From sequence record PQ356294.1: DNA of 64,000 nucleotides; one strand, written 5' to 3'. This stretch comes from Escherichia phage Ec_YwIITB1. This document shows positions 1-64,000 of the stretch, one piece after another. Below the pieces are notes generated by a model. That model was not told where the DNA came from, made no database searches, and saw only the letters and a program-made list of their open reading frames with translations. Within the stretch, counting starts at the first letter, position 1. Every line of letters begins with the position of its first letter. Both the position numbers and the translations under genes were made by a program.

Positions 1-188
1 GCCATTATATGACCTAATCCGCTCTTGTGGATATTTTTGTGTGTTTTATATTTTCCATCCTTAGAAAATTGTTCCCCGAATTGATACGCGTAGCGCATGT
101 TATCGAGTTGGACATTACTGAAAGTATGCTCGGAGCTATGTGCCATCATTGAAATGGCCAATAGACCAGCGAGTAGTGCTTTTCTCAT
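1..188 (-). CDS. secreted hypothetical protein, N-terminal part only (continues past window start)
   Basis: Minus-strand ATG at 188..186 preceded by GAGGT; translation MRKALLAGLLAISMMAHSSEHTF... is a typical signal peptide; frame open to position 1. Confidence 0.5.
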   Translation of the reverse strand, partial: MRKALLAGLLAISMMAHSSEHTFSNVQLDNMRYAYQFGEQFSKDGKYKTHKNIHKSGLGHIM

Positions 189-195
189 GCTTACC

Positions 196-657
196 TCATT
201 GAGTTTTAATTACTGCTTTAGAAGCCTTTCCTGGTAAACGACGACTGTTAATAATTGCCATCCTACATTGAAGTGACGGGTCTTTGAACTTCGCATTAGG
301 TTTACAAACTGTAAATCCAAGCCAAAGATTTCCATCTGTGATTTCTAAACGTCCAGGACGGTATTCAACCCCATCAATAAAATCCTCATCAATGTCAGGA
401 CGTGGAGGCATACTCAGGAATTCATTAACTTCTAAAACATGGTCTTTTATTTTGTGGAATAATTCAAAAACATATGTCTCATCAATCTCCCGTTGAATTG
501 CACGATCAAGAAGATGCTGAGAATATTTTAGATGAAACGATGAGACCCCTGCTGCTTTTGATGCCTCACGAATCTCATTGTTAATTTGACGAAACTCCGA
601 CTCAAAGTGACGACGAAGCTTATTTCGACGGATAAAAACTTCTGTGTTGATAGTCAT
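196..657 (-). CDS. regB: RegB endoribonuclease
   Basis: 153 aa, basic N-terminus MTINTEVFIRRNKLRR; residues E19, H48, R52, H68 are at the positions I recall as catalytic in T4 RegB; strong AGGAG upstream of ATG. Confidence 0.75.
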   Translation of the reverse strand: MTINTEVFIRRNKLRRHFESEFRQINNEIREASKAAGVSSFHLKYSQHLLDRAIQREIDETYVFELFHKIKDHVLEVNEFLSMPPRPDIDEDFIDGVEYRPGRLEITDGNLWLGFTVCKPNAKFKDPSLQCRMAIINSRRLPGKASKAVIKTQ

Positions 658-684
658 GTTATTCTCCTCTTAACTGATAGAAAA

Positions 685-714
685 ATTATACCACAGTCAA
701 GAGGAAAAGTAAAC
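685..714 (-). promoter_or_regulatory. T4-type early promoter upstream of regB
   Basis: Minus strand reads GTTTAC-18 nt-TATAAT about 30 nt upstream of the regB ATG. Confidence 0.6.
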
Positions 715-716
715 AG

Positions 717-995
717 TTATTCTTTAAATCTAATCAATTTATTCATAGACTTTGAAACTTCTGCACGGACCTCATGTAGGTTTTTAAGCTGTTCAAGACG
801 TTGCTCATAGTAAGCAATTTCATCTTCTTCAAGACAGTCCTGTGAATCTTCTTTAAGATAACGTGCATAGTCCTGGAAAGCTTTACGGACTACTTCCTGG
901 AAATCATCAAGACTTTGAATTTTCTTAGGAGCAACAGATACACGACGAGGGGCAGTATAATACTCATAACCAAACCCTGCGCTTAATTGAGCCAT
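717..995 (-). CDS. hypothetical protein
   Basis: ORF track 717..1037 begins with GTG; first ATG (MAQLSAGF...) at 995 overlaps upstream stop as TAATG. Confidence 0.5.
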
Positions 996-1261
996 TAATA
1001 TTTTTCCTCTGGTTGGAACACAGCACGACAAGCCCACATACTAGCTTCTTTGAGTTTCGTTTTAGCAATAGTTAACTGATCTAGGCTTTCAGCATAATTC
1101 TTTGCGAATTCGTAGTCTTCACAATTATCTAGTGCTTCCCAAAATTCGTCATATAAAGCATCAAAGATAAGTCCTAAACGAACTTCAGCGTCTTTGATAG
1201 CATTCACTTTATCGATTTTCTCTTCAGTGTGCGGCTTATAACCTTTAATGTCTTCAATCAT
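995..1261 (-). CDS. hypothetical protein (88 aa, acidic)
   Basis: ATG-initiated ORF in the leftward operon, start overlaps the upstream gene. Confidence 0.5.
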
Positions 1262-1475
1262 ATTCTACTTCCTCGCCCGTTCCCAAATCATATTCAACTA
1301 AACGAATAGGTTCATGAATGCCATATCCCTGAACAGAAATTTCTGTCGTAGGATAAATTCCACTAATATCACCCATATTCCACGCTTCATTAAATTGCTG
1401 TTCGCCTGAATTACTAAACCATTCTGCGAAAGCATTTAACACATCTTCAGAACCTTCAATAATTATCTTTGCCAT
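1254..1475 (-). CDS. hypothetical protein (73 aa)
   Basis: ATG at 1475 overlaps stop of upstream gene (TAATG). Confidence 0.5.
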   Translation of the reverse strand: MAKIIIEGSEDVLNAFAEWFSNSGEQQFNEAWNMGDISGIYPTTEISVQGYGIHEPIRLVEYDLGTGEEVEYD

Positions 1476-1837
1476 TACAAGCTCTCAGTAAAGGTACGAG
1501 CGATAACATCGCGCTGCTGTTCCGGAGTCAGAGAGTTAAAGCGAACTGCATAACCGGATACACGGATGGTCAGCTGCGGATATTTTTCCGGATGCTTAAC
1601 TGCATCTTCCAGCGTTTCACGACGCAGAACGTTAACGTTCAAGTGCTGACCACCTTCAATTTTAACTGTAGGCTGTGATTCAATTTCAATTTCACGGGCG
1701 TGCAAACCGTAGAAAATTTCTGGGTCTACAAAAGAGTCCTCTTTAAAGGTTTTAGAAACAATAATTCGTGCTTGAATACCATCTTCAAAATAAATAGTAC
1801 CTTTATGTGTGCCTTCAAGAATTTGATATGCTTTCAT
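1475..1837 (-). CDS. autonomous glycyl radical cofactor (GrcA/YfiD-like)
   Basis: C-terminal 55 aa ...[59 protein letters not shown] match the glycyl-radical domain of E. coli YfiD/GrcA with the RVSGY motif; GAGGT RBS; locally GC-rich. Confidence 0.85.
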
Positions 1838-1843
1838 ATAACC

Positions 1844-2173
1844 TCAATTAGAAAATAAATTTATCCAAGATTGTTCTTTAATTAAAAATGGCTCAGAATC
1901 ATATGCCATTAAACTTTGGGTGATTAGTCCTTTAAAAGGCCCATCAATAAATTCCATGGTAAAATATGGAATTTTATTCATTAGTCGTGCATTAGGAGCA
2001 GTGCACAAAACTCTGCATCCTTTGAATACGCCTTTTTGTAATTTGTATTGCTTAGGATAAAATTCGCTCAAGACGTTGTTATTTGCCAAAATTTCAAAAT
2101 GATTCACCAATTTATTTTTAATAGTTTTTGGCGAAAAATAAAGATATTCGAAAAGCTGTGTGTCTGTCATCAT
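1844..2173 (-). CDS. hypothetical protein
   Basis: ORF track 1844..2224; likely start at ATGATGA overlap with upstream stop (MMTDTQLF...). Confidence 0.45.
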   Translation of the reverse strand: MMTDTQLFEYLYFSPKTIKNKLVNHFEILANNNVLSEFYPKQYKLQKGVFKGCRVLCTAPNARLMNKIPYFTMEFIDGPFKGLITQSLMAYDSEPFLIKEQSWINLFSN

Positions 2174-2757
2174 TGCATTCCGATTACGAAAAACTGCGGA
2201 CGAGTAATACCACCAATGCAACATTTAATATTACAGCAGTGTTGCACAGTTTCAATATGAATATCGTAAATTTTATCCATATCAGGAGATTTAACAGGCT
2301 CATCGATTATATACAAAATTCGCGAAAGAGATAAACCTCTGAACTTGCTTCCTTTATTACCGATAAAACTACGGACAGAATCAGTAAATAAGCGGAATCG
2401 AATATCATCGCTAGAATAACGAGAAAATTCTTTTTTAATGTGGTCCGCAGAAATTTTAGCGTAAGATGAAGTATTAGAAAGAACAATAACTGTTCCACCG
2501 TCATACAACCAATTAGCAGCAAAGTTAGTCACAGCAATTGATTTACCGGATTGACGTCCACCATCTAGTCGAAGTGTGCAGTATTCTTTAAATAAATGTG
2601 GCGGATCAGGTACATAAAATCTATTACAAATTTCTTCTACTCTAGCATCAGAATGGTGTGTAAAAGCATTCATCAGGGATAGATAAGGACCAGTTAAAAA
2701 TGTTCTCATTTTGTTATCTCTAAATTTGGGCCATTCCATGGCGCATGAATTTTCCAT
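2170..2757 (-). CDS. P-loop NTPase-like hypothetical protein
   Basis: Walker A GGRQSGKS and Walker B-like ILYIIDE; alternative start MRTFLTG at 2709. Confidence 0.55.
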   Translation of the reverse strand: MENSCAMEWPKFRDNKMRTFLTGPYLSLMNAFTHHSDARVEEICNRFYVPDPPHLFKEYCTLRLDGGRQSGKSIAVTNFAANWLYDGGTVIVLSNTSSYAKISADHIKKEFSRYSSDDIRFRLFTDSVRSFIGNKGSKFRGLSLSRILYIIDEPVKSPDMDKIYDIHIETVQHCCNIKCCIGGITRPQFFVIGMQ

Positions 2758-2862
2758 TTCTGTATTTACCCATTACCGCGCTCAGGCTCGACCTTATTAC
2801 AGGTTGGCGGGAATCCCTCATAGAATCATGAGGTCCAGCTTGTTCCCATATTTCTTATTTGC

Positions 2863-3336
2863 TTATTTGAATGATTTGACGTACTGAATAGAGCCTTTGC
2901 TATTCACGAAAGCGATTTTACCATTTTTGTTATACATGGTAGCAGTACGCTGATAACCATAAGTTTGTTTACCAGATTGATAACCAACTAATGCGAAATT
3001 ATCTTCACCCATTTTATTCTGCTTAGCGCGGATACGTTCATGACCGTGTGCCATAAGAACCTTAGCGTCGCCAGTTGCAATGGATCTACGAGTTTTTTCA
3101 TCTTCAACTGTATTAACAAAATCGTCAAATGAATCAAATTTAGCATGAGATTTATTATACAGTTTTCCATCTACTGCATAATTATATCCCTGTACATCCA
3201 TCTCAACTTCTGTACCATCATCCAATACAGCAGTGATTTTTTGACCTTTTTTAAATTTCAAAAGATCAGTAAAAGATTCAGCGATAATTTGAGAATTAAT
3301 AGCTGCTTCAGTGATAAATTCTTGATATGTTTTCAT
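2863..3336 (-). CDS. internal head protein (capsid-targeting-sequence family, IPII/IPIII-like)
   Basis: N-terminus MKTYQEFITEA matches the T4 internal-protein capsid targeting sequence ending in a gp21-type LxE site; located beside denV and e as ipII/ipIII are in T4. Confidence 0.7.
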   Translation of the reverse strand: MKTYQEFITEAAINSQIIAESFTDLLKFKKGQKITAVLDDGTEVEMDVQGYNYAVDGKLYNKSHAKFDSFDDFVNTVEDEKTRRSIATGDAKVLMAHGHERIRAKQNKMGEDNFALVGYQSGKQTYGYQRTATMYNKNGKIAFVNSKGSIQYVKSFK

Positions 3337-3345
3337 GTGTTTCCT

Positions 3346-3762
3346 TTAAATGTAAATAGTTTTACCGTAGTATTTATACCAGTATGGCTTCATTAAAATT
3401 TTTTCATAGAGTCGTTGTTGACTCAATTTAATAGCTGATTTGCATGGATTATAATCATTTTTCCATTCTGCTGGAATATCGCTGATGTCAGGAACTTCAG
3501 TATCTTTTATACTAAACCCACGTTTTAAGCATTCCATTATAATGTCTGATTGACGCTTTCGCAAAAATTCTAACTTATCGTAAAAGAACGTGACATGACC
3601 AGAACCTAAAATAAACTCGGAAGATATTTTAAAATCTTTAACCCGTTTACCATTTGCCACGTGTTTACGAACTATACCAAAAACACGTGGCAATTCACGG
3701 TATTCCGCAATTAAATGTTGGTCAGCAAGTTCAGATACTAAAGTCAAATTAATACGAGTCAT
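3346..3762 (-). CDS. denV: endonuclease V (pyrimidine dimer DNA glycosylase)
   Basis: 138 aa, [17 protein letters not shown]...[10 protein letters not shown]...WYKYYGK matches T4 EndoV nearly throughout. Confidence 0.95.
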
Positions 3763-3821
3763 TTTATCTCTCCAAGTAACTGTGAATATACTATCGCAGT
3801 TTTAGGAGAAAATAAATAACT

Positions 3822-4352
<531 letters not shown>

Positions 4353-4793
4353 TTAAAAGAGGCTGTTCATTATTCGGTAAAGTGAAGGGCCCATCACATA
4401 TTGCCACTGAGTACGAGGAATAAGAGCAAAAGCATCCATCTCTGGAATCATAACGCCATCTTTATTTTCAAAATAAGACTCACAACAGCAATTTCTAAAC
4501 ATCTCATGCTCTACTGGAATCGTATAGTAAAATAACTGTAAGTCTTTATTACTAGAATATTTAAATACACCTAAGTCTTCTAGAAGGTCTGGATTATAAT
4601 TGCTAAAGCCAGTCTCTTCTAAGCATTCTCTTCGTGCTGCATCTAGCGCGCTTAAATCAGAATTTTCTACACGCCCCTTTGGAATATCCCAGCGATGTGC
4701 CATCATTCCATGCTTACGAGAACCAGTAACTCGTCCCATAAATAAATCTTTATCTTCTGTCATAAAGATAATACCAGCTGATAGTGTTTTCAT
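4353..4793 (-). CDS. nudE: Nudix hydrolase
   Basis: Nudix box GRVENSDLSALDAARRECLEETGF; probable start MKTLSAGIIF at ATGA overlap with upstream stop (ORF track extends to 4808). Confidence 0.85.
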   Translation of the reverse strand: MKTLSAGIIFMTEDKDLFMGRVTGSRKHGMMAHRWDIPKGRVENSDLSALDAARRECLEETGFSNYNPDLLEDLGVFKYSSNKDLQLFYYTIPVEHEMFRNCCCESYFENKDGVMIPEMDAFALIPRTQWQYVMGPSLYRIMNSLF

Positions 4794-5278
4794 TTTAATT
4801 TCCTGCATTCAGTGATAAAATTATTTAAATTTTGAGCATATTTCTTTTCATCAAAAATCTTTTGTTGCCTGCGCATCCGCCATGGCATTTCAATGAACAT
4901 GTACCATATTCCTGATAATATTGATGCTGTAAAAATATTAACAAGTATGATTAAAAGAATCCAATCTTCCGTTCTGCCTACTGGACTTTCTATAAAAAAG
5001 CAAAATACAAATGATGACACAGGAAAACTAATGATATACCACAGAATCATAATCTTATCTGTGAACCATTCAGCATTCGTTAACTTAGCACGGCCATTAT
5101 GAATACACACGAATTTATCATCTGTTACAGTAGATGGCTTAACTGCTTGATATCCCATTCTAAACTCCCTAATTAATCGTTTCTTTGTATCTTCAGAACA
5201 GCCGCTCCAGTCAACTCTATCAACTGAAATGCCATCGTCCCCATCATCTAAATCATACCAGTGAGTTTTTAAAATCAT
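4790..5278 (-). CDS. small membrane protein (e.2-region)
   Basis: 162 aa with hydrophobic helices; ATGA overlap with upstream stop. Confidence 0.55.
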   Translation of the reverse strand: MILKTHWYDLDDGDDGISVDRVDWSGCSEDTKKRLIREFRMGYQAVKPSTVTDDKFVCIHNGRAKLTNAEWFTDKIMILWYIISFPVSSFVFCFFIESPVGRTEDWILLIILVNIFTASILSGIWYMFIEMPWRMRRQQKIFDEKKYAQNLNNFITECRKLK

Positions 5279-5650
5279 TTAATTTTCCTACAATCACTCA
5301 CAAACTCTTCCATTGATTCTTTTTCAATATAAGACATATAGCTATTATATTCCTTTAATTGTATTTTGTAATCCTTTTTTCTTTGCCAATTTATTTTAAA
5401 ATTATCATAATGAAAATATAACATGGTACCAAAGAATGAAAATAATGAAATCGCTATAGTATAATGAAGTTCACTCCAAACTTCTATTATATCTACTATA
5501 CCGCTGACGTTACTGCGGATGTTTAAAATAAAACAGTCAATTAACAATCCAATAAAAACTACCCGCAAGAGCTGCAGCCAATGCCACAGCAAAAATTGAA
5601 AATGACTCAGAAAAAGAATATTTGACTTTATTTAGTTTTGGCTTTTGCAT
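5275..5650 (-). CDS. small membrane protein, apparently frameshifted
   Basis: ATG at 5650 with AGGAA RBS opens a 37-codon frame (MQKPKLNKVKYSFSESFSIFAVALAAALAG...) that overlaps the 105-aa ORF 5275..5592, which itself only has a TTG start; the two join if a T5 run near 5554..5558 is really T4. Confidence 0.4.
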
Positions 5651-6024
5651 CGTGATTCCTTAACAAATTTCATAATTTCATCAAATTCATACATATCTAG
5701 CTTAAGCTGGTGTTCCTTTTTAATCTTTTTACACTGAGCTTTCCAATCACGTACGCGTTTACGATAATGTCTTCCTTGATACCAGTATCCTACCCAATTT
5801 ACAGGTACTAATAAAAGCGGAACTACCAATGGAAGAATTAGTGTTGCTCCAAATATTACACCAGATTCAATATCAGTCATAACGTCTATAACCATTCCAG
5901 CAATCACCAAAATCACAAATGATACAGCTACCACAGGACCTATTAACACATCAGTAGAAATTAGCTGACGCTTTGGTTCATACTTCACGGGTTTACTTGG
6001 AAGGTATAGTGATGGCTTTGACAT
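5632..6024 (-). CDS. small membrane protein
   Basis: ORF track 5632..6045 starts at TTG; ATG (MSKPSLYLPSKP...) at 6024; hydrophobic helices. Confidence 0.5.
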   Translation of the reverse strand: MSKPSLYLPSKPVKYEPKRQLISTDVLIGPVVAVSFVILVIAGMVIDVMTDIESGVIFGATLILPLVVPLLLVPVNWVGYWYQGRHYRKRVRDWKAQCKKIKKEHQLKLDMYEFDEIMKFVKESRCKSQN

Positions 6025-6601
6025 ATTCTCTACATTCCTTAACAAATTTTTCTAATAATAAATCGCTTTCAAAATTGGGATTTTCTACGAATTTATCAAA
6101 AAGATCATCAACAATAGTTAAGATATTCTTTTTACTAAGAATACGCTTATTTTCATATTTTGTTTCAGAGTCAACTATAAGAGTAAAGAAATATTTCTTT
6201 CCCTGAAATTTTACCGTAGTATCAATATAAAATAAATTTGATTTTTGTAAATTACGTTTAAACCATGCATCACTTAAACTATAAACGCCAAGATAATCAT
6301 AATCGTCGTTTAAATAACAAACCGTCCATTCAGGAGAAATGAAATCAGTAAATTCAACATCAAAATCACATGTCAATGAATGAATTGATTCAATACTGTT
6401 AATGAGTATTCCAGGACGTATTAAAGACTTTTTACCTCTATAAAATCTTCCAGAAAGACTTTCATCAGTTTCATATGAAGACCCCCTATAGTAATTACGT
6501 CCTTCTGCCATACGTTTAAGAGCATTTAGTAATTGGTCTGGAACATCAACCTGTCTTTGGAACTCTTCAAACATTGAATTGAAATCACTTTGCATTTTCA
6601 T
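5993..6601 (-). CDS. hypothetical protein (202 aa)
   Basis: ATG-initiated ORF; C-terminal codons overlap the start region of the downstream gene. Confidence 0.55.
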   Translation of the reverse strand: MKMQSDFNSMFEEFQRQVDVPDQLLNALKRMAEGRNYYRGSSYETDESLSGRFYRGKKSLIRPGILINSIESIHSLTCDFDVEFTDFISPEWTVCYLNDDYDYLGVYSLSDAWFKRNLQKSNLFYIDTTVKFQGKKYFFTLIVDSETKYENKRILSKKNILTIVDDLFDKFVENPNFESDLLLEKFVKECREYVKAITIPSK

Positions 6602-6642
6602 TCCTATTTACTCCAAGTATAAGGGGCCGAAGCCCCTTATCA

Positions 6643-7236
6643 TTATTTCAGAGAATTAATGTATTCCTGAACATCGGCAGAGGTAGTTTCAACCCCGGAA
6701 ATATTACCATTAAAGGTTTCAACTCGAGCAAGAGTATCTTCAATATCAACCTTAGTCAGCGCTGCAATTTCAACTACATCATCGGCAGTACTAATTCCAA
6801 GGGCATTTGCCGCACGAGTTTCACGGATATATTCCAATTTAACTGCAAGCTCTTGACGAGCATCATCTAACTCAACTACTTTCTTGGCGATTTCAATTCG
6901 CATTTCAGCATAACCGTCAGCTTTAGTAGTCAACTGCTCAGCTGTTCGACGATATAGCAAGCCGAGTTTAGCGTGCATTGTTACATCTTGACCTTCGGAA
7001 AGAAGTTTACGAATTTCACGCTCTTTTGATTCAGCCTGTCGATTCTTTTCGACAATAAGTTCACGAATACGTTTTTCTTCATTAATAGATTTAACAGAAG
7101 CAGTTTTTAGATCTTTAATTTTATCAAGCAGTTTTGCCGCCGCAGCAGTATACTGTTCTTCAACAGATAGATTTTTAGCCATAGCAGAACCAAGTTTAGT
7201 GCGAATAAACTCAACAATTTTCTTTAGTGTGTTCAT
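6643..7236 (-). CDS. coiled-coil hypothetical protein
   Basis: 197 aa, heptad-rich K/E/R/A/L sequence; weak architectural resemblance to PspA/IM30 family, unverified. Confidence 0.5.
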
Positions 7237-7278
7237 AGTATTTCCTTAGGTTGATTAAAAATAAAATCTGTGGAAGAA

Positions 7279-7809
7279 TTATATCATACTATTTAAGAGA
7301 TGTAAACTATTTTTAATTTTACAAATTCGTTCAGCTTCTTCAACGGCGGCGGCGATAATGCTTTTAGCTATAGGAGTACTAATACTAGTAGCTTTTACAC
7401 TTAACACGATTTCTTTATCTTTACTAGGCCAACCCCATGATTTTTCACCATGAGTGCCTTTAATTACAGCAGACACCTCAAGTGAGCATCCACTGTCACA
7501 TGTTTTTACATTAACAACCCAAGGGTCACTTTTCTCAACCGATTTCTCAGCCGGTTTATCCCAGTAAATATTAAGAATACGTGGGACATCAAATTTAGCA
7601 GGGCAAATCTTAACTGTAAGACCTTCGCTTTCTAGCCAATTAATAAGAGGGCGTTCATACATGCGGCGATGTGGGCTTTGGACTCGACAAGCCTTGTGCC
7701 CATTGCTTGCGGCTTCACTAAGCTGTTCTAATACCTGTTTTTGCATTATTGATAAGATATCATCAAAAGATTTTTCGGAAGTTTCATTCAGTTCGGTATA
7801 AAGAGACAT
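7279..7809 (-). CDS. hypothetical protein
   Basis: ORF track begins at TTG (7824); ATG (MSLYTELNE...) at 7809 with GAGGAAA RBS. Confidence 0.5.
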   Translation of the reverse strand: MSLYTELNETSEKSFDDILSIMQKQVLEQLSEAASNGHKACRVQSPHRRMYERPLINWLESEGLTVKICPAKFDVPRILNIYWDKPAEKSVEKSDPWVVNVKTCDSGCSLEVSAVIKGTHGEKSWGWPSKDKEIVLSVKATSISTPIAKSIIAAAVEEAERICKIKNSLHLLNSMI

Positions 7810-7830
7810 AGCGGTTTTCCTCAAATTGTA

Positions 7831-7865
7831 GGCTCATAATATCTCAATCATGAGCCTGTGTAAAC
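7831..7865 (-). promoter_or_regulatory. T4-type early promoter with stem-loop (PeSL-like)
   Basis: Minus strand GTTTAC-N18-TATTAT; inverted repeat ggctcat/atgagcc encloses the -10 region. Confidence 0.55.
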
Positions 7866-8129
7866 TTATTTCATATTATTGAAATATTCTTCTGCGATTT
7901 CGTCGTTATCGTGGTAAACTTTAGAAGACAGTTTAACATAACCTTCTGCTGTAAACATATTAATCACAACTTTTACAGTATACCACTGACCATCTTCATT
8001 ACCCATTACTGCGTAAGTTTCAAACATCGGATGATCAGGACCGATAACTTTAATATCATTCACTGTACGACCGAAATCTTCTGAAACGCATTTCATAAAG
8101 AAGTTGAACAGTTCGCCGTAATTATCCAT
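7866..8129 (-). CDS. hypothetical protein (87 aa)
   Basis: ORF track starts at TTG 8141; ATG (MDNYGELF...) at 8129 with GGAG RBS. Confidence 0.5.
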   Translation of the reverse strand: MDNYGELFNFFMKCVSEDFGRTVNDIKVIGPDHPMFETYAVMGNEDGQWYTVKVVINMFTAEGYVKLSSKVYHDNDEIAEEYFNNMK

Positions 8130-8172
8130 TTCATTCTCCAAGTTGTTTTCTATATCAGTAGTTGATAGTTGT

Positions 8173-8202
8173 ATAGTACCATGGAAGAACAGAGATGTAA
8201 AC
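8173..8202 (-). promoter_or_regulatory. T4-type early promoter
   Basis: Minus strand aaaacgGTTTACa-N18-TACTAT upstream of gene 7866..8129. Confidence 0.5.
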
Positions 8203-8323
8203 CGTTTTGTGAAAAAAAGTTTTAGGGAATTCTGGGGCAGGGAGGGGCAATTAAAAGGTAGGATAATATATTATAAAGGGTATAAACTAAATGATGCCTA
8301 GAAAGGCCCAGAAAGGCCTAGAT

Positions 8324-8351
8324 ACCAAAAAGCCCTATCATTTAGATAGGG
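8324..8351 (-). terminator. intrinsic terminator hairpin
   Basis: Inverted repeat ccctatc/gataggg followed on the minus strand by a T-run, just after the stop of gene 8360..8923. Confidence 0.55.
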
Positions 8352-8359
8352 ATTTAAAA

Positions 8360-8923
8360 TTATTTATCTAGTTTAGTTATTATAGCTTCTGCAGCAGCTT
8401 TTAGCTTAGATGCGGTGTTAATACGATTTTTAATTTCAGTATACGCGTCGCCAAGAACATCAAGGCTATCAGAATAAACACTTACACTATTGCGTTCGCT
8501 ATTTGAAATAGAACCTTTAGTTTTGCGGTCAAAATCGGTGTACACGTCTTGAAGATCGCGGGCTGCCTTCTTTGCATCATCCAATGCATCAAGAGCTTTA
8601 TTCAAAGCATTAACGTATTTTTTAGTGTCGAACATATTCTTAGAAATTTTAACAGGTGCGCGTTCAGGAGTAGCTAACACAGATTTAGGAACCTGAGCAC
8701 CAGATGCCAATTTCTTGGAAATTTTGAAAAATGCTTTATTGAATTTATTTTCTTGACTCATTGTAAAAGAACTATTATCGATGTTGTACATTTCAATAGC
8801 TTTAGCTTTCCACTTAAGAAAATCGCCGCGGTCTTTTGGGTCCAAGTGGAAGAATACTTTAGTAAGATCTGCTTCAGATGGTAATTTTGCTGCTTCGGTT
8901 AAAAATTCGGCATAGGTTTTCAT
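8360..8923 (-). CDS. internal head protein-like (capsid-targeting-sequence family)
   Basis: N-terminus MKTYAEFLTEAA matches the T4 internal-protein targeting sequence; 187 aa. Confidence 0.65.
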   Translation of the reverse strand: MKTYAEFLTEAAKLPSEADLTKVFFHLDPKDRGDFLKWKAKAIEMYNIDNSSFTMSQENKFNKAFFKISKKLASGAQVPKSVLATPERAPVKISKNMFDTKKYVNALNKALDALDDAKKAARDLQDVYTDFDRKTKGSISNSERNSVSVYSDSLDVLGDAYTEIKNRINTASKLKAAAEAIITKLDK

Positions 8924-9011
8924 TTAAAATCCTTGAAATAATTTATCGGTTGGTTATTAATTATTTATTACTTTGTTATTATCCGTAACAGCATTCTATA
9001 TGTGATTCAAA

Positions 9012-9041
9012 CTAAAAAGCCCCAACCTTTTGGTCAGGGCT
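9012..9041 (-). terminator. intrinsic terminator hairpin
   Basis: agccccaacc-tttt-ggtcagggct hairpin followed on the minus strand by TTTTT, after the stop of gene 9049..9522. Confidence 0.55.
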
Positions 9042-9048
9042 AAGAATG

Positions 9049-9522
9049 TTATTTGATTTGTTTAGCAGACCAAATGCGGTCTTTAATAATTTTTTGGATG
9101 TCTTCAACATACTCAAGAGAGTGAACATGTGGATTATCTTTGAAACTATAAGCACGGGCTAGCTTTTGGCCTTCGGTTTTGATTACTAAAAGCTCTTTAA
9201 GGATAGCTTCATATTTAGAGATAATTCCTTTAACGATATTTTTTTCTTGTGCAGCTTTAGGATCTGCTTTAGGAGCAGGTTTACCCGAAGCCTTTGCAAA
9301 AGCAGCGCCAGTAGCAACTAAACTTTTCCAGGCCATACTAACTGCATTTCCAGTAAATCCTTCTGCTTTCATGTCGCGAGCAAATTGGAATCGTGATTCG
9401 TCAGAAGCATCTTTATAGGAATATTTACCCGCTGCAATGGCTGCTTTTGCGACAGCTTGAATTTCGGTGCTAGATGCTTCATTTAACACCGCTTCATTTA
9501 AAAATTGAGCATATGATTTCAT
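9049..9522 (-). CDS. internal head protein-like (capsid-targeting-sequence family)
   Basis: N-terminus MKSYAQFLNEAV; AGGAAA RBS; 157 aa. Confidence 0.6.
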   Translation of the reverse strand: MKSYAQFLNEAVLNEASSTEIQAVAKAAIAAGKYSYKDASDESRFQFARDMKAEGFTGNAVSMAWKSLVATGAAFAKASGKPAPKADPKAAQEKNIVKGIISKYEAILKELLVIKTEGQKLARAYSFKDNPHVHSLEYVEDIQKIIKDRIWSAKQIK

Positions 9523-9562
9523 CTTATTTCCTGTTTTAATTCGTGGATTTAATATACTACTG

Positions 9563-9570
9563 TATTTATA
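9563..9570 (-). promoter_or_regulatory. late promoter
   Basis: Minus strand TATAAATA about 40 nt upstream of the ATG at 9522. Confidence 0.5.
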
Positions 9571-9600
9571 CTAAAAAGCCCCAACCTTTCGGTCGGGGCT
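9571..9600 (-). terminator. intrinsic terminator hairpin downstream of the tRNA region
   Basis: agccccaacc-tttc-ggtcggggct hairpin followed on the minus strand by TTTTT; near-copy of the hairpin at 9012..9041. Confidence 0.55.
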
Positions 9601-9916
9601 AAGCCTTGCGGCAACCTTGTCGGGGTTCCACCTGCTAAGGCAAGTGTTTGTACGAAACGCCGGGATTTGAACCCGGTTATTAAGCAGTTGACGCTACTCA
9701 ATATTTTTAAAAGGCCATATCTCAACCATATCCGAACGTTCCGTCAAAAACGCTACTCGGCTTACAGCAAAAATATTTCCTCGAATCGATAATTCTGTGC
9801 GCCGTTTCAGCTGTGATGTAAGGGGACATTAACAGATCGTAAAGATTTGTTAATGCCAGTCCTTACCCAGGGAACATCAGTCCGACGACTTACCGGTAGC
9901 GACCCGGTTTCTTGTT

Positions 9917-9992
9917 TGGTCGAGGCAGTAGGGATCGAACCTACGACCTAGGACTTAGAAGGTCCTTGCTCTTCCTTCTGAGCTATGCCTCG
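9917..9992 (-). tRNA. tRNA-Arg (anticodon UCU)
   Basis: Manual cloverleaf: acceptor CGAGGCA/TGCCTCG, D stem GCTC/GAGC, anticodon loop CTTCTAA, T arm GTAGG-TTCGATC-CCTAC, encoded CCA. Confidence 0.85.
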
Positions 9993-10161
9993 AACCCATG
10001 ACTACGAGAATCACAATCTCGAGTTCTACCAACTGAACTACGGCCACATTAATACCTACTCCAACAATCAAGATGTCTTCACACGAAATTAAGAGAAGAG
10101 TGATCAGTTCAACCCCTATAATCGCGTCAAGTAGATATTAATGTGACAGTTGTCACAAATT
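9993..10161 (-). ncRNA. tRNA-like structured RNA (candidate counterpart of T4 stable RNA species 1/2)
   Basis: The 53 nt next to tRNA-Arg fold as acceptor strand GTGGCCG, D arm GTTC/GAAC, perfect anticodon arm CGAGA-TTGTGAT-TCTCG (GUG) and T-stem 5' strand, then run directly into tRNA-Arg with no T-stem 3' strand or acceptor 3' strand; hairpin tgtgaca/tgtcaca at 10141..10160. Confidence 0.4.
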
Positions 10162-10236
10162 TGGCGGACGTGATAGGATTCGAACCTATAACCAATCGCT
10201 TAACAGGCGATCGCTCTGCCATTGAGCTACACATCC
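10162..10236 (-). tRNA. tRNA-Asn (anticodon GUU)
   Basis: Manual cloverleaf: acceptor GGATGTG/CACGTCC, D arm GCTC-AATGGCA-GAGC, anticodon loop CTGTTAA, T arm ATAGG-TTCGAAT-CCTAT, encoded CCA. Confidence 0.8.
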
Positions 10237-10240
10237 AAAT

Positions 10241-10327
10241 TGGTGGGGAGTGGTGGAGTCGAACCACCCGAGTCGCAATGACAATGGATTTACAGTCCAC
10301 ACCGCTACCTCTACGGGATAACTCCCC
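10241..10327 (-). tRNA. tRNA-Tyr (anticodon GUA), class II with long variable arm
   Basis: Acceptor GGGGAGT/ACTCCCC, anticodon arm GTGGA-CTGTAAA-TCCAT, 15-nt variable arm, T arm GGTGG-TTCGACT-CCACC, encoded CCA. Confidence 0.75.
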
Positions 10328-10340
10328 TTAATTCTTAATT

Positions 10341-10415
10341 TGGTGGCCCTGGGTGGAATTGAACCACCATCTGGCGATTATGAGTCGCTTGCTTGAACCT
10401 TCCAGCTACAGGGCC
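10341..10415 (-). tRNA. tRNA with anticodon CAU (Ile by analogy to T4 tRNA-Ile; Met not excluded)
   Basis: Acceptor GGCCCTG/CAGGGCC, anticodon loop CTCATAA, T arm GGTGG-TTCAATT-CCACC, encoded CCA. Confidence 0.8.
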
Positions 10416-10416
10416 T

Positions 10417-10492
10417 TGGTGCTGATTGACGGAATTGAACCGCCGACCTTCCCATTACAAGTGAGTTGCTCTACCTACTGAGCTAAATCAGC
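10417..10492 (-). tRNA. tRNA-Thr (anticodon UGU)
   Basis: Acceptor GCTGATT/AATCAGC, D arm GCTC-AGTAGGTA-GAGC, anticodon loop CTTGTAA (stem has one mismatch), encoded CCA. Confidence 0.8.
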
Positions 10493-10497
10493 AAAAC

Positions 10498-10587
10498 TGG
10501 CGGAGGCGATAGGATTTGAACCTATGAGTCGCCGGAGCGACTGCCGGTTTTCAAGACCGGTGCATTAAACCACTCTGCCACGCCTCC
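10498..10587 (-). tRNA. tRNA-Ser (anticodon UGA), class II
   Basis: Acceptor GGAGGCG/CGCCTCC, anticodon arm ACCGG-CTTGAAA-CCGGT, long variable arm, T arm ATAGG-TTCAAAT-CCTAT, encoded CCA. Confidence 0.85.
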
Positions 10588-10589
10588 AG

Positions 10590-10663
10590 TCTCCATACAA
10601 GGATTTGAACCTTGGACCTCCTGATCCCAAATCAGGCGCTCTACCAAACTGAGCTACACGGAG
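10590..10663 (-). tRNA. tRNA-Pro (anticodon UGG)
   Basis: Acceptor CTCCGTG/TATGGAG (two G-U pairs), anticodon arm CCTGA-TTTGGGA-TCAGG, T arm CAAGG-TTCAAAT-CCTTG; CCA not encoded. Confidence 0.8.
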
Positions 10664-10673
10664 TAAATTAAAT

Positions 10674-10747
<74 letters not shown>

Positions 10748-10752
10748 AAATT

Positions 10753-10839
10753 TGGTGCGAGAAGTGGGACTCGAACCCACAAGGAAATCATTCCGCAGCA
10801 TTTTAAGTGCTGTGCCTTTACCAATTTGACCATTCTCGC
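10753..10839 (-). tRNA. tRNA-Leu (anticodon UAA), class II
   Basis: Acceptor GCGAGAA/TTCTCGC, anticodon arm CAGCA-CTTAAAA-TGCTG, long variable arm, T arm GTGGG-TTCGAGT-CCCAC, encoded CCA. Confidence 0.85.
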
Positions 10840-10840
10840 G

Positions 10841-10913
10841 CTGGGAATAAAGGACTCGAACCTTTGCATCCTGGAATCAAAATCCAGTGCCTTACCAACT
10901 TGGCTAATTCCCA
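10841..10913 (-). tRNA. tRNA-Gln (anticodon UUG)
   Basis: Acceptor TGGGAAT/ATTCCCA, anticodon arm CTGGA-TTTTGAT-TCCAG, T arm AAAGG-TTCGAGT-CCTTT; abuts tRNA-Leu, CCA not encoded. Confidence 0.8.
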
Positions 10914-10982
10914 ATTATTAACAAAGGCTCTCAAGCAAGAACCCTTGATGATAGAGGGTATTAATCAGTGCGGTATGAGTTA

Positions 10983-11010
10983 ATAATAACAAATAATTCT
11001 TAAAGCATAT
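10983..11010 (-). promoter_or_regulatory. candidate MotA-dependent middle promoter upstream of the tRNA cluster
   Basis: Minus strand aTATGCTTTAa (MotA-box-like) followed 12 nt later by TATTAT, about 70 nt upstream of the tRNA-Gln 5' end. Confidence 0.35.
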
Positions 11011-11017
11011 TTACCAT

Positions 11018-11302
11018 TTATGATAATACATATTTAATGCATTCAAGACCCAAAGGATTCTTGAAAATATCATATTCAAGAGGACCTTTTTCTGTTTCAA
11101 TAAAGAAATCAAAATTTACTGTATTAAATTTACGGTCTTCCTTTACTAATTTAACTTGAGAAGATGAACGGTCAATGTAAACCTTTTCAACTTCAAAATA
11201 TGTTAAAATGCCATAATCATCAATCAAAGCTTTAGCTGCTTCTTGATCATATTTATATCCATTTTCAATGGATGATACTTTCGCATAAAGAATCACTATC
11301 AA
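11018..11302 (-). CDS. hypothetical protein (94 aa)
   Basis: ORF in the tRNA-ipI intergenic accessory region; start overlaps upstream stop. Confidence 0.45.
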   Translation of the reverse strand: MIVILYAKVSSIENGYKYDQEAAKALIDDYGILTYFEVEKVYIDRSSSQVKLVKEDRKFNTVNFDFFIETEKGPLEYDIFKNPLGLECIKYVLS

Positions 11303-11709
11303 CCTCTATCAACAATAACATGAGTATGGGCATTTACAATTTGCCACCAATCGAAACGATTGGAACCATAATCTGGTTTATTTTCATTTTCTTTAATGAT
11401 ATCACGCAGTTTATCTTCTGTTTCAGCATACGCAATTAAATCATCATATCCACCACAAGGATAATAATTATCACCTGCGAATAAAAGAAAATTTACCTTA
11501 GATGGATTTACGTAATAATGGTCTTTAGGATATTTAGTTCCTCTCCAATCAATTACTTCAACATAACGATAAGAAAATCCATTTTTACTTTCAATCCAAC
11601 TCCACGCTTCAAAAGGAGTATTAAAAACTTTATCAGGTATTAAATTACCTTCAAAATGAGAAGGATTTGCATAATCCCCAGCATAAACATAGTATTCGTT
11701 AATACTCAT
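11299..11709 (-). CDS. hypothetical protein
   Basis: ORF track 11299..11748; probable ATG (MSINEYYVYAGDY...) at 11709 immediately after the upstream stop. Confidence 0.5.
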   Translation of the reverse strand: MSINEYYVYAGDYANPSHFEGNLIPDKVFNTPFEAWSWIESKNGFSYRYVEVIDWRGTKYPKDHYYVNPSKVNFLLFAGDNYYPCGGYDDLIAYAETEDKLRDIIKENENKPDYGSNRFDWWQIVNAHTHVIVDRG

Positions 11710-11710
11710 A

Positions 11711-11896
11711 CTATTCACCTTTAGAAATTTTATCCATAACAATAGCAATTAAACCAATTAAAAATGCTACTACAAGTGAAAAAACATTTTCTGCCGTAGT
11801 CAATAATCCACATATAAATCCAACAAACATTGAAAAACTGAAAGCGGAAGCAGAAATTGCAATAGCAACATTTCGAATTAATTCACAACGTTTCAT
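11711..11896 (-). CDS. small membrane protein (61 aa)
   Basis: ATG with GAGGAG RBS; hydrophobic segment SAFSFSMFVGFICGLLTT...VVAFLIGLIAIV. Confidence 0.5.
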   Translation of the reverse strand: MKRCELIRNVAIAISASAFSFSMFVGFICGLLTTAENVFSLVVAFLIGLIAIVMDKISKGE

Positions 11897-11916
11897 TTTA
11901 TTCTCCTCGGTAGTTG

Positions 11917-11954
11917 ATAGGGTAATAGTATCACAACTAAAACCCTATGTAAAC
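11917..11954 (-). promoter_or_regulatory. T4-type early promoter with stem-loop (PeSL-like module, copy A)
   Basis: Minus strand AT-rich upstream region, GTTTAC-N18-TACTAT; inverted repeat ataggg/ccctat encloses the -10; shares a 32-nt identical segment with copy B. Confidence 0.55.
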
Positions 11955-11966
11955 AACTTTGTGAAA

Positions 11967-12224
11967 TTATTTTAAATCTTCTAATCGTTTCTTCATCTTA
12001 GAACCATTTTTAGCAATTTCTCCTGCATCGGAGCATAACGCTAAAAGTGCTTTAACTTTAGTTTGGTCTCCTTTAAAAGATGAAGGATTGACCGCAGCAG
12101 CAAGTTCTTTAATACGAGAGAAAAGACGCTCAGCTTCAGCTAAAGCCATTCCAAGCTTTACTTCCATACCGTGGGAAGATTCAGTGATAGTAGTTTTTGT
12201 AGCAAACTCTTTGAAAGTTTTCAT
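11967..12224 (-). CDS. internal protein I-like small capsid-targeted protein
   Basis: 85 aa, N-terminus MKTFKEFATK...TE resembles the internal-protein targeting sequence; sits where ipI sits in T4 (between tRNAs and 57B). Confidence 0.55.
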   Translation of the reverse strand: MKTFKEFATKTTITESSHGMEVKLGMALAEAERLFSRIKELAAAVNPSSFKGDQTKVKALLALCSDAGEIAKNGSKMKKRLEDLK

Positions 12225-12244
12225 TTTATTTTCCTAATTAATTT

Positions 12245-12284
12245 TGATGAGGTAATAGTATCACTACCTCATCAGCATGTAAAC
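12245..12284 (-). promoter_or_regulatory. T4-type early promoter with stem-loop (PeSL-like module, copy B)
   Basis: Minus strand GTTTAC-N18-TACTAT; perfect 10-bp inverted repeat tgatgaggta/tacctcatca with the -10 in the loop. Confidence 0.55.
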
Positions 12285-12296
12285 AACTTTGTGAAA

Positions 12297-12981
<685 letters not shown>

Positions 12982-12982
<1 letters not shown>

Positions 12983-13707
12983 TATAGTACCTTTAGTGTA
13001 TTTTTAATTTTAGAAAAAAGTTCTTCAAGAGAACCATCGTTTGTAATTACTAAATCGCCATCACGAATTGGCAATCCAGCTTCTGTAATATGTGTATCAT
13101 TGGATTTTTGACCAGGACGAACTACATGAATTACTGTAGCACCCATCGCCCTAGCCGCATCCATTTCATGATCTTGACGGGTATCAGGAACGATATAATA
13201 ATCATAACCTGAGTTAAATTTATCAAGATAATCTAAAGCAAATAATTTTACCCAATACATGCGGTCGAAGTTATTAACAATCAAATCCGTACCTAGGGCT
13301 TGCATCAGACGACGGATTGACCATTGATCTTCAATATTATTTATAACGTCAGCAATCTTGTTAAATGCTACGAAATTAATTGATTCTTTTCCTTCGTCGT
13401 CAAAAACAAACACACCTTTAATCGGGCTTTTACTATTAAGATAGCAAAATGCTTGTTCCATAATCGTAATTACTTCTAATTTAGTCAGATTTAAATTAGT
13501 CTCACGATCATAGTCAATTCCTTCAAACTCTCTACGAGTTAAGCAAGGATAGTCAGTGTTTGCTGCAAATACACCCCATGCATAGGCCAATGCATCCTTA
13601 ATAGGACCAGCAAGTTGATATTTAACTGCAGAATAATTATTCATGATAAAATCTGCAGTAGTATCTTTTCCACTACGCTTTACACCACTTAAAAAGATCA
13701 GTTTCAT
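12982..13707 (-). CDS. 1: deoxynucleoside monophosphate kinase
   Basis: 241 aa, MKLIFLSGVKRSGKDT P-loop; matches T4 gp1 in length and N-terminus. Confidence 0.95.
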
Positions 13708-13756
13708 ATGTTTCTCCTCAAATTTAGTTAAGATTATAACACATGAAACTGAAGCA

Positions 13757-14287
13757 TTAAACTTCTGCTATAATTTTACCATCTTTTTCTACTTGAAAAT
13801 ACGTATAAGGAATCGTTGCTGTGCATACTAAGGCTGGGTCTGAATCTTCCGTGTAGCTAAATTCTACTTCAGACAGGTCAGAAACCCAAGGCTTATAAAA
13901 ATTTATTGACATCACGATTTCAGTTTTGCTATTATCTAAAATGTAAAGCGTAATGTATTCAGGACCTGTTTTTTGGGCAGTATTTTCGCCTGTAAGATAG
14001 TTACTAGTTCCTAGCATCCATTCATACATTCCTATCCACGACTTAAGCTCTTCGTCAACTATAAATCTCACGATGAGTGGATCGTATTCAAATGTAACTC
14101 CTGGACGTTGTGCTCTGCCTAGTCCAAACGGCCCAGTCACGGTATCAGTAACAGGTATCCTAATTCCTGGAATAGGAACTGACTGAGCATTTAAAGTAAA
14201 AGCAGATGTAGTATTACTATGTGGTATTGATACTACAAAGTTAGTTGTATTTGCTTGGTTAAAAATTTGTTGCAGTGCTTGCGACAT
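13757..14287 (-). CDS. 3: gp3 tail completion and sheath stabilizer
   Basis: ORF track begins at TTG 14368; ATG (MSQALQQIFNQ...) at 14287 gives 176 aa, the T4 gp3 length. Confidence 0.85.
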   Translation of the reverse strand: MSQALQQIFNQANTTNFVVSIPHSNTTSAFTLNAQSVPIPGIRIPVTDTVTGPFGLGRAQRPGVTFEYDPLIVRFIVDEELKSWIGMYEWMLGTSNYLTGENTAQKTGPEYITLYILDNSKTEIVMSINFYKPWVSDLSEVEFSYTEDSDPALVCTATIPYTYFQVEKDGKIIAEV

Positions 14288-14393
14288 ATATTCCTCATAA
14301 TGCTTTATAAATGTTGGTGGTATAATGGGTCTAAGTCCCTTCCATTCAATTCCAATTAGAACAAACAATAGAAAAGAATGGAAGATAATAGAA

Positions 14394-15218
14394 TTAGATA
14401 TTTGACCAGACTTTGTTTGCAGAGAAACGTTTTCCTTTTGAAACGAACTGCTGAAGCGGCATTAATACAACGTTCGCCCAGTCTTTCGGGGCGATTTCAA
14501 CGAGGCTACCCATAATATTACCGGGGATATATGCCTTAATCATTTGGTCTGCACCCCTAAATCCTTTCACTTGACTCCAATCAATTTTTAATTTCGTTTT
14601 ATTAGTAATAGTAGGTGTATTTGAATATTGCTTTAAAAGCTCTTCTAGAAATTGCTGACGAGCTTTAGGTGGAATATAGTGCAAGTTCAATCCATACATT
14701 AAATTATGTTTACCTAAACCAAGGTAAATTATCAAAGGAAATTTATCCCAGTAAGGAAGAGTTTCCTTGTGTTTAGCATCATAAGCAAAAGCATATATTC
14801 GTCCCGGCTGCGGGCGAACAACTTTATGTCCTTTTACTTGCTTAATAGTTTCAGCAAACCACTTTCTGGTTTTATTATTAATTGCTGCACCTTCATTACG
14901 AATTTTATCACGCAATGTTTGCCTGAATGAATTTATCATAAGCAGTTGTCTTTCTTGCTTATTGAGTTTATTCATTGGTTTTGATTCAAGCTTTTGAATC
15001 TTTTCAGCTGTTTTAATTCCTGAAGCATATTTTGACATTGCTGAAGTAAACGTAGAGTATTTGATTCCTCTTTCTTCAGCAAATTGCTTTCCTGTCATTC
15101 CTTTTGCTTTGGCCTTTTTATATTCAAGACCTATCTGAATCCATTTCTTTTCGTTTAATGATTGCTTAACCTTTGGAACTTGGGGAGTGCTTTCATTAAT
15201 TATTTGAAAAATAGCCAT
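14394..15218 (-). CDS. 2: gp2 DNA end protector protein
   Basis: 274 aa, same length and position as T4 gp2. Confidence 0.85.
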
Positions 15219-15670
15219 TATGCCCCCTTAAAGCCAAGAGCTCGTAATCCATCTTCTGTTAAAATTCTAAATTTTATTCCACGCTTTTCAGCTAAAGCTT
15301 GTGCTGCTTTCCATTTGTCAGTATTAACGGAATATGTATAAATTTCATTCATAAATCTTTTCTTCGCTGCAGTTGTTAGATGTGCTGGTTTAACTGGTGG
15401 TTGTGTTTCTTTTTTAGGTTTTATTTCAATAAAAAATTCTTGTCCAGAAGAATCTTTCATCCAAATATCCATGAAGTATCTACGTTTTTTCCCTTCTGCA
15501 TTACAAAAATAAGGAATTACTGCTGTTTCACTACCCCATGCAATAATTTCTGGATTTTTATCTAACCATTCAAAAAAGAATTTTTCCCAATTTGATCTAT
15601 ACGTAATTTTTTTAGGGTCACCTCTATATTTTGATATATTTTTAGGAACCCATTTTCCAGAATATGCCAT
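15218..15670 (-). CDS. 4: gp4 head completion protein
   Basis: 150 aa, same length and position as T4 gp4; ATG overlaps gp2 stop. Confidence 0.85.
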
Positions 15671-15681
15671 TGGATTCTCCT

Positions 15682-15689
15682 TATAAATA
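15682..15689 (+). promoter_or_regulatory. late promoter for gene 53
   Basis: TATAAATA 29 nt upstream of the gene 53 ATG. Confidence 0.6.
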
Positions 15690-15696
15690 GATAATA

Positions 15697-15704
15697 TATT
15701 TATA
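15697..15704 (-). promoter_or_regulatory. late promoter for gene 4 (divergent)
   Basis: Minus strand TATAAATA 27 nt upstream of the gene 4 ATG. Confidence 0.55.
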
Positions 15705-15717
15705 AACAGGAGGGCCC

Positions 15718-16308
15718 ATGCTCTTTACATTTTTTGATCCGATTGAATATGCGGCCAAAACGGTGAATAAAAACGCGCCGACTATTCCTATGACAGATAT
15801 TTTTAGAAACTATAAAGGTTATTTCAAACGTGCTCTTGCGGGGTACCGCTTACGTACTTATTATATTAAAGGTTCACCGCGCCCGGAAGAATTAGCAAAT
15901 GCTATATATGGAAATCCGCAGTTGTATTGGGTTTTATTGATGTGTAATGATAATTATGATCCGTATTATGGATGGATTACTTCGCAAGAAGCTGCTTATC
16001 AAGCATCTATACAAAAATACAAAAATATAGGTGGAGACCAAATAGTATATCATGTGAATGAGAACGGTGAAAAATTTTATAATTTAATATCATACGATGA
16101 TAATCCACATATTTGGTACGATAAAGGTGATAAAGCTAGAAAATATCCTCAGTATAAAGGTGCACTTGCCGCAGTCGATACGTATGAAGCTTCTGTTCTT
16201 GAAAATGAAAAACTTCGTCAAATAAAAATAATAGCAAAATCAGACATTAATTCATTTATGAACGACCTTATGCGTATAATGGAGAAATCTTATGGAAATG
16301 ATAAGTAA
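15718..16308 (+). CDS. 53: gp53 baseplate wedge protein
   Basis: 196 aa, MLFTFFDPIEYAAKTVNKNAPTIPMTD matches T4 gp53. Confidence 0.95.
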   Translation: MLFTFFDPIEYAAKTVNKNAPTIPMTDIFRNYKGYFKRALAGYRLRTYYIKGSPRPEELANAIYGNPQLYWVLLMCNDNYDPYYGWITSQEAAYQASIQKYKNIGGDQIVYHVNENGEKFYNLISYDDNPHIWYDKGDKARKYPQYKGALAAVDTYEASVLENEKLRQIKIIAKSDINSFMNDLMRIMEKSYGNDK

Positions 16309-18019
16309 TAACCTTAATTGGTTTGTTGGTGTTGTTGAAGATAGAATGGACCCATTAAAATTAGGTCGTGTTCGTGTTCGTGTAGTTGGTCTGCATCCAC
16401 CTCAAAGAGCACAAGGCGATGTAATGGGTATTCCAACTGATAAATTACCGTGGATGTCAGTTATTCAACCCATAACTTCCGCAGCAATGTCTGGAATTGG
16501 AGGCTCCGTTACTGGTCCGGTGGAAGGAACTAGAGTCTATGGTCATTTTTTAGACAAATGGAAAACTAACGGAATTGTCCTTGGCACGTATGGCGGAATA
16601 GTTCGTGAAAAACCTAATAGACTTGAAGGATTTTCTGATCCGACTGGACAGTATCCTAGACGTTTAGGAAATGATACTAACGTATTAAACCAAGGCGGAG
16701 AAGTAGGATATGATTCGTCTTCTAATATTATCCAAGATAGCAATCTAGATACTGCGATAAATCCTGATGATAGACCACTATCAGAGATTCCAACTGATGA
16801 TAATCCAAATATGTCAATGGCTGAAATGCTTCGCCGCGATGAAGGATTAAGACTAAAGGTTTATTGGGATACTGAAGGATATCCGACAATTGGTATTGGT
16901 CATCTTATCATGAAGCAGCCAGTTCGTGATATGACTCAAATTAATAAAGTTTTATCAAAACAAGTTGGTCGTGAAATTACCGGAAATCCGGGTTCTATTA
17001 CAATGGAAGAAGCAGTAACTTTATTTGAACGTGATTTGGCTGATATGCAACGTGACATTAAATCACATTCTAAAGTTGGCCCAGTTTGGCAAGCAGTTAA
17101 TCGTTCTCGTCAAATGGCATTAGAAAATATGGCATTTCAGATGGGCGTTGGTGGTGTAGCTAAATTTAACACAATGTTAACTGCTATGTTAGCCGGAGAT
17201 TGGGAAAAAGCATATAAAGCTGGTCGTGATTCATTGTGGTATCAACAAACAAAAGGCCGTGCATCTCGTGTTACCATGATTATTCTTACAGGTAATTTGG
17301 AATCATACGGTATTGAAGTGAAAACACCGTCTAGGTCTTTGTCAGCAATGGCTGCTACTGTAGCAAAGTCTTCTGATCCAGCTGATCCTCCTATTCCGAA
17401 TGATTCGAGAATTTTATTTAAAGAACCTGTTTCTTCATATAAAGGTGAATATCCGTATGTTCACACAATGGAAACTGAAAGCGGTCATATTCAGGAATTT
17501 GATGATACCCCTGGGCAAGAACGATACAGATTAGTTCATCCGACTGGAACATATGAGGAAGTATCGCCCTCAGGAAGAAGAACAAGAAAAACTGTTGATA
17601 ATTTGTATGATATAACAAATGCTGATGGTAATTTTTTGGTAGCCGGTGATAAAAAGACTAACGTCGGTGGGTCAGAAATTTATTACAACATGGATAATCG
17701 TCTTCACCAAATAGATGGAAGCAATACAATATTTGTACGTGGCGATGAAACTAAGACGGTTGAAGGTAATGGAACTATCCTAGTCAAAGGTAATGTTACT
17801 ATTGTAGTTGAAGGTAATGCTGACATTACAGTTAAAGGAGATGCTACTACTTTAGTTGAAGGAAACCAGACTAATACAGTAAATGGAAATCTTTCTTGGA
17901 AAGTTGCTGGGACAGTTGATTGGGACGTTGGTGGTGATTGGACGGAAAAAATGGCATCTATGAGTTCTATTTCATCTGGTCAATACACAATTGATGGATC
18001 GAGGATTGACATTGGCTAA
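16292..18019 (+). CDS. 5: gp5 baseplate hub and tail lysozyme (cell-puncturing device)
   Basis: 575 aa; internal lysozyme domain MAEMLRRDEGLRLKVYWDTEGYPTIGIGHL paralogous to e; C-terminal VxGxxxxx beta-helix repeats. Confidence 0.95.
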   Translation: MEMISNNLNWFVGVVEDRMDPLKLGRVRVRVVGLHPPQRAQGDVMGIPTDKLPWMSVIQPITSAAMSGIGGSVTGPVEGTRVYGHFLDKWKTNGIVLGTYGGIVREKPNRLEGFSDPTGQYPRRLGNDTNVLNQGGEVGYDSSSNIIQDSNLDTAINPDDRPLSEIPTDDNPNMSMAEMLRRDEGLRLKVYWDTEGYPTIGIGHLIMKQPVRDMTQINKVLSKQVGREITGNPGSITMEEAVTLFERDLADMQRDIKSHSKVGPVWQAVNRSRQMALENMAFQMGVGGVAKFNTMLTAMLAGDWEKAYKAGRDSLWYQQTKGRASRVTMIILTGNLESYGIEVKTPSRSLSAMAATVAKSSDPADPPIPNDSRILFKEPVSSYKGEYPYVHTMETESGHIQEFDDTPGQERYRLVHPTGTYEEVSPSGRRTRKTVDNLYDITNADGNFLVAGDKKTNVGGSEIYYNMDNRLHQIDGSNTIFVRGDETKTVEGNGTILVKGNVTIVVEGNADITVKGDATTLVEGNQTNTVNGNLSWKVAGTVDWDVGGDWTEKMASMSSISSGQYTIDGSRIDIG

Positions 18020-18053
18020 TATACTTCCAATGAGCGCTGATTTAGGAGAATCC

Positions 18054-18548
18054 ATGGAAGGTTCTTCTATCGACGTCACCTTTACCGCTCAATTAGAAAC
18101 AGGTGAAACGTTAGTATCTATAAATATAACTAGTTACGAAGAAACTCCTGGGGTTTTAGTAGAAGAAAATCGTTTATATGGAACGTATGAATCTGTGTTT
18201 GGATTTGGAAATGATGCGTTGAAATATCGTTTAGATAATGAATTTAAAACTGCTGCTTCATGGGAAGACCTTCCAACTGATTCTAATACCCAATTGTATT
18301 TATGGAAAGCTCCTCAGAACCTCCAGAAGACATTCACTTACGAAGTAACATTAATATATGACTACCAAGAACAAAGTGAATCTGGAGGTTCTGGTAGTAA
18401 TTCTAGGTCGTCTTCTGATACCACTGAACCAACGAATCCTCCAGCTCCAATAAGAAAAACTCTTGTTAAAAATTACACAAAAACTATAGTTGGAAATTGG
18501 AGTCGTTGGGCTAATAAATTGAGAAGCTACGTGTATGAGAGGCAATAA
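18054..18548 (+). CDS. 5.1: gp5.1-like hypothetical protein
   Basis: ORF track 17991..18548 overlaps gp5; ATG at 18054 has a GGAG RBS. Confidence 0.55.
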   Translation: MEGSSIDVTFTAQLETGETLVSINITSYEETPGVLVEENRLYGTYESVFGFGNDALKYRLDNEFKTAASWEDLPTDSNTQLYLWKAPQNLQKTFTYEVTLIYDYQEQSESGGSGSNSRSSSDTTEPTNPPAPIRKTLVKNYTKTIVGNWSRWANKLRSYVYERQ

Positions 18549-18842
18549 ATGTCAGGATTAAGCTATGATAAGTGTGTTACTGCTGGCCATGAAGCATGGC
18601 CTCCAACAGTTGTGAATGCTACACAAAGTAAAGTATTCACTGGAGGAATTGCTGTTCTCGTAGCAGGCGATCCAATTACAGAACATACAGAAATTAAAAA
18701 GCCATATGAAACACATGGCGGAGTGGCACAACCTAGAACTTCTAAGGTATATGTCACTGGAAAGAAAGCTGTTCAAATGGCTGATCCAATATCATGCGGT
18801 GATACAGTGGCTCAGGCATCATCTAAAGTATTCATTAAATAG
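18549..18842 (+). CDS. 5.4: gp5.4 spike tip protein (PAAR-like)
   Basis: 97 aa, same size and position as T4 gp5.4. Confidence 0.8.
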
Positions 18843-18850
18843 GATTTAAA

Positions 18851-20833
18851 ATGGCAAATACCCCTGTAAATTATCAATTAACAAGAACAGCAAATGCTAT
18901 TCCCGAGATATTCGTCGGGGGTACATTTGCTGAAATAAAACAAAACCTCATTGAGTGGCTTAATGGCCAAAATGAATTTTTGGATTATGATTTTGAAGGC
19001 TCAAGATTAAACGTTCTGTGTGACCTTTTGGCTTATAATACATTGTACATTCAGCAGTTTGGTAATGCTGCCTTGTATGAAAGCTTTATGCGTACTGCTA
19101 ATTTACGTAGTTCAGTAGTTCAAGCTGCACAAGATAATGGATATTTACCTACTTCAAAATCAGCTGCTCAAACTGAAATTATGCTAACTTGTACAGATGC
19201 ATTGAATAGAAATTACATTACTATTCCTCGTGGTACTCGCTTTTTAGCATATGCAAAGGATACTTCCGTTAATCCTTACAACTTTGTATCTACCGAAGAT
19301 GTTATTGCTATTCGTGATAAAAATAACCAATATTTTCCACGTTTAAAATTGGCCCAGGGGCGTATAGTAAGAACTGAAATCATTTATGATAAATTAACAC
19401 CTATTATCATTTATGACAAAAATATAGATAGAAACCAAGTTAAACTATACGTCGATGGAGCAGAATGGATTAACTGGACAAGAAAGTCAATGGTTCATGC
19501 TGGTTCTACATCAACAATTTACTACATGCGTGAAACTATTGATGGAAATACTGAGTTTTATTTTGGTGAAGGCGAGATTTCTGTTAATGCGGCAGAAGGA
19601 GCATTGACTGCTAATTATATTGGAGGTCTTAAACCTACCCAGAACTCTACGATTGTTATTGAGTACATCAGTACTAACGGTGCAGATGCGAATGGCGCAG
19701 TCGGATTTTCATATGCAGATACATTAACAAATATAACTGTCATCAACATTAATGAAAATCCAAACGATGACCCAGATTTTGTTGGGGCAGATGGCGGCGG
19801 TGATCCAGAAGATATTGAACGTATTCGCGAATTGGGTACTATTAAACGCGAAACCCAGCAACGCTGCGTAACTGCGACTGACTATGATACATTCGTTTCA
19901 GAGAGATTTGGTTCTATTATTCAAGCAGTTCAGACGTTCACTGATTCTACTAAACCTGGTTATGCATTTATTGCTGCTAAACCTAAATCAGGTCTGTATT
20001 TAACTACTGTACAGCGCGAAGATATTAAAAATTATCTCAAAGACTATAATTTAGCTCCTATTACGCCATCAATTATTTCTCCTAATTACCTTTTTATTAA
20101 GACTAATTTAAAAGTCACATATGCTTTAAATAAGCTGCAAGAATCCGAACAGTGGCTCGAAGGTCAAATAATTGATAAAATTGATCGTTATTATACCGAA
20201 GATGTAGAAATTTTTAACTCATCTTTCGCTAAATCTAAGATGTTGACATATGTAGATGATGCAGATCATTCTATCATTGGCTCATCCGCGACAATTCAAA
20301 TTGTTCGTGAAGTACAAAACTTCTATAAAACGCCTGAAGCAGGTATTAAATACAATAATCAAATAAAAGATCGTTCTATGGAATCTAATACGTTTTCATT
20401 TAATTCTGGACGAAAGGTTGTAAATCCTGATACTGGTTTAGAAGAAGATGTATTATATGACGTTCGCATAGTATCAACAGACCGAAATTCTAAAGGAATT
20501 GGTAAAGTTATTATTGGTCCATTTGCTTCTGGCGATGTTACAGAAAATAAAAACATTCGTCCGTATACAGGAAACGATTTTAACAAATTAGCAAATTCTG
20601 ATGGACGCGACAAATACTATGTTATCGGTGAAATAAATTATCCAGCTGATGTGATTTATTGGAATATCGCTAAAATTAATTTAACATCTGAAAAATTTGA
20701 AGTTCAGACCATCGAATTATATTCTGACCCAACCGATGATGTTATCTTTACTCGCGACGGTTCACTGATTGTATTTGAAAATGACTTACGTCCACAATAC
20801 TTAACTATCGATTTGGAGCCTATATCACAATGA
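18851..20833 (+). CDS. 6: gp6 baseplate wedge protein
   Basis: 660 aa, T4 gp6 length and position. Confidence 0.95.
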   Translation: MANTPVNYQLTRTANAIPEIFVGGTFAEIKQNLIEWLNGQNEFLDYDFEGSRLNVLCDLLAYNTLYIQQFGNAALYESFMRTANLRSSVVQAAQDNGYLPTSKSAAQTEIMLTCTDALNRNYITIPRGTRFLAYAKDTSVNPYNFVSTEDVIAIRDKNNQYFPRLKLAQGRIVRTEIIYDKLTPIIIYDKNIDRNQVKLYVDGAEWINWTRKSMVHAGSTSTIYYMRETIDGNTEFYFGEGEISVNAAEGALTANYIGGLKPTQNSTIVIEYISTNGADANGAVGFSYADTLTNITVININENPNDDPDFVGADGGGDPEDIERIRELGTIKRETQQRCVTATDYDTFVSERFGSIIQAVQTFTDSTKPGYAFIAAKPKSGLYLTTVQREDIKNYLKDYNLAPITPSIISPNYLFIKTNLKVTYALNKLQESEQWLEGQIIDKIDRYYTEDVEIFNSSFAKSKMLTYVDDADHSIIGSSATIQIVREVQNFYKTPEAGIKYNNQIKDRSMESNTFSFNSGRKVVNPDTGLEEDVLYDVRIVSTDRNSKGIGKVIIGPFASGDVTENKNIRPYTGNDFNKLANSDGRDKYYVIGEINYPADVIYWNIAKINLTSEKFEVQTIELYSDPTDDVIFTRDGSLIVFENDLRPQYLTIDLEPISQ

Positions 20834-23800
20834 CAGTAAAAGCACCTTCAGTCACTAGTCTCAGAATTTCCAAGTTATCCGCAAATCAGGTGCAAGTACG
20901 CTGGGATGACGTTGGTGCTAATTTCTACTATTTTGTAGAAATCGCTGAGACAAAGACGAACTCGGGGGAAAATCTCCCGAGTAATCAATATAGATGGATT
21001 AACTTAGGATATACTGCAAATAACAGCTTCTTTTTTGATGATGCTGACCCATTGACATCATACGTTATTAGAGTAGCTACAGCTGCACAAGATTTTGAGC
21101 AGTCTGATTGGATTTATACCGAAGAGTTTGAAACTTTTGCTACAAATGCTTATACATTTCAAAACATGATTGAAATGCAATTAGCCAATAAATTCATTCA
21201 GGAAAAATTTACTCTTAATAATTCTGATTATGTCAATTTTAATAATGACACTATAATGGCTGCATTGATGAATGAATCATTTCAGTTCAGTCCATCATAT
21301 GCTGATGTTTCATCAATAAGTAATTTTATTATTGGCGAAAATGAGTATCATGAAATACAAGGTTCTATTCAGCAAGTATGTAAGGATATTAATCGAGTTT
21401 ATTTGATGGAATCAGAAGGGATTTTATACCTTTTTGAGCGTTATCAACCTGTAGTTAAAGTATCCAATGATAAAGGTCAAACTTGGAAAGCTGTAAAGCT
21501 CTTCAATGACCGCGTAGGATATCCTTTATCTAAGACTGTATATTACCAATCTGCGAGCACAACATACGTTCTAGGATACGACAAGATTTTCTATGGCCGC
21601 AAATCGACTGATGTTAGATGGTCAGCTGACGATGTCAGATTTAGTTCGCAGGACATAACATTCGCTAAACTTGGTGATCAACTTCATTTGGGATTTGATG
21701 TTGAAATCTTTGGTACTTATGCTACATTACCTGCAAATGTGTATCGTATAGCTGAAGCTATTACTTGCACCGATGATTACATTTACGTTGTCGCCAGAGA
21801 CAAAGTTAGATACATAAAAACGAGCAATGCACCTATAGATTCTGATCCATTATCTCCAACATATTCAGAAAGGCTATTTGAACCTGATACAATGACTATA
21901 ACCGGAAATCCTAAAGCAGTATGCTATAAAATGGATTCTATTGGTGATAAAGTTTTTGCTCTTATTATCGGCGAAGTTGAAACATTAAATGCTAATCCTA
22001 GAACGTCAAAAATAATTGATTCTGCTGATAAAGGAATATATGTTTTAAATCACGACACAAAAACGTGGAAAAGAGTTTTTGGCAACACTGAAGAAGAAAG
22101 AAGACGTATTCAACCTGGGTACGCGAATATGTCAACTGATGGTAAATTAGTTTCTCTATCTTCGAGTAATTTTAAATTTTTAAGTGATAATGTTGTTAAT
22201 GACTCTGAAACTGTCGCAAAATATCAGTTAATCGGTGCTGTTAAATATGAATTTCCTCGTGAATGGTTAGCTGATAAGCATTATCATATGATGGCATTTA
22301 TAGCAGATGAAAAGTCTGATTGGGAAACTTTTACGCCTCAGCCGATGAAATACTACGCAGAACCATTCTTTAACTGGTCTAAAAAGTCTAATACACGGTG
22401 CTGGATAAACAACTCTAATAGGGTTGTGGTAGTTTATGCAGATTTAAAATATACTAAAGTTATAGAAAATATTCCGGAAACATCGCCAGATAGATTAGTT
22501 CATGAATACTGGGATGATGGCGATTGTACTATAGTAATGCCAAACGTTAAATTCACGGGATTTAAAAAATATGCGTCTGGGATGCTTTTTTATAAATCCT
22601 CTGGTGAAATAATTTCTTATTATGATTTTAACTATCGAGTGAGAGACACGGTTGAAATAATTTGGAAGCCAACTGAAATATTTTTAAAAGCATTTTTACA
22701 AAACCAAGAGCATGAAACTCCTTGGTCACCAGAAGAAGAGCATGGATTAGCTGACCCTGATTTAAGACCATTGATTGGCACAATGATGCCTGATTCTTAT
22801 TTACTACAAGATTCGAATTTTGAGGCATTTTGCGAAGCATATATTCAATATCTTTCTGATGGATATGGAACTCAGTATAACAATTTACGAAATTTAATTC
22901 GTAACAAATATCCACGAGAAGAGCATGCGTGGGAGTATTTGTGGTCAGAGATATATAAAAGAAACATTTATTTAAATGCTGACAAACGTGATGCTGTTGC
23001 AAGATTTTTCGAATCACGTAGCTATGATTTTTATTCTACTAAAGGAATTGAAGCATCATATAAATTTCTTTTTAAAGTTCTTTATAATGAAGAGGTTGAA
23101 ATTGAAATTGAATCTGGTGCTGGTACTGAATACGATATAATCGTTCAATCTGATTCTTTAACTGAAGACTTGGTAGGACAAACGATTTATACAGCTACAG
23201 GAAGATGTAATGTTACTTATATAGAAAGAAGTTATTCTAATGGTAAATTGCAATGGACCGTAACTATTCATAATCTTTTGGGAAGATTAATTGCTGGTCA
23301 AGAAGTTAAAGCAGAAAGACTCCCTAGTTTTGAAGGCGAAATTATTCGTGGAGTTAAAGGAAAGGATTTGCTTCAAAACAATATAGACTATATTAATAGA
23401 AGTAGATCATACTATGTAATGAAAATTAAATCCAATTTACCTTCTTCCCGCTGGAAATCTGACGTTATTCGTTTTGTTCATCCAGTAGGATTTGGATTTA
23501 TAGCAATTACCCTTTTAACGATGTTTATTAATGTTGGTTTAACTCTTAAACATACAGAGACCATAATTAATAAATACAAAAACTATAAATGGGATTCTGG
23601 ATTGCCTACTGAATATGCTGATAGAGTAGCTAAATTAACTCCAACCGGTGAAATTGAGTATGATTCAGTAACAGGCGAAGCAATTTATGAGCCTGGCCCA
23701 ATGGCTGGTGTAGAATATCCTCTTCCTGATGACTATAATGCTGAAAATAATAATTCAATATTTCAAGGTCAATTGCCTTCTGAACGACGCAAGTTAATGA

Positions 23801-23928
23801 GTCCTCTATTTGACGCATCTGGAACAACATTTGCACAGTTTAGGGATTTAGTTAATAAACGTCTAAAAGATAATATAGGAAATCCAAGAGACCCTGAAAA
23901 TCCAACACAGGTTAAAATAGATGAATGA
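20830..23928 (+). CDS. 7: gp7 baseplate wedge protein
   Basis: 1032 aa, T4 gp7 length and position. Confidence 0.95.
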   Translation: MTVKAPSVTSLRISKLSANQVQVRWDDVGANFYYFVEIAETKTNSGENLPSNQYRWINLGYTANNSFFFDDADPLTSYVIRVATAAQDFEQSDWIYTEEFETFATNAYTFQNMIEMQLANKFIQEKFTLNNSDYVNFNNDTIMAALMNESFQFSPSYADVSSISNFIIGENEYHEIQGSIQQVCKDINRVYLMESEGILYLFERYQPVVKVSNDKGQTWKAVKLFNDRVGYPLSKTVYYQSASTTYVLGYDKIFYGRKSTDVRWSADDVRFSSQDITFAKLGDQLHLGFDVEIFGTYATLPANVYRIAEAITCTDDYIYVVARDKVRYIKTSNAPIDSDPLSPTYSERLFEPDTMTITGNPKAVCYKMDSIGDKVFALIIGEVETLNANPRTSKIIDSADKGIYVLNHDTKTWKRVFGNTEEERRRIQPGYANMSTDGKLVSLSSSNFKFLSDNVVNDSETVAKYQLIGAVKYEFPREWLADKHYHMMAFIADEKSDWETFTPQPMKYYAEPFFNWSKKSNTRCWINNSNRVVVVYADLKYTKVIENIPETSPDRLVHEYWDDGDCTIVMPNVKFTGFKKYASGMLFYKSSGEIISYYDFNYRVRDTVEIIWKPTEIFLKAFLQNQEHETPWSPEEEHGLADPDLRPLIGTMMPDSYLLQDSNFEAFCEAYIQYLSDGYGTQYNNLRNLIRNKYPREEHAWEYLWSEIYKRNIYLNADKRDAVARFFESRSYDFYSTKGIEASYKFLFKVLYNEEVEIEIESGAGTEYDIIVQSDSLTEDLVGQTIYTATGRCNVTYIERSYSNGKLQWTVTIHNLLGRLIAGQEVKAERLPSFEGEIIRGVKGKDLLQNNIDYINRSRSYYVMKIKSNLPSSRWKSDVIRFVHPVGFGFIAITLLTMFINVGLTLKHTETIINKYKNYKWDSGLPTEYADRVAKLTPTGEIEYDSVTGEAIYEPGPMAGVEYPLPDDYNAENNNSIFQGQLPSERRKLMSPLFDASGTTFAQFRDLVNKRLKDNIGNPRDPENPTQVKIDE

Positions 23929-24925
23929 TTCAAGTGTTATCTATCGTGCGATAGTTACTTCAAAATTTAGAACAGAAAAAATGTTGAATTTTTATAATTC
24001 AATTGGGAGTGGTCCGGATAAAAACACTATCTTTATCACATTTGGAAGATCAGAACCGTGGTCATCAAATGAAAATGAGGTGGGCTTTGCTCCACCTTAT
24101 CCTACCGATTCCGTATTAGGTGTAACTGACATGTGGACTCATATGATGGGAACCGTAAAGGTTCTTCCATCTATGCTTGATGCGGTTATTCCTCGTAGAG
24201 ATTGGGGAGATACTAGATATCCGGATCCATACACATTTAGAATTAACGATATTGTAGTATGTAACTCAGCTCCTTACAATGCTACTGAATCAGGCGCAGG
24301 CTGGCTAGTATATCGTTGTTTAGATGTTCCTGACACAGGAATATGCTCAATAACATCTTTGACTGACAAAGATGAATGCATTAAGTTAGGTGGAAAATGG
24401 ACTCCTTCTGTTAGGTCAATGACTCCTCCTGAAGGTCGAGGAGACGCGGAAGGAACAATCGAACCTGGAGACGGATATGTTTGGGAATATCTTTTTGAGA
24501 TTCCGCCTGATGTATCTATAAATAGATGCACAAATGAATATATCGTGGTTCCTTGGCCTGAGGAATTAAAAGAAGACCCAACTAGATGGGGGTATGAAGA
24601 TAATCTCACTTGGCAACAAGATGATTTTGGATTAATTTATCGCGTTAAGGCAAATACTATCCGTTTTAAAGCATATTTAGATTCAGTTTATTTTCCTGAG
24701 GCTGCATTGCCGGGAAATAAAGGATTTAGACAAATATCAATAATCACGAATCCTCTTGAAGCTAAAGCTCATCCAAATGACCCAAACGTTAAAGCTGAAA
24801 AAGATTATTATGATCCGGAAGATTTAATGAGGCATTCGGGCGAAATGATTTATATGGAAAATAGGCCACCTATTATCATGGCAATGGATCAAACAGAAGA
24901 AATCAATATTCTGTTTACATTTTAA
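23921..24925 (+). CDS. 8: gp8 baseplate wedge protein
   Basis: 334 aa, T4 gp8 length and position. Confidence 0.95.
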   Translation: MNDSSVIYRAIVTSKFRTEKMLNFYNSIGSGPDKNTIFITFGRSEPWSSNENEVGFAPPYPTDSVLGVTDMWTHMMGTVKVLPSMLDAVIPRRDWGDTRYPDPYTFRINDIVVCNSAPYNATESGAGWLVYRCLDVPDTGICSITSLTDKDECIKLGGKWTPSVRSMTPPEGRGDAEGTIEPGDGYVWEYLFEIPPDVSINRCTNEYIVVPWPEELKEDPTRWGYEDNLTWQQDDFGLIYRVKANTIRFKAYLDSVYFPEAALPGNKGFRQISIITNPLEAKAHPNDPNVKAEKDYYDPEDLMRHSGEMIYMENRPPIIMAMDQTEEINILFTF

Positions 24926-24928
24926 ATT

Positions 24929-24955
24929 AAGGGAGCCCATGGGCTCCCTTTTTTC
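24929..24955 (+). terminator. intrinsic terminator after gene 8
   Basis: Hairpin gggagccc-atg-ggctccc followed by TTTTTTC. Confidence 0.6.
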
Positions 24956-24957
24956 TT

Positions 24958-24965
24958 TATAAATA
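24958..24965 (+). promoter_or_regulatory. late promoter for gene 9
   Basis: TATAAATA 25 nt upstream of the gene 9 ATG. Confidence 0.6.
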
Positions 24966-24989
24966 CTATAAACTCATAAGGAAACCGCT

Positions 24990-25856
24990 ATGTTCATTCA
25001 AGAACCAAAGAAATTGATTGATACCGGCGAAATTGGTAACGCTTCTACTGGTGATATCTTATTCGACGGTGGTAATAAAATTAATAGTGATTTTAACGCA
25101 ATTTATAATGCGTTTGGCGATCAGCGCAAAATGGCAGTAGCAAATGGAACTGGAGCAAATGGCCAAATTATCCATGCTACTGGATATTATCAAAAGCACT
25201 CTATAGCAGAGTACGCAACTCCAGTAAAAGTTGGCACTAGACATGATATTGATACCTCTACTGTAGGTGTTAAAGTTATCATTGAAAAAGGCGAACTTGG
25301 CGACTGTGTTGAATTTATTAACTCAAATGGATCAATATCAGTTACTAATCCTTTAACAATTCAGGCTATTGATTCAATCAAAGGCGTTTCGGGTAATTTG
25401 GTAGTAACTAGCCCATACAGTAAAGTTACTTTACGATGTATTTCATCTGATAATTCTACATCGGTTTGGAATTATTCTATTGAAAGCATGTTTGGACAAA
25501 AGGAATCACCAGCTGAAGGTACATGGAATATTTCTACATCTGGATCAGTTGACATTCCACTATTTCACCGCACTGAATATAACATGGCTAAATTGTTAGT
25601 TACGTGCCAATCAATAGATGGAAGAAAAATTAAAACAGCAGAAATAAATATTCTTGTGGATAATGTTAATTCAGAGGTCATTTCTTCTGAATATGCTGTC
25701 ATGCGAGTTGGGAATGAAACTGAAGAAGACGAAATCGCTAATATTGCATTTAGTATTAAAGAAAATTATGTAACGGCGACTATAAGTTCTCCAACTGTCG
25801 GTATGAGAGCAGCAGTTAAAGTTATCGCTACGCAGAAAATCGGGGTGGCTCAATAA
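24990..25856 (+). CDS. 9: gp9 baseplate wedge protein (long tail fiber socket)
   Basis: 288 aa, T4 gp9 length and position. Confidence 0.95.
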   Translation: MFIQEPKKLIDTGEIGNASTGDILFDGGNKINSDFNAIYNAFGDQRKMAVANGTGANGQIIHATGYYQKHSIAEYATPVKVGTRHDIDTSTVGVKVIIEKGELGDCVEFINSNGSISVTNPLTIQAIDSIKGVSGNLVVTSPYSKVTLRCISSDNSTSVWNYSIESMFGQKESPAEGTWNISTSGSVDIPLFHRTEYNMAKLLVTCQSIDGRKIKTAEINILVDNVNSEVISSEYAVMRVGNETEEDEIANIAFSIKENYVTATISSPTVGMRAAVKVIATQKIGVAQ

Positions 25857-27664
25857 TGAAACAAAATATTAATATCGGTAATGTTGTTGATGATGGTACC
25901 GGTGACTACCTGCGTAAAGGTGGTATAAAAATAAATGAAAACTTTGATGAACTTTATTATGAGCTTGGCGATGGAGATGTTCCATATTCAGCCGGTGCCT
26001 GGAAAACTTATGATGCTTCATCCGGTCAAACACTAAAAGCTATGTGGGGGAAATCATACGCTATTAATACCTCTTCTGGAAGAGTATTTATAAATCTTCC
26101 AAAAGGAACTGTCAATGATTATAATAAAGTAATTAGAGCTAGGGATGTATTTGCAACATGGAACGTTAACCCAGTTACTTTGGTAGCTGCTTCCGGGGAT
26201 ACAATTAAAGGGTCTGCAGTACCATCAGTTGAAATTAATGTTCAATTCAGTGATTTAGAGCTCGTTTATTGCGCTCCAGGACGTTGGGAGTATGTCAAAA
26301 ACAAACAAATTGATAAAATTATTAGTTCAGATATTAGTAATGTAGCTCGCAAAGAATTTTTAGTAGAAGTCCAAGGGCAAACAGACTTTTTAGATGTTTT
26401 CCATGGAACTAGTTATAACGTAAATAACATCAGAGTAAAACACCGCGGTAACGAATTATATTACGGCGATGTATTTAGTGAAAACAGTGACTTTGGCTCT
26501 CCGGGGGAAAATGAAGGAGAATTAATTCCTCTTGATGGATTTAATATTCGATTAAGACAGCCTTGTAATATTGGCGATACTGTTCAAATTGAAACGTTTA
26601 TGGATGGCGTATCACAGTGGAGAAGTTCATATACAAGACGTCAAATTAGAGTGTTAGATTCAAAATTAACGTCAAAGACTTCTTTAGAAGGAAGCATTTA
26701 CGTTACTGATTTATCAGCGATGAAATCAATTCCATTCTCTGCGTTTGGATTAATTCCTGGCGAACCCATTAATCCTAATTCTCTCGAGGTTCGTTTTAAT
26801 GGAATTTTACAGCAACAGGCTGGAACAGCTGGGTATCCTCTGTTTTTGTGCGAAGGCGCTAATTCAGATACGCAAGAAGGATGTATATCTCTTGGTGGCG
26901 AATGGAAAGAATCAAACACAGATTATTCTATAGAATATGAAGATGGAAAACCTACAAGTCTTTTATTTGATAGAAAATTTGAATCAGGCGATATAATCGT
27001 TATAACGTGGTTCAATAATGATTTAGGAACTCTTTTAGAAAAAGATGACATCATTGAATTAACGGATGACCGTTATGTTAGTAAAGGATCATCTACCGAA
27101 GTTACTGGTGATGTAGCCTTAACGGATTTTGATAAAATCGGTTGGCCAAATGTTGAAAAAGTTGATTCTTATACTAGAACGTATAATTCAATATCATCTA
27201 TTTTCGATAGCATTTATCCTGTAGGTTCAATTTATGAAAATGCTATAAACCCAAATAATCCGGTGACTTATATGGGGTTTGGTTCGTGGAAATTATTTGG
27301 TAAAGGACAAGTTTTAGTAGGATGGAATGATGATGTTACAGATCCAAACTTTGCATTAAACAATAATGATTTAGATTCTAGCGGAAATCCTTCACATACT
27401 GCCGGTGGAACAGTTGGAACAACGTCAGTAACGCTTGAAAATGCAAATCTTCCTGCGACTAAAACTGACGAAAGAGTTTTAATTGAAGATGAAAATGGAT
27501 CAGTTATTATTGGAGGTTGTCAATATGACCCAGATGAAACTGGTCCTATATATACAAAATATCGTGAAGACTATGCAACAACAAACTCTTCACATACTCC
27601 TCCTGCTAATATTAGTAATATTCAACCGTCTATTACTGTATACCGTTGGATAAGGATTGCATAA
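25856..27664 (+). CDS. 10: gp10 baseplate wedge protein
   Basis: 602 aa, T4 gp10 length and position. Confidence 0.95.
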
Positions 27665-28323
27665 TGAGTTTACTTAATAATAAAGCGGGAGTTATTTCCC
27701 GCTTAGCAGATTTTCTTGGTTTTAGAACTAAGAAAAATGATATTTCGGTTATGAATAATCAGCCAGTAGGTGCTGTAACAATTTCACAAATAGCAAAAGG
27801 GTTTTATGACCCAAATGTAGAATCTGCTATTAATGATGTTAGAAATATGGCAGAGCAACAGGTTGGAGCTGTATTAGTTAATATAAGTGGCGTATCTCCT
27901 ACTGGCGTGCAGCAAACAGACTATTGGTCATTTGAAGGAACTGTCAATGATACTTCAGCCAAACCAGGTGACCCGGTTATTGTTAACATGTTTGGCATTC
28001 CTGTTAAAGCTACTAATGGAATGACTTCAATCGAATTTACCAGTGCCGTTAGAACAGCTCTACAGGAAATGGTTGCAAAATTTATTGCAATTGATTCATT
28101 TGAAGACCATCCTACCATAGGAAATAAAATACAAGTTAAGTATTTAGATAACCAAGAACATATCTTAGAACAATACTCTGATAAAGGAATTACTTTCAAA
28201 CAAGAAATAATTTCTCCTTCTAAACCTGGGTATGGAACTTGGCAATTATTAGGTGCGCAAACTGTTACGCTAGATAGTCACACACAACCTACAGTATTTT
28301 ATTATTTTGAGAGAATAGCATGA
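27664..28323 (+). CDS. 11: gp11 baseplate wedge protein (short tail fiber attachment)
   Basis: [23 protein letters not shown] at the ATGA overlap with gp10 stop gives 219 aa, the T4 gp11 length (ORF track extends upstream to 27646). Confidence 0.9.
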
Positions 28324-29870
28324 GTAACAATACATATCAGCACGTATCAAATGAATCAAAATATGTTAAATTCGATCCTACTGGATCGAATTTTCCTGAC
28401 ACTGTCACGACAGTGCAGTCTGCATTATCAAAAATAAGTAATATCGGCGTAAATGGTATTCCTGATGCAACTATGGAAGTTAAAGGAATAGCAATGATTG
28501 CGTCAGAACAAGAGGTTTTAGATGGAACTAATAACTCTAAAATCGTTACACCAGCTACATTAGCAACAAGATTATTGTATCCAAATGCTACTGAAACTAA
28601 ATATGGTTTAACGCGCTATTCAACAAATGAAGAAACTTTAGAAGGCTCAGATAATAATTCGTCGATAACTCCACAAAAATTGAAATACCATACTGACGAT
28701 GTATTCCAAAACAGGTATTCATCTGAATCATCAAATGGAGTTATTAAAATATCATCTACACCTGCGGCTTTGGCTGGTGTAGATGATACTACGGCAATGA
28801 CTCCATTAAAAACCCAAAAACTTGCAATAAAATTAATTTCACAAATAGCTCCTTCAGAAGACACAGCATCAGAATCTGTTAGAGGTGTAGTTCAGTTATC
28901 AACTGTCGCTCAAACTCGTCAAGGAACTCTTCGCGAAGGATATGCAATTTCCCCATATACCTTTATGAATTCCGTTGCAACACAAGAATATAAGGGTGTT
29001 ATACGTTTAGGAACGCAGTCGGAAATTAACAGTAATTTGGGAGATGTTGCAGTAACAGGCGAAACATTAAATGGTCGAGGAGCTACTGGTTCTATGCGCG
29101 GTGTAGTAAAATTAACGACGCAAGCCGGTATTGCCCCTGAAGGTGATAGCTCTGGAGCATTAGCGTGGAACGCAGATGTAATTAATACTCGTGGTGGACA
29201 AACTATTAATGGTTCTTTAAATTTAGACCATCTTACAGCAAATGGAATTTGGTCACGCGGTGGAATGTGGAAAAATGGCGATCAACCTGTTGCCACTGAA
29301 AGATATGCGTCCGAAAGGGTTCCAGTTGGAACTATTATGATGTTTGCGGGTGATTCAGCACCTCCAGGTTGGATTATGTGTCACGGTGGAACCGTGTCAG
29401 GTGACCAATTTCCTGATTATAGAAACGTAGTTGGATCAAGATTTGGTGGTGATTGGAATAATCCTGGTATTCCTGATATGCGAGGTCTTTTCGTCAGAGG
29501 AGCCGGTACTGGCGGTCATATTTTAAATCAACGAGGACAAGATGGTTATGGAAAGGATAGACTTGGTGTAGGATGTGACGGAATGCATGTTGGTGGTGTC
29601 CAGGCACAACAAATGTCATACCATAAACACGCCGGTGGTTGGGGAGAACATAACAGAAGTGAAGGCCCATTTGGCGCGTCAGTTTATCAAGGATATCTTG
29701 GAACTAGAAAATATGCCGACTGGGATAATGCTTCATACTTCACTAATGATGGATTTGAATTAGGTGGACCGAGAGATGCTCATGGTACACTTAATCGTGA
29801 AGGATTAATTGGTTATGAAACTAGACCATGGAATATATCATTAAACTATATTATTAAAATTCATTACTAA
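28320..29870 (+). CDS. 12: gp12 short tail fiber
   Basis: 516 aa at the T4 gp12 position. Confidence 0.9.
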
Positions 29871-29879
29871 GGATTACAA

Positions 29880-31349
29880 ATGATTGAATTAAAAGAGTTA
29901 CCTTTTGTTGATAGCGCTCCTGACGAAGGTCAAGAGCGTATTTCATGGATTAAAAATGGTGAAGAAATATTAGGAGCTAGTACTAAGTATGGAAATGATG
30001 GATCAATGAATAGACCTATTGTTTCCGTGTTTAAAAATGTCGAAGTTCTTGATGAAAATGTGGGAATTCTTAAAACTGCCATTGAAACATCACAGAAAGA
30101 TATTAAAACAATTCAAGGAGTTTTAGATGTATCAGGAGATATAGAAGCGCTATCACAGATCAGCGTTAATAAAAATGATATATCAAGTTTAAAGACGCTC
30201 ACAAGTGAACATACTGATATATTAAATGGTACAAATACTACGGTTGATAATATTCTTTCTGATATTGGTCCATTTAATTCGCAAGCAAATTCAGTTTATA
30301 GAACGATTAGAAATGATTTGCTGTGGATTAAAAGGGAACTAGGACAATATGCTGGACAAGATATTAATGGTCTTCCTGTTGTAGGAAATCCTAGCACAGG
30401 AATGAAGCATCGCATTATTAATAATACTGATGTCATCACTTCACAAGGAATACGTTTAAGCGAATTAGAAACAAAATTTATTGAATCTGATGTAGGTTCG
30501 CTTACAATCGAAGTAGGAAATCTTAGACAGGAATTAGGACAAAGACCGCCTTCATTTAGTGAAAGTATATATTCGCGTGTGCATAATTTAGATCAATCAC
30601 AAATTAATCTTAATTCCGAAATTAAATCTATCAAAACTTCTATTGGATATCCAGGAAATACTTCAATAATCACAGATGTTAACACTAATACACGAGAAAT
30701 TTCAGCTTTAACTGATGAGCTAAATAAAAGCGGAGGTGTTAAACAGCGATTAACTGTCATTGAAACATCAATTGGCTCAGATGATATTCCTTCTAGTATT
30801 AAAGGACAAATCAAAAATCACACAACTTCAATCGAAGCTCTAAATGGAATCGTCGGTGAAAACACTTCGTCTGGTTTAAGAGCGAATGTTTCATGGTTAA
30901 ATCAAATTGTTGGAACTGACTCCAGCGGAGGACAACCGTCTCCTTCTGGATCTCTATTAAACCGAGTTTCAGTTGAAGGAGAAGTTTCTGTTTTTAGGCT
31001 GAATAATGTTCAAAATCTACAAGTAGAGATAGGAAATAATAGAACAATTCAGGAATTAAAGGGCAAGTTATTGAGCTTACTTCCTTTATAAATGGAAATA
31101 ATCCTGACGGATCAACTGTTGAAGAACGCGGATTAACCAATTCTGTAAAAACGAACGAAACCAACATTGCAGCACACACACAGGAAGTAAGTAGTAATAC
31201 AGCCAAGAAGTAGTATATCTTCATTACAGGCGGATGTTCAGACTTTACAGGAAGCAGGTTATATTCCTGAAGCTCCAAAAGATGGCCAAGCTTACGTTCG
31301 TAAAGACGGCGAATGGGTATTACTTTCTACCTTTTTATCACCAGCATAA
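29880..31349 (+). CDS. wac: fibritin (neck whiskers), frame-disrupted in this sequence
   Basis: 403-codon ORF ends at TAA 31089; the continuation [17 protein letters not shown]... is in another frame to TAG 31211, and the C-terminal foldon [30 protein letters not shown] is back in the original frame. Confidence 0.8.
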
Positions 31350-31380
31350 CATGGGGCCGCAAGGCCCCAAAGGATTTTAA

Positions 31381-33082
<1,702 letters not shown>

Positions 33083-33123
33083 TAAATATTATAAACTAAT
33101 TAAAGCCCAGATTAGGAGAAATC

Positions 33124-36261
<3,138 letters not shown>

Positions 36262-36292
36262 ATATATTAAAGCATATTAAAGAGGATTAAAA

Positions 36293-38272
36293 ATGACTTT
36301 ATTATCTCCGGGCATTGAGCTCAAAGAAACTACGGTTCAAAGCACCGTGGTTAATAACTCTACTGGTACAGCAGCTTTGGCCGGTAAATTCCAGTGGGGT
36401 CCTGCTTTTCAAATTAAACAGGTTACGAATGAAGTAGATTTAGTTAATACTTTTGGTCAACCTACAGCTGAAACTGCTGACTATTTTATGTCTGCAATGA
36501 ATTTCTTACAATATGGAAATGATTTGCGAGTCGTGCGTGCTGTCGATAGAGATACCGCTAAAAACTCATCTCCGATTGCCGGTAATATTGAATACACTAT
36601 TTCTACCCCAGGTAGTAACTACGCGGTTGGAGATAAAATCACGGTTAAGTATGTTTCAGAAGATGTTGAAACAGAATGTAAAGTTACCGAAGTAGATGCT
36701 GATGGAAAAATTAAGAAAATTAATATTCCTACTGCAAAAATTATCGCTAAAGCAAAAGAAGTAGGCGAATATCCAGAATTAGGTTCTAATTGGACCGCGG
36801 AAATTTCTTCGTCTTCCTCTGGTTTAGCTGCAGTAATAACTCTTGGAAAAATTATTACTGATTCTGGTATTTTATTAGCTGAAATTGAAAATGCCGAAGC
36901 TGCTATGACAGCGGTTGAATTTCAGGCAAGTCTCGAAAAATATGGAATTCCAGGAGTAGTAGCTCTTTATCCAGGTGAATTAGGCGATAAAATTGAAATT
37001 GAAATCGTATCTAAAGCTGACTACGCAAAAGGAGCTTCTGCATTACTCCCAATTTATCCGGGCGGTGGTACTCGTGCATCTACTGCTAAAGCAGTGTTTG
37101 GATATGGGCCGCAAACTGACTCACAGTACGCTATTATAGTTCGTCGTAATGATGCTATTGTTCAAAGCGTTGTTCTTTCAACTAAGCGTGGCGAAAAAGA
37201 TATTTACGATAGTAACATCTATATTGATGACTTTTTCGCAAAAGGCGGCTCAGAATATATTTTTGCAACTGCACAAAACTGGCCAGAAGGATTCTCTGGA
37301 ATTTTAACTCTGTCTGGTGGATTATCATCAAATGCTGAAGTGACAGCAGGAGATTTGATGGAAGCTTGGGACTTCTTTGCTGACCGTGAATCTGTTGACG
37401 TTCAGCTGTTTATTGCGGGTTCTTGCGCCGGCGAATCTTTAGAAACAGCATCTACTGTCCAAAAACACGTCGTTTCAATTGGTGATGCTCGCCAGGATTG
37501 CTTAGTATTGTGCTCACCACCACGTGAAACTGTAGTTGGAATTCCTGTAACTCGTGCAGTAGATAATTTAGTTAACTGGAGAACTGCAGCAGGTTCATAC
37601 ACTGATAATAACTTTAATATCAGTTCAACCTATGCAGCAATCGATGGCAACTACAAATATCAGTATGACAAATATAATGATGTAAATCGTTGGGTTCCAT
37701 TAGCTGCTGACATTGCTGGTTTATGCGCAAGAACTGATAACGTTTCTCATACTTGGATGTCTCCGGCTGGTTATAATCGTGGTCAAATTCTTAACGTTAT
37801 TAAACTTGCTATTGAAACTCGCCAGGCGCAGCGCGATCGTTTATATCAAGAAGCTATCAACCCGGTAACTGGTACAGGTGGCGATGGTTACGTATTGTAC
37901 GGTGATAAAACAGCTACTTCTGTTCCTTCTCCGTTTGATCGTATTAACGTTCGTCGTCTGTTTAATATGTTGAAAACGAATATCGGACGTAGTTCAAAAT
38001 ATCGTTTATTCGAATTAAACAACGCGTTTACTCGTTCATCGTTCCGCACAGAAACTGCCCAATACTTACAGGGAATTAAAGCTCTCGGTGGAATTTATGA
38101 ATATCGTGTAGTTTGCGATACAACAAATAATACTCCGTCAGTAATTGATAGAAATGAGTTTGTTGCAACATTCTACATTCAACCGGCTAGAAGCATTAAC
38201 TACATTACCTTAAACTTCGTAGCAACTGCTACTGGTGCAGATTTCGATGAGTTAACTGGTCTTGCAGGTTAA
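36293..38272 (+). CDS. 18: gp18 tail sheath protein
   Basis: 659 aa, T4 gp18 length and position. Confidence 0.95.
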   Translation: MTLLSPGIELKETTVQSTVVNNSTGTAALAGKFQWGPAFQIKQVTNEVDLVNTFGQPTAETADYFMSAMNFLQYGNDLRVVRAVDRDTAKNSSPIAGNIEYTISTPGSNYAVGDKITVKYVSEDVETECKVTEVDADGKIKKINIPTAKIIAKAKEVGEYPELGSNWTAEISSSSSGLAAVITLGKIITDSGILLAEIENAEAAMTAVEFQASLEKYGIPGVVALYPGELGDKIEIEIVSKADYAKGASALLPIYPGGGTRASTAKAVFGYGPQTDSQYAIIVRRNDAIVQSVVLSTKRGEKDIYDSNIYIDDFFAKGGSEYIFATAQNWPEGFSGILTLSGGLSSNAEVTAGDLMEAWDFFADRESVDVQLFIAGSCAGESLETASTVQKHVVSIGDARQDCLVLCSPPRETVVGIPVTRAVDNLVNWRTAAGSYTDNNFNISSTYAAIDGNYKYQYDKYNDVNRWVPLAADIAGLCARTDNVSHTWMSPAGYNRGQILNVIKLAIETRQAQRDRLYQEAINPVTGTGGDGYVLYGDKTATSVPSPFDRINVRRLFNMLKTNIGRSSKYRLFELNNAFTRSSFRTETAQYLQGIKALGGIYEYRVVCDTTNNTPSVIDRNEFVATFYIQPARSINYITLNFVATATGADFDELTGLAG

Positions 38273-38929
38273 TTGATTATGGGGCTTCGGCCCCTATTCT
38301 CGAGGAAACAAGTGATTATTTCTAAGTTTGTTAAAGTGAAAATTGTACCATCAAATTTTAAACATTATCAATCAAAGGGTTATAAATTAACACCTCTTGG
38401 AGCGGTTAAACATGGATTTAGGTATTATGAAATTGATGTTAAAGTTGAAGACATTAAAGGTAATACCGCGTATGTAAAATGCCGTTGCGATAAATGTGGA
38501 ATTGAATATAACCAACGCATTGGAAGAAACACTGATATTTGTCGTGATTGCCGTCATAAAGATAAAATGCGCAATAATTCATATGGTTCCGCGAATAAAG
38601 GAAAAACAGTAGAATGTATGCATGGCGTAAATCATCCAAGATGGAACCCAAATAAATCTGAAATGCGTGAATATATTTCATTGGTATATAAAGAAACTCG
38701 TAAGCATAAGAAAATTTGGTCAAAATGGCCAAATGCTGATAAAATAGGAGTGTGCGGTACAAAAGGTGCTTACCAACTTGATCATAAGGTATCTATCAAA
38801 TACGGTTTTGATAATTTAATTCCTGTTGAAATAATTGGCGGTATTAATAATTTAGAAATAATCACTTGGGAATCTAACCGAGAAAAATCAAAAAGAAATA
38901 GTGTAGATCTTTGGGATTTACTAGAATGA
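38273..38929 (+). CDS. HNH-family homing endonuclease (Mob-like), free-standing
   Basis: 218 aa between genes 18 and 19; N-terminal zinc-ribbon cysteines CRCDKCG...CRDCRH and C-terminal HNH-like region YQLDHKVSIKYGF...NNLEIITWESNREKSKRN. Confidence 0.65.
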   Translation: MIMGLRPLFSRKQVIISKFVKVKIVPSNFKHYQSKGYKLTPLGAVKHGFRYYEIDVKVEDIKGNTAYVKCRCDKCGIEYNQRIGRNTDICRDCRHKDKMRNNSYGSANKGKTVECMHGVNHPRWNPNKSEMREYISLVYKETRKHKKIWSKWPNADKIGVCGTKGAYQLDHKVSIKYGFDNLIPVEIIGGINNLEIITWESNREKSKRNSVDLWDLLE

Positions 38930-38955
38930 TTCTAAAGGCCTGTTTCGGCAGGCCA

Positions 38956-39022
38956 TATAAATACACTATATCCTTAATTCTTTAATTCTATATGCCCTAG
39001 GTTAAACATAGGGATATAAATA
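38956..39022 (+). promoter_or_regulatory. two late promoters upstream of gene 19
   Basis: TATAAATA at 38956..38963 and 39015..39022. Confidence 0.55.
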
Positions 39023-39036
39023 CTACAGAGGCTAAT

Positions 39037-39528
39037 ATGTTTGTAGATGATGTAACACGAGCGTTTGAATCTGGTGATTTTGCTCGACCTAACTTATTCC
39101 AAGTAGAAATTTCTTATCTTGGACAAAATTTTACGTTTCAATGTAAAGCCACTGCTTTACCAGCTGGTATTGTAGAAAAAATTCCAGTCGGTTTTATGAA
39201 CCGTAAAATTAACGTAGCAGGCGATCGTACATTCGATGACTGGACTGTTACAGTAATGAACGATGAGGCACATGATGCTCGCCAGAAGTTTGTTGATTGG
39301 CAAAGCATTGCTGCTGGGCAAGGGAACGAAATTACTGGTGGAAAACCAGCAGAGTATAAAAAGAGTGCTGTTGTTCGCCAATATGCTCGTGACGCTAAAA
39401 CTGTAACAAAAGAAGTTGAAATTAAAGGCCTGTGGCCTACTAACGTGGGTGAACTTCAATTAGATTGGGATTCAAACAATGAAATCCAAACCTTTGAAGT
39501 AACTCTCGCTCTCGATTATTGGGAATAA
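39037..39528 (+). CDS. 19: gp19 tail tube protein
   Basis: 163 aa, T4 gp19 length and position. Confidence 0.95.
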   Translation: MFVDDVTRAFESGDFARPNLFQVEISYLGQNFTFQCKATALPAGIVEKIPVGFMNRKINVAGDRTFDDWTVTVMNDEAHDARQKFVDWQSIAAGQGNEITGGKPAEYKKSAVVRQYARDAKTVTKEVEIKGLWPTNVGELQLDWDSNNEIQTFEVTLALDYWE

Positions 39529-39560
39529 AATGAATGGGGAGAAATCCCCATCCTGCTTAA

Positions 39561-41185
<1,625 letters not shown>

Positions 41186-41186
<1 letters not shown>

Positions 41187-41425
41187 TGGAAGGTTTAATT
41201 GAAGCTATTAAATCAAACGACCTCGTAGCCGCTCGTAAATTATTTGCTGAAGCCATGGCTGCAAGAACGACTGATTTAATTAAAGAAGAAAAAATCGCTA
41301 TCGCTCGTAATTTCTTAATCGAAGGTGAAGAACCTGATGACGAGGATGATGACGAAGACGAAGATAGTGATGATAAAGACGACAAAAAAGACAAAGACTC
41401 TGACGAAGACGAGGATGATGAATAA
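41186..41425 (+). CDS. 67: gp67 prohead core protein
   Basis: 79 aa, [20 protein letters not shown] with acidic D/E-rich C-terminus as in T4 gp67. Confidence 0.9.
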
Positions 41426-41850
41426 TGCTTCTGATCCCTGAAACTCATGAATTGGTTCTCGAGAATGTCGAAGCACTTATTCCTGAAGCACAGGGTCGCT
41501 TTGACGAATTGTCTTCTGCTTTAAATAAAGACGATATAAATACAATTGTCGAGAATATGCTTGATGATGAAACTGATTTAGCGGTTGCATTAGCTTCTAT
41601 TAATGAAAATATGCCGTTAAATGAATTTATCGTTAAACATGTTTCTGCCCGTGGTGAAATTACTCGCACCAAAGATCGCAAAACCCGCGAACGTAATGCA
41701 TTTCAAACTACCGGGTTGTCTAAAGCAAAACGTAGACAAATTGCTCGTAAAGCTACCAAAACGAAGATTGCCAATCCAGCAGGTCAATCTCGTGCTCAGC
41801 GTAAGCGTAAAAAAGCTCTTAAACGCCGTAAAGCATTAGGATTAAGCTAA
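41425..41850 (+). CDS. 68: gp68 prohead core protein
   Basis: 141 aa, T4 gp68 length and position. Confidence 0.85.
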
Positions 41851-42488
41851 TGAATGAACCCCAATTACTAATTGAAACTTGGGGTCAACCTGGCGAAATT
41901 ATTGATGGCGTACCAATGCTTGAATCTCATGATGGAAAAGACTTAGGTTTAAAACCGGGTTTATACATCGAAGGAATATTCATGCAAGCGGAAGTCGTCA
42001 ATAGAAATAAACGTCTTTATCCAAAACGTATATTAGAAAAAGCGGTAAAAGACTATATTAATGAGCAAGTTTTAACTAAACAAGCTCTCGGAGAATTAAA
42101 TCATCCTCCACGCGCTAATGTTGACCCGATGCAAGCCGCTATCATTATAGAAGATATGTGGTGGAAAGGAAATGACGTATACGGACGAGCTCGTGTTATT
42201 GAAGGTGACCACGGTCCTGGAGATAAATTAGCAGCTAATATTCGTGCCGGATGGATTCCAGGAGTTTCTTCTCGTGGATTAGGTTCATTGACTGACACAA
42301 ATAAAGGTTATCGTATCGTAAACGAAGGATTCAAATTAACTGTAGGTGTTGATGCAGTATGGGGTCCAAGTGCTCCAGATGCATGGGTAACTCCTAAGGA
42401 AATTACCGAATCACAGACGGCGGAAGCCGATACAAGTGCCGATGACGCCTATATGGCTCTCGCAGAGGCCATGAAAAAAGCGTTATAA
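41850..42488 (+). CDS. 21: gp21 prohead core scaffold protease
   Basis: 212 aa, T4 gp21 length and position. Confidence 0.9.
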   Translation: MNEPQLLIETWGQPGEIIDGVPMLESHDGKDLGLKPGLYIEGIFMQAEVVNRNKRLYPKRILEKAVKDYINEQVLTKQALGELNHPPRANVDPMQAAIIIEDMWWKGNDVYGRARVIEGDHGPGDKLAANIRAGWIPGVSSRGLGSLTDTNKGYRIVNEGFKLTVGVDAVWGPSAPDAWVTPKEITESQTAEADTSADDAYMALAEAMKKAL

Positions 42489-42518
42489 ATATTATTATCT
42501 AAACAACAGGACTACAAA

Positions 42519-43328
42519 ATGCTTAAAGAACAACTGATTGCTGAAGCGCAAAAAATTGATGCTTCCGTTGCTCTTGATAGTATTTTCGAATCAGTTAATA
42601 TTTCTCCGGAAGCAAAAGAAACTTTCGGCACTGTATTCGAAGCTACCGTCAAGCAGCACGCCGTTAAATTAGCTGAATCTCATATCGCTAAAATTGCTGA
42701 AAAAGCAGAAGAAGAAGTAGAAAAAAATAAAGAAGAAGCCGAAGAAAAAGCTGAGAAGAAAATCGCTGAGCAAGCTTCTAAATTCATCGACCATCTTGCA
42801 AAAGAATGGCTCGCTGAAAATAAATTAGCAGTTGATAAAGGCATCAAAGCCGAACTATTTGAATCCATGCTTGGTGGATTAAAAGAGCTCTTTGTTGAAC
42901 ACAACGTTGTTGTTCCAGAAGAATCAGTTGATGTTGTAGCTGAAATGGAAGAAGAGCTGCAAGAACATAAAGAAGAATCAGCTCGTCTGTTCGAAGAACT
43001 CAATAAGCGTGACGCATATATCAATTATGTGCAGCGTGAAGTGGCATTGAGCGAAAGTACTAAAGATCTGACTGAGTCTCAAAAAGAAAAAGTCTCTGCT
43101 CTGGTCGAAGGTATGGATTATTCAGATGCATTCTCAAGTAAATTGAGTGCCATCGTAGAAATGGTGAAGAAGTCTAATAAAGATGAAAGCACTATTACTG
43201 AGGGTATAAATACTCCTGATACTGAAGCAGCCGGACTGAATTTCGTCACTGAAGCTGTAGAAGATAAAACTGCACCTGGTGCAGAAGATATTGTAAGTGT
43301 ATATGCGAAAGTCGCATCTCGTTTCTAA
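42519..43328 (+). CDS. 22: gp22 prohead core scaffold protein
   Basis: 269 aa, acidic coiled-coil, T4 gp22 length and position. Confidence 0.9.
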   Translation: MLKEQLIAEAQKIDASVALDSIFESVNISPEAKETFGTVFEATVKQHAVKLAESHIAKIAEKAEEEVEKNKEEAEEKAEKKIAEQASKFIDHLAKEWLAENKLAVDKGIKAELFESMLGGLKELFVEHNVVVPEESVDVVAEMEEELQEHKEESARLFEELNKRDAYINYVQREVALSESTKDLTESQKEKVSALVEGMDYSDAFSSKLSAIVEMVKKSNKDESTITEGINTPDTEAAGLNFVTEAVEDKTAPGAEDIVSVYAKVASRF

Positions 43329-43346
43329 TTTTAAAGGTTAACACAA

Positions 43347-44908
43347 ATGACTATCAAAACTAAAGCTGAACTTTTGAACAAATGGAAGCCATTACTGGAA
43401 GGTGAAGGTTTACCGGAAATTGCTAATAGCAAACAAGCGATTATCGCTAAAATCTTTGAAAACCAGGAAAAAGATTTCCAGACAGCTCCAGAGTACAAAG
43501 ACGAAAAAATCGCCCAGGCGTTCGGTTCTTTCTTAACAGAAGCTGAAATCGGTGGTGACCACGGTTACAACGCTACTAACATTGCTGCTGGTCAGACTTC
43601 TGGCGCAGTAACTCAGATTGGCCCAGCTGTTATGGGTATGGTACGTCGTGCTATTCCTAACCTGATTGCTTTCGATATTTGCGGTGTTCAGCCGATGAAT
43701 AGCCCGACTGGCCAGGTATTTGCACTGCGTGCAGTATATGGTAAAGACCCAATCGCTGCTGATGCTAAAGAAGCATTCCACCCAATGTATGGTCCAGATG
43801 CAATGTTCTCTGGTCAGGGTGCTGCTAAGAAATTCGCGCTAGCACACAAACTACTGTAAGTTGGAACCATTTACACCTATTTCTTCCAGGAAACTGGTAC
43901 TGTATATCTGCAAGCTACCTCTAGTTAAAGCAAATTGATACAAGTGCTTCTGACGCAGCTAAATTAGATGCTGAAATTAAGAAACAAATGGAAGCTGGCG
44001 TATTGGTAGAAATCGCTGAAGGTATGGCTACTTCTATCGCTGAACTTCAGGAAGGTTTCAACGGTTCTACCGATAACCCATGGAATGAAATGGGATTCCG
44101 TATCGATAAACAAGTTATCGAAGCTAAATCTCGTCAGCTGAAAGCTGCTTACTCTATCGAATTAGCACAAGACCTCCGCGCTGTTCACGGTATGGATGCT
44201 GATGCTGAACTGTCTGGTATTCTGGCTACCGAAATCATGCTGGAAATCAACCGTGAAGTTGTTGATTGGATTAACTACTCAGCTCAGGTTGGTAAATCTG
44301 GTATGACCCTGACTCCGGGTTCTAAAGCTGGTGTATTTGACTTCCAGGATCCGATTGATATTCGCGGTGCTCGCTGGGCAGGTGAATCCTTTAAAGCTCT
44401 GTTGTTCCAGATTGACAAAGAAGCAGTTGAAATTGCTCGTCAGACCGGTCGTGGTGAAGGTAACTTCATTATCGCTTCCCGTAACGTAGTTAACGTTCTG
44501 GCTTCAGTTGATACTGGCATTTCTTATGCTGCACAGGGTCTGGCTACCGGCTTTAACACTGATACTACCAAGTCAGTATTTGCTGGTGTTCTGGGTGGTA
44601 AATACCGTGTATACATCGACCAGTATGCTAAACAGGATTATTTCACTGTAGGTTATAAAGGTCCGAACGAAATGGATGCTGGTATTTACTACGCTCCATA
44701 TGTAGCTCTGACTCCGCTGCGTGGTTCCGATCCGAAGAACTTCCAACCGGTAATGGGATTCAAAACTCGTTACGGTATCGGTATCAACCCATTTGCAGAA
44801 TCCGCTGCTCAGGCTCCGGCTTCTCGCATCCAAAGCGGTATGCCTTCTATTCTTAATAGCCTTGGTAAAAACGCTTACTTCCGCCGTGTATATGTTAAAG
44901 GTATCTAA
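43347..44908 (+). CDS. 23: gp23 major capsid protein, frame-disrupted in this sequence
   Basis: ORFs 43347..43859 (170 aa, MTIKTKAELLNKWKPLLEGEG...) and 43988..44908 (306 aa, ...MEAGVLVEIAEGMATSIAELQEGFNG... to YFRRVYVKGI) match the N- and C-terminal parts of T4 gp23; the 130 nt between them encodes the conserved middle in alternating frames with two in-frame TAA stops. Confidence 0.9.
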
Positions 44909-44922
44909 TCTTTGACGATTTA

Positions 44923-44952
44923 AGGGACCTTCGGGTCCCTTTAGTTGTTTTT
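44923..44952 (+). terminator. intrinsic terminator after gene 23
   Basis: Hairpin agggacc-ttcg-ggtccct followed by a T-rich run. Confidence 0.6.
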
Positions 44953-44956
44953 ATGG

Positions 44957-44964
44957 TATAAATA
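44957..44964 (+). promoter_or_regulatory. late promoter for gene 24
   Basis: TATAAATA 28 nt upstream of the gene 24 ATG. Confidence 0.6.
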
Positions 44965-44991
44965 AATCATATAAACCAAAAGGAAAGCGCA

Positions 44992-46275
44992 ATGGCTAAA
45001 ATCAACGAACTTCTGCGCGAATCAACCACAACGAATAGCAACTCAATCGGTCGCCCAAATCTCGTTGCTTTGACTCGCGCTACCACTAAATTAATATATT
45101 CTGACATTGTAGCAACGCAAAGAACTAATCAACCTGTTGCTGCTTTTTATGGTATCAAATACCTTAACCCGGATAACGAATTTACATTTAAAACTGGTGC
45201 TACTTACGCCGGCGAAGCTGGGTATGTAGACCGAGAACAAATCACAGAATTAACAGAAGAGTCTAAATTAACTCTCAATAAAGGCGATTTATTCAAATAT
45301 AATAATATCGTTTATAAAGTATTAGAAAATACACCATTTGCTGATATTGAAGAAAGTGATTTAGAATTAGCTCTTCAGATTGCAATTGTTCTTTTAAAGG
45401 TTCGTCTATTTTCTGATGCTGCAGTAACAAGCAAATTTGAAAGCTCTGATAGTGAAATTGCGGATGCTAGATTCCAGATTAATAAATGGCAAACCGCAGT
45501 TAAATCTCGTAAACTTAAAACTGGCATCACAGTCGAATTAGCACAAGATTTAGAAGCAAACGGATTCGATGCTCCTAATTTCTTGGAAGATTTGCTTGCA
45601 ACTGAAATGGCGGATGAAATCAATAAAGATATTTTACAGTCTTTGATTACAGTGTCAAAACGCTATAAAGTTACAGGAATTACTGATACTGGATTCATTG
45701 ATTTGAGTTATGCATCTGCACCTGAAGCTGGTCGTTCATTATACCGAATGGTATGTGAAATGGTTTCGCATATCCAAAAAGAATCAACTTATACTGCAAC
45801 GTTCTGTGTTGCTTCAGCTCGTGCCGCTGCGATTCTTGCTGCATCAGGTTGGTTAAAACATAAACCGGAAGATGATAAATATCTTTCACAAAATGCCTAC
45901 GGGTTCTTAGCTAATGGTTTACCGCTTTATTGCGATACCAACAGTCCATTAGATTATGTAATCGTTGGCGTAGTAGAAAATATCGGTGAAAAAGAAATTG
46001 TTGGATCAATTTTCTATGCTCCGTATACAGAAGGTCTTGACTTAGATGACCCTGAACATGTAGGTGCATTTAAAGTTGTAGTTGATCCAGAAAGTTTGCA
46101 GCCATCTATCGGTTTATTAGTTAGATATGCTTTATCTGCAAATCCTTACACTGTAGCAAAAGATGAAAAAGAAGCAAGAGTAATTGATGGTGGAGATATG
46201 GATAAAATGGCGGGTCGTTCAGATTTGTCTGTTTTATTAGGTGTTAAGCTACCAAAAATTATCATTGATGAATAA
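44992..46275 (+). CDS. 24: gp24 capsid vertex protein
   Basis: 427 aa, gp23 paralogue at the T4 gp24 position. Confidence 0.9.
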   Translation: MAKINELLRESTTTNSNSIGRPNLVALTRATTKLIYSDIVATQRTNQPVAAFYGIKYLNPDNEFTFKTGATYAGEAGYVDREQITELTEESKLTLNKGDLFKYNNIVYKVLENTPFADIEESDLELALQIAIVLLKVRLFSDAAVTSKFESSDSEIADARFQINKWQTAVKSRKLKTGITVELAQDLEANGFDAPNFLEDLLATEMADEINKDILQSLITVSKRYKVTGITDTGFIDLSYASAPEAGRSLYRMVCEMVSHIQKESTYTATFCVASARAAAILAASGWLKHKPEDDKYLSQNAYGFLANGLPLYCDTNSPLDYVIVGVVENIGEKEIVGSIFYAPYTEGLDLDDPEHVGAFKVVVDPESLQPSIGLLVRYALSANPYTVAKDEKEARVIDGGDMDKMAGRSDLSVLLGVKLPKIIIDE

Positions 46276-46305
46276 AACAAAGGGACCGAAAGGTCCCTTT
46301 TTTAT
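46273..46305. terminator. bidirectional terminator between gene 24 and rnlB
   Basis: Hairpin agggacc-gaa-aggtccct flanked by a T-run on the plus strand and an A-run upstream. Confidence 0.6.
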
Positions 46306-47310
46306 TTAACTTACCAATTCAATCCAAGCCGGACGAAGTACATCTTGTACCATTTTAACTAATTCCTTCTTAATCAAAGAAGGATTATCCGCTTGAGTTA
46401 GAGTAATACCTTCACGAGAAGTTTCTTCCAAAATATCTTGAACCGTTAGCCCCATCACCTTTCCAAAATCTTTTGGACCAATTTCACCAATTTTAGAAAT
46501 AACGTTATTTACTCGGTTCAGTGTAACGTAACAAGCTAAAATTCCAAGCAATTTATTATCAGCTTCTGACAGTTCAACTTTAGCTTTAATAGGCTTATCA
46601 GACTTTTTCTTTTCACTAAATTTAGAGTTCTTGCATTTGATAGCTACGCGATTGCCGTTATGCATCCAAGAAGGATAACAAGGTTTCAATACATATCCTT
46701 CAGCGGTAAATACTTCGCCTTTTACTTCAGCATTCCAAACGCATTTATTTGCATCAACTAATCCAGCATGGTCTACCGTAAAATTATAATCCTGGACGAC
46801 AGAATCTAAATCATTTGGCAATTTAATAAGTTCTTCAAATTTACCGCGACCTAAAAGTGGAGCCATTTTAAATTTAAATGTATTACAGAATGATTCCATC
46901 ATATAATCATCGACATAAGTCACATCACCACTTTCTGTAGTAACAATAATGTCAAATACATAAAAATCTTTATCGCCATAATCGACATTCTTCTGAATGC
47001 CAGGTCCAGCGAATTCGCCAAAAACTTGATAAGATACAACCGCTGAAGTTTCCATAATTTCTTGTACTGCTTTAATGGAATCAGAGTAATTCTTCAAAAT
47101 AATTTCATACCCAAAGAAATCTTCAGCAGGAAGAATAGGACCAGTACGTTTAGCGCAAGTTACTTTATCACGCTCAATAATCAATGAGAAATTTGTGCCG
47201 TGAATCTTTTCACGAGCTACCCACTCCCCACCAGTCAATCCCAAGCTATAAAGTTTTTCAATGAATTTAGAATTGTAATGATTTTCAAGACTGCTATACT
47301 TTTTAAACAT
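46306..47310 (-). CDS. rnlB: RNA ligase 2
   Basis: 334 aa; nucleotidyltransferase motif I around K35 (EKIHGTNFS); T4 Rnl2 length and position. Confidence 0.9.
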
Positions 47311-47319
47311 AATTAATCC

Positions 47320-47598
47320 TCAAAATGTAATTTCTAACCAATCACCATCACGCTGATCACTATTGACTTTAAAGCTAAATCCTTCTTTTCTCAGCCAATC
47401 ACCAATTTCTTCAGTAATCAATTTATCACGAGCAGTACAATAATAACTAAAATATGTTTTACCTTGTTCAGCTGCTTTATTAGCAAGTTCCGAAAAATCT
47501 TTAATAAAACACTCTAACTTAAACTGTTTACTTTTAAGTGCTTTTTCACGTAATTGATTAGCAAAAGATTCATTTTCATAAAGATCATACTGTTCCAT
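47320..47598 (-). CDS. hypothetical protein (92 aa)
   Basis: ATG-initiated ORF between rnlB and hoc. Confidence 0.5.
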   Translation of the reverse strand: MEQYDLYENESFANQLREKALKSKQFKLECFIKDFSELANKAAEQGKTYFSYYCTARDKLITEEIGDWLRKEGFSFKVNSDQRDGDWLEITF

Positions 47599-47601
47599 TT
47601 T

Positions 47602-47799
47602 TCACCTTTTATTAATATGTCTTTTTCTATAGACAACTTTTTCTCGAGTTTCAAATTTATTCTTAGCAGTCATAGCTCGAGCCCATAATACAGCCACTTC
47701 TTTCGCCTGTAAGTTCAATTCACGAGCAATTTCAATGAATGACTTTCCAGACTCATGAAGAGTAAACACCACAACCTCAGTTCTCATAATCAATCTCAT
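47602..47799 (-). CDS. hypothetical protein (65 aa)
   Basis: Small ATG-initiated ORF between rnlB and hoc. Confidence 0.45.
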   Translation of the reverse strand: MRLIMRTEVVVFTLHESGKSFIEIARELNLQAKEVAVLWARAMTAKNKFETREKVVYRKRHINKR

Positions 47800-47894
47800 G
47801 TTATCGAGTTGATGCCATTATATACATCATTTTCTGAGTATGTTTTGTGTGCTTTCAAAATGAAGAAAGGGGCCGAAGCCCCTTATGATTATGA

Positions 47895-49324
47895 TTATGG
47901 ATAGGTATAGATGATACCAGTTTCTAAAGCAGTTTTATGAATGATGTATCCATTGCGTGATTCTTGAACATCAACTTCTGGATAGTCTTTCATCATCTTC
48001 TGAAGAGTGTAACGATGCAGGTAGTATTTACTGTCTGGATCTTCAGTTTTCCAATCTTTACCTTCTTCGGTCATTTTTTGGATTTCATCCATAACCCACC
48101 AGCCGCACCAGATATAAGCCGAAGTACGATGTGGAAGAGGATGAACATAAGGCAATTCACCTTCTGGTTCCGGAGCAACTTTATCAGTTACCTGAACTTG
48201 GCCTGTTGCTTTAACTGTTTTACTATCATAGTCGGTTGCTGTAACGACAGCAGTAACTTCAATAGTTTGACTTCCAATAGATGAGGTGTCAACGGTGTAT
48301 ACATTAGTTGACCCTTCTACAGGAGAAGAATCTTTCTTCCATGAATAAGTAATTTGAGCTGCTTCAGGTGCTCCGTGACATTAGCCGTAAATGTAGCCGA
48401 AGCATCTTGCTGAACGTTAATAGAAGGAGGAGTCAATGTAACCTGTGGATTCATTGTCTTCTTATTAACTGTCAATGATACTTCATTAGAAGTAACTTCC
48501 TTTGCATCATAATTTTCAGCCGTTACTTGGGCTACACACTTAACTGTTTTAGCTCCAACTGTGGTAGGAGTATAGTTAAATGTAGTAGTAGTTTCTCCAT
48601 CGACCAGAGAACCGTCAACATACCACTGATACGTAGCAGACGCTCCTGGTGGCTGTGAAGCCAAGGTAGCAGTAAATTGAACTGGGGTTCCAATAACTCC
48701 TGCTGGAGGATTAGCAGGAGTTACGGCTAACGTAGTTGTCTGTGTTTTCTTATTAACAGTCAGTGACACTTCATTAGAAGTAACTTCCTTTGCATCATAA
48801 TCTGTCGCGGTTACTTGAGCTACACACTTAATTGTTTTAACTCCGCTTGCGTCAGGAGTGTAATTGAATGTAGTGCCAGTTGCTTCGCCCACAGGAGAAC
48901 CGTCAACGTGCCATTGATACGTAGCGTTTGCACTTGGTGGCTGTGAAGCTAAGGCAGCGGTAAATTCAATTGGAGTTCCAATCACTCCAGCATCAGGGCT
49001 ACCAGGAGTTACAGCTAAAATAGTTGTTTGTGTCTTATTTTGAACCGTGATAGTTGTCGTAGTTTCTGCTGTTTCAGGTTCAGGTTCAGATTCAGATTCT
49101 GGAACTGTATTTGTTGCAACGACTTTAATAGTCTTTTGACCTGCAGGTCCTTTTAATACATAGCCAAAAGTTGCCGCTTCTCCATCTTGCGGAACATTAT
49201 CTACACTCCAAGCATAGGTAATAGTTCCATCTCCAGTTTCACCACTGGGTGTAGCAGTAAACTGCTTGGTTTCATCAATAACTCCTGTTGGGGTTTTAGG
49301 AGTTATATCAACTGTAAAAGTCAT
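47895..49324 (-). CDS. hoc: Hoc outer capsid protein (Ig-like domains), frame-disrupted in this sequence
   Basis: N-terminal ORF 48317..49324 (MTFTVDITPKTPTGVIDETKQFTATPSG...) with repeated Ig-like domains ends after ...ANVT; the fourth domain and the capsid-binding C-terminus (...APEPEGELPYVHPLPHR... to IIYTYP) are intact in the +2 frame down to 47895; the junction is at a GG run near 48373. Confidence 0.85.
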
Positions 49325-49333
49325 AAGTTATCC

Positions 49334-50014
49334 TTATTTTAATGTTACGAAAGAAGAATTACGTGTTTCACGAATTAGAACTGATCCGTCGCGATTAATG
49401 TAATAAATTAAGCTAAATAAAGTTTGATGCGCAGACGCATGCTCAAAACTGGTTGGGCGAGATTTCCAATCTGGAGTTTCAGCAATCCATTGGTAAATCC
49501 ACCAAGGAACAGTGCAGAATCCTGGATTTTTTCCAATCAGCTGAAGATTCGGGCTAAAGTTTTCCGGAAGAGTAAATACAGACGGCTTTTCAGATTCAAT
49601 AATCTCAGCTACAGCCTGCTCGAATTTTTCTTCAACAAAAGGAGTATCTTCAATCAAAACATCGGTATTTTCAGGAATTTTATCCATTTCTACTACTTCA
49701 ATTTTAATGTCAGATTTAACCGGAGAATCAATCAGAAGTGCTGCCTCTGGATTGACTTCTTCATCGTCATATTTTAATCCGTCTGCGGCATCAGCAGCAT
49801 CAATTAAGTCTTTAATAGATAACCCATCAGTCTCTGGCATAGGTTCACTAGCGAGCTTCTGGAGGGCTTCTTCAATATCAACAACGATATTATCAAAAGA
49901 TTTATTCTTTTTGACTTTTATACCAAACTGTTCAGCATATTCAGCTAATTTAGCTTTAGCTTCTTTATTATCATCAAGAGCCTTCAGCTCTGCAATATAA
50001 TCTTTATCTATCAT
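49334..50014 (-). CDS. inh: Inh, inhibitor of prohead protease
   Basis: 226 aa at the T4 inh position next to hoc. Confidence 0.8.
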   Translation of the reverse strand: MIDKDYIAELKALDDNKEAKAKLAEYAEQFGIKVKKNKSFDNIVVDIEEALQKLASEPMPETDGLSIKDLIDAADAADGLKYDDEEVNPEAALLIDSPVKSDIKIEVVEMDKIPENTDVLIEDTPFVEEKFEQAVAEIIESEKPSVFTLPENFSPNLQLIGKNPGFCTVPWWIYQWIAETPDWKSRPTSFEHASAHQTLFSLIYYINRDGSVLIRETRNSSFVTLK

Positions 50015-50064
50015 AATATTTCCTCAGTATAAATATAGATATATTTATTACATGGTATTTAGAC

Positions 50065-51576
50065 ATGACTGACATTAAAGTACATTTTTATGATTTTAGT
50101 CACGTGAGAATTGATTGTGAAGAAAGTACATTTCATGAACTCCGTGATTTCTTTAGCTTTGAAGCCGATGGGTATCGTTTTAATCCAAAGTACAGATATG
50201 GTAACTGGGATGGACGAATCCGTCTTTTAGATTATAATCGTCTTCTTCCATTCGGCTTAGTCGGGCAAATTAAAAAGTTCTGTGATAACTTTGGCTATAA
50301 AGCCTGGATTGACCCACAGATTAACGAAAAAGAAGAATTATCAAGAAAAGATTTTGATGAATGGCTTTCTAAATTAGAAATCTATTCAGGAAATAAAAGA
50401 ATTGAACCGCATTGGTATCAAAAAGATGCAGTGTTCGAAGGATTAGTTAATCGTCGTAGAATTCTTAATCTTCCAACATCCGCAGGTAAATCTTTAATTC
50501 AAGCTTTGCTTGCTCGATATTATTTGGAAAATTATGAAGGCAAAATTCTTATCATTGTTCCAACAACTGCTCTGACAACTCAGATGGCTGATGACTTTGT
50601 TGACTATCGTTTATTCAGTCATGCAATGATAAAGAAAATCGGCGGTGGAGCATCAAAAGATGATAAATATAAAAATGATGCACCAGTCGTTGTTGGTACA
50701 TGGCAAACTGTAGTAAAACAACCGAAAGAATGGTTCTCACAGTTTGGAATGATGATGAATGACGAATGCCATCTTGCTACAGGAAAAAGTATTTCATCTA
50801 TCATATCAGGTTTAAATAACTGTATGTTTAAATTTGGTTTATCTGGTTCATTGCGCGATGGCAAAGCCAATATCATGCAGTATGTTGGAATGTTTGGTGA
50901 AATATTTAAGCCAGTAACGACCTCTAAATTAATGGAAGATGGACAAGTAACTGAGTTAAAAATTAATAGTATTTTTCTTCGCTATCCCGATGAGTTCACT
51001 ACTAAATTAAAGGGAAAAACTTACCAAGAAGAAATAAAAATTATTACTGGACTCAGTAAAAGAAATAAATGGATCGCTAAATTAGCTATTAAGCTTGCAC
51101 AAAAAGATGAAAACGCTTTTGTCATGTTTAAACACGTATCACATGGTAAAGCTATTTTCGATTTAATTAAAAATGAATACGATAAAGTTTATTACGTATC
51201 AGGGGAAGTTGATACCGAAACCCGCAATGTAATGAAAACCTTAGCTGAAAACGGTAAAGGAATAATTATAGTAGCTAGTTATGGTGTATTTTCTACCGGT
51301 ATTTCAGTTAAAAATCTGCATCACGTTGTTTTAGCACACGGTGTTAAATCTAAAATTATTGTATTACAAACAATCGGTCGTGTATTACGTAAGCATGGTT
51401 CCAAAACAATCGCAACAGTCTGGGACCTCATAGATGATTGTGGTGTTAAACCAAAATCTGCTAATACGAAAAAGAAATACGTTCATTTGAACTATCTTTT
51501 AAAACACGGCATTGATCGTATTCAGCGCTACGCAGATGAAAAATTTAATTACGTAATGAAAACAGTTAATTTATAA
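50065..51576 (+). CDS. uvsW: UvsW helicase
   Basis: 503 aa; SF2 helicase motifs (Walker A LPTSAGKS, DEAD-like MNDECH); T4 UvsW length. Confidence 0.95.
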   Translation: MTDIKVHFYDFSHVRIDCEESTFHELRDFFSFEADGYRFNPKYRYGNWDGRIRLLDYNRLLPFGLVGQIKKFCDNFGYKAWIDPQINEKEELSRKDFDEWLSKLEIYSGNKRIEPHWYQKDAVFEGLVNRRRILNLPTSAGKSLIQALLARYYLENYEGKILIIVPTTALTTQMADDFVDYRLFSHAMIKKIGGGASKDDKYKNDAPVVVGTWQTVVKQPKEWFSQFGMMMNDECHLATGKSISSIISGLNNCMFKFGLSGSLRDGKANIMQYVGMFGEIFKPVTTSKLMEDGQVTELKINSIFLRYPDEFTTKLKGKTYQEEIKIITGLSKRNKWIAKLAIKLAQKDENAFVMFKHVSHGKAIFDLIKNEYDKVYYVSGEVDTETRNVMKTLAENGKGIIIVASYGVFSTGISVKNLHHVVLAHGVKSKIIVLQTIGRVLRKHGSKTIATVWDLIDDCGVKPKSANTKKKYVHLNYLLKHGIDRIQRYADEKFNYVMKTVNL

Positions 51577-51601
51577 GGGCTTCGGCCCTTTGGAGAAAAA
51601 G

Positions 51602-51832
51602 ATGTTACTAGAATTTAAACAATTTCTTTATGAAGCTTCTATTGATGAATTTATGGGTAAAATTGCCTCTTGTCAAACAATAGAAGGTTTAGAAGAACTT
51701 GAAGCTTATTACAAGAAAAGAGTTAAAGAAACTGAATTAAAAGATACTGATGACATCTCAGTCAGAGATGCTTTGGCAGGAAAAAGAGCTGAATTAGAAG
51801 ATTCAGACGATGAAGTAGAAGAAAGCTTTTAA
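51602..51832 (+). CDS. uvsW.1: UvsW.1
   Basis: ORF track starts at TTG 51590; ATG (MLLEFKQFLYEASIDEF) at 51602 with GGAG RBS gives 76 aa. Confidence 0.8.
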   Translation: MLLEFKQFLYEASIDEFMGKIASCQTIEGLEELEAYYKKRVKETELKDTDDISVRDALAGKRAELEDSDDEVEESF

Positions 51833-51887
51833 ATTAAAAAAGGCCCAACCAAAAAGGAAGGGCCAAAACTATAGACTAAAGGTCACA

Positions 51888-52055
51888 CTATAGCAAAAGT
51901 TGTGTTTCATTTAATTGTTCTTCCGAACTTTCTGAAACTGGTAGTTCTTTAATGTAATTATAACAAGGCCCAGGATGTACAGGACCTTTGTCTGTTTCAA
52001 CAACCAATGCAGAATCGATTGGAGTTTTACAGACAACACAAATCTTATCTGACAT
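51888..52055 (-). CDS. small zinc-ribbon hypothetical protein (uvsY.-2 position)
   Basis: ORF track starts at GTG 52118; ATG (MSDKICVVCKTPID...PCYNY) at 52055 with AGGAG RBS. Confidence 0.5.
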   Translation of the reverse strand: MSDKICVVCKTPIDSALVVETDKGPVHPGPCYNYIKELPVSESSEEQLNETQLLL

Positions 52056-52080
52056 GATTGTCTCCTTTTGAATATAGTAA

Positions 52081-52088
52081 TATTTATA
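52081..52088 (-). promoter_or_regulatory. late promoter upstream of the uvsY operon
   Basis: Minus strand TATAAATA about 25 nt upstream of the ATG at 52055. Confidence 0.5.
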
Positions 52089-52159
52089 AACCCATTTTAA
52101 TCCGCATTTCTTGCACACGGATTAAGCAAGCTTCCATCTCTGCTAAATTATATATCTAT

Positions 52160-52384
52160 TTATATAACTCTCATATGCATATCAATGCCCATATCTTTAG
52201 AATAAAAATATTCATCAAGATATCCGGCAAATTTTCCTTTAACATAAAGTACATCTTCACCACATGGATGGTCGGCCAGGATACGAATATCCTGACGCTT
52301 GAGATTATACTTTTTCATTAAGAATTGAATTTCCGTTTCGAATTCTTCTTCATAATTAAAAGCATCATCAATGCTATATCTCAT
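52160..52384 (-). CDS. hypothetical protein (uvsY.-1 position)
   Basis: 74 aa; ATG overlaps the uvsY stop. Confidence 0.55.
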   Translation of the reverse strand: MRYSIDDAFNYEEEFETEIQFLMKKYNLKRQDIRILADHPCGEDVLYVKGKFAGYLDEYFYSKDMGIDMHMRVI

Positions 52385-52797
52385 TATTTTCCAGCCTCAA
52401 ATGCTCGCATGTCTTGAATATGCTTAATAGCAAATCCGCGCGATTTAATAGCATCAAGAGCTCCGCTACAGAAATCCAATAAAATTCCCCAATACTGCAA
52501 TGAAGTATCAACTTTTAAAACATCCTTATCAGCTGATAGAACTGTCTTCATTTCTGATTTCTCATAGCGGTCCATACTAAATTCATCACCATCTCCTCGT
52601 CCCGAGTAGTAGTCTAATCTAGCTTTAAGAGCAACTTTTTTCTGTGCGTCAATTCTAAGCATTTCCTTTTTAATACTTGAATGCTTATTGAGCCATTTAC
52701 TATATAACATCACATTATTAGCTGCTTCATACTGTAATTTAGTCGAATCTATAAACACATCTTTCTTCAATTCTTCTTGAAGATCTTCTAATCTCAT
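52384..52797 (-). CDS. uvsY: UvsY recombination mediator
   Basis: 137 aa, MRLEDLQEELKKDVFIDSTKLQYEAANN matches T4 UvsY. Confidence 0.95.
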   Translation of the reverse strand: MRLEDLQEELKKDVFIDSTKLQYEAANNVMLYSKWLNKHSSIKKEMLRIDAQKKVALKARLDYYSGRGDGDEFSMDRYEKSEMKTVLSADKDVLKVDTSLQYWGILLDFCSGALDAIKSRGFAIKHIQDMRAFEAGK

Positions 52798-52863
52798 ATT
52801 GCTCTCTATTCAATTGTTATTGGATGGACTTAGATTCATTATACCACGTTTATACGTGAAGCA

Positions 52864-53262
52864 TTATACTCTGTTACTGGAAGCCAGTTGTAGTTTTATC
52901 TGCTCAATATCATCAGGGTTATCGATGACTGAAAAGCGTATTTCTACTATCAGAGTATAATCATCATAAACCGGTATTACATTAACTGCTAATTTATCAA
53001 TACGTGGCTCGTAGTTTCTTACTGCGCTTTCAATGTTACGCTCAACAGTATCAGCAGTAAGAGGAGTCATATTCTCAAAAAGTTGATCAGATAAATCGCA
53101 TCCAAATTCTGGGTCAAATGGCCTTGACCCTTTCCTGGTTGTAATAATTCCTAAAAGGCTATTTTTAATTGACCTTAATCCAAGAGATCTTGAAACATCT
53201 TTGTCCCAATCCATTTTCATTTCTGGGTCAATGTCAGAATAAAGCTTATTAATATTTGCCAT
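52864..53262 (-). CDS. 25: gp25 baseplate wedge protein
   Basis: 132 aa, [23 protein letters not shown] matches T4 gp25. Confidence 0.95.
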   Translation of the reverse strand: MANINKLYSDIDPEMKMDWDKDVSRSLGLRSIKNSLLGIITTRKGSRPFDPEFGCDLSDQLFENMTPLTADTVERNIESAVRNYEPRIDKLAVNVIPVYDDYTLIVEIRFSVIDNPDDIEQIKLQLASSNRV

Positions 53263-53888
53263 TACAATAGCTCAAAGAATTCTTTGAGTCCTCTTATTAC
53301 ATGAGCGTGAGTTTTTCCACACTCTGGACACTTAATTGGAACAGCCAAATAAACAGTAGGCTTTAAAAGCATATCTTTTATAGCTACAATATCTGACTCT
53401 GTGATGATAGAGTATAAATCTTCCAGTTCTTTTTCATTTAAATCTTCAACTGGAATGCTTTCACCGTTAGCATGAATCGTTTCTATGCATGATACTATCA
53501 TGTGGGCTATATTTTTATCATCAAAAATTTTAGGGTAATGGAACTTAATTTTAATGTCACCCAGTGTATACCAGAGGTCTTCTGGTGCATCTATTTGTGT
53601 ATGTAATAGATTTATATGGGTTGGTATTTCAGCTCCGCAGGTGCACTTCCAGGAATTTTCATGATTAACTTCTCCAAGAGAATGTGCCCATAAATGAATC
53701 AGCAGTAGTTCTGATTCTTGACGGTTTAAATCTTTTGCATTTGTGCATTCTTTGATTAGCTTTTTAACGATCTCTTCTACTGAACCGTTCTTTTTAGCAG
53801 TAATAAGTTCTAGATATTCTTTAAGAGTAAATGCGCGGCAGTTGATTATTTTAGAACCAACTCTCACGTCAAATTTGTATTCATACAT
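53262..53888 (-). CDS. 26: gp26 baseplate hub protein
   Basis: 208 aa, T4 gp26 length and position. Confidence 0.9.
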
Positions 53889-53909
53889 ATTTAGCTCCTT
53901 TATTTATCA

Positions 53910-53921
53910 TATTTATAAATA
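53910..53921. promoter_or_regulatory. divergent overlapping late promoters for genes 26 and 51
   Basis: TATTTATAAATA reads TATAAATA on both strands, between the divergent starts at 53888 and 53939. Confidence 0.55.
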
Positions 53922-53938
53922 GAATAAAAGGAGCATCT

Positions 53939-54688
53939 ATGGCAAACATTATTCGTTGTAAATTACCAGATGGTGTTCATCGTTTTAAACCATTTACGGT
54001 AGAAGATTATCGAGATTTTTTGTTAGTTCGAAACGATATAGAACATCGGTCACCACAAGAACAAAAAGAAATAATTGCTGATTTAATTGCTGATTATTTT
54101 GGAGACTATCCGAAGACTTGGCAACCATTTATATTTTTGCAGGTATTTGTAGGGTCAATAGGTAAAACTAAAGTACCGGTCACATTTGTATGTCCAAAAT
54201 GCAAAAAAGAAAAGACAGTTCCATTTGAAATATATCAAAAAGAATTAAAGGAACCTGTTTTTGATGTAGCTAATGTTAAAATTAAATTAAAGTTTCCTTC
54301 TGAGTTTTATGAAAATAAAGCAAAGATGATTACTGAAAATATTCATTCCGTTCAAGTAGATGAAATGTGGTATGATTGGAAGGAAATTAGCGAATCGAGT
54401 CAAATAGAACTTGTTGATGCCATCGAGATAGAAACATTAGAAAAAATTCTCGATGCAATGAATCCTATTAATTTAACGTTGCATATGTCATGTTGTAATA
54501 AGTATGTAAAAAAATACACTGATATAGTAGATGTGTTTAAGCTATTAGTTAATCCAGATGAGATATTTACTTTTTATCAAATCAATCACACGCTCGTAAA
54601 AAGTAATTATAGTTTAAATTCAATAATGAAAATGATTCCTGCTGAGCGCGGATTCGTATTAAAACTGATTGAGAAGGATAAACAATAA
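53939..54688 (+). CDS. 51: gp51 baseplate hub assembly catalyst
   Basis: 249 aa, T4 gp51 length and position. Confidence 0.9.
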
Positions 54689-55863
54689 TGAGTATGTTGC
54701 AACGCCCAGGATATCCAAATCTCAGCGTTAAATTATTTGATAGCTACGACGCTTGGAGTAATAATAGATTTGTTGAATTAGCTGCTACTATTACCACATT
54801 AACTATGCGGGATTCTCTTTATGGCCGAAATGAAGGAATGCTGCAGTTTTATGATTCTAAAAATATCCATACAAAAATGGATGGGAACGAAATAATTCAG
54901 ATTTCTGTGGCTAATGCAAACGATATTAATAATGTTAAAACAAGAATTTATGGATGTAAGCATTTTTCAGTGTCAGTAGATTCAAAGGGTGATAACATCA
55001 TTGCTATTGAATTGGGAACTATTCATTCTATAGAAAATCTTAAATTTGGCAGACCGTTTTTCTCTGATGCAGGTGAATCTATAAAGGAAATGCTTGGCGT
55101 CATTTATCAGGATCGCACGTTATTAACTCCAGCAATAAATGCTATAAATGCTTATGTTCCTGATATTCCATGGACTAGCACATTTGAAAACTATTTGTCG
55201 TATGTCAGGGAAGTTGCTCTAGCTGTAGGAAGTGACAAATTTGTATTTGTGTGGCAAGACATCATGGGAGTTAACATGATGGACTATGATATGATGATAA
55301 ATCAAGAACCGTATCCAATGATTGTCGGTGAGCCATCTTTAATAGGTCAATTCATCCAAGAATTAAAATATCCATTAGCATATGATTTCGTTTGGTTGAC
55401 TAAATCGAATCCTCATAAACGTGACCCAATGAAAAACGCTACTATCTATGCGCATTCATTTTTAGATTCTTCAATACCAATGATTACTACAGGAAAGGGC
55501 GAAAACTCTATTGTAGTGTCAAGGTCAGGTGCTTATTCTGAAATGACTTATAGGAATGGCTATGAAGAAGCTATTCGTCTTCAAACTATGGCGCAATATG
55601 ACGGCTATGCTAAATGTTCTACTGTCGGTAATTTTAACTTGACTCCTGGTGTTAAAATTATTTTTAATGATAGTAAAAACCAATTTAAAACAGAATTTTA
55701 CGTTGATGAAGTTATCCATGAATTATCCAATAATAATTCAGTAACTCATCTATATATGTTCACTAATGCAACGAAACTGGAAACAATAGACCCAGTTAAG
55801 GTTAAAAATGAATTTAAATCTGATACTACCACTGAAGAAAGTAGTTCTTCCAATAAGCAATAA
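54688..55863 (+). CDS. 27: gp27 baseplate hub protein
   Basis: 391 aa, T4 gp27 length and position. Confidence 0.95.
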
Positions 55864-56341
55864 AGAAGTTTCTATTCCTAAAATGGGTCTTAAACATTAT
55901 AACATTTTAAAAGATGTTAAAGGTCCTGATGAAAATTTAAAACTTCTTATTGATTCTATTTGTCCGAATTTATCACCAGCAGAAGTTGATTTTGTTTCTA
56001 TTCATTTATTGGAATTTAATGGAAAGATTAAATCTCGTAAAGAAATAGATGGTTATACTTATGACATTAATGATGTTTATGTGTGCCAAAGATTAGAATT
56101 TCAATACCAAGGAAATACATTTTATTTTAGACCTCCTGGAAAATTTGAACAATTTTTAACGGTGAGCGATATGTTATCCAAATGCTTGCTTAAGGTCAAT
56201 GATGAAGTTAAAGAAATTAATTTTCTTGAGATGCCAGCATTCGTTTTAAAATGGGCAAATGATATTTTTACAACTTTAGCAATTCCTGGCCCTAATGGTC
56301 CAATAACTGGAATTGGTAATATTATTGGATTATTTGAATGA
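55808..56341 (+). CDS. 28: gp28 baseplate hub distal subunit
   Basis: 177 aa, T4 gp28 length; overlaps the gp27 3' end. Confidence 0.85.
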
Positions 56342-58110
56342 AAAAGCCACAAGAAATGCAAACGATGCGTAGAAAAGTTATTTCAGATAATAAACCAACA
56401 CAGGAAGCGGCTAAATCCGCTTCTAACACTTTATCTGGGCTTAATGACATTTCTACAAAATTGGATGATGCTCAAGCTGCTTCCGAATTAATAGCTCAAA
56501 CCGTTGAAGAAAAATCGAATGAAATAATTGGAGCAATTGACAATGTAGAAAACGCAGTGAGTGATACTACTGCTGGTTCTGAGTTAATTGCTGAAACTGT
56601 AGAAATTGGCAACAATATTAATAAAGAAATTGGTGAATCACTCGGAAGTAAATTAGATAAATTAACGAGTTTACTAGAACAAAAAATTCAAACAGCCGGA
56701 ATTCAACAAACAGGAACTAGTTTAGCTACGGTTGAAAGCGCTATTCCTGTTAAAGTCGTTGAGGATGATACAGCTGAATCTGTTGGTCCTTTATTACCAG
56801 CTCCTGAAGCGGTTAATAATGATCCTGATGCTGATTTTTTCCCTACCCCTCAACCAGTTGAACCTAAACAAGAATCGCCAGAAGAAAAACAGAAAAAAGA
56901 AGCATTTAACTTAAAATTATCTCAAGCTTTAGATAAATTAACAAAGACTGTTGATTTTGGATTTAAGAAATCTATTTCAATTAGTGATAAAATATCAAGC
57001 ATGTTATTTAAGTATACCGTTAGTGCTGCTATTGAAGCTGCTAAAATGACTGCAATGATATTGGCTGTTGTTGTTGGAATAGATCTGTTAATGGTTCACT
57101 TCAAATATTGGTCAGATAAATTTTCACAGGCATGGGATTTGTTTAGTACAAACTTTACCAAATTCTCAAGCGAAACCGGAACTTGGGGTCCTTTATTACA
57201 GAGCATCTTTGAATCTATTGATGAAATTAAAAAGTTCTGGGAAGCTGGAGACTGGGGCGGATTGACAGTAGCTATTGTCGAAGGACTTGGAAAGGTTCTT
57301 TTTAATTTAGGAGAGCTTATTCAACTTGGAATGGCTAAATTATCTGCGGCAATTCTTCGAGTTATTCCTGGTATGAAGGATACTGCTGATGAAGTAGAAG
57401 GAAGAGCGCTAGAAAATTTCCAAAATACTACAAATGCTTCTCTTAGCAAAGAAGACCAGGAAAAAGTTGCGAATTATCAATATAAAAGAATGAATGGAGA
57501 CCTTGGTCCGATAGCAGAAGGGCTAGACAAGATTGCGAACTGGAAAACTCGCGCATCTAACTGGATTCGTGGTGTTGATAATAAAGAAGCACTAACGACT
57601 GATGAAGAACGAGCAGAGGAAGAAGAAAAATTAAAACAACTTTCACCAGAAGAAAGAAAAAATGCTTTAATGAAAGCTAATGAAGCCCGGGCCGCGATGA
57701 TTCGTTTTGAAAAATATGCTGATTCAGCTGATATGAGTAAAGACTCAACGGTTAAATCAGTTGAAGCTGCCTATGAAGACCTTAAAAAACGGATGGATGA
57801 CCCGGATTTAAATAATTCACCGGCAGTTAAAAAAGAACTTGCTGCTAGATTTTCTAAAATTGATGCTACTTATCAAGAGCTCAAGAAAAATCAGCCTAAT
57901 GCCAAACCTCAAACTTCTGCTAAATCGCCAGAAGCAAAACAAGTCCAGGTAATAGAAAAGAACAAAGCACAGCAAGCTCCTGTTCAACAAGCATCTCCTT
58001 CAATCAATAATACTAATAATGTTATTAAGAAAAATACTGTCGTTCATAATATGACACCCGTAACGAGCACGACTGCTCCTGGTGTATTTGATGCGACTGG
58101 AGTTAATTAA
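56338..58110 (+). CDS. 29: gp29 baseplate hub and tail length determinator
   Basis: 590 aa, T4 gp29 length and position. Confidence 0.95.
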   Translation: MKKPQEMQTMRRKVISDNKPTQEAAKSASNTLSGLNDISTKLDDAQAASELIAQTVEEKSNEIIGAIDNVENAVSDTTAGSELIAETVEIGNNINKEIGESLGSKLDKLTSLLEQKIQTAGIQQTGTSLATVESAIPVKVVEDDTAESVGPLLPAPEAVNNDPDADFFPTPQPVEPKQESPEEKQKKEAFNLKLSQALDKLTKTVDFGFKKSISISDKISSMLFKYTVSAAIEAAKMTAMILAVVVGIDLLMVHFKYWSDKFSQAWDLFSTNFTKFSSETGTWGPLLQSIFESIDEIKKFWEAGDWGGLTVAIVEGLGKVLFNLGELIQLGMAKLSAAILRVIPGMKDTADEVEGRALENFQNTTNASLSKEDQEKVANYQYKRMNGDLGPIAEGLDKIANWKTRASNWIRGVDNKEALTTDEERAEEEEKLKQLSPEERKNALMKANEARAAMIRFEKYADSADMSKDSTVKSVEAAYEDLKKRMDDPDLNNSPAVKKELAARFSKIDATYQELKKNQPNAKPQTSAKSPEAKQVQVIEKNKAQQAPVQQASPSINNTNNVIKKNTVVHNMTPVTSTTAPGVFDATGVN

Positions 58111-58118
58111 GGAATAAT

Positions 58119-59213
58119 ATGGCAATTGTTAAAGAAATAACTGCTGATTTAATTAAAAAGTCCGGTGAGAAAATTTCAGCCGGACAGAGTACTAAATCAG
58201 AAGTAGCAACTAAAACATACACTGCCCAGTTTCCAACTGGGCGTGCTAGTGGTAATGACACTACAGGGGACTTCCAGGTAACAGATCTATATAAGAATGG
58301 ATTATTATTTACTGCATACAATATGTCATCTAGGGATTCTGGAAGTCTTAGATCGATGAGATCTAACTACTCTTCTTCATCTTCGAGTATTTTAAGTACA
58401 GCTAGAAACACTATTAGTAGTACAGTATCAAAACTATCAAATGGATTAATATCAAATAACAATTCAGGAACAATAAGTAAAGCTCCTGTCGCAAACATTC
58501 TTTTACCAAGATCTAAATCTGACGTTGATACGTCATCACATAGATTTAATGATGTTCAAGAAAGTCTTATCAGCAGAGGCGGAGGTACTGCTACTGGCGT
58601 GTTAAGTAATATTGCTTCAACTGCAGTATTTGGGGCACTGGAAAGTATAACACAAGGTATAATGGCTGATAATAATGAACAGATTTATACGACAGCCAGA
58701 AGTATGTATGGCGGTGCTGAGAATAGAACTAAAGTGTTTACTTGGGATTTGACGCCACGTTCAACAGAAGATTTGATGGCTATTATCAATATCTATCAAT
58801 ATTTTAACTATTTTTCTTACGGTGAAACTGGCAAATCTCAATATGCTGCTGAAATAAAGGGGTATTTAGATGATTGGTATCGTTCTACATTAATTGAACC
58901 TTTATCTCCGGAAGACGCAGCTAAAAATAAAACACTATTTGAGAAAATGACATCGAGCTTAACTAACGTTCTAGTAGTTTCAAACCCGACAATTTGGATG
59001 GTGAAAAACTTTGGTGCAACATCTAAGTTTGATGGAAAAACGGAAATATTTGGTCCATGCCAAATTCAAAGTATTAGATTTGATAAAACACCTAATGGTA
59101 ATTTTAACGGATTAGCTATTGCTCCAAACCTCCCTAGTACATTTACTCTTGAGATTACTATGAGAGAAATTATCACGTTAAACCGTGCTTCTTTATATGC
59201 GGGGACTTTTTAA
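58119..59213 (+). CDS. 48: gp48 baseplate-tail tube junction protein
   Basis: 364 aa, T4 gp48 length and position. Confidence 0.95.
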   Translation: MAIVKEITADLIKKSGEKISAGQSTKSEVATKTYTAQFPTGRASGNDTTGDFQVTDLYKNGLLFTAYNMSSRDSGSLRSMRSNYSSSSSSILSTARNTISSTVSKLSNGLISNNNSGTISKAPVANILLPRSKSDVDTSSHRFNDVQESLISRGGGTATGVLSNIASTAVFGALESITQGIMADNNEQIYTTARSMYGGAENRTKVFTWDLTPRSTEDLMAIINIYQYFNYFSYGETGKSQYAAEIKGYLDDWYRSTLIEPLSPEDAAKNKTLFEKMTSSLTNVLVVSNPTIWMVKNFGATSKFDGKTEIFGPCQIQSIRFDKTPNGNFNGLAIAPNLPSTFTLEITMREIITLNRASLYAGTF

Positions 59214-60178
59214 TGTATTCTTTAGAGGAATTTAACAATCAAGCAATAAACGCAGATTTTCAACGTAATAATATGTTTAGCTGCGTTTTTGCGACAACTC
59301 CATCAACTAAAAGCTCTTCGTTGATAAGTTCAATTAGCAACTTTTCTTATAATAATTTGGGTCTAAATTCAGATTGGTTAGGATTGTCTCAAGGCGATAT
59401 TAATCAGGGAATTACCACGCTAATTACTGCTGGCACACAAAAACTGATAAGAAAATCAGGGGTTAGTAAATATCTTATTGGTGCCATGAGTCAACGTACA
59501 GTTCAAAGTTTATTGGGCTCATTTACAGTTGGTACATATTTAATTGACTTCTTTAATATGGCATATAATTCGTCTGGGTTGATGATATACTCTGTAAAAA
59601 TGCCAGAGAATAGATTATCCTATGAAACTGACTGGAACTATAATTCTCCTAATATTCGTATAACTGGGAGAGAATTAGACCCTTTGGTTATTTCATTTAG
59701 AATGGATTCAGAGTCGTGTAATTATCGTGCGATGCAAGACTGGGTTAATGCCGTTCAAGACCCAGTAACTGGACTGCGTGCTTTGCCGCAAGATGTCGAG
59801 GCAGATATTCAGGTTAATCTTCATGCTCGTAATGGATTACCTCATACTGCGGTGATGTTCACCGGATGTATTCCAGTGTCAGTGAGCGCTCCTGAGTTAT
59901 CATATGATGGAGATAACCAAATAACTACATTTGATGTTACTTTTGCATACAGAGTCATGCAGGCTGGGTCTGTTGATAGACAAGCTGCGCTTGAGTGGCT
60001 TGAATCTGCTGCTATAAATGGCATTCAAAGCGTTCTCGGAAATAGTGGAGGCGTCACTGGATTATCTAATTCGCTTTCACGACTTAGTAGATTAGGGGGA
60101 ACTGCTGGAAGCATTTCAAACATTAATACTATGACGGGAATTGTCAACTCGCAAAGTAAAATATTAGGAGCAATATAA
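59213..60178 (+). CDS. 54: gp54 baseplate tail tube initiator
   Basis: 321 aa, T4 gp54 length and position. Confidence 0.95.
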   Translation: MYSLEEFNNQAINADFQRNNMFSCVFATTPSTKSSSLISSISNFSYNNLGLNSDWLGLSQGDINQGITTLITAGTQKLIRKSGVSKYLIGAMSQRTVQSLLGSFTVGTYLIDFFNMAYNSSGLMIYSVKMPENRLSYETDWNYNSPNIRITGRELDPLVISFRMDSESCNYRAMQDWVNAVQDPVTGLRALPQDVEADIQVNLHARNGLPHTAVMFTGCIPVSVSAPELSYDGDNQITTFDVTFAYRVMQAGSVDRQAALEWLESAAINGIQSVLGNSGGVTGLSNSLSRLSRLGGTAGSISNINTMTGIVNSQSKILGAI

Positions 60179-60182
60179 CAAT

Positions 60183-60206
60183 GGGGACCGGTCCCCATAT
60201 TTTTAT
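60183..60206. terminator. terminator hairpin between gene 54 and the alt region
   Basis: Palindrome ggggaccggtcccc followed by ATATTTTTATTT. Confidence 0.55.
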
Positions 60207-60493
60207 TTACGGAATGATATAAAAGCAGCAACTGAAGCGACTAAACTGTCTTCAATATAAACTTCAATTTTTACCGGAGCTTCTGACTCAAATTTACCTG
60301 TTACTACACCTTGAAAAATGCTTTCAGTCTGTTCTGGCTTTGAAAAATTTTCAGAAGGAAAAATTCCGAACTTTTTATCTGTTCCAAAAATTTTGATAAA
60401 TTCATCATAAACTGCTTCATTGAAAGCGTTATCAGCAGGAATAACGCCTTCAACTACAAGTTCTTGACCTAAAAAGCGTAAAGAAGATTTCAT
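60203..60493 (-). CDS. hypothetical protein (alt-downstream small ORF)
   Basis: 96 aa ORF downstream of alt, preceded by an early promoter. Confidence 0.55.
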   Translation of the reverse strand: MKSSLRFLGQELVVEGVIPADNAFNEAVYDEFIKIFGTDKKFGIFPSENFSKPEQTESIFQGVVTGKFESEAPVKIEVYIEDSLVASVAAFISFRK

Positions 60494-60524
60494 TTTGTGT
60501 TCCTCATGTTATGTCAGTAAGACT

Positions 60525-60554
60525 ATTATAACACAGCACGAGGGACTTGTAAAC
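60525..60554 (-). promoter_or_regulatory. T4-type early promoter
   Basis: Minus strand GTTTAC-N18-TATAAT; the -35 overlaps the alt stop codon. Confidence 0.6.
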
Positions 60555-62611
60555 TACATCTTGAACTTTTTAGACATTCCGTTGATGTTAACCAAAGAAG
60601 CCAAGATTTGAGAAACTTCGTTTTCCTCTTCTTTTGATTCTTCTACAAGGAATTGATTAAACCCAGCCATTGGACGAACTTCACCAGTTTCCATTAGATG
60701 ATCGCCATCATATACCGATTCTTCTAATTGTTCAGAAGGAGGAACGATTGTGCCTTCAATTAGATACTTGTTATAAGCAGTTTCTTTCATCATGTACGTG
60801 CTCACTTTATTAATCTTCAGCAAAATTCCACGTGGTAGAATAACTTCAGCTTCTGATGGAAATCCTGATAAATGACCTGGAACGATAACTTTGATTCGCT
60901 CAGCCCCTTTAATTACCATACCTACGCTAGCTTCAGCATCTTCATTAGCATATGCAGAATGACTACCCATATGCATTAAATCTTCAGCATCAACAGAACC
61001 TTCTCCTTCACCAGAAAATACTGCGCCGGAATCATCTAGAGCCATATAGTTTTTACCATGCTCACCGAAGATATTTGGTTTAAGCGATGTTGATACGAAG
61101 TTCTTGAAATAGAACATTTTATTTTCAATATTATGGCGTAAAGTTTTAAAAGTAACTTCTTGTCCACGATAAAGCGTAATTCCCGGAGGAAGAACTGAAC
61201 CTTTGGCAAAGGCAGAATCCAGCGTCTCGATGTGTTTAATAGCTCGTTCCATATATTCTTCACGGGTAGAATCTGGTTTACCCAAGAGGAACGAGTTCAT
61301 TTCAACATATGAATCTGCACAATAATCTTCAATTACAACAGACTCAGCCTGAGTTAATCCTTTTGGAGTTACTTCAGTGCTTGCGTATTCATATGCCTGA
61401 GCAGCAGATTCATTAATCAATTTATAAATGCCATTCATGACAAATTGAATAATAGCTACCTTTTCGTCTGGCGTAGCTTTAGAACCTTTAACTAAATCAT
61501 TGATAATTTTCTTAATAACATCAAAGCTATTAGAAATATTAATGTCAGCGAGATCGCTCAAAATTTTATCGGTTTTATAATCAAAAAATTCTTTATTCTT
61601 TAAATATTCTTGAGAACCTTGATATGTTATATCGCTCTGCAGTCTGATAGACGGATCGCGTAAACGTGCATGGGCCAATGCAATATGATTTCGGAGGCTT
61701 TCTAGTTCATAATCGTTAGATTTAAAACGAGAAGCACTTCTCATACCACCGATAGCTCCTTTGCTGAAGTTGGAACCAATCTGAATAACGCCAGAGTTCA
61801 TTGGTCCTTCTGCTTTATATACCGGAACTTTAGATTCAAACTCTTGATATTTCTTGGCGGCGAAGCTATCGCCCTGAAGTGAAGCATCGACAGTAGAATA
61901 TTGAGCTTGCGCTGCCAATCGACGACTAATTTTAGTTTTCTGAATAACAGCTTGATCCGTGCGCTTATCATTTTCTAAAGCAATAGAAGCAGCAACAGCA
62001 ACAGCTTTAGGAACAGCATTACCTGTTTTAACATCTACATAAACATCACCAACCTTTGATTCAACTTTTGTGAATAACTCAGTTGAAATAGGAGGTACAC
62101 CTGGAATGTCTTCTAAATTGGCATTTTTACGGTAAACCATAATATATGCATACTTTTTATCATAATCCCAGATTTCCTTTAAAAGAACATATCGACCTGC
62201 TCCTTTAGTACGTACTAAACGGTCAGCAATAACTTGCATCTGACGAGCTGCGCCATTTGTTTTACTTTTTAGTACGCGGAATAGGCATGCATCAATTTTA
62301 TACTGTTTCATTGTTTGAAGAGCAGTATCAAAAACCGCATTAATGACACCAATTGGATTTCCACCCAAGTTTTTAAGTTTAACTAATGATAGTTTCTCAT
62401 TAACACCTATCATTACGATATGCATCATTTTATCGCCTGGCTTAACGTTTTTATTTGTATCACCGCCAGAGGTGTATGTACAAAATCTAAATCCAGGAAG
62501 CACACTTTCTTCGCCGGCTTGAATAGCAAAAATTTGAGGTATTTTATGCTTAGGATTTAAGTTAACAACCGGCGCCGAAGCGCCGTCAAATAATTCTGTA
62601 ATAAGTTCCAT
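60554..62611 (-). CDS. alt: Alt ADP-ribosyltransferase (capsid-packaged, injected)
   Basis: 685 aa (T4 Alt is 682); C-terminal ART domain with R (YRGQ), STS (NFVSTSL) and E-x-E-like (EAEVILPRG) motifs. Confidence 0.85.
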   Translation of the reverse strand: MELITELFDGASAPVVNLNPKHKIPQIFAIQAGEESVLPGFRFCTYTSGGDTNKNVKPGDKMMHIVMIGVNEKLSLVKLKNLGGNPIGVINAVFDTALQTMKQYKIDACLFRVLKSKTNGAARQMQVIADRLVRTKGAGRYVLLKEIWDYDKKYAYIMVYRKNANLEDIPGVPPISTELFTKVESKVGDVYVDVKTGNAVPKAVAVAASIALENDKRTDQAVIQKTKISRRLAAQAQYSTVDASLQGDSFAAKKYQEFESKVPVYKAEGPMNSGVIQIGSNFSKGAIGGMRSASRFKSNDYELESLRNHIALAHARLRDPSIRLQSDITYQGSQEYLKNKEFFDYKTDKILSDLADINISNSFDVIKKIINDLVKGSKATPDEKVAIIQFVMNGIYKLINESAAQAYEYASTEVTPKGLTQAESVVIEDYCADSYVEMNSFLLGKPDSTREEYMERAIKHIETLDSAFAKGSVLPPGITLYRGQEVTFKTLRHNIENKMFYFKNFVSTSLKPNIFGEHGKNYMALDDSGAVFSGEGEGSVDAEDLMHMGSHSAYANEDAEASVGMVIKGAERIKVIVPGHLSGFPSEAEVILPRGILLKINKVSTYMMKETAYNKYLIEGTIVPPSEQLEESVYDGDHLMETGEVRPMAGFNQFLVEESKEEENEVSQILASLVNINGMSKKFKM

Positions 62612-62614
62612 GAT

Positions 62615-64000
62615 TTATCCTTGAACGAACTTGTAAGGCATGTTTGTAATATCTATGCAAGACGCAATAATTCCAAGAGATGATTCTACTTTTTGTTTAA
62701 CATTTGATGAAACAAATGATGCAAAGTCAACTCTGTCTTCTATTTCAATATCATCTGTCATTGCAACTACTTCACCAGTTTCCATTAGACGATCACCGTC
62801 ATAAATTACTGATTCGGTGAGTTCTTCGGTAGTCATAACTTCAGCTTGAATAAGCTTGTTGTTAGTTTTAGCTGTTCCATCATTGTAAGATGCGTCGGTT
62901 ATTTTATTGACTTTGACCATCAATCCACGCGGCAAAATGACTTCCATTTCATTTGAAGGCGCTAAACTTCCACCTGGTAAAACAACGTTGACTTTATCAG
63001 CCCCAGTAATAACCCATCCAATTCCAACTAAATTATCGCTAGAATTAACAAGTCCTTCATCGTTTTTATCGATAGAAATGTTTAGACGCTTTTCGTCTGG
63101 TAAAACACCCACAGCTGAATCAGTCATCCAAGTACCAAAAATGTTTGGATATAATGATGTTGATACAAAATTTCTAAAATAAAAAACTCGATTTTTTACC
63201 AATGCTTCATATATTGAAGGAGCAGTCATGCTTTGAGCACGATAAACTGTAATGCCTTCTGGTATACGGTCACCATTTTCAAAGGCTGAATCTAAATTAT
63301 TTATCGCAGATTCAATTTCTTTTTCACTCATTACCTCATATCGTTCTGGATTATATAATCCCAAAAGAGCATTATTCATGTCTACATATCCTGAACCTAC
63401 GTATTCACGAATTCCGCGTTTTTGTGCCGGTGTGTATTTAGATGAATCTTTATTTTCGACTATAGAATGCAATGACCATCCAACGGTAAGAGCATATCCA
63501 CGTAATTCTCTTCGAATAATCTTTGTTTTTATTGCATTCCAAGAATTTTGCACTAACTCATTCGCAGCATCTTGATTTAAATGCGAATGCTTGTTAATAT
63601 TTCTTTCTAACCAAGCACCTTTATATTTTTCTAAAGTATCATCAACTATAGAAGCAATAGTTTCTAAAGTTTTTATTGAAGTAATAGATTCTTTTCGTAA
63701 TCTTTCTAAAGCTTTATTTTTTATTTCTGCATTAACATCAGATTCTTTATCTTCAGGAATTATAGAAGCTTCTCTGAATGCCATTCCAGCTGTAACACTA
63801 TTAAGAGCATTCTCTAATGCAAATCCTGAAGTAGAAATAACAGTTAATTCGTTAGCATCAGAAATTAAAGGCGCGTCAGCGGGTTTATTTAATTCTGCTG
63901 CTGAAGCCTCAAATTTTTGAAACATTGGTGTTTCAAATCTAGAAGATTCTAATGATTGACTTTGTGCAATTGCTCTACGGGAAATTTTAACTTTAACGAT
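62615..64000 (-). CDS. second Alt-family ADP-ribosyltransferase, 5' end beyond the window
   Basis: C-terminal 300 aa paralogous to alt (YFRNFVSTSLYPNIFG, EMEVILPRGLMVKVNKI, DGDRLMETGEV); frame stays open upstream of the first ATG (63925) to the window edge. Confidence 0.75.
   Translation of the reverse strand: MVKVKISRRAIAQSQSLESSRFETPMFQKFEASAAELNKPADAPLISDANELTVISTSGFALENALNSVTAGMAFREASIIPEDKESDVNAEIKNKALERLRKESITSIKTLETIASIVDDTLEKYKGAWLERNINKHSHLNQDAANELVQNSWNAIKTKIIRRELRGYALTVGWSLHSIVENKDSSKYTPAQKRGIREYVGSGYVDMNNALLGLYNPERYEVMSEKEIESAINNLDSAFENGDRIPEGITVYRAQSMTAPSIYEALVKNRVFYFRNFVSTSLYPNIFGTWMTDSAVGVLPDEKRLNISIDKNDEGLVNSSDNLVGIGWVITGADKVNVVLPGGSLAPSNEMEVILPRGLMVKVNKITDASYNDGTAKTNNKLIQAEVMTTEELTESVIYDGDRLMETGEVVAMTDDIEIEDRVDFASFVSSNVKQKVESSLGIIASCIDITNMPYKFVQG

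What the first reader, a model, noticed from the sequence alone, without database searches (positions are those of the whole stretch)
8360..9522. Expanded, dispersed family of capsid-targeted internal-protein genes
Four genes in this window start with the internal-protein capsid targeting sequence (MKTYQEFITEA at 3336, MKTYAEFLTEAA at 8923, MKSYAQFLNEAV at 9522, MKTFKEFATK at 12224), while their bodies are unrelated to each other. Two sit in tandem between the e-region genes and the tRNAs, each with its own near-identical terminator hairpin (agccccaacc...ggggct at 9012..9041 and 9571..9600). Proteins with this leader are packaged in the head and injected with the DNA; T4 IPI is an anti-restriction protein, so these polymorphic cargo proteins are candidate anti-defence effectors.
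Basis: partly seen in the sequence, partly recalled or inferred. Interest (0 to 1): 0.5.

Follow-up and report, generated by a model that had tools for sequence, protein, structure and literature searches.

The report
Third internal-protein gene locus in T4-like phage
Two neighbouring, unannotated genes of a T4-like phage carry the short signal that loads proteins into the phage head for injection, which would add a third site for such genes to the two described so far; the idea itself is well known.

Summary
The window is a Tequatrovirus (T4-like) genome segment. Two are already named: 3336-2863 is Ip4 (100% identical to RB32 Ip4) and 12224-11967 is Ip5 (98.8%).

The tandem pair, P2 (9522-9049) and P1 (8923-8360), is called "hypothetical protein" in every record examined (RB32ORF133c, RB14ORF136, RB69ORF148c/149c). 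It lies outside the two ip loci described in the literature.

Each gene is a discrete cassette inserted exactly after the GGGCTTTTT of the terminator hairpin that closes the tRNA/rnaC unit:
- T4, T2 and T6 have the empty site.
- RB32 has P2 only; RB14 and RB69 have P1 only.
- This phage, ime09 and fPS-90 have both.

P2 has a consensus late promoter (TATAAATA) and P1 a near-consensus one. Both mature proteins are basic (pI about 9.5).

Both fall in phrog_2280, and their C-terminal halves align (hhalign 96.8%, E 2.4e-10).

Homologues with the same leader, hairpin and late promoter sit beside tRNA genes in Klebsiella and Yersinia phages.

Packaging and any anti-defence role remain inferred. This is a new member and new locus of a known kind.

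The parts
9572..9600 (-). Terminator hairpin AGCCCCGACCGAAAGGTTGGGGCT plus T run. It closes the tRNA/rnaD/rnaC unit and is the attachment point for the cassettes.
   Evidence: Terminator scan. The same hairpin in T4, T2 and T6 is followed directly by GGTATCTAGGCC, the e.8 upstream region, which is the empty site.
9563..9570 (-). T4-type late promoter TATAAATA, 40 nt upstream of the P2 start codon
   Evidence: It is annotated as a predicted late promoter in Yersinia phage fPS-90. The same hairpin-then-AGTATAAATA layout precedes the homologue in Klebsiella phage KP1.
9049..9522 (-). P2 gene, 157 aa, a candidate internal head protein (equivalent to RB32ORF133c). Layout: CTS MKSYAQFLNE, a small three-helix N-domain, a Pro/Lys/Ala-rich linker and a long helical hairpin.
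   Evidence: It is 97.5% identical to RB32ORF133c. tblastn matches in 511 phage records; every record examined calls it hypothetical or leaves it unannotated.
9493..9522 (-). Codons 1-10 of P2, the capsid targeting sequence MKSYAQFLNE. Predicted gp21 cleavage after E10, with a second L-x-E site after E15.
   Evidence: The critical positions Y4, F7, L8 and E10 are kept (criteria from PMC9026906).
9013..9041 (-). Terminator hairpin AGCCCTGACCAAAAGGTTGGGGCT plus T run at the end of the P2 cassette. It is an imperfect direct repeat of the hairpin at 9600-9572.
   Evidence: The RB32 GenBank note reads 'flanked by 34 bp imperfect direct repeat'.
8962..8969 (-). Near-consensus late promoter AATAAATA, 38 nt upstream of the P1 start codon. 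Function is inferred.
   Evidence: (A/G)ATAAATA is conserved at this position in fPS-90, RB69, ime09 and RB14.
8360..8923 (-). P1 gene, 187 aa, a candidate internal head protein (equivalent to RB14ORF136 and RB69ORF148c/149c). Layout: CTS MKTYAEFLTE, a helical N-domain, a Pro/Lys-rich linker and a long helical hairpin.
   Evidence: It is 98.4% identical to RB14ORF136. tblastn matches in 164 phage records; every record examined calls it hypothetical, 'phage protein' or leaves it unannotated.
8894..8923 (-). Codons 1-10 of P1, the capsid targeting sequence MKTYAEFLTE. Predicted gp21 cleavage after E10.
8327..8351 (-). Terminator hairpin CCCTATCTAAATGATAGGG plus T run at the end of the P1 cassette. 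After GGGCTTTTT the sequence rejoins the T4-like e.8 upstream region.
2863..3336 (-). Ip4, a known named internal protein of 157 aa, at the e/denV ip locus. Its late promoter TATAAATA is at 3378-3371.
   Evidence: 100% identical to RB32 Ip4. Matches PF24183 and phrog_3155 'internal virion protein'. Promoter.
11967..12224 (-). Ip5, a known named internal protein of 85 aa, at the ipI/57B locus. It has an IPI-type 15-residue leader ending in ITE.
   Evidence: 98.8% identical to RB32 Ip5. Matches phrog_3499 'internal head protein'. The cassette is flanked by a direct repeat of about 60 nt that holds an early promoter.
41850..42488 (+). gp21 prohead protease (Peptidase_S77), the enzyme expected to remove the CTS. 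The core genes gp67, gp68 and gp22 are adjacent at 41186-43328.
   Evidence: Pfam scan.

Best explanation
P2 (9522-9049) and P1 (8923-8360) are two unannotated members of the T4 internal-protein class. They form a third ip locus, immediately downstream of the tRNA/rnaC transcription unit.

**Proposed mechanism (inferred unless marked as shown)**
1. Each gene is a self-contained cassette of late promoter, Shine-Dalgarno site, CDS and terminator hairpin. The anatomy is shown by the sequence.
2. Each cassette is inserted exactly after the GGGCTTTTT of a resident terminator. It is gained or lost by recombination between these hairpin repeats. The four site states are shown; the recombination is inferred.
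3. The proteins are made late in infection.
4. The 10-residue N-terminal leader docks them onto the gp22 scaffolding core of the prohead.
5. The gp21 protease cuts after Glu10 (FLTE|A and FLNE|A) and releases basic mature proteins of about 16-20 kDa.
6. These stay in the DNA-filled head and are injected with the genome.
7. By analogy with Ip1, Ip2 and Ip3, their most likely job is to neutralise a host defence at the moment of DNA entry.

P1 and P2 are distant paralogues. They share the leader, a Pro/Lys-rich linker and a C-terminal helical hairpin, and differ in a small N-terminal helical domain. That variable domain is a plausible specificity module.

The confidence of 0.6 applies to the claim that they are packaged, CTS-targeted internal proteins at a third locus. 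The anti-defence role on its own is less certain, at roughly 0.4.
For: **Leader**
- The CTS is present with the critical positions Y/F4, F7, L8 and E10 kept (criteria from PMC9026906).
- An L-x-E gp21-type site ends the leader.
- The leader codons differ at synonymous sites among the four genes, so it is the peptide that is conserved, not the DNA.
- The leader is the most conserved segment among eight divergent family members: 54% identity, against 44% for the N-domain, 40% for the linker and 21% for the C-domain.

**Expression and composition**
- A consensus late promoter lies 40 nt upstream of P2, and a conserved (A/G)ATAAATA lies 38 nt upstream of P1.
- Mature pI is 9.46 for P1 and 9.50 for P2. 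Lysine makes up 14% of P1 and 13% of P2.
- gp20, gp67, gp68, gp21 and gp22 are encoded in the same window.

**Cassette behaviour**
- Junctions are precise and all four site states occur: none in T4, T2 and T6; P2 only in RB32; P1 only in RB14 and RB69; both in this window, ime09 and fPS-90.
- The block from e.8 through P1 to rnaC is 88-95% identical to RB69 at the DNA level, while flanking genes are 67-79% identical. This indicates recent exchange between genera.

**Conservation of the locus**
- In Klebsiella phage KP1 (Jiaodavirus) the homologue sits right after tRNA genes and behind a hairpin followed by AGTATAAATA.
- Yersinia phage fHe-Yen9-01 (Tegunavirus) carries a tandem P1-like plus P2-like pair behind a hairpin and TATAAATA, with tRNAs upstream.
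- A metagenomic relative shows the same arrangement.

**Paralogy**
- Both proteins hit phrog_2280.
- hhalign gives 96.8% probability and E 2.4e-10 over 94 columns.
- The two AlphaFold models have the same architecture.

**Precedent for function**
- Ip1, Ip2 and Ip3 each block a distinct GmrSD enzyme (PMC12373910).
Against: - There is no direct evidence of packaging, cleavage or injection. No virion proteomics for these ORFs turned up in the literature searches.
- P1 lacks a perfect late promoter.
- P1 is almost invariant, at 95.7% identity or more in 163 of 164 records. P2 is syntenic across several genera. That is less variable than expected for a front-line arms-race effector and fits a general structural or DNA-binding role as well.
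- The predicted folds are only generic helical hairpins with no informative match. The P1 model has low confidence (pLDDT 61.5).
- The literature states that IP genes are confined to two loci (PMC2839356; PMC12373910). Either that statement is incomplete or these are not true IPs.
- T2, T4 and T6 do without them.
- The RB69 copy is frameshifted.
Confidence: 0.6

Rival explanations
1. They are packaged internal proteins, but their role is structural or physical rather than anti-defence. As lysine-rich polycations they would neutralise DNA charge, assist condensation or ejection, or help prohead core assembly as T4 IPIII does.
For: - The composition is basic and lysine-rich, with an AKP-type disordered linker and long helical hairpins.
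- The family keeps the same position across Tequatrovirus, Mosigvirus, Jiaodavirus and Tegunavirus.
- P1 is nearly invariant.
- NMR data show that lysines of the internal proteins contact DNA phosphates (PMC3012670).
- IPIII mutants assemble heads more slowly (PMC9026906).
Against: - The genes are dispensable, since T2, T4 and T6 lack both.
- They occur in all four presence/absence combinations. That pattern fits accessory adaptive cargo better than a core structural need.
- IPII and IPIII were also long thought to have no specific role, and both turned out to be specific GmrSD inhibitors (PMC12373910).
Confidence: 0.22
2. They are not packaged at all. The CTS-like leader would be an inherited or recombination-derived N-terminus on cytoplasmic late proteins of unrelated function.
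For: - There is no experimental evidence of virion association.
- The genes lie outside the two recognised ip loci.
- Expert annotators of RB14, RB32 and RB69 labelled the other Ips but left these as hypothetical.
Against: - The leader is conserved at the peptide level with different codons.
- It is the most conserved segment across homologues whose bodies are only 26-49% identical.
- Every functionally critical position is retained.
- In T4, a 10-residue CTS alone is enough to package foreign proteins (PMC9026906).
Confidence: 0.1
3. The tandem arrangement is only a recent local duplication with no wider meaning, that is, a strain-specific oddity.
For: The genes are adjacent, share a leader and have near-identical flanking hairpins.
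Against: - The bodies are too diverged for BLASTP to detect.
- Each cassette also occurs alone, in RB32 and in RB14.
- A P1-like plus P2-like pair already exists in a Tegunavirus.
- P2 homologues occur in Klebsiella phages.

Any duplication is therefore ancient.
Confidence: 0.03

Closest known systems
[quoted passage not shown]
   Same: - An N-terminal capsid targeting sequence ending in an (L/I)-x-E gp21 site.
- Small basic proteins with late promoters.
- Non-essential and polymorphic among T-even phages.
- Expected to be injected with the DNA.
- Ip1-3 are specific inhibitors of GmrSD type IV restriction enzymes (PMC12373910).
   Different: - The mature domains show no detectable similarity; hhalign aligns little beyond the leader (10 columns against the P2 family, 31 low-probability N-terminal columns against the P1 family).
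- The genes lie at a different locus, between e.8 and rnaC, rather than next to 57B or next to e/denV.
- Packaging and function are untested.
Ip4-Ip10 of T-even and RB phages (nomenclature of Repoila et al. 1994, as used in the RB32, RB14 and T6 GenBank records)
   Same: - They belong to the same class of CTS-bearing cassette genes.
- Two of them, Ip4 and Ip5, are actually present in this window.
- Their cassettes are also flanked by direct repeats, for example the 43-bp repeat around Ip7/Ip9 in RB32 and the early-promoter repeat around Ip5 here.
   Different: - Those genes sit in the two classical loci and are flanked by early-promoter repeats.
- P1 and P2 are flanked by terminator hairpins, carry late promoters, belong to one conserved family (phrog_2280), and were never given an Ip name in any record examined.
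PeSL regulatory cassettes (promoter-early stem-loops) of RB49 and phi1 (Arbiol et al. 2010, PMC2839356)
   Same: - Accessory genes are bounded by repeated regulatory motifs that contain a G/C-rich stem-loop (GGGG...CCCC).
- Recombination between the repeats explains precise insertion and deletion that leaves neighbouring transcription intact.
   Different: - The repeat here is a terminator hairpin followed by a late promoter, not a sigma-70-like early promoter.
- Mini-circle formation was not tested.
Propeptide-targeted ejection (inner body) proteins of giant phages phiKZ and SPN3US
   Same: Head-internal cargo is targeted through N-terminal propeptides that the prohead protease removes at an x-x-E-type site (PMC5694885 and PMC9026906, listed).
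   Different: The proteins, propeptides and capsid systems are unrelated. This is an analogy only.

Membership tests
T4-type internal (injected) head proteins defined by the CTS | An N-terminal capsid targeting sequence (MKTYQEFIAE type), with residues 4 and 7 needed for targeting | tested here: met
   P1 starts MKTYAEFLTE and P2 starts MKSYAQFLNE. Y4 and F7 are kept (criteria from PMC9026906).
T4-type internal (injected) head proteins defined by the CTS | A gp21 protease site, (L/I)-x-E followed by the cut, at the end of the leader (residues 8 and 10) | tested here: met
   The sites are FLTE|A in P1 and FLNE|A in P2, with a second site VLNE|A in P2. This tests the sequence only; actual cleavage was not tested.
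T4-type internal (injected) head proteins defined by the CTS | The cognate prohead core and protease (gp22, gp67, gp68, gp21) are encoded by the same phage | tested here: met
   The Pfam families Peptidase_S77, T4_CASP, GP67 and Portal_T4 match ORFs at 39600-43328.
T4-type internal (injected) head proteins defined by the CTS | Late (gp55-dependent, TATAAATA) transcription | tested here: inconclusive
   P2 has a perfect TATAAATA at 9570-9563. P1 has only the conserved near-consensus AATAAATA at 8969-8962. No expression data are available.
T4-type internal (injected) head proteins defined by the CTS | A small, basic, lysine-rich mature protein | tested here: met
   The mature forms are 177 and 147 aa, with pI 9.46 and 9.50. 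The full-length proteins contain 27 and 21 lysines.
T4-type internal (injected) head proteins defined by the CTS | Non-essential and polymorphic among close relatives | tested here: met
   The site is empty in T4, T2 and T6. RB32 has P2 only, RB14 and RB69 have P1 only, and ime09, fPS-90 and this window have both.
T4-type internal (injected) head proteins defined by the CTS | Encoded in one of the two described ip loci (next to 57B, or next to e/denV) | tested here: not met
   The genes lie between e.8 and rnaC and the tRNAs. The literature speaks of two loci only (PMC2839356; PMC12373910). This feature is a description of where IP genes have been found rather than a mechanistic requirement.
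T4-type internal (injected) head proteins defined by the CTS | Physically present in the virion in processed form and injected with the DNA | not testable with these tools
   This needs virion mass spectrometry or N-terminal mapping. No such data turned up.
Ip-type inhibitors of GmrSD type IV restriction enzymes (Ip1*, Ip2, Ip3) | Homology of the mature domain to IPI*, IPII or IPIII | tested here: not met
   Tested directly only against T4 IPIII: hhalign aligns only the 10-residue leader to the P2 family, and 31 N-terminal columns at low probability to the P1 family. P1 and P2 fall in a different PHROG from Ip4, Ip5 and the other Ip families. IPI and IPII were not compared directly.
Ip-type inhibitors of GmrSD type IV restriction enzymes (Ip1*, Ip2, Ip3) | Specific inhibition of a GmrSD variant in vivo | not testable with these tools
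   This needs plaque assays such as those in PMC12373910.
phrog_2280 (unknown function) | A full-length match to the family profile | tested here: met
   P1 scores E 9.7e-54 over residues 1-181. P2 scores E 7e-61 over residues 1-157.
PeSL or IP-associated early-promoter stem-loop cassettes | The cassette is flanked by repeated motifs that combine an early promoter with a stem-loop | tested here: not met
   The flanking repeats are terminator hairpins followed by a late promoter. No early promoter is present. The Ip5 cassette in this window does have early-promoter repeats.

The most novel reading that the evidence does not exclude
The locus between e.8 and rnaC is a genuine third ip locus that the field has overlooked. 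It would encode a conserved two-module family of injected proteins, with a variable N-terminal domain and a shared linker plus helical hairpin, spread across several Tevenvirinae genera. Its members would neutralise a host defence not covered by Ip1-10, either another GmrSD subtype or a non-restriction system. The terminator-hairpin repeats would act as a plug-in site for swapping such cargo genes.
Probability: 0.3. Interest if true: 0.6.

Novelty: new member of a known kind. Interest (0 to 1): 0.4.

Why it matters
Current accounts place IP genes in two loci. [quoted passage not shown] Another suggests that the genes in "the two Ip loci" all target GmrSD enzymes (PMC12373910).

A third locus adds untested candidates to the list of injected counter-defence proteins. 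It carries a conserved family with tblastn matches in 511 (P2) and 164 (P1) phage records, many of them therapeutic isolates. This comes just as the targets of Ip2 and Ip3 have been found and ip4-10 have failed to match any tested GmrSD.

The locus also shows a clean natural insertion site (GGGCTTTTT|) with ready-made late expression and termination signals. That could be useful for engineering CTS-mediated protein delivery. The gain is incremental rather than conceptual.

Tried and rejected
- **BLASTP and a shallow profile comparison of P1 against P2.** Only the 10-residue CTS aligned. I first accepted "unrelated bodies". I dropped that after adding divergent homologues from Yersinia, Klebsiella and metagenomes.
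- **Protein family libraries.** Pfam and NCBIfam gave only sub-threshold noise for P1 and P2, such as cytochrome b562, ALIX and TraA.
- **Relationship to T4 IPIII.** Rejected.
- **Literature.** Searches for the ORF names RB69ORF148c/149c, RB32ORF133c and RB14ORF136 and their accessions found no papers. A search for virion proteomics of T4-like phages gave nothing relevant. One search on "Ip4/Ip5" was swamped by inositol-phosphate papers. The supplements of PMC12373910 held no matching leader sequences. Rifat et al. 2008 was not held. I did not look for Comeau et al. 2007, so I cannot exclude that its list of ">30 IP variants" includes these families.
- **Promoter for P1.** I found no convincing early (sigma-70) or MotA-type middle promoter (and reading).
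- **Plus-strand ORFs inside 8360-9522.** These are 42-79 aa antisense ORFs. I did not pursue them.
- **Rfam.** There is no family for rnaC or rnaD, and nothing else turned up in the region.
Full report
**What the window is.** All genes discussed lie on the minus strand. The gene order is regB/vs genes, Ip4, denV, e, nudE, e.2-e.8, two ORFs, rnaC/rnaD, a tRNA cluster, trna.2-4, Ip5, 57B, 57A, 1, 3. This is the T4 order. The stretch 8200-9950 is 98% identical to Escherichia phage ime09 and Shigella phage ESh26, and it matches 739 phage records, mostly Tequatrovirus.

**Checking the observation.** A six-frame scan for ORFs starting MK[TSA][YFW]xx[FLIY] finds five.
- 3336: MKTYQEFITE
- 8923: MKTYAEFLTE
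- 9522: MKSYAQFLNE
- 12224: MKTFKEFATKTTITE

The T4 leaders are MKTYQEFIAE for IPII and IPIII, and MKTFKEFTSTTTPVSTITE for IPI.

Mutational work summarised in PMC9026906 places targeting mainly at residues 4 and 7, and processing at residues 8 and 10. P1 and P2 keep Y4, F7, L8 and E10. The leader codons differ at synonymous positions among the four genes. What is conserved is therefore the peptide, not a patch of DNA.

They lie at 9600-9577 and 9041-9018, each has 10 base pairs followed by a T run, and they differ at two positions.

**Two of the four genes are already known.**
- The 157-aa protein at 3336 is 100% identical to RB32 Ip4. It matches PF24183 and phrog_3155, "internal virion protein".
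- The 85-aa protein at 12224 is 98.8% identical to RB32 Ip5. It matches phrog_3499, "internal head protein".

**The tandem pair is not annotated as Ip anywhere I looked.**
- P2 is RB32ORF133c, described as [quoted passage not shown].
- P1 is RB14ORF136, and also RB69ORF148c/149c, where it is frameshifted.
- tblastn finds P1 in 164 phage records and P2 in 511. Every listed record calls them hypothetical, "phage protein", or leaves them unannotated. The protein cluster names agree.
- No paper in the library mentions these ORFs.
- The literature describes two ip loci. Arbiol et al. [quoted passage not shown] Silas et al. 2025 speak of "the two Ip loci" (PMC12373910).

T2, T4 and T6, the phages in which IPs were studied, have neither gene. 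This probably explains the oversight.

**Anatomy of the locus.**

In T4, T2 and T6 the hairpin AGCCCCGACCGAAAGGTTGGGGCTTTTT follows rnaC. It is joined directly to GGTATCTAGGCC..., the region upstream of e.8.

In this window the same hairpin is followed by AGTATAAATA. This holds a consensus T4 late promoter, 40 nt before the P2 start codon. Next come the P2 CDS and a near-copy of the hairpin.

After that second hairpin come AGTTTGAATCAC and a conserved (A/G)ATAAATA, 38 nt before the P1 start codon. Then come the P1 CDS and a different hairpin that ends ATAGGGCTTTTT. The sequence then rejoins GGTATCTAGGCC.

- RB32 carries only the P2 cassette.
- RB14 and RB69 carry only the P1 cassette.
- ime09 and fPS-90 carry both.
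- The junctions are identical in every case.

Each gene is therefore an autonomous unit of promoter, CDS and terminator, inserted exactly after GGGCTTTTT. Loss or gain by recombination between the hairpin repeats would give precisely the four states observed. That last step is an inference.

The hairpin at 9600-9577 belongs to the tRNA/rnaC unit and lies upstream of P2. P1's own terminator is a different hairpin.

The block from e.8 through P1 to rnaC is 88-95% identical to RB69 (a Mosigvirus) at the DNA level. Flanking genes are only 67-79% identical. The segment has therefore moved between genera recently.

**The pair is a family, not two unrelated bodies.**
- BLASTP and a shallow profile comparison align only the leader.
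- Both proteins nevertheless match phrog_2280 over their full length.
- AlphaFold gives the two the same layout: leader helix, small helical N-domain, disordered Pro/Lys-rich linker and a long helical hairpin. Mean pLDDT is 73 for P2 and 61.5 for P1.
- Yersinia phage fHe-Yen9-01 has a tandem pair. gp154 aligns with P1 over its full length (24% identity, E 2e-4) and gp153 is a P2 homologue. Both start ML(Q/E)Y.EFLKE.
- After adding gp154 to the P1 alignment, and five divergent members from an exhaustive HMM search to the P2 alignment, hhalign aligns 94 columns. These cover the linker and the whole C-terminal hairpin, at 96.8% probability and E 2.4e-10. The low-complexity linker may inflate this score somewhat.
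- The N-domains remain unrelated at this sensitivity.

**Conservation of context.**
- In Klebsiella phage KP1 (Jiaodavirus) the P2 homologue sits directly after tRNA-Arg, tRNA-Leu and tRNA-Thr. It lies behind AGCCCCGTCTTCGGACGGGGCTTTTT followed by AGTATAAATA, and it starts MKFKEFLAE.
- The Yersinia pair lies behind a hairpin plus TATAAATA, with tRNAs upstream.
- A metagenomic relative has tRNAs upstream and GATAAATA before the gene.
- Among eight divergent members the leader is the best conserved segment: 54% mean pairwise identity, against 44% for the N-domain, 40% for the linker and 21% for the C-domain. This argues that the leader is functional.

**Mechanism: shown versus inferred.**

Shown by sequence:
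- the leader and its gp21-type site;
- the late-promoter motifs and terminators;
- basic mature proteins, with pI 9.46 for P1 and 9.50 for P2;
- gp21, gp22, gp67 and gp68 in the same window.

Inferred from T4 biology:
- late synthesis;
- docking on the scaffolding core through the leader;
- cleavage after E10;
- retention in the filled head and injection with the DNA.

Inferred by analogy only: a counter-defence role. The analogy has strengthened, because Ip1, Ip2 and Ip3 each inhibit one specific GmrSD type IV restriction enzyme, although ip4-10 matched none of the systems tested (PMC12373910).

Against a classic arms-race effector, P1 is almost invariant, and the family is syntenic across genera. 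A general DNA-binding or assembly role therefore remains a serious rival.

Fold and sequence searches give no functional clue.

**Verdict.** What appears to be new is modest. Two unannotated candidate internal proteins form one family, sit at a third cassette-type locus next to the tRNA genes, and are widespread in T4-like phages. They are directly testable by virion proteomics and by the GmrSD panels that now exist.

Noticed in passing
window 43347-44908 (+): The major capsid gene 23 is broken into two ORFs, 43347-43859 and 43988-44908, with several frame switches and stop codons within about 43850-43925. Close relatives have an intact 1585-nt gene against 1581 nt here. This looks like sequencing or assembly error rather than biology.
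   Followed up: partly
window 9976-10048 (-): ARAGORN calls a tRNA-His that overlaps tRNA-Arg (9917-9992). Rfam does not support it even at E values up to 1. About 170 nt lie between tRNA-Arg and tRNA-Asn here, whereas the two are 4 nt apart in RB14.
   Followed up: partly
window 12306-12240 and 11979-11913 (-): The Ip5 cassette is flanked by a direct repeat of about 60 nt, TTTAAAATAATTTCACAAAGTTGTTTACAT...TGATACTATTACC. It contains a T4 early-type promoter. This is a different boundary type from the terminator hairpins around P1 and P2, and it matches the repeat notes in the RB32 record.
   Followed up: partly
window 2863-4316 (-): The gene order here is e, denV, Ip4, whereas T4 has e, ipIII, ipII, denV. 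The Ip4 late promoter TATAAATA (3378-3371) lies inside the 3' end of denV.
   Followed up: no
window about 9916-9920; L004 (ime09) 2212-2562: ime09 and T2 carry an extra gene of about 350 bp (RB69ORF150c-like) just before tRNA-Arg. It is absent from this window, which is another insertion/deletion polymorphism next to the cassette site.
   Followed up: no
L003 (RB69) 13429-13991: The RB69 copy of P1 is split by a frameshift into ORF148c and ORF149c. It is either a pseudogene or a sequencing error in the reference genome.
   Followed up: partly
window 9601-9916 (-): Homologues of the T4 stable RNAs rnaD and rnaC (species 2 and species 1 RNA) are present by alignment to T4, but no Rfam family covers them.
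   Followed up: partly

Follow-up and report, generated by a model that had tools for sequence, protein, structure and literature searches.

What is encoded at positions 9601-9916 of the window (the whole stretch analyzed here, 64,000 nt of Escherichia phage Ec_YwIITB1, PQ356294.1), where a tRNA-like T arm lies downstream of a tRNA-Arg gene and no cloverleaf could be completed around it? An earlier note, made from the sequence alone, had proposed a stable small RNA or a degenerate tRNA. The first half of this proposal stood, as the interval holds the stable-RNA genes rnaD and rnaC, which are annotated in related phages, but the second half, a decaying pseudogene, did not. The interpretation was essentially right, although it had not recognized that two RNAs are present, that both are named genes, and that the partner of the acceptor-like strand lies upstream.

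Two Known Small RNA Genes at the 3′ End of the tRNA Operon

A 401-nt query (9530-9930) was compared with 50,697 phage records by BLASTN. Matches to this region were found in 801 phage records, almost all from Tequatrovirus and close relatives, and the curated records of RB33, RB6, and T4 carry rnaC, rnaD, and tRNA-Arg under the match. Both rnaC and rnaD are annotated as ncRNAs in the GenBank records of RB33, RB6, RB10, and T4; the RB33 record places the ncRNAs rnaD ("species II RNA") and rnaC directly after tRNA-Arg, and the record of T4 strain 147 describes rnaC as "small, stable RNA; species 1 RNA". The annotations of RB33 and T4 were transferred to window coordinates by a three-way alignment, and the ends given below are those of the relatives' GenBank annotation. 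The locus then reads as follows:

9917-9992, minus strand: tRNA-Arg(UCU), called by ARAGORN and by the Rfam tRNA model (68.1 bits)
9795-9915, minus strand: rnaD, homologue of T4 species 2 RNA, 121 nt (RB33 ncRNA annotation mapped via the alignment)
9790-9794, minus strand: A/U-rich spacer AAUUA between rnaD and rnaC, 5 nt (alignment)
9651-9789, minus strand: rnaC, homologue of T4 species 1 RNA, 139 nt (RB33/T4 annotation mapped via the alignment)
9601-9650, minus strand: conserved 3′ trailer from rnaC to the terminator, 50 nt (identity to T4/RB33)
9571-9600, minus strand: intrinsic terminator closing the tRNA operon, with its stem at 9600-9577 and a T run after it (terminator scan)

The tRNA-Arg that the earlier note had named as the upstream border is present at 9917-9992 on the minus strand. 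It is the last canonical tRNA of the operon and encodes its CCA (9919-9917). The ARAGORN tRNA array to which it belongs runs on the minus strand from 10913 down to 9917; ten of the calls are confirmed by Rfam, the Tyr call being recovered only by the tRNA-Sec model and below threshold, and the tRNA-His call of the array had no Rfam match. A truncated tRNA-His adjoins the locus.

Gene order and strand are as in T4 and RB33. The rnaC gene of the window is an orthologue of T4 rnaC, on the same strand and in the same place between rnaD and the operon terminator, so that it is the last gene of the tRNA operon, transcribed from the same strand as the tRNAs. The rnaD gene is likewise an orthologue of T4 rnaD, at the same site 3′ of tRNA-Arg and with the same invariant ends. 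Judged from these sequence comparisons, a Tequatrovirus tRNA operon has its 3′ end in this interval, which encodes the rnaD and rnaC orthologues. Both are already known genes, and our finding is a re-discovery: rnaD (species 2) and rnaC (species 1) are small stable RNAs of T4 that have been known since the 1970s.

The elements of the locus differ in their conservation. Identity of rnaC is 97.1% (135/139 positions) to T4 and to RB33, and that of the trailer is 98-100% to these two phages (98% to T4). The corresponding values are 85.1% (T4) and 89% (RB33) for rnaD, and 57% (T4) and 76% (RB33) for tRNA-Arg. By these identities, conservation within the locus is highest in rnaC and the trailer. Among all phage records, rnaC was matched in 746, of which 676 are at least 95% identical and 721 cover at least 80% of the query; rnaD was matched in 734 records, only 56 of them at 95% identity or more.

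We also considered whether the interval encodes small proteins, as many records list a "hypothetical protein" under the match. As had been claimed before, the interval from tRNA-Arg to the terminator contains no ORF of 60 codons or more, and the longest overlapping ORFs have 58, 41, 35, and 34 aa. However, these ORFs are short, occur on both strands, and extend across the terminator, the variation tracks RNA pairing and not codon position, and the curated T4, RB33, RB6, and RB10 records annotate ncRNAs at this place. We therefore give a protein-coding role a negligible chance.

A Conserved tRNA-Like Fold of rnaC

Homologues of rnaC were gathered by BLAST with divergent queries and by fetching annotated regions, and further ones by pattern scans of IMG/VR and of metagenomes. 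The resulting 51 loci gave 34 distinct sequences from Tequatro-, Gapriver-, Karam-, Kanagawa-, Gelderland-, Winkler-, Moon-, Kagamiyama-, and Marfavirus. The structural model derived from them has the following elements in the window:

9782-9788, minus strand: P1 5′ strand CGAUUCG of an acceptor-like stem, pairing with 9653-9659
9736-9753, minus strand: H1, tip of the long arm, stem GCGUUU/GAACGU and loop UUGACG at 9747-9742 (covariation, RNAalifold)
9678-9703, minus strand: H2, in the position of the anticodon arm, 10-bp stem and loop CGUCAA at 9693-9688 (covariation)
9660-9676, minus strand: T arm CCGGG-UUCAAAU-CCCGG (T-loop pattern, covariation)
9653-9659, minus strand: P1 3′ strand CGUUUCG of the acceptor-like stem, directly after the T stem

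According to this model, rnaC folds into a four-way junction like that of a tRNA, with an extended arm where the D arm would be. The earlier note had suggested structure prediction with covariation across related phages, and this comparison revealed a conserved fold: compensatory changes on both sides were found in 26 of the 52 rnaC pairs among the 34 sequences. With the 34 distinct homologues, 93.7% of the cells are paired, compared with 36-47% in a control in which the partners were slid by 1-3 columns. None of 500 shuffles matched the observed pairing, the covariation score, or the number of pairs changed on both sides. An earlier rnaC alignment of 25 sequences had given the same covariation picture, and RNAalifold, blind to the model, recovered P1, the AGG/CCU pairing, H1, H2, and the T arm. 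The single rnaC sequence of the window has an MFE of −44.7 kcal/mol (z = −3.3).

The T arm noticed previously (CCGGG-TTCAAAT-CCCGG) was confirmed at 9660-9676 on the minus strand. Its loop pattern, GGTTCRANNCC, has 11 matches in the 64-kb window, where 0.4 are expected; of these, nine fall inside called tRNAs and one is the rnaC T arm. The middle pair of the T stem is G-C in 16 sequences and U-A in another 16. The acceptor-like 3′ strand that had been described next to it is CGUUUCG (9659-9653), which pairs with CGAUUCG (9788-9782), and the cloverleaf could not be closed locally because this 5′ acceptor strand sits 130 nt upstream. The consensus of P1 is 5′ CGRUUCG with 3′ CGUUYCG, that is, five Watson-Crick pairs kept in 34/34 sequences and two central U·U oppositions. 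Four of the five are invariant; the remaining one, the third pair, reads A-U in the 15 T4-type sequences and G-C in all 19 others. P1 and the T arm hold in all 34 sequences, although the T loop is non-canonical in two lineages, reading UGCAUGC in the CIP9-type and UGCAUCC in LC53.

The long arm, of about 66 nt, is closed by AGG/CCU and ends in H1, whose stem shows compensatory changes in four of its six pairs and has 95% of its cells paired. An A/U-rich linker precedes H2, and the T arm starts a single nucleotide after it. Nine of the ten pairs of the H2 stem are compensatory, and the stem sequence of PG7 is entirely different. At the 3′ end, UACAA comes directly after P1, its first two nucleotides (UA) lying at 9652-9651; a CCA is not encoded. 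The window differs from T4 rnaC by four substitutions, none of which disturbs the structure: in three of them a wobble pair takes the place of a Watson-Crick pair, and the fourth lies at R57 of the T loop.

A different acceptor pairing, ACGGAAC/GUUUCGU, resembles that of tRNA-Lys and underlies an annotation in G29 and an ARAGORN call. It leaves 88.7% of the cells paired, shows no compensatory change, and scores below shuffles, and the changes that occur break its pairs (G·U to A·C in 17 sequences); P1 was thus preferred. The linker CUUUUAA, considered as a mimic of the tRNA-Lys anticodon loop, was also rejected, as it is unconserved and reads CUCUUAA, CUUUGAA, CUUACAA, or CUUAUAA in other genera. 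When run on rnaC relatives, ARAGORN gave sporadic and conflicting calls, such as Lys(ttt) in one and Phe(gaa) in another.

Comparison with the canonical tRNA (RF00005) shows how far the likeness goes. As in a tRNA, the seven-position acceptor-like stem of rnaC is continuous with a 5-bp T stem carrying a UUCRAAU loop, four helices meet at the junction, and the gene is placed inside tRNA arrays with tRNA-like spacers; in the window, the acceptor stem is coaxial with a T arm whose loop fits UUCRANY. Unlike a tRNA, rnaC has neither a D arm, which is replaced by the 66-nt arm, nor a 7-nt anticodon loop, as its third arm is a 10-bp stem with a 6-nt loop that pairs with the long arm; its acceptor stem contains two U·U oppositions and it encodes no CCA. 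Neither ARAGORN nor the Rfam tRNA model called a tRNA in 9601-9916.

These features could also be those of a decaying tRNA pseudogene, a functionless relic T arm left by a rearrangement of the tRNA cluster. A T arm and an acceptor-like strand without a D arm or a 7-nt anticodon loop, the silence of ARAGORN and of the Rfam tRNA model on rnaC in the window, and the truncated tRNA-His nearby are what a relic might leave. However, the high identity of the homologues (at least 95% in the 676 of 746 records mentioned above), the compensatory substitutions at 26 helix positions across at least nine genera, and the structure-neutrality of all four differences between the window and T4 rnaC make such decay very improbable.

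An acceptor/T-arm module joined to a non-tRNA module is also found in tmRNA and in the YrlA/Y RNA-like RNAs (RF02553), whose tRNA-like domains give access to tRNA-recognizing enzymes. In contrast to these RNAs, rnaC contains neither a tag ORF nor a Ro-binding helix. The tmRNA and YrlA models of Rfam matched neither rnaC nor rnaD (E up to 10), nor four divergent homologues (E up to 0.1), and ARAGORN found no tmRNA.

The Loops of H1 and H2 Are Complementary

The H1 loop is the exact complement of the H2 loop, with six of six loop-loop pairs in all 34 sequences. The loop pair is UUGACG/CGUCAA in 28 of them and UUGGCG/CGCCAA in the six Marfavirus-type sequences, a double change from A-U to G-C. 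The 6-nt loop duplex would contribute about −5.5 kcal/mol, or −7.6 kcal/mol in its Marfavirus form, and the secondary structure in which both loops are open, and thus compatible with kissing, lies only 0.2 kcal/mol above the MFE. These results indicate that the two loops form an intramolecular kissing interaction locking the two non-tRNA arms together, for which the comparative evidence is good but not conclusive. The loop covariation is a single event in a single clade, and a G·U intermediate could have been tolerated. It is also possible that the loop-loop contact is intermolecular and joins two rnaC molecules in a dimer.

The same region contains the direct repeat GAGTAGCGT that the earlier note had pointed out; it was located at 9691-9699 and 9750-9758 on the minus strand, two copies against 0.23 expected in the window. 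The repeat is real in T4-type and CIP9-type sequences. Its copies lie in different structural contexts, one overlapping the H1 stem and the other the H2 stem-plus-loop, and they are not kept in the Karam-, Winkler-, Gelderland-, or Marfavirus homologues, so that a functional repeat was rejected. It is partly explained by the complementarity of the H1 and H2 loops, and in part reflects the CGU common to the H1 stem and the H2 loop.

Distribution of rnaC

The rnaC gene was found in at least nine enterobacterial T4-like genera. RB69, which we take to be a Mosigvirus, has an rnaC match at 96.3% and is not among the 34 aligned sequences. In 185,579 bacterial and archaeal genomes, rnaC had no match; it is therefore regarded as phage-only, and a bacterial origin was rejected. 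The gapped pattern TTCGAGGA...GGCGTTYCGT was found at 113 loci in IMG/VR, and a scan of IMG/VR with a T-variant motif gave no matches. Among the distinct pattern matches, pooled with the loci collected before, 85 did not pass the T-arm filter; these were taken to be chance matches in unrelated G+C-rich contigs and were removed. In the Dhakavirus IME08, rnaC is cleanly lost and the trailer is retained, and rnaC is thus dispensable in at least one lineage.

No family of Rfam 15 matched rnaC or rnaD when the locus was searched with E up to 10, and no rnaC or rnaD family was found with four divergent homologues at E up to 0.1; the weak matches returned, isrK (16 bits) and anti-hemB (14 bits), are attributable to chance. 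In most deposited T4-like genomes, rnaC and rnaD either have no annotation or are hidden beneath spurious "hypothetical protein" CDSs or incorrect tRNA calls. Rfam models neither RNA. With a covariance model based on the alignment of 34 sequences, hundreds of annotations would be set right. The distribution also defines natural knock-outs, such as IME08, and variants for functional work.

Placement between tRNA Genes and Predicted Processing

The genes that flank rnaC differ from genus to genus:

Karamvirus (PS49, KMB20, Pet-CM3-4, PG7): tRNA-Trp upstream, tRNA-Gly downstream
Gelderlandvirus (Melville): tRNA-Trp upstream, tRNA-Gly downstream
Moonvirus (NM4.3): tRNA-Met upstream, tRNA-Gly downstream
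Winklervirus (LC53): tRNA-Phe upstream (record annotation), tRNA-Trp downstream
Kagamiyamavirus (EcS1): tRNA-Phe upstream (record annotation), tRNA-Trp downstream
Kanagawavirus (CIP9): tRNA-Met upstream
T4-type: rnaD upstream, trailer and terminator downstream

Where it is flanked by tRNAs, rnaC is separated from the upstream tRNA by 5-9 nt and from the downstream one by 5-11 nt. The flanking gaps of rnaC are normal inter-tRNA spacers, and the 5-nt spacer between rnaD and rnaC in the window is equivalent to the 5-9 nt that follow the tRNA in other genera. Since rnaC sits directly between tRNA genes in these genera, it is probably excised by the tRNA-processing enzymes. An acceptor stem stacked on a T arm suffices for recognition by RNase P, which leads us to infer an RNase P cut at P1.

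We propose that rnaD and rnaC are transcribed within the polycistronic tRNA precursor, from which the tRNA-processing machinery would release them. RNase P would cleave at the 5′ edge of the rnaC P1 stem, and the 3′ ends would be trimmed back to the stems; in T4-type phages, the same RNase P cut may generate the 3′ end of rnaD. The annotated 5-nt gap between rnaD and rnaC fits exonucleolytic trimming. However, the annotated 5′ end of rnaC (U-1) lies 1 nt upstream of the canonical RNase P cut at C1, which counts against this scheme. The M3 RNA of phage phi80, a small stable phage RNA of unknown function, is an RNase P substrate; rnaC is likewise a small stable phage RNA, and would be excised by RNase P in the scheme proposed here. 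Taken jointly, the identity of the RNAs of the interval, the rnaC fold, and the biogenesis proposed for them have, in our estimate, a probability of about 0.85.

This scheme is in agreement with work on T4, in which one transcript of about 1.75 kb was presumed to be the precursor of eight tRNAs and of the species I and II RNAs, and transcription of the tRNA cluster was presumed to terminate past the species I RNA gene (Brok-Volchanskaya et al., PMC2330249). T4-infected cells contain both RNAC and RNAD as discrete RNAs of the late class (Wolfram-Schauerte et al. 2022, PMC9697503), and a Northern assay with an RNAC probe validated the late class in T4 infection (PMC9697503).

Downstream of rnaC, the trailer contains the hairpin CACUUGC-CUUA-GCAGGUG (9646-9629), in which one compensatory change, from G-C to A-U, was observed at one locus (L140). 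The region 9565-9660, which comprises the trailer, the terminator, and their flanks, folds with z = −3.8. The terminator had been recognized correctly: its stem at 9600-9577 has 10 bp, seven of them G-C pairs, with a 4-nt loop and TTTTT downstream, as expected for an intrinsic terminator.

Possible Roles of rnaC

In the T4 literature of 2010, 2022, and 2025, rnaC and rnaD are given as RNAs of unknown function (PMC3014915, PMC9697503, PMC12685909), and according to the literature no trans-acting regulatory RNA from T4 has been functionally characterized.

A first possibility is that rnaC and rnaD act mainly in cis, in folding, processing, or 3′-protection of the tRNA precursor, the stable species being by-products. 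Both are always found inside tRNA arrays or appended to them, on the strand of the tRNAs; the trailer and terminator equal rnaC in conservation; and the trailer persists in IME08 despite the loss of rnaC. However, the loops and fold of rnaC are kept beside different tRNAs and sometimes after a CDS, as a position-specific role does not predict; rnaC is far more conserved than the neighboring tRNA-Arg that it would help to process; and RNAC and RNAD are discrete late RNAs in T4 infection (PMC9697503). A role mainly in cis thus appears rather unlikely.

The reading that we prefer, tentatively and as a speculation, is that rnaC may mimic a tRNA without decoding and act in trans, by occupying a tRNA-binding factor of the host or of the phage. 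The conservation of the fold and loops whatever the neighbors, the acceptor/T-arm module, and the restriction to phages are in favor of this possible role, whereas the non-canonical T loops of the CIP9-type and LC53, the lack of a CCA, and the loss of rnaC in IME08 speak against strict tRNA mimicry. A tRNA mimic might more specifically serve as a decoy or sponge for a tRNA-recognizing factor, its "anticodon" arm being masked by kissing with the extended "D" arm, which we regard as doubtful. A tRNA-targeting defense nuclease and a processing or modification enzyme are candidate targets of a decoy. If rnaC did act as a decoy, it would be a host-range determinant, and an orphan RNA known for 50 years would have its first function.

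Compared with what was already known of these RNAs, the comparative rnaC fold, the loop-loop complementarity with its one covariation event, and the placement between tRNA genes may be a modest addition. The acceptor/T-arm module, the two arms with complementary loops, and the inter-tRNA position of rnaC give concrete mutational tests.

Conserved Flanks and a Variable Hairpin in rnaD

The rnaD gene starts 1 nt after the CCA of tRNA-Arg. We found it in no phages other than Tequatrovirus-like ones, Gaprivervirus, and Dhakavirus; in the remaining phages, rnaC follows a tRNA or another element. Among 15 distinct variants, the first 50 nt and the last 25 nt do not vary at all; the central hairpin is hypervariable, with at least three unrelated versions among relatives. 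The identity to T4 is only 85% because this central hairpin differs. Single-sequence folding of rnaD gave z = −2.6, and rnaD contains no T arm. The RNAalifold consensus of the 15 variants includes compensatory changes in the variable stem, as well as a closing stem, GUCGUCG/CGGCG(C)AC, which is invariant; the latter has no covariation support because the flanks themselves do not vary. A further element of the consensus is:

9892-9908, minus strand: rnaD 5′ hairpin ACCGG-GUCGCUA-CCGGU, 5-bp stem and 7-nt loop

The combination of invariant flanks with a replaceable hairpin suggests, from the pattern of variation, that rnaD may be recognized in a sequence-specific manner by a protein or an RNA. 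A convergent SNP inside rnaD has been reported for every line of a T4-like phage that had been adapted to a semi-permissive E. coli host (2025, PMC12685909), which hints that the RNA pair matters for host-specific fitness.

These data bear on the idea that rnaC, rnaD, or both are sRNAs that base-pair with host or phage mRNAs through the rnaD flanks or the rnaC loops as seeds. The invariance of about 75 nt of rnaD in 15 variants while the central hairpin is replaced wholesale, and the convergent SNP in all the evolved lines (PMC12685909), would fit such a role. On the other hand, the conserved loops of rnaC complement each other and are thus argued to be occupied internally. Base-pairing sRNAs are therefore more plausible for rnaD, and we consider the idea as a whole unlikely.

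Intermolecular pairing between a loop of rnaD (CGCUAC) and rnaC (GUAGCG) was also considered and rejected, as a 6-mer match is expected by chance. With the full-length RNAs in duplexfold, 11 of 300 shuffles were as good. Finally, the basal pair of the rnaD 5′ hairpin changes from A-U to G-C in two of the 15 sequences, and the terminator scan picked up the same hairpin on the plus strand as a stem-loop.

Natural Loss of rnaC and Conservation of the Trailer

In Escherichia phage IME08 (Dhakavirus; homologous locus L125, 351-560), rnaD is followed by the trailer (AACACUUGCCUAGCAGGUGG...), which in our phage lies between rnaC and the terminator, and then by the terminator, with nothing between rnaD and the trailer. 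The rnaC gene is precisely missing from this locus, and IME08 is thus a natural rnaC knock-out. Since the trailer was kept there without rnaC, it is a unit in its own right. When the trailer of the window (9601-9650) was compared with those of IME08 and of two other homologous loci (L140 and L063), its first ~35 nt (AACACUUGCCUUAGCAGGUGGAACCCCGACAAGGU) were found to be almost invariant and the following ~15 nt variable or deleted. The trailer hairpin CACUUGC/GCAGGUG showed a single compensatory change, from G-C to A-U, in L140. The trailer may serve in processing or in stabilizing the 3' end.

The terminator cassette itself, of ~30 nt, was present in the window in two near-identical copies (ACTAAAAAGCCCCAACCTTT[T/C]GGTC[A/G]GGGCTAAG):

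9013-9045: terminator cassette, 3' of a 157-aa ORF (9049-9522)
9571-9603: terminator cassette, 3' of rnaC

This duplication accounts for the two-piece BLAST matches, over ~900 bp, observed in several relatives.

Annotation of the RNA Locus in Relatives

The rnaC/rnaD locus is systematically mis-annotated. ARAGORN reported aberrant tRNAs of 94-96 nt within rnaC, as did the GenBank record of phage G29, and "hypothetical protein" CDSs overlie rnaC and rnaD in many other records.

L007, 757-850: aberrant tRNA call within rnaC, phage G29
L143, 273-368: aberrant tRNA call within rnaC, Cronobacter phage Pet-CM3-4

The identity given was Lys(ttt) in one of these two phages and Phe(gaa) in the other; these calls contradict each other and have no covariation support.

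Next to tRNA-Arg, ARAGORN also called a tRNA-His(GTG), which shares 17 nt with tRNA-Arg; no tRNA match was obtained from Rfam at this position.

9976-10048, minus strand: tRNA-His(GTG) call, junction to tRNA-Arg near 9990-9993

Compared with phage G29, ~25 nt were gone, made up of the 3' T stem, acceptor strand, CCA, and spacer. Because the sequence breaks off after GGGUUCGA and is joined directly to the tRNA-Arg 5' end, this call is, as judged from the comparison, a truncated tRNA-His remnant.

Other Candidate Elements

Two further elements were located near rnaC in other genera:

L019, 334-400 (Klebsiella phage F48, Marfavirus), also in L025, L037, and L039: ~67-nt element in the tRNA-Met/rnaC interval, closing stem GGGGUGG...CCACCCC
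L003, 846-900, and L018, 543-600: CAAUUUAUGAUUUGUGUGGUGAAAUUUGGUAGACACGAC, downstream of rnaC, common to Kanagawavirus CIP9 and PEi26

The first occupies the same place as rnaD in T4-type phages, but its sequence is unrelated to rnaD, and it may be another small structured RNA. The second resembles a tRNA in its 5' portion; neither ARAGORN nor Rfam called a tRNA there.

Outside the tRNA region, the sole T-loop-like match in the 64-kb window was the following, which may be due to chance, since 0.4 matches were expected:

35347-35357, minus strand: GGTTCAAACCC

Finally, small ORFs bordering the tRNA/rnaC region had a common N-terminal motif (MKSYAQFLNEA, MKTYAEFLTEA, and MKTFKEFATK in the window; MKTYNEFLNES in IME08, from about 586 in L125), which suggests that the small proteins encoded around the RNA locus form a paralogous family:

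9049-9522, minus strand: small flanking ORF
8360-8923, minus strand: small flanking ORF
11967-12224, minus strand: small flanking ORF

Follow-up and report, generated by a model that had tools for sequence, protein, structure and literature searches.

The window analysed here, a stretch of 64,000 nucleotides from Escherichia phage Ec_YwIITB1 (PQ356294.1), was placed by BLAST in Tequatrovirus (Straboviridae, Tevenvirinae). The closest phage genomes were only 95-98% identical to it across 6 kb, and thus the window genome itself was absent from the phage collection. On the minus strand, ARAGORN and the Rfam tRNA model delineated a T4-type tRNA cluster in the order Gln, Leu, Gly, Pro, Ser, Thr, Met, Tyr, Asn and Arg, with the interval under study located between the last two. 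The features of this region are as follows.

9577-9600: strong intrinsic terminator, 3' of the rnaC homologue
9651..9789, minus strand: homologue of T4 rnaC (species 1 RNA), 135/139 positions identical, located before the terminator
9797..9912, minus strand: homologue of T4 rnaD (species 2 RNA), 102 identical positions over T4 rnaD 4-118, downstream of tRNA-Arg
9917..9992, minus strand: intact tRNA-Arg(UCU), from ARAGORN, the Rfam tRNA model and alignment A1
9989..9990, minus strand: deletion junction, from alignment A1; relatives have the 25 nt CTCCCATCGGTCACCCCAATTACGG between the two bases
9990..10047, minus strand: remnant of tRNA-His(GUG), nt G1-A58, from the sequence, a truncated tRNA model match and identity to the gene of relatives
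10040..10152, minus strand: structured leader RNA lying between tRNA-Asn and tRNA-His, from repeats, RNAfold, conservation, covariation and leader model R1
10142..10157, no strand assigned: inverted repeat TGTGACA-AC-TGTCACA (TGTGA-N6-TCACA), 1 match in 64 kb compared with 0.04 expected
10162..10236, minus strand: tRNA-Asn(GUU), upstream neighbour of the interval, from ARAGORN and the Rfam tRNA model

Read from 10047 to 9990 on the minus strand, the remnant is GTGGCCG TA GTTC AGTTGGTA GAAC T CGAGA TTGTGAT TCTCG TAGTC ATGGG TTCGA. What is retained comprises the acceptor 5' strand, the D and anticodon arms, the variable loop, the 5' strand of the T stem and five nucleotides at the beginning of the T loop, after which the stump continues without a gap into GGCATAGCTCAG... 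of tRNA-Arg, with 9990-9992 common to both. All of the tRNA-like elements pointed out in an earlier note on this DNA were found on the minus strand, as was their head-to-tail fusion to tRNA-Arg, whereas the numbering given there needed correction: G1 of the His piece lies at 10047 rather than 10048, which is a T at position -1, and the upstream spacer measures 114 nt (10048-10161) instead of 115. The covariance-model tRNA search that the note had put forward as a check gave a divided answer. Once tRNA-Arg was cut away at 9993, the Rfam tRNA model returned a 3'-truncated match over model positions 1-53 of 71 (36.7 bits, E = 1.2e-6), but no match over the stump was obtained when tRNA-Arg was in the searched stretch, be it the whole window or a 401-nt neighbourhood. 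Compared with the canonical tRNA (RF00005), the D arm (GTTC/GAAC) and the anticodon arm with its 7-nt loop (CGAGA-TTGTGAT-TCTCG) were present, and the 7-bp acceptor stem was missing, its 3' strand CGGTCAC lying in the 25-nt deletion. Also missing were the T arm, of which ATGGG and TTCGA were left and CCCAT was deleted, the discriminator C73 and the 3' CCA, both within the deleted 25 nt, and a full-length score at or above the gathering threshold of 29 bits. The stump cannot form a cloverleaf.

Over its entire length (58/58), the stump was identical to the 5' end of the intact tRNA-His of the relatives teqhad and 101117BS1, which scored 65.1 bits with the Rfam tRNA model, and such identity places the stump far beyond chance. 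A three-way alignment of the window, teqhad and 101117BS1 (A1) contained a single gap of 25 nt and 1-2 substituted positions over 341 nt, the flanks being 99.4-99.7% identical to genomes with an intact tRNA-His. Lost with CTCCCATCGGTCACCCCAATTACGG are His 59-76, which comprise the remaining T loop, the 3' strands of the T and acceptor stems, C73 and the encoded CCA, as well as the ATTA spacer and Arg C1-G2-G3. Phage records covering at least 80% of the 341-nt query numbered 185; their alignments extended over 366 nt and so exceeded the query by 25 nt, and most records among the matches listed annotate tRNA-His, tRNA-Arg and tRNA-Asn at this place, teqhad and 101117BS1 included. The shared order of Asn, leader, His and Arg, together with the 58-nt identity, marks the locus as orthologous to the Tequatrovirus tRNA-His(GUG) gene known from teqhad (MN895434), AR1, wV7 and vB_EcoM-101117BS1. 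The window has the same position, strand and first 58 nt but lacks nt 59-76, and so has no T-arm 3' half, acceptor 3' strand, C73 or CCA. The suggestion in the earlier note of a decayed tRNA-His is therefore borne out, with complete genes in relatives and a window short by exactly 25 nt.

The junction itself was found in the window only. When an 81-nt junction query was used, all matches listed were split into two pieces over 106 nt; a junction-spanning 45-mer had no match among the 50,697 phage records of INPHARED, and a junction 32-mer was found neither in IMG/VR nor in JGI metagenome contigs. The absence from these collections and the near-identical flanks indicate that the deletion allele is private and recent. 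Both ends of the deletion fall within an imperfect direct repeat, made up of TTCGA from the His T loop and TTACGG at the tRNA-Arg start, with no exact microhomology. An intact His followed by an Arg starting CGAGGCA, which would give 3 nt of microhomology, was not found among sequenced relatives, and the best full-length matches carry G3.

Loss of this gene has occurred elsewhere in the genus. Eleven Tequatrovirus records of the UFV-AREG1/teqskov type carry no tRNA-His at all, the leader being followed by 15 nt and then tRNA-Arg. Like the window, these phages have lost a dispensable tRNA by a small deletion and kept tRNA-Arg; unlike it, they retain essentially no His sequence and have a different Arg allele, whereas the window represents a partial loss in which a 58-nt stump is fused in register. 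The T4 RefSeq record is also without a tRNA-His, and T4 is viable without its tRNA genes. In two close Tequatroviruses, tRNA-His was the single tRNA difference (PMC13353012). Judged from these genomes, the genus Tequatrovirus can clearly do without tRNA-His. The relatives' gene resembles bacterial pre-tRNA-His, in which an encoded G-1 is paired to C73 in an 8-bp acceptor stem, in having C73 and a GUG anticodon; in contrast, position -1 was U in every phage copy examined (window 10048; L001 1393; alignments A2-A4), and G-1 is therefore not encoded. Bacterial HisRS has G-1 as one of its major determinants (PMC9976931). A putatively weak charging of the phage tRNA-His in E. coli would fit the repeated loss of the gene.

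The downstream tRNA-Arg(UCU) was left intact by the deletion. His C56-G57-A58 now serve as Arg positions 1-3 in register, and hence the acceptor stem is whole: CGAGGCA/TGCCTCG forms 7 bp, all of them Watson-Crick. The acceptor 5' strand reads CGAGGCA in the window (A3-U70) compared with CGGGGCA in relatives (G3.U70), and the full cloverleaf scored 68.1 bits with the Rfam tRNA model compared with 63.9 bits for teqhad. An Arg beginning with CGAGGCA (A3) was also found in Gelderlandvirus STP4-a, and tRNA-Arg(UCU) was present in every cluster examined. As a separate observation, the tRNA-Arg(UCU) of the ~185 relatives carries G3.U70 (L001 1474-1548), which the deletion has turned into A3-U70 in the window (9990); the G3.U70 wobble is the classic feature by which AlaRS identifies its tRNA (PMC9976931).

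The element is therefore very probably a tRNA-His(GUG) pseudogene that arose in a Tequatrovirus tRNA cluster through a single recent 25-bp deletion, a new instance of ordinary decay of a known type. The ancestral order, still found in about 185 sequenced relatives, is tRNA-Asn, the 114-nt structured leader, tRNA-His with an encoded CCA, ATTA and tRNA-Arg; the deletion took away His 59-76 together with the 4-nt spacer and Arg positions 1-3. The cluster would presumably still be transcribed as one polycistronic precursor ending at the terminator 9577-9600. In the predicted fold of the whole precursor, the Arg cloverleaf was kept and the His 5' strand paired with the leader; because Arg remains a cloverleaf within the whole upstream RNA, RNase P should release it normally, cutting at Arg +1 with U at -1 and giving a normal tRNA-Arg(UCU). 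The upstream product, consisting of the leader and 55 nt of His, would be a by-product with its GUGGCC 5' strand paired to the leader. Lacking the acceptor 3' strand, T arm, discriminator and CCA, this fragment would be neither matured nor charged, and it would probably also lack what RNase P needs at His +1. The neatness of the in-register junction may reflect survivorship, since variants that break tRNA-Arg would be selected against. Taken as a pseudogene, the stump illustrates cleanly, and in a way that can be dated, the loss of accessory tRNAs from T4-like phages in which tRNA-Arg(UCU) is kept.

Several points speak against a pseudogene, namely a junction seen in no other record, the lack of exact microhomology, the formal report of a tRNA-His by ARAGORN and the exact preservation of tRNA-Arg taken up below. 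A junction that is unique among the INPHARED, IMG/VR and JGI sequences, with flanks nearly identical to genomes carrying the intact gene, might point to a sequencing or assembly artefact, or to a deletion carried by a minority of the phages in the lysate; in either case the real phage would have an intact tRNA-His. We consider this unlikely, because assemblers and basecallers do not typically drop 25 nt cleanly from a non-repetitive sequence of balanced GC content, and because the perfectly paired tRNA-Arg looks like a product that has passed selection. In addition, the window differed from teqhad by 2 gap openings only in ~1.85 kb, which argues that the local assembly is not generally indel-prone, although this is no substitute for read evidence. 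The overlapping tRNA-His that ARAGORN annotates at 9976-10048, sharing 17 nt with tRNA-Arg, has almost no chance of being a functional gene. In its drawing the acceptor stem is mostly mismatched, and the T stem, of 4 bp, includes non-standard pairs and has no loop closure of the TPsiC type; a discriminator, a CCA and a full-length Rfam tRNA match are all lacking, and its maturation would destroy tRNA-Arg. The call is a heuristic artefact to be disregarded. Pipelines of this type will output a bogus overlapping tRNA-His, and the phage should be counted as His-less.

The exact preservation of tRNA-Arg could, on the other hand, hint at selection on the fusion itself. The stump might have been kept for a function, either as a 5' leader that aids or regulates Arg maturation or as a decoy that offers its anticodon arm to a host anticodon nuclease directed at GUN tRNAs, a link drawn from colicin E5-type enzymes. 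The D and anticodon arms are indeed intact and folded in every prediction, and three of the four GUN tRNAs, namely Tyr, Asn and His, are among those that this phage group has beyond the T4 set. Nevertheless, retention for function appears very unlikely: the allele is private and recent and hence offers no conservation that would argue for it, and intact arms are just what a days-old deletion leaves behind. The role of a tRNA-Arg processing cofactor, raised in the earlier note, found no support either, as relatives mature the same tRNA-Arg without the stump, behind a complete tRNA-His and a 4-nt spacer or without any His.

The reading of the interval as the counterpart of T4 stable RNA species 1 (rnaC), which had been supposed to precede tRNA-Arg, is refuted. 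The location of the interval in the tRNA region, and nothing more, favours this identity. The minus-strand order in the T4 RefSeq record is tRNA-Arg, rnaD, rnaC, so that these RNAs follow tRNA-Arg and do not precede it, and their own homologues were found in the window at 9797-9912 and 9651-9789. The interval, in contrast, lies upstream of tRNA-Arg and not downstream of Arg and rnaD before the terminator. Alignment of the interval to T4 rnaC gave a local score of 14 compared with a shuffled mean of 14.8, its similarity to both rnaC and rnaD did not exceed that of shuffled sequence, and the leader model R1 had no match in the 4-kb T4 tRNA region. Within the window, rnaD was less conserved than rnaC, and the rnaC 3' end contained the T-arm-like CCGGGTTCAAATCCCGG.

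The sequence upstream of the stump, regarded in the earlier note as a spacer with one hairpin, turned out to be a conserved structured RNA. Approximately 105 nt of the 114-nt spacer (10048-10161) were conserved in ~360 phage records, belonging to Tequatrovirus, Karamvirus (PG7, Pet-CM3-4, fGh-Ecl04), Jiaodavirus (Roth19, pzk-kv19, KEN37), Roskildevirus (Cronus), Gelderlandvirus (STP4-a) and one Vequintavirinae lineage (A5-4). Copies of ~105-113 nt were located at L004 398-510, L005 394-506, L007 386-500, L008 316-440, L013 329-440 and L026 591-702. The leader is built from a basal helix of ~19-24 bp (arms 10130-10153 and 10037-10060), a pair of inner hairpins and a small hairpin, and the 3' arm of the basal helix takes in His nt 1-5 or more. 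RNAfold gave a dG of -54.3 and a z of -4.3. The inner hairpins occurred in two alternative sequence types, GGGGUUGAACUGAUCAC... and GGCAGAAGUCAUGAAC.... In a MAFFT alignment of 14 sequences, RNAalifold found 31 consensus pairs, 11 of which showed compensatory changes. In a 13-sequence alignment, 95.3% of cells were paired compared with 42-50% in controls with partners slid by 1-3 columns, and 10 pairs were changed on both sides compared with 1-5 in these controls; the covariation score of the same alignment was reached by none of 500 shuffles. One pair of the small hairpin occurred as four Watson-Crick types. The structure was assigned to the tRNA-sense transcript because of its many G.U pairs and because model R1 scored 133.5 bits in sense compared with 24.2 in antisense.

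The leader carried no annotation in any phage record examined. In Rfam scans of the whole window, the 401-nt neighbourhood and the 169-nt interval, tRNA was the sole family identified. Searched against Rfam 15, the 114-nt sequence matched no family and gave noise only (tmRNA_permuted, microRNA precursors and VR-RNA, E ~1-8), and in bacterial and archaeal genomes none of the 62 pattern matches passed the leader model. Our literature search found no specific description of the leader or of a phage tRNA-His without G-1. A hammerhead-like reading of CUGAUCA...GAAG was discarded, as the motifs are structurally misplaced by eye and had no Rfam match.

Each sequence searched contained one copy of the leader, always within a phage tRNA cluster. 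It usually lies directly 5' of tRNA-His, and was found before tRNA-Arg in the His-less Tequatroviruses and before tRNA-Gln in A5-4. The 5' arm of the basal helix matches the downstream tRNA, with GUCACA/UGUGGC for His and CUCCAAA/UUUGGGG for Gln in A5-4, and in Jiaodavirus and A5-4 it shares bases with the CCA end of the preceding tRNA. Since the basal helix pairs with the 5' strand of the downstream acceptor stem, it would compete with cloverleaf formation. For a relative with an intact His, the sequestered fold was predicted at -59.8 and the cloverleaf-enforced fold at -57.2, a gap of ~2.6 kcal/mol. In the enforced cloverleaf state, the freed GUCACA is predicted to fold locally into the TGTGACA/TGTCACA hairpin, and the helix inside the leader to stop exactly at His -1. 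We tentatively suggest that the leader may be an undescribed phage-specific structured RNA that might gate or organise the maturation and processing of the next tRNA, for instance as a switch, or be excised as a stable RNA with paired ends, like rnaC/rnaD. In the window, the deletion has removed the competing His 3' strand and would fix the leader in its sequestered form. T4 rnaC/rnaD are non-coding and co-transcribed with the tRNA cluster (PMC3014915), and the leader may be an analogous co-processed RNA, although the interval shares no sequence similarity with them. Their functions are still unexplained (PMC3014915; PMC12685909). The leader is thus a covariation-supported RNA in several hundred Tevenvirinae genomes that stands beside two 50-year-old orphan T4 RNAs, and it provides a testable handle on the folding and cutting of phage polycistronic tRNA precursors.

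The tgtgaca/tgtcaca hairpin mentioned in the earlier note is present as the inverted repeat at 10142-10157. The basal helix draws its outer 5' arm from the 3' half of this repeat, and the repeat therefore constitutes an alternative local hairpin. It conforms to the CRP-cAMP site core TGTGA-N6-TCACA and was limited to the Tequatrovirus versions of the leader. In UFV-AREG1 and BCH953P2 its central 4 nt are reverse-complemented, AGTT for AACT, like a flipped hairpin loop. The repeat might form an RNA hairpin in place of the leader helix, serve as a protein-binding site, or do both. A consensus scan of the spacer for sigma-70 promoters gave none on the minus (tRNA) strand and one match on the plus strand; by eye, a TATAGG without T-7 lies 29-30 nt downstream of the palindrome centre. 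An antisense ORF of 22 codons, MSSHEIKRRVISSTPIIASSRY (10073-10141, plus strand), has its start codon in the invariant hairpin loop and is open in most genera. It was rejected as a coding sequence: it has no Shine-Dalgarno, the substitutions within it are non-synonymous, pzk-kv19 has a broken frame and UViG L026 lacks the ORF, and the G.U pairs and model score (133 vs 24 bits) fit the tRNA-sense strand only.

Several minor observations concern the rest of the cluster. The tRNA-Tyr(GUA) gene (10246-10325, minus strand) is an atypical long-arm tRNA that scored 30.2-30.3 bits with the Rfam tRNA model in the window and in relatives (L001 1116-1195, L018 213-292), slightly above the threshold of 29 bits, and some pipelines may overlook it. 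Compared with T4 (L003), this phage group has Met for Ile and the additional Tyr(GUA), Asn(GUU) and His(GUG) (window 10162-10415 and 9990-10047, minus strand). These three belong to the four GUN or queuosine-family tRNAs, and Jiaodavirus clusters also contain Asp(GUC). The gain of GUN tRNAs might speculatively reflect pressure from anticodon nucleases acting on the queuosine family. Furthermore, genes for Seg-type GIY-YIG homing endonucleases adjoin tRNA-His or tRNA-Arg in some relatives, such as fGh-Ecl04 (L016 611-877) and T4 with segB (L003 1754-2419), and breaks made by such enzymes might give rise to small deletions in the tRNA cluster.

Follow-up and report, generated by a model that had tools for sequence, protein, structure and literature searches.

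The window analysed here, a 64,000-nt stretch of DNA from Escherichia phage Ec_YwIITB1 (PQ356294.1), carries on its minus strand a cluster of eleven tRNA-like genes as called by ARAGORN (9917–10913). Calls were made with ARAGORN and, over the entire window, with Infernal, the latter using the Rfam tRNA model RF00005 at its gathering threshold of 29 bits. The source of the window is a Tequatrovirus, a T4-like coliphage: across the first 25 kb, Shigella phages sb1 and pSs-1 share ~97% identity with the window, as does Escherichia phage UGKSEcP2, and no record was found that is at least 99% identical to this part of the window. Read in the direction of transcription, the order is Gln-Leu-Gly-Pro-Ser-Thr-Ile(CAU)-Tyr-Asn-(structured spacer)-truncated His-Arg(UCU)-rnaD-rnaC, followed by a terminator-like hairpin.

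All of the features described in this paragraph lie on the minus strand. The six leading genes, Gln(UUG), Leu(UAA), Gly(UCC), Pro(UGG), Ser(UGA) and Thr(UGU), are of T4 type and occupy 10417–10913, where they were detected by both ARAGORN and Rfam with scores of 59–68 bits each. They are followed by a tRNA gene with a CAU anticodon (10341–10415; ARAGORN and Rfam), labelled Met by ARAGORN and annotated as tRNA-Ile in relatives and in T4, which we treat as the T4-type tRNA-Ile. Next come tRNA-Tyr(GUA) at 10241–10327 and tRNA-Asn(GUU) at 10162–10236. The initial annotation had placed an Asn and a class II Tyr gene, both with an encoded CCA, in exactly this interval between the CAU tRNA and the tRNA-Arg region, and the ARAGORN coordinates agree with it to the nucleotide. 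Downstream of tRNA-Asn lie a small hairpin, GTGACAACTGTCAC (10143–10156), and the structured spacer that it precedes (10047–10145), the latter delimited by folding, conservation and covariation and situated directly 5′ of a tRNA-His(GUG) remnant that begins with G-1 and breaks off halfway through the T-loop (9990–10047; alignment with intact relatives). The tRNA-Arg(UCU) gene at 9917–9992 is an intact, T2-type allele (ARAGORN; Rfam 68.1 bits). Beyond it, alignment to the annotated T4 genes identifies homologues of the small stable RNAs rnaD (species 2; 9796–9915) and rnaC (species 1; 9651–9789), and a consensus scan finds a candidate terminator at 9577–9600, a pattern match with a 10-bp stem containing 7 G-C pairs and followed by TTTTT, which would mark the end of the tRNA/stable-RNA operon. 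A sigma-70 promoter scan of the spacer between Asn and His returned none on the minus strand; two promoters picked by eye in the same spacer (TTGACG... and TTGAAC-N15-TAATTT) are poor candidates and were set aside.

The tRNA-Asn gene is 75 nt long and reaches 74.1 bits with RF00005 (E 2.4e-14, model positions 1–71 of 71), the top score of the cluster. Its anticodon loop, CUGUUAA, has 7 nt with U33, G34-U35-U36 and a purine at 37, the discriminator is G73, and direct reading of the sequence gives a 3′-end of ...CACGTCC-G-CCA. The tRNA-Tyr gene is an 87-nt class II tRNA gene with a G1-C72 pair, discriminator A73, the anticodon loop CUGUAAA and, again by direct reading, the 3′-end ...ACTCCCC-A-CCA. 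Its variable arm of 15 nt, which bears out the class II assignment, forms a 3-bp stem of its own in which two of the three pairs covary. AsnRS and TyrRS identity sets comprise the anticodon and the discriminator base and, for Tyr, also the long variable arm, and the features of tRNA-Asn fit the set for AsnRS. The E. coli K-12 genes tyrT/tyrV and asnT share with the phage genes the two anticodon loops, the A73 and G73 discriminators, the encoded CCA and, for Tyr, the class II structure, but the overall identity is only 59/87 for Tyr and 47/76 for Asn, and the acceptor stems differ. The phage tRNA-Tyr furthermore differs from that of E. coli in having a variable-arm loop of 5 nt instead of 3 nt and a D-stem shifted by 2 nt.

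Covariance scores below threshold had been named beforehand as the outcome that would speak against the two genes; both score above it, tRNA-Asn by a wide and tRNA-Tyr by a narrow margin (30.3 bits, E 0.027). The tRNA-Sec model gives 35.4 bits on tRNA-Tyr, under its own threshold of 47. The marginal score of tRNA-Tyr is explained by its D-arm, which has a 3-bp stem and is separated from the acceptor stem by 4 nt instead of the canonical 2 (positions 8 and 9). The description of both genes as well formed thus applies fully to tRNA-Asn, and to tRNA-Tyr as far as its covarying cloverleaf is concerned but not for the D-arm, which is non-canonical. This departure also explains why homologues have been deposited as "tRNA-OTHER", "pseudo" or "tRNA-Pseudo-GTA".

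Nine tRNA-Tyr sequences were used for covariation, from the window, T6, T2, a Vequintavirus, a Felixounavirus, a T5-like phage, a Certrevirus and two Klebsiella phages, with the homologues being 72–99% identical to the window gene, against only ~60% for E. coli tyrT/tyrV. The D-stem CCG/CGG in alignment columns 12–14/25–27 is the sole register backed by both pairing and covariation: it pairs in 9/9 sequences with one C-G to U-A compensation, and 11:28 is unpaired in 7/9. The E. coli register (10–12 with 23–25) was rejected, since it leaves C opposite C in the window sequence and does not hold for Roth37. Over the whole cloverleaf 96.8% of cells hold standard pairs and compensatory changes occur in 15 of 24 pairs, values that none of 500 column shuffles reached, and sliding the 3′ partners by 1–3 columns lowers the paired fraction to 42–58%. 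All five helices are kept by compensatory substitutions across phage families. The cloverleaf is therefore strongly supported by compensatory changes in five phage groups, and these changes demonstrate, at the level of the aligned sequences, purifying selection on the structure of tRNA-Tyr. Since the D-arm variant is conserved across the entire phage tRNA-Tyr lineage, homologues of which occur in Vequintavirus, Felixounavirus, T5-like, Karamvirus and Klebsiella phages, we regard it as a trait of the lineage and not as decay.

These results bear directly on whether one or both of the genes could be decaying pseudogenes that persist by linkage in a non-essential region. Such a reading could appeal to the Rfam score of tRNA-Tyr, which is barely above threshold, to the "tRNA-OTHER" and "pseudo" labels of some homologues, to the broken tRNA-His next door and to the finding that the tRNA region of T4 is non-essential (PMC2330249). 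We nevertheless give it hardly any credence, as tRNA-Asn scores highly and is invariant between the window and T2, the identity elements and the CCA are intact in both genes, and the five helices of tRNA-Tyr have been preserved as described above. The tRNA-Tyr of T6, a close homologue, is moreover expressed and biologically active (PMC13096335), and for tRNA-Tyr decay was rejected on the covariation together with these T6 experiments. We conclude that the Tyr and Asn genes of the window are very probably genuine phage tRNA genes, predicted from their sequences to be functional, that belong to the standard T2-type Tequatrovirus operon without segB.

The annotated T4 record (NC_000866) contains exactly the tRNAs Gln, Leu, Gly, Pro, Ser, Thr, Ile and Arg, the same eight that the initial annotation had listed for T4 when it described the present set as expanded. 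The window does add Tyr, Asn and a third tRNA that had been overlooked, the truncated His(GUG), yet its larger set is the common arrangement in Tequatrovirus. T4 and the window have the same operon frame from Gln to Ile, then Arg, rnaD and rnaC, and the same flanks (e.8 and homologues of trna.2-4/ipI), but differ in their Ile and Arg alleles and in what lies between these two genes. In T4 the Ile–Arg interval is filled by the 666-bp segB gene, which encodes a GIY-YIG homing endonuclease, where the window has Tyr, Asn and His. Thus, T4 lacks Tyr and Asn because segB occupies their slot. In the window, segB is absent from the locus, all ORFs of at least 40 aa between Ile and Arg overlapping the tRNA genes themselves.

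The other T-even phages complete this picture, the order being Ile-segB-Arg in T4, Ile-Tyr-Asn-Arg without segB in T2 and Ile-Tyr-segB-Arg in T6. The tRNA region of T2L was sequenced by Brok-Volchanskaya et al. (2008; PMC2330249), who found Tyr and Asn between a "tRNA-Met", which is the CAU tRNA, and Arg. T2/T2L (EMBL AJ880101; genome AP018813) has the Ile(CAU)-Tyr-Asn-...-Arg order of the window without segB and an Arg allele likewise starting CGAGGCA; its tRNA-Asn is identical at 75/75 positions, including a 27-bp SegB site, and its tRNA-Tyr at 85/87. It differs from the window in that the ORF trna.1 replaces tRNA-Thr and Arg follows 4 nt after Asn, whereas the window has kept Thr and has a structured spacer of ~97 nt and the truncated His between Asn and Arg. 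In T6 (NC_054907), a tRNA-Tyr gene (KMB99_gt002) identical to that of the window at 86/87 nt likewise stands directly after tRNA-Ile(CAU), and the sole difference, at position 41, turns an anticodon-stem G.U pair into G-C. Unlike in the window, where Asn comes next, tRNA-Tyr of T6 is followed by segB, which drives tandem amplification. The T6 sequence switches to the segB cassette after Tyr-CCAATTT, at the first nucleotide of what is Asn here, and the two arrangements coincide again from AATTA, immediately ahead of Arg. The Arg allele of T4 and T6 differs from that of T2 and the window.

Among phage genomes at large, at least 446 records cover at least 80% of a 166-bp query spanning the Tyr and Asn genes, most of them with annotated tRNA-Tyr and tRNA-Asn; 475 records match this query at 95% identity or more, and 378 records match the entire 1.4-kb tRNA region with at least 80% coverage. 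The Tyr-Asn pair is nearly invariant across more than 440 genomes. FriedrichZschokke (MZ501067), UGKSEcP2 (OV876900) and AR1 (AP011113), relatives with 11 tRNAs each, have the order Tyr-Asn-spacer-His-Arg and are 96–97.5% identical to the window over the 1.4-kb region, but in contrast to the window their tRNA-His is intact at 76 nt. Close relatives are otherwise mosaic, with Asn-Arg in sb1, loss of His in TB004 and an extra ORF after Arg in UGKSEcP2. The Tyr/Asn expansion thus belongs to the segB-less, T2-type arrangement that is usual in the genus, and it is T4 that is reduced. Its set of eight tRNAs results from a homing-endonuclease insertion, so that T4 does not represent the reference state for Tequatrovirus. 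Tyr and Asn genes at this position were already known, from T2L in 2008 (PMC2330249) and from hundreds of annotated T4-like genomes. As a discovery the pair matters little, and the only parts of the locus not described in the literature that could be searched, both of them small, are the repeated loss of tRNA-His and the covarying RNA 5′ of it.

SegB has its preferred 27-bp recognition site within the tRNA-Asn gene of T2L, a gene that was examined solely as the DNA target of this enzyme; the other tRNA genes carry weaker sites at their 3′-ends, of the motif GGTTCRANTCC ... CCAR (PMC2330249). By string match to the details given there, this preferred site is found in the window at 10160–10186 as GGTTCGAATCCTATCACGTCCGCCAAA, which spans the T-arm and the 3′-end of the tRNA-Asn gene, begins with GGTTCRANTCC and has CCAR at its 3′-end. 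The 27-mer is identical in T2, and it differs from the site in tRNA-Ser (10496–10522) at exactly G6, A16, G18, A26 and A27, as listed in the same study. The preferred SegB site is hence present in the window, and we infer that SegB would cleave window DNA. In crosses of T4 with T2L, segB was inherited by 99.6% of the progeny, and the T2L block for Met, Tyr, Asn and Arg was excluded (PMC2330249). As the cut site lies inside tRNA-Asn, a co-infecting phage that carries segB would be expected to replace the block by gene conversion, and the locus accordingly predicts that SegB-encoding T-even phages would exclude its tRNA region in mixed infections.

It could be argued from this that the block is a passive target, a landing pad for homing traffic, and that its distribution among the T-even phages comes from SegB gene conversion and not from selection on the tRNAs. 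The preferred site in the Asn gene, the presence of segB in the slot, alongside an Arg allele of another type, in both T4 and T6, and the mosaic arrangements of sb1, TB004 and UGKSEcP2 are all consistent with such traffic. This would however account for the distribution of the block and not for its retention; more than 440 genomes carry the pair almost unchanged, and the structure of tRNA-Tyr is under purifying selection. We consider this explanation improbable.

Our preferred reading is that the two genes are retained for the tRNAs that they supply. We propose that the operon would be transcribed as a single precursor, from which host RNase P and enzymes of 3′ processing would release the tRNAs; with the CCA encoded, no CCA addition would be needed. 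Host TyrRS and AsnRS would then charge the two tRNAs, which we propose because their anticodons, A73 and G73 and the long variable arm of tRNA-Tyr match the host identity sets. The charged tRNAs could add decoding capacity for the two amino acids whose usage by the phage most exceeds that by its host, and could sustain translation when host tRNAs are depleted, including by the tRNA-Tyr-cleaving nucleases of Septu and retron-Eco7. Amino-acid usage was compared between 60 non-overlapping ORFs of the window (18,035 codons) and 41 ORFs called in the same way from a 50-kb segment of E. coli K-12, and in this comparison of heuristic ORF calls with a small E. coli sample Tyr is the most enriched amino acid (4.20% against 2.55%, 1.64x) and Asn the second most enriched (5.91% against 3.73%, 1.58x), with Lys third at 1.55x. 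ORFs on the plus strand, which include annotated baseplate and capsid genes, contain 6.3% Asn and 4.3% Tyr. The excess of Tyr and Asn fits a supply-for-demand role of exactly these two tRNAs.

A further use has been documented for tRNA-Tyr. The Septu system EcB88 attacks tRNA-Tyr by cutting its variable arm (Chihara et al., 2026; PMC13096335), and T6 escapes by amplifying a 718-bp tRNA-Tyr-segB unit in tandem, a process driven by SegB. In that study the T6 tRNA-Tyr was found to be expressed, and its overexpression or amplification rescued T6 from Septu EcB88; T6 without the tRNA-rich region was sensitised, and T4, which has no tRNA-Tyr, was unable to escape (PMC13096335). Septu cleaves the phage-encoded tRNA-Tyr as well, and this tRNA is relatively unstable, so that protection depends on dosage, and wild-type T6 with its single copy is still restricted (PMC13096335). 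The tRNA-Tyr of T5 counters the PtuAB nuclease of retron-Eco7 (Azam et al., 2024; PMC11555353). At 86/87 identical nucleotides, the tRNA-Tyr of the window is almost the same molecule as the T6 tRNA-Tyr validated against Septu (PMC13096335). As there is no adjacent segB at the locus, the published amplification route is missing in cis, and the locus predicts a single-copy tRNA-Tyr that could buffer against defences of the Septu and retron-Eco7 type without segB-driven amplification in cis.

Alternatively, Tyr and Asn could owe their retention chiefly to counter-defence, as spares or decoys against tRNA-cleaving immune nucleases, and not to supply, a reading that overlaps with the preferred one and differs from it only in the dominant selective force. 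When it is amplified or overexpressed, the T6 homologue, 1 nt apart, neutralises Septu, and escape is not open to T4, which lacks the gene (PMC13096335); the T5 tRNA-Tyr acts against retron-Eco7 (PMC11555353). The tRNA-Tyr lineage is also common to unrelated coliphage families at 76–98% identity, which suggests horizontal spread under a common selection. In addition, the tRNAs beyond the T4 set, namely Tyr, Asn and His, all have GUN anticodons and belong to the queuosine family, a coincidence that among the 12 amino acids missing from the T4 set amounts to 4/220 = 0.018 by post hoc arithmetic; it was, however, noticed after the fact. Against a dominant role in counter-defence, single-copy wild-type T6 remains restricted by Septu with its phage tRNA cleaved as well, and the demand signal points strongly to exactly Tyr and Asn. 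The anticodon loops of both tRNAs are identical to those of E. coli, which gives no sign of nuclease-resistant loop variants; variants that evade nucleases in this way, an idea put forward in PMC10264068, were therefore rejected for these genes. No defence that targets tRNA-Asn was found in the literature consulted either, the PARIS paper being without Asn and PMC11555353 including Asn only as a negative control for PrrC170. We regard counter-defence as the main reason for retention as possible but rather unlikely. In our judgement the main role of the two tRNAs would instead be supply, in the sense of both meeting demand and buffering against tRNA loss, with counter-defence as a bonus that is documented for Tyr, and the two roles need not be exclusive.

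The spacer between Asn and His is ~113 nt long, ~97 nt of which form its structured part. It folds with an MFE of −32.4 kcal/mol (z = −3.39), a stability matched by 1 of 200 shuffles. A core of ~88–98 nt is conserved at 81–89% directly 5′ of tRNA-His in Karamvirus and in Klebsiella T4-like phages, where the upstream neighbour is tRNA-Gln and not Asn. RNAalifold was applied to six distinct sequences, which represent three lineages, and its predicted structure has three inner hairpins enclosed by a 15-bp stem whose end is G-1 of His. Compensatory changes occur in five pairs, and the paired fraction of cells is 96.7%, compared with no more than 52% in slid controls. The sample is small (n = 6) and the structure was derived from the same sequences, so this covariation is suggestive. 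The element has no Rfam family match, and it is retained in TB004 though His is lost there. We thus suggest that the ~97-nt RNA 5′ of tRNA-His may be a conserved, covarying element, one that does not appear in the literature that could be searched.

Taken together with the anticodons, this element invites a more speculative interpretation, in which Tyr-Asn-(~97-nt RNA)-His would be a mobile accessory cassette of queuosine-family tRNAs serving as insurance against nucleases of the host or of competitors that deplete these tRNAs, the RNA an undescribed stable RNA or processing element, and segB an alternative and mutually exclusive occupant of the same slot. We consider this unlikely as a whole. 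If true, segB and the cassette would each offer a different route to escape from defence.

In the closest relatives tRNA-His is intact, with 76 nt, a GUG anticodon, an encoded G-1 and a distance of 4 nt to Arg downstream. Alignment with these intact genes shows that in the window it is truncated by a 25-bp deletion that takes away the 3′-terminal third of His together with the 4-nt spacer and three nucleotides from the start of Arg, which leaves the His remnant fused directly to tRNA-Arg with the CGA at 9990–9992 common to both. The deletion falls between two CGA triplets, one in the His T-loop TTCGA and one starting the T2-type Arg, and as a consequence the Arg acceptor stem CGAGGCA/UGCCUCG is regenerated intact. 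ARAGORN calls an apparently intact "tRNA-His" at 9976–10048, which we rejected, since it overlaps Arg by 17 nt and the alignment shows the deletion; Rfam gives no tRNA match at the His remnant even at E ≤ 1. The His–Arg junction had no match in a 40-nt megablast search of 50,697 phage records, nor in an exact 32-mer scan of IMG/VR. The truncation, apparently found only here, is not described in the literature that could be searched.

The major capsid gene g23 is also disrupted in the window, by an in-frame TAA (43857–43859) and at least two frame changes between ~43836 and 43930, in a stretch only ~92% identical to the best records compared with ~97% for the first 25 kb of the window. That an essential gene is disrupted in this way points to local errors of assembly or consensus, and we therefore treat the 25-bp deletion in His as unconfirmed. 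Elsewhere tRNA-His has been lost in other ways, as in T2 and sb1, where Arg follows Asn directly, and in TB004, which keeps only the first 3 nt of His. In the usage comparison described above, with its heuristic ORF calls and small E. coli sample, His is the most depleted amino acid of the window ORFs (0.54x), which agrees with tRNA-His being dispensable.

The tRNA-His(GUG) gene of the minus-strand tRNA cluster is whole in the closest relatives of the phage but is cut short in the window by a 25-bp deletion bounded by two CGA triplets. Comparison with these relatives placed the remnant at 9990–10047 on the minus strand, with the junction near 9989/9990. Here the T-loop of tRNA-His is joined straight onto tRNA-Arg, the acceptor stem of which is restored whole at the junction. 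This junction was not found in any phage record or IMG/VR contig that we searched. ARAGORN does call a tRNA-His in the window, with a 17-nt overlap with tRNA-Arg, and this call was rejected as spurious.

Several independent losses of tRNA-His have occurred within Tequatrovirus. In Shigella phage TB004 just GTG is left of the gene, together with the structured element upstream, and in Shigella phage sb1 and T2 tRNA-Asn is followed 4 nt on by tRNA-Arg. The repeated loss agrees with the amino acid composition of the window's ORFs, in which His is the most under-used amino acid (0.54x an E. coli sample).

The conserved structured element, of approximately 97 nt, lies directly 5′ of tRNA-His (10047–10145, minus strand), with a small hairpin beside it on the same strand (10143–10156). 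It folds into three hairpins within a 15-bp closing stem (z = −3.39) and contains five compensatory pairs, and Karamvirus and Klebsiella T4-like phages keep it upstream of their tRNA-His. No family in Rfam matches the element, which may represent either a stable RNA not yet described or a leader involved in processing.

The tRNA-Asn gene contains, intact, the published preferred 27-bp site of the homing endonuclease SegB (10160–10186), and seven of the cluster's other tRNA genes carry weaker sites of the GGTTCRANTCC type. Given these sites, we would predict that the region is excluded when T4 or T6 is present in a mixed infection. 3′ of tRNA-Arg the window has homologues of two stable RNAs of T4, rnaD (species 2) and rnaC (species 1), at 9651–9915, and a strong terminator-like hairpin (9577–9600) closes the operon. 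Some relatives differ from the window here: in UGKSEcP2 and T2 the place immediately after tRNA-Arg is taken by an additional small ORF.

On the plus strand, gene 23, encoding the major capsid protein, is disrupted at 43836–43930 by an in-frame TAA (43857–43859) and by frame changes, such that the frame must go from 0 to 2, back to 0 and again to 2 in order to follow the protein. The stretch holding the disruption is variable, only about 92% identical to relatives, and an error in the assembly or consensus is the probable cause, which is why small indels elsewhere in the window deserve less trust.

The tRNA-Tyr belongs to a lineage with an unusual, shifted D-stem that is common to unrelated coliphage families at 76–98% identity (sampled in wV8, JeffSchatz, the T5-like pork29 and two Klebsiella phages), and the Vequintavirus copy differs from that of the window by 2 nt. 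These sequence similarities suggest that the gene has been exchanged horizontally among phages. Members of the lineage often adjoin other tRNAs with GUN anticodons; the order in wV8 is Asp-Tyr-Asn, and in Roth37 tRNA-Tyr lies near tRNA-Asp.

Follow-up and report, generated by a model that had tools for sequence, protein, structure and literature searches.

Fibritin and the wac locus of the window

Among described systems, the closest is the fibritin of phage T4, gpwac, a protein of 487 residues (structures 2BSG, 3J2O, 1AA0, and 1AVY; Pfam family PF07921). Folding of T4-type fibritin depends on the C-terminal foldon (PMC3797505), the protein is not absolutely essential (PMC3004832), and phages of the wac-null type are viable, although they attach their tail fibres slowly (PMC3004832; PMC3797505). 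Fine-scale mosaicism of alleles is natural in wac (PMC3797505).

The stretch of DNA analysed here, hereafter the window, spans 64,000 nucleotides (nt) and covers that part of a T4-like genome (Tequatrovirus) in which the structural genes lie, with ZCEC15 as its best match (97.2% over 22 kb). As expected of a T4-type fibritin gene, wac is found between gene 12 and gene 13, the position that gpwac has in T4, with the following features around it.

28320..29870, plus strand: gene 12 (short tail fibre), the upstream neighbour of wac, an intact open reading frame (ORF) of 516 residues
31352..31369, plus strand: GC-rich hairpin UGGGGCC-GCAA-GGCCCCA directly after wac, intact
31381..32310, plus strand: gene 13 (neck protein), the downstream neighbour of wac, an intact ORF of 309 residues

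The exact gene 12 protein is present in two Logan contigs and shares 95-98% identity with gp12 of PP01 and ZCEC15, while the exact gene 13 protein is present on 23 contigs. The hairpin, which folds at -15.7 kcal/mol (z=-3.26), is kept in all aligned relatives. From its start at 29880, wac itself matches approximately 500 phage records, at an identity of 90.7% or less.

Fibritin sequence is spread over two reading frames

An earlier note on this DNA had described a wac frame that stops at TAA 31089, fibritin-like sequence that continues in the +2 frame up to TAG 31211, and a foldon that is back in the original frame to 31349. Three-frame translation bore out each element of this layout and delimits three pieces.

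29880..31091, plus strand: frame-0 wac ORF, 403 codons from ATG 29880, ending at TAA 31089-31091
31043..31213, plus strand: frame +2 wac segment, 56 fibritin codons (NNSGIKGQ...NTAKK) followed by TAG 31211-31213
31191..31349, plus strand: frame-0 C-terminal foldon piece, open to TAA 31347-31349

Unlike T4 gpwac, the wac gene of the window thus runs through frames 0, +2, and 0, and the single uninterrupted ORF of approximately 485 to 487 codons expected of a T4-type fibritin is missing; frame 0 contains additional stops at 31134, 31146, and 31188. T4-type fibritins are expected to have a conserved N-terminal domain of approximately 50 residues and, after it, a long segmented coiled-coil shaft. 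Residues 1 to 388 of the 403-codon ORF are authentic fibritin, comprising both of these parts, and they align without gaps to fibritins of 485 residues, with the N terminus conserved. The first shift lies approximately 45 nt upstream of TAA 31089 and not at this stop, so that residues 389 to 403, encoded by the final 15 codons, are already out-of-frame junk. A Pfam search did not find PF07921 (Fibritin_C) in the 403-residue product, and the same family was recovered from the +2 piece (E=1.3e-14) and from the frame-0 tail (E=5.5e-11). Over 45 residues read in this shifted +2 frame, 43 agree with the RB32/PBM-1 allele, which is far above chance. The C-terminal foldon of a T4-type fibritin is present as well: the piece that carries it shares 98.5% nucleotide identity with sb1, aligns to the T4 fibritin structures 2BSG, 1AA0, and 1AVY, and encodes a foldon essentially identical to that of T4.

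If the sequence is correct, its product would lack the foldon and resemble C-terminally truncated fibritins, which fail to trimerise, and the whiskerless mutants of T4, i.e., a wac-null-like situation. According to such a reading, the indels are real, the product of at most 403 residues (388 of fibritin and 15 of junk) cannot trimerise, and virions would be without collar and whiskers; the phage would survive since fibritin only speeds the attachment of long tail fibres and controls fibre retraction. The dispensability of fibritin and the need of its folding for the foldon (PMC3004832, PMC3797505) agree with this, and so does the finding that no ATG, GTG, or TTG start lies upstream of the foldon piece in its frame, from which it follows that the foldon cannot be made separately. 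We nevertheless hold a genuine loss of wac to be unlikely. Classical T4 wac mutants carry single amber or deletion lesions, whereas the wac gene of the window shows five clustered length changes and no decay, as detailed below.

Five length anomalies surround the two junctions

Intact alleles of two types, sb1/ESh36/PP01 and RB32/PBM-1/Paracelsus, were aligned to the window. Between approximately 30970 and 31210, five length anomalies (-3, +3, +5, +6, and +1) were found within 250 nt, compared to zero in the remaining 1,200 nt of wac, for a net length change of +12 nt. They are located as follows.

30973..31000, plus strand: paired in-frame anomalies, -3 at approximately 30973 and +3 at approximately 30997
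31045..31049, plus strand: junction 1, a private 5-nt insertion, AGAA-CAATT-CAGGAATT, where the fibritin reading passes from frame 0 to frame +2
31190..31211, plus strand: junction 2, +6 AGTAGT (31190-31195) and +1 A in AAGAAGT (31205-31211), where the reading returns to frame 0

In the stretch 30973..31000 (16 window residues), natural alleles read VSVLEGEVSVLNNNVQ or VSTVETSVNRLNNDVQ. The first shift lies within 31043-31088, most likely at the 5-nt insertion of junction 1 (approximately 31045-31049), as judged from the alignments; this insertion is absent from every allele aligned across the site. Junction 2 is 7 nt longer than every allele compared, and no 10-mer of any sampled allele matches within 31196-31215. 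The earlier note had explained the second junction by one extra A. Deleting an A from AAGAAGT does join the two frames, although the junction amounts to +7 and not only to +1. When one A was inserted in AGAAC and one A was deleted from AAGAAGT, the repaired wac formed a single ORF of 489 codons, in which PF07921 is detected with E=4.7e-31.

The view that two simple compensating indels account for the locus could not be upheld, given the 5-nt difference at junction 1 well upstream of the TAA, the number of length anomalies, and a 489-residue repair that breaks the heptad register. A true null allele has difficulties of its own: five clustered indels without substitution decay fit spontaneous mutation poorly, and inactivation does not need a pair of frameshifts summing to zero.

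We also considered a phase-variable contingency locus, in which reversible slippage at a simple repeat would toggle fibritin. A report on T2 and T4 (bioRxiv 10.1101/2025.10.21.683753) provides a precedent for such loci, which consist of homopolymers 6 bp or longer. However, no run of this length is present at the wac frameshift sites, where the longest runs comprise 2 to 3 bases, and the length differences there amount to +5 and +7 instead of ±1 within a tract, so that we find this reading hardly credible.

A recombination junction, with two alleles joined out of register at a microhomology (e.g., AAC or AGTAGTA), was examined as a further candidate. It fits the pattern and was set aside as indistinguishable from a chimeric consensus without reads.

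Natural alleles are invariant in length and the shifted segment is conserved

The length of this region is invariant in nature. In all 40 phage matches listed, the wac alignments cover 1461 nt of the match against 1473 nt in the window, and six wac DNA alleles that diverge by up to approximately 30% all measure 308 nt between anchors, against 320 nt in the window. At the protein level, the spacing from GGQPSP to GYIPEAP is 100 residues in 78/78 cluster representatives that contain both motifs and 104 residues in the repaired window protein, which is therefore 4 residues longer where relatives do not vary, another difference from T4 gpwac. Among 120 fibritin representatives of at least 400 residues, 77 have 485 residues and all fall within 459 to 487, compared to 489 for the repaired protein. 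In a full-length protein search, the repaired protein aligned end to end with Tequatrovirus fibritins of 485 residues, at up to 89% identity, and its last 145 residues align with residues 347 to 487 of T4 fibritin.

Within wac, separate blocks of 200 nt are 99-100% identical to separate phages, making the gene a fine-scale mosaic, and a 10-mer map resolved patches of RB32, sb1, and T4 type. Compared with PBM-1, the shifted segment has 11 differences in 135 nt, 8 of them at third codon positions, and at the codon level 8 differences are synonymous and 2 nonsynonymous, a signature of purifying selection. Judging by this pattern, the segment looks like selected coding sequence without decay. With the foldon close to that of sb1 and the downstream hairpin intact as well, wac was selected as fibritin almost up to the present. 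Any real inactivation would therefore have to be very recent, yet several events would be needed for it.

The repair of the frames does not make the region normal. The repaired protein carries a 2-residue SS insertion inside the last continuous coiled-coil segment, where the a/d core reads LVNIHVNSSAQ in the repaired window protein and LINIVVAILVL in T4. A histidine of the window occupies a coiled-coil core position at which relatives have V in 74, I in 7, and T in 1 case (n=82). T4-type fibritins are expected to keep an unbroken heptad register in this segment; in the window, the SS insertion and the core histidine break it even after the best repair. The stretch 30970-31210 of wac is thus anomalous even with the frames restored.

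Other genes of the window are broken and no independent copy of the lesion was found

The genes of the window were checked by tblastn with the proteins of ZCEC15 and PP01, and gaps were listed from blastn. More than 70 other genes were intact, and private frame breaks were found in three more genes.

43347-44908: gene 23 (essential major capsid protein), split over frames, with breaks at approximately 43838-43930
47898-49324, minus strand: hoc, broken at 48375 by a private 1-nt deletion, GCTCC-GTGAC
5278-5650, minus strand: e.3, broken at 5554, where an A-run is lengthened from A4 to A5

Gene 23 opens with a 170-residue ORF that runs to TAA 43857-43859; a second in-frame stop follows at approximately 43926, and the remaining stretch of approximately 330 codons is in another frame. 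Its hypervariable loop looks like a T4-type piece (ASTQTTV) fused, out of register, with one of T-01 type (VGTIYT), and a 2-nt excess is found further on. The lesion is of the same style as that of wac. The hoc base at 48375 is present in all top database matches (97% identity); the resulting 335-residue ORF ends in junk, with the conserved C terminus in another frame. The extra A of e.3 is missing from all top matches (99% identity; 1 nt shorter), and among the indels of the window it is the only one that sits in a homopolymer.

A viable, plaque-forming phage cannot carry this gene 23, and the record therefore contains indel errors, which are concentrated where alleles diverge. Since an essential gene of the same window is broken in like manner, the wac break looks like an artefact as well. 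This also speaks against a genuine loss of wac, as it shows the record to be error-prone; the breaks in the dispensable genes hoc and e.3 point the other way, in that wac, hoc, and e.3 are all dispensable and thus genes that real loss of function would hit. The record is also not uniformly poor, given the number of intact genes.

We then looked for a second isolate carrying the lesion. Exact-pattern scans of IMG/VR with the junctions and allele-specific 20-23-mers returned one exact match, which was unrelated and due to chance, and none that was related. The corresponding scans of the JGI metagenomes for the wac junctions and allele gave no match, and in a collection of 5.8 billion proteins, there was no fibritin with the extra residues of the window and no gene with this product. 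Exact-protein look-ups found the 403-residue wac ORF, the 170-residue gene 23 fragment, and the 335-residue hoc fragment all absent from record, and a protein search with the C-terminal 145 residues of the repaired protein returned only fragments and foldon fusion constructs. The lack of a second isolate in IMG/VR, the JGI metagenomes, and the protein collection is a further argument against a true null allele.

Three observations concern sequence quality in this and related records. ARAGORN predicted 11 tRNA genes in the window, among them tRNA-Arg (9917-9992) and tRNA-His (9976-10048) on the minus strand with a 17-nt overlap; this overlap is unusual and may reflect another local sequence problem or over-prediction. 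In ZCEC15 (PQ871103), e.6 (7724-8316) is split into two ORFs through a difference in the length of a T-run, and the e.6 of the window (6646-7236) is intact and 100% identical to that of PP01, so that a reference can cause apparent frameshifts. Lastly, Shigella phage sb1 (PQ666539) provides the closest wac allele, yet many of its structural genes are annotated in two or three fragments, which clearly marks it as rich in errors and poorly suited as a reference. It was dropped as a quality reference on account of these split genes, and PP01 and ZCEC15 were used in its place.

Translational recoding of wac is not expected

Full-length fibritin could also be produced from the sequence as recorded if ribosomes shifted twice, by -1 within 31043-31088, e.g., at A_AAG_GGC (31058-31064), and by +1 at AAG_TAG (31208-31213), with a level that is perhaps regulated. 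The locus does resemble the -1 shift of dnaX, the +1 shift of prfB, and the bypass of T4 gene 60 in two respects: junction 1 contains a heptamer that is formally in phase, and junction 2 a stop codon. Upon inspection, A_AAG_GGC is formally an X_XXY_YYZ heptamer in the correct phase, and a slip on it would give residues close to the natural fibritin sequence. The +1 shift of prfB uses a pause at a stop codon in the A site, and TAG 31211 in the A site would provide a pause of this type.

The other hallmarks of those systems (a stimulatory structure, good re-pairing, conservation, and matched take-off and landing codons) are, however, lacking in wac. The expected stimulatory structure is absent downstream of either site, as the folds (z=-0.20 and +0.52) are no better than those of shuffled sequence. 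At the heptamer, tRNA-Gly on GGC re-pairs poorly with GGG, and an out-of-frame reading of the conserved GGAATTAAAGG is enough to produce this heptamer. AAG_TAG offers no acceptable +1 slippery codon; re-pairing from AAG to AGU would be noncognate, and the upstream sequence lacks a Shine-Dalgarno-like element. None of approximately 500 related phage genes needs such recoding and the shifts occur in no relative. No such motifs accompany the breaks in gene 23, hoc, and e.3. Programmed recoding is thus very improbable. A bypass of the gene 60 type was discarded: translation that arrives at TAA 31089 has already left the fibritin frame, and a hop from there cannot restore fibritin.

The wac gene is probably mis-recorded

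Taken together, these results make it probable that the wac breaks are errors in the record, perhaps from a consensus of mixed alleles, and that the phage makes normal fibritin. The earlier note had left the choice between indel errors and genuine truncation; the breaks in gene 23, hoc, and e.3, which form the strongest single argument, favour errors, but not the two simple compensating indels then envisaged. We propose that the locus is an ordinary T4-type wac of Tequatrovirus whose last quarter has been mis-recorded, and that the breaks at approximately 31045 and 31205, together with the -3, +3, and +6 anomalies, would have arisen by errors of sequencing, consensus calling, or assembly. From the frames, the private indels, the invariant length of natural alleles, the signature of selection, and the other broken genes, we infer a technical cause, and a plausible process would be the collapse of more than one wac allele into one consensus within a hypervariable mosaic stretch. 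Reads forced onto a diverged reference offer an alternative plausible cause, and low-quality reads are also a candidate. The real phage would then most likely produce full-length fibritin of approximately 485 residues with a working foldon.

Some observations run counter to errors in the record. The junctions in wac do not have the form of classic homopolymer errors, and the natural mosaicism of wac means that the patchwork itself is no proof of chimeric assembly. The sb1 deposit, in which frameshifts likewise split structural genes into two or three coding sequences (gp3, gp6, gp9, gp10, gp12, terminase, sheath, and gp23), offers a partial parallel. Its breaks are scattered through conserved genes, whereas those of the window are few (wac, gene 23, hoc, and e.3) and, in wac and gene 23, are found at switches of allele type inside hypervariable stretches.

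Errors in the record being the favoured explanation, the consequences are chiefly for annotation: wac should be marked here as frameshifted or of low quality and not be taken for a truncated fibritin or a new allele, and like caution is due for gene 23, hoc, and e.3 of the window. Should recoding prove true, whisker production would be translationally tunable. Were the breaks to be confirmed, the isolate would represent a natural wac-null phage, a whiskerless Tequatrovirus with a foldon-less fibritin, and would be of mild interest for the control of tail-fibre deployment, wac-null phages being already known as laboratory mutants of T4.

Follow-up and report, generated by a model that had tools for sequence, protein, structure and literature searches.

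The interrupted major capsid gene 23 of Escherichia phage Ec_YwIITB1 is best explained as an artefact of genome-sequence reconstruction

The major capsid protein of phage T4, gp23, is described by the family PF07068 and encoded in the gene order 22-23-24, and it is essential in T4-like phages. Recoding is known from phages, as in the translational bypassing of T4 gene 60 and the -1 frameshift of T7 gene 10A/10B, and, to our knowledge, programmed frameshifting and bypassing are the only legitimate routes by which a structural or essential phage gene can run through several frames or across a stop codon. Both examples depend on defined slippery or take-off and landing sites and on stimulatory elements, operate once per gene and are conserved; the gene 23 described here is without all of these features. 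Known errors of assembly and consensus building, by comparison, place their breaks in the most polymorphic segments and leave conserved genes clean, a pattern that recurs here and on which we base the assignment of this locus to that class. In both gene 23 and wac, segments of two allele types meet out of register, as they do in consensus errors of hypervariable regions (haplotype collapse, reference-guided or reference-polished consensus). A further source of error is base modification, T-even genomes, with their hypermodified cytosines, being known as difficult material for nanopore basecalling (PMC12838424).

The stretch of DNA analysed here, referred to as the window, comprises 64,000 nt of the Ec_YwIITB1 record PQ356294.1. 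It is the late-gene region of a Tequatrovirus, that is, of a T4-like phage: the best public phage genomes are 95-97% identical to it over 24 kb, and its gene order is that of T4 and of phage ZCEC15. A 32-kb GenBank record named 'Staphylococcus phage SAJK-IND' (MG010123.1) is likewise 96% identical to the window over 24 kb; its host assignment is almost certainly wrong, or else the record is a contaminant. Gene 23, which encodes the major capsid protein, spans 43347..44908 and is flanked in T4 order by g22 (42519-43328) and g24 (44992-46275). In contrast to its T4 counterpart, it is 4 nt short and distributed over three frames, measuring 1562 nt compared to 1566 nt in 40 of the 40 best phage records. 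Two TAA stops (43857 and 43926) lie in frame, and the conserved protein goes on piecewise in alternating frames. An earlier, sequence-only reading of the window had already described the gene as split over alternating frames with two in-frame stops, and our analysis reproduced its coordinates (43857, 43838-43858, 43863-43925 and 43926). In order along the plus strand, the parts of the gene and the junctions between them are as follows.

43347..43859, plus strand: 5' part of gene 23, a 170-aa ORF from ATG 43347 to TAA 43857-43859
43836..43837, plus strand: junction 1, 'GC' left from 12 nt (4 codons); register offset 0 to +10
43838..43858, plus strand: T4-type patch GCTAGCACACAAACTACTGTA, 21 nt, GCT AGC ACA CAA ACT ACT GTA = ASTQTTV; +2 frame, out of frame with the upstream gene
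43859..43862, plus strand: junction 2, four extra bases AGTT; register offset +10 to +6
43863..43928, plus strand: conserved core GTIYTYFFQETGTVYLQATSS (GGA ACC ATT ... AGT, 43863-43925), then TAA 43926-43928; original frame
43919..43927, plus strand: junction 3, CTCTAGTTA (9 nt versus 7 nt in PYps32T-type alleles), net +2; register offset +6 to +4
43925..44908, plus strand: 3' part of gene 23, LKQIDTSASDAAKLDAEIKKQMEAG, TTA AAG CAA ... (LKQIDTSASD...) to the natural stop; +2 frame

As written, gene 23 does not form an uninterrupted ORF of about 521 codons, its 3' part lying in another frame, and we judge this fault in continuity to belong to the record and not to the phage. Both parts are recognized by the Gp23 profile (PF07068, cut-off 24.4), the 5' ORF with 68.7 bits over profile positions 1-62 and the 3' ORF with 327.3 bits over positions 109-375. 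Within the 170-aa ORF, authentic gp23 extends over residues 1-163 only (to ...AAKKF at 43835), and ORF finders give the 3' part as 306 aa, starting from ATG 43988 (43988..44908).

All natural gp23 alleles in our comparison are single ORFs with 521 or 522 codons. At least 24 contigs have a gp24 identical to that of the window, and gp23 is intact (521 or 522 aa) in all 10 of those listed. The 161-nt segment 43810-43970 aligns to 165 nt in 40 of the 40 best records, with an identity of at most 86%. Between the anchors CAGGGTGCTGCTAAGAAATTC and GAAATTAAGAAA we collected 15 distinct natural alleles, and then three more, whose variable stretches fall into a T4 type, a PYps32T type, a ZCEC15 type and others. 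The anchor-to-anchor length is 174 nt in all 15 + 3 of these alleles, compared to 170 nt in the window, and the alignment to gp23 orthologues that had been proposed as a check showed all relatives to be uninterrupted, with variable stretches of equal length. The window's shifts are common to no relative among more than 600, 653-1068 INPHARED records forming the meaningful comparison. Searches with exact and gapped junction patterns returned 0 matches in IMG/VR, JGI metagenomes and GTDB genomes; here, the IMG/VR negatives carry little weight because a control 36-mer from the conserved core matched only 2 contigs, the collection holding too few Tequatroviruses. By exact protein look-up, no identical proteins are on record for the 170-aa ORF, gp18 and RnlB, and the 306-aa ORF has entries from two unrelated contigs, where it arises for other reasons.

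A nonsense codon is present in a T4/ECML-134-type g23 from a metagenome (locus L013; ENA ERZ27280771, contig k141_321369), in which CAA is changed to TAA just before the Met-215 codon, at positions ~140-150. This stop leads gene callers to predict, here too, the 306-aa C-terminal 'protein' found in the window. The sample is unrelated, and the codon represents a nonsense variant or else an error of assembly.

The three frame changes within about 90 nt that the sequence-only reading had noticed correspond, at the nucleotide level, to shifts of -10 (after 43837), +4 (43859-43862) and +2 (43919-43927) relative to every natural allele compared (at least 18, all of equal length), with a net change of -4. 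We located them by register mapping, using maximal exact matches of the window against the natural alleles. The offset is 0 up to 43837, the last stretch being PYps32T-type TTCGC, and +10 over 43838-43854, within the T4-type patch, for which the longest exact match is a 17-mer in locus L016 and which differs from T4 itself at two positions only, both of them third-codon positions. It then becomes +6 over 43858-43918, where PYps32T-type AAGTTGGAAC is followed by ZCEC15-type TAT, and +4 from 43928 on, again in PYps32T-type sequence. The first two shifts therefore flank a patch of T4 type (ASTQTTV) within a background of PYps32T type.

At junction 1, AAATTC is separated from codon 5 of the variable block by 12 nt in every natural allele, while the window is without 10 of them, so that ten bases between the two types are missing. 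At junction 2, the same codon positions are represented twice in succession, once by each of two allele types (GTA + AGTT): the AGTT is the PYps32T-type version of codon positions already given by the GTA of the patch, and it both makes the TAA at 43857 and brings reading back to the original frame. Junction 3 looks like ZCEC15-type CCTCT fused to PYps32T-type AGTTAAG plus an extra A. No inverted or direct repeats able to template indels were found at the g23 break. The tandem join of GTA and AGTT is not made by homologous recombination, and the pattern of breaks as a whole is the signature of neither homologous recombination nor random +/-1 errors.

The individual fragments nevertheless bear the marks of a functional gene. 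The single-base differences of the three fragments from their nearest alleles are third-position synonymous changes in each local frame, indicating that each fragment evolved as coding sequence. In a 3.78-kb alignment of g22-g24, comprising the window and 12 relatives, the three g23 shifts are the only private coding indels, a strongly non-random clustering, and all 12 lineage-private substitutions are synonymous; nine of them are in g23, one on the 5' side of the break and eight on the 3' side. Compared to ZCEC15, g23 shows 14 synonymous and 0 nonsynonymous changes outside 43830-43960, and the relaxed constraint expected of a pseudogene is not seen. The restriction of private changes to synonymous positions on both sides of the break points to strong purifying selection on both halves of the gene, so that the breaks, if real at all, must have arisen extremely recently. 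As gp23 is essential, they cannot exist in a viable phage.

These findings weigh on the possibility that the sequence is accurate and the genome defective, having suffered a recent lethal rearrangement of g23 along with the breakage of wac and hoc, and being either complemented in a high-titre stock or of metagenomic origin. Since wac and hoc are dispensable in T4, real lesions would be possible there, and the nonsense codon in the g23 of L013 illustrates that defective or erroneous copies of this gene do occur in assemblies. For g23 itself, however, essentiality stands against such a lesion, and with private substitutions that are all synonymous its inactivation would have to be extremely recent. 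Moreover, three independent out-of-register events in 90 nt, with more in wac and none in about 75 genes, are unlike random mutation, and the tandem GTA+AGTT join is not what homologous recombination would leave behind. We consider a defective genome distinctly improbable.

If the record were correct and gp23 still produced at full length, the ribosome would have to shift frame three times or bypass the stops. The conserved peptide can be read piecewise over the three frames, and phages do use recoding, as T4 gene 60 and T7 gene 10A/10B attest. However, 43800-43990 contains neither a slippery heptamer of the form X XXY YYZ nor a homopolymer of 4 or more, and a search for stimulatory RNA structure in g23 gave a minimum free energy of -26.8 kcal/mol compared to a shuffled mean of -27.2 (z = 0.12), a fold no better than that of shuffled sequence. 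The points at which a change of frame would be permitted are only 1-4 nt wide and consist of non-slippery sequence (GTA A GTT; AGT TAA). For a bypass resembling that of gene 60, a CTG does precede the TAA at 43857, but the available landing CTGs (43894, 43900, 43908 ...) would skip the invariant GTIYTYFFQETGTVY. No suppressor tRNA for UAA is found among the 11 tRNAs (no anticodon UUA, CUA or UCA), and nonsense suppression could not mend the frame differences in g23 anyway. The shifted arrangement is not conserved in any of the more than 600 relatives, all of which have the gene in one frame, and its product would still be without 3-4 residues kept by every allele. Finally, three serial events of low efficiency cannot be reconciled with the status of gp23 as the most abundant protein of the virion. 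Recoding is thus already close to refuted, and among the readings weighed here we give it the lowest probability, a practically negligible one. A broader scenario of accurate DNA in a viable phage, involving three non-canonical recoding events or a capsid built from split gp23 fragments or, in a milder form, real heterogeneity of the stock in the gp23, Hoc and fibritin surface cassettes, likewise seems to us barely credible. With synonymous-only private changes, no recoding signal and breaks shared by no relative, the earlier preference for an artefact over recoding or a pseudogene is borne out.

The damage is not confined to g23. Four genes in the window are disrupted, namely g23, wac, hoc and the gene of a 124-aa e.3-like membrane protein, and about 75 genes are intact, with 95-100% amino acid identity (tblastn of 85 ZCEC15 proteins against the window). 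The sequence-only reading had likewise listed wac, hoc and a small membrane-protein gene as disrupted, and we recovered all three (at ~30970-31210, 48375 and 5554, respectively).

30970..31210, plus strand: damage in the C-terminal third of wac (fibritin, 29880..31349); register steps, frame, stops
48374..48376, minus strand: private 1-nt deletion in hoc (47898..49324); private compared to 11 relatives, no homopolymer
5554..5558, minus strand: A5-run frameshift in the e.3-like membrane-protein gene, 124 aa (5278..5650); A4 in ZCEC15, no run in T4

In wac, register steps of -3, +3, +5, +6 and +1 follow one another between 30973 and 31207; the middle section (31050-31205, ~160 nt) is out of frame and contains 4 stops, and the foldon end is in frame again. 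Stretches of 10-40 nt of T4 type and of ECML-134/ZCEC15 type alternate here, in the same pattern as in g23. The hoc deletion at 48375 sits at a switch from a ZCEC15-type to an L020/L024-type allele (the latter named after two of the loci compared). Register jumps at switches of allele type, with homologous positions concatenated or dropped, as would be expected of blending, are therefore found in g23, wac and hoc. The e.3-like gene is non-essential, so that its A5 change could be real.

Several further observations were made in these comparisons. The length of Hoc differs greatly between close relatives (311, 376, 472, 568 and 664 aa in loci L016-L025), presumably owing to the number of Ig-like domains. 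An apparent split of an 84-aa gene at ~7105 was discarded, as it reflects a run difference of ZCEC15's own, phage T4 agreeing with the window; where the ZCEC15 record (positions 7562-7816 of locus L010, compared with window positions 6984-7236) annotates an 84-aa gene with a run of four T, the window and phage T4 have a run of five T and a longer e.6-type ORF, which places the frameshift in ZCEC15. ARAGORN predicts 11 tRNA genes at 9917-10913 on the minus strand, including those for His, Asn and Tyr; T4 has 8 tRNA genes. Oddly, two of the predictions, tRNA-Arg (9917-9992) and tRNA-His (9976-10048), share 17 nt, and single-base insertions relative to both ZCEC15 and T4 occur at 9835 and 9846, just downstream of the tRNAs in the small stable RNA region.

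The location of the breaks bears on a purely technical rival, in which glucosyl-hmC T-even DNA and homopolymers would have generated platform indel noise (nanopore, 454 or Ion Torrent), with no second haplotype or reference involved. Hypermodified cytosines have been reported to wreck nanopore basecalling in phages Thanatos and RB69 (PMC12838424), and the window does hold one classic homopolymer error, the change from A4 to A5 at 5554. Polishing of such an assembly with the genomes of relatives would leave errors standing only where a close homologue is lacking, that is, in hypervariable segments. Reference-based correction tools of this kind exist, one reportedly being that of Chiou et al. 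2023, which PMC11404850 cites. Against such noise, 5554 is the only site with a +/-1 change inside a run, and no homopolymer of 4 or more lies in the g23 region. Instead of +/-1, the shifts amount to -10, +4 and +2 in g23 and include +5 and +6 in wac, and the first two g23 shifts flank a patch of another allele type. The window contains 371 homopolymer runs with a length of at least 5, of which only one is the site of a private frameshift, although many more breaks would be expected from a homopolymer-driven process; with about 58 kb of other coding DNA free of breaks, unpolished noise would have had to spare all but the variable segments. Of the seven frame-breaking events, five fall into 100-nt bins whose identity to ZCEC15 or T4 is below 90%, such bins making up 11% of the total (binomial P ~3e-4, a rough value, since events within a locus depend on one another and the identity of a bin is itself reduced by the indels). 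Indel noise therefore appears unlikely to us as the explanation of the record, and the cause first suggested for g23, single-base indels driven by homopolymers or hmC, is not supported at this site in view of the absence of runs of 4 or more, the size of the shifts and the single broken run among 371. Such noise may nonetheless contribute indirectly, via a homologue-based correction that spares variable regions.

Taken together, our results favour the reading that the broken gene 23 is an artefact of genome-sequence reconstruction, to which we assign a probability of roughly 0.87 on the strength of the sequence comparisons. In this reading, the artefact is limited to hypervariable, surface-exposed segments, and we favour the blending of alleles as its mechanism, a cause suggested by the pattern of the breaks. 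Divergent reads of the hypervariable stretch would have been misaligned or mismerged against another haplotype or a reference, and the resulting consensus would combine segments of different allele types that do not meet in register (-10, +4, +2 nt). The same process may have affected the hypervariable portions of wac and produced the one 1-nt jump in hoc, leaving about 75 conserved genes clean. The source of such a blend could be a mixed stock, or an assembly that was reference-guided or polished against a reference. Multi-base jumps at joins of allele types are a product of pile-up, long-read or reference-guided consensus; as De Bruijn-graph assemblers normally do not join haplotypes out of register, blending would need a step of one of these kinds, which we assume here.

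One finding speaks against a simple form of blending: no known allele matches the T4-type patch or any of the other pieces at 100% identity, and no two concrete parents can be named. A plain two-parent mosaic was accordingly rejected, since no pair of known alleles rebuilds the stretch and private third-position changes occur in each of its sub-segments. As no two known alleles explain the whole stretch, the fine-scale mixture of alleles could in part be a genuine novel allele.

While we judge the split of gene 23 to be no real feature, the phage itself almost certainly carries an uninterrupted gene 23 of 521 codons whose hypervariable stretch (residues ~164-205) represents a new allele. In the structure of the T4 capsid, linker 1 of the I-domain comprises residues 132-160 (PMC9546572). 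The hypervariable stretch comes just after this linker, which places it probably in the surface-exposed insertion domain, the part of gp23 that forms the surface protrusions.

The main value of the finding lies in quality control of the record. Applied to the deposited sequence, an annotation pipeline would report two ORFs or a pseudogene in place of the major capsid gene, and truncated versions of fibritin and Hoc. As a diagnostic, frame breaks at joins of allele types in hypervariable segments, in combination with private substitutions that are exclusively synonymous, would point to consensus blending and not to biology. Should independent reads confirm the sequence, it would represent a remarkable case of recoding. 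For the T4-like phages, in which g23 is a standard phylogenetic and ecological marker, a garbled variable loop of this kind would distort comparisons between alleles.
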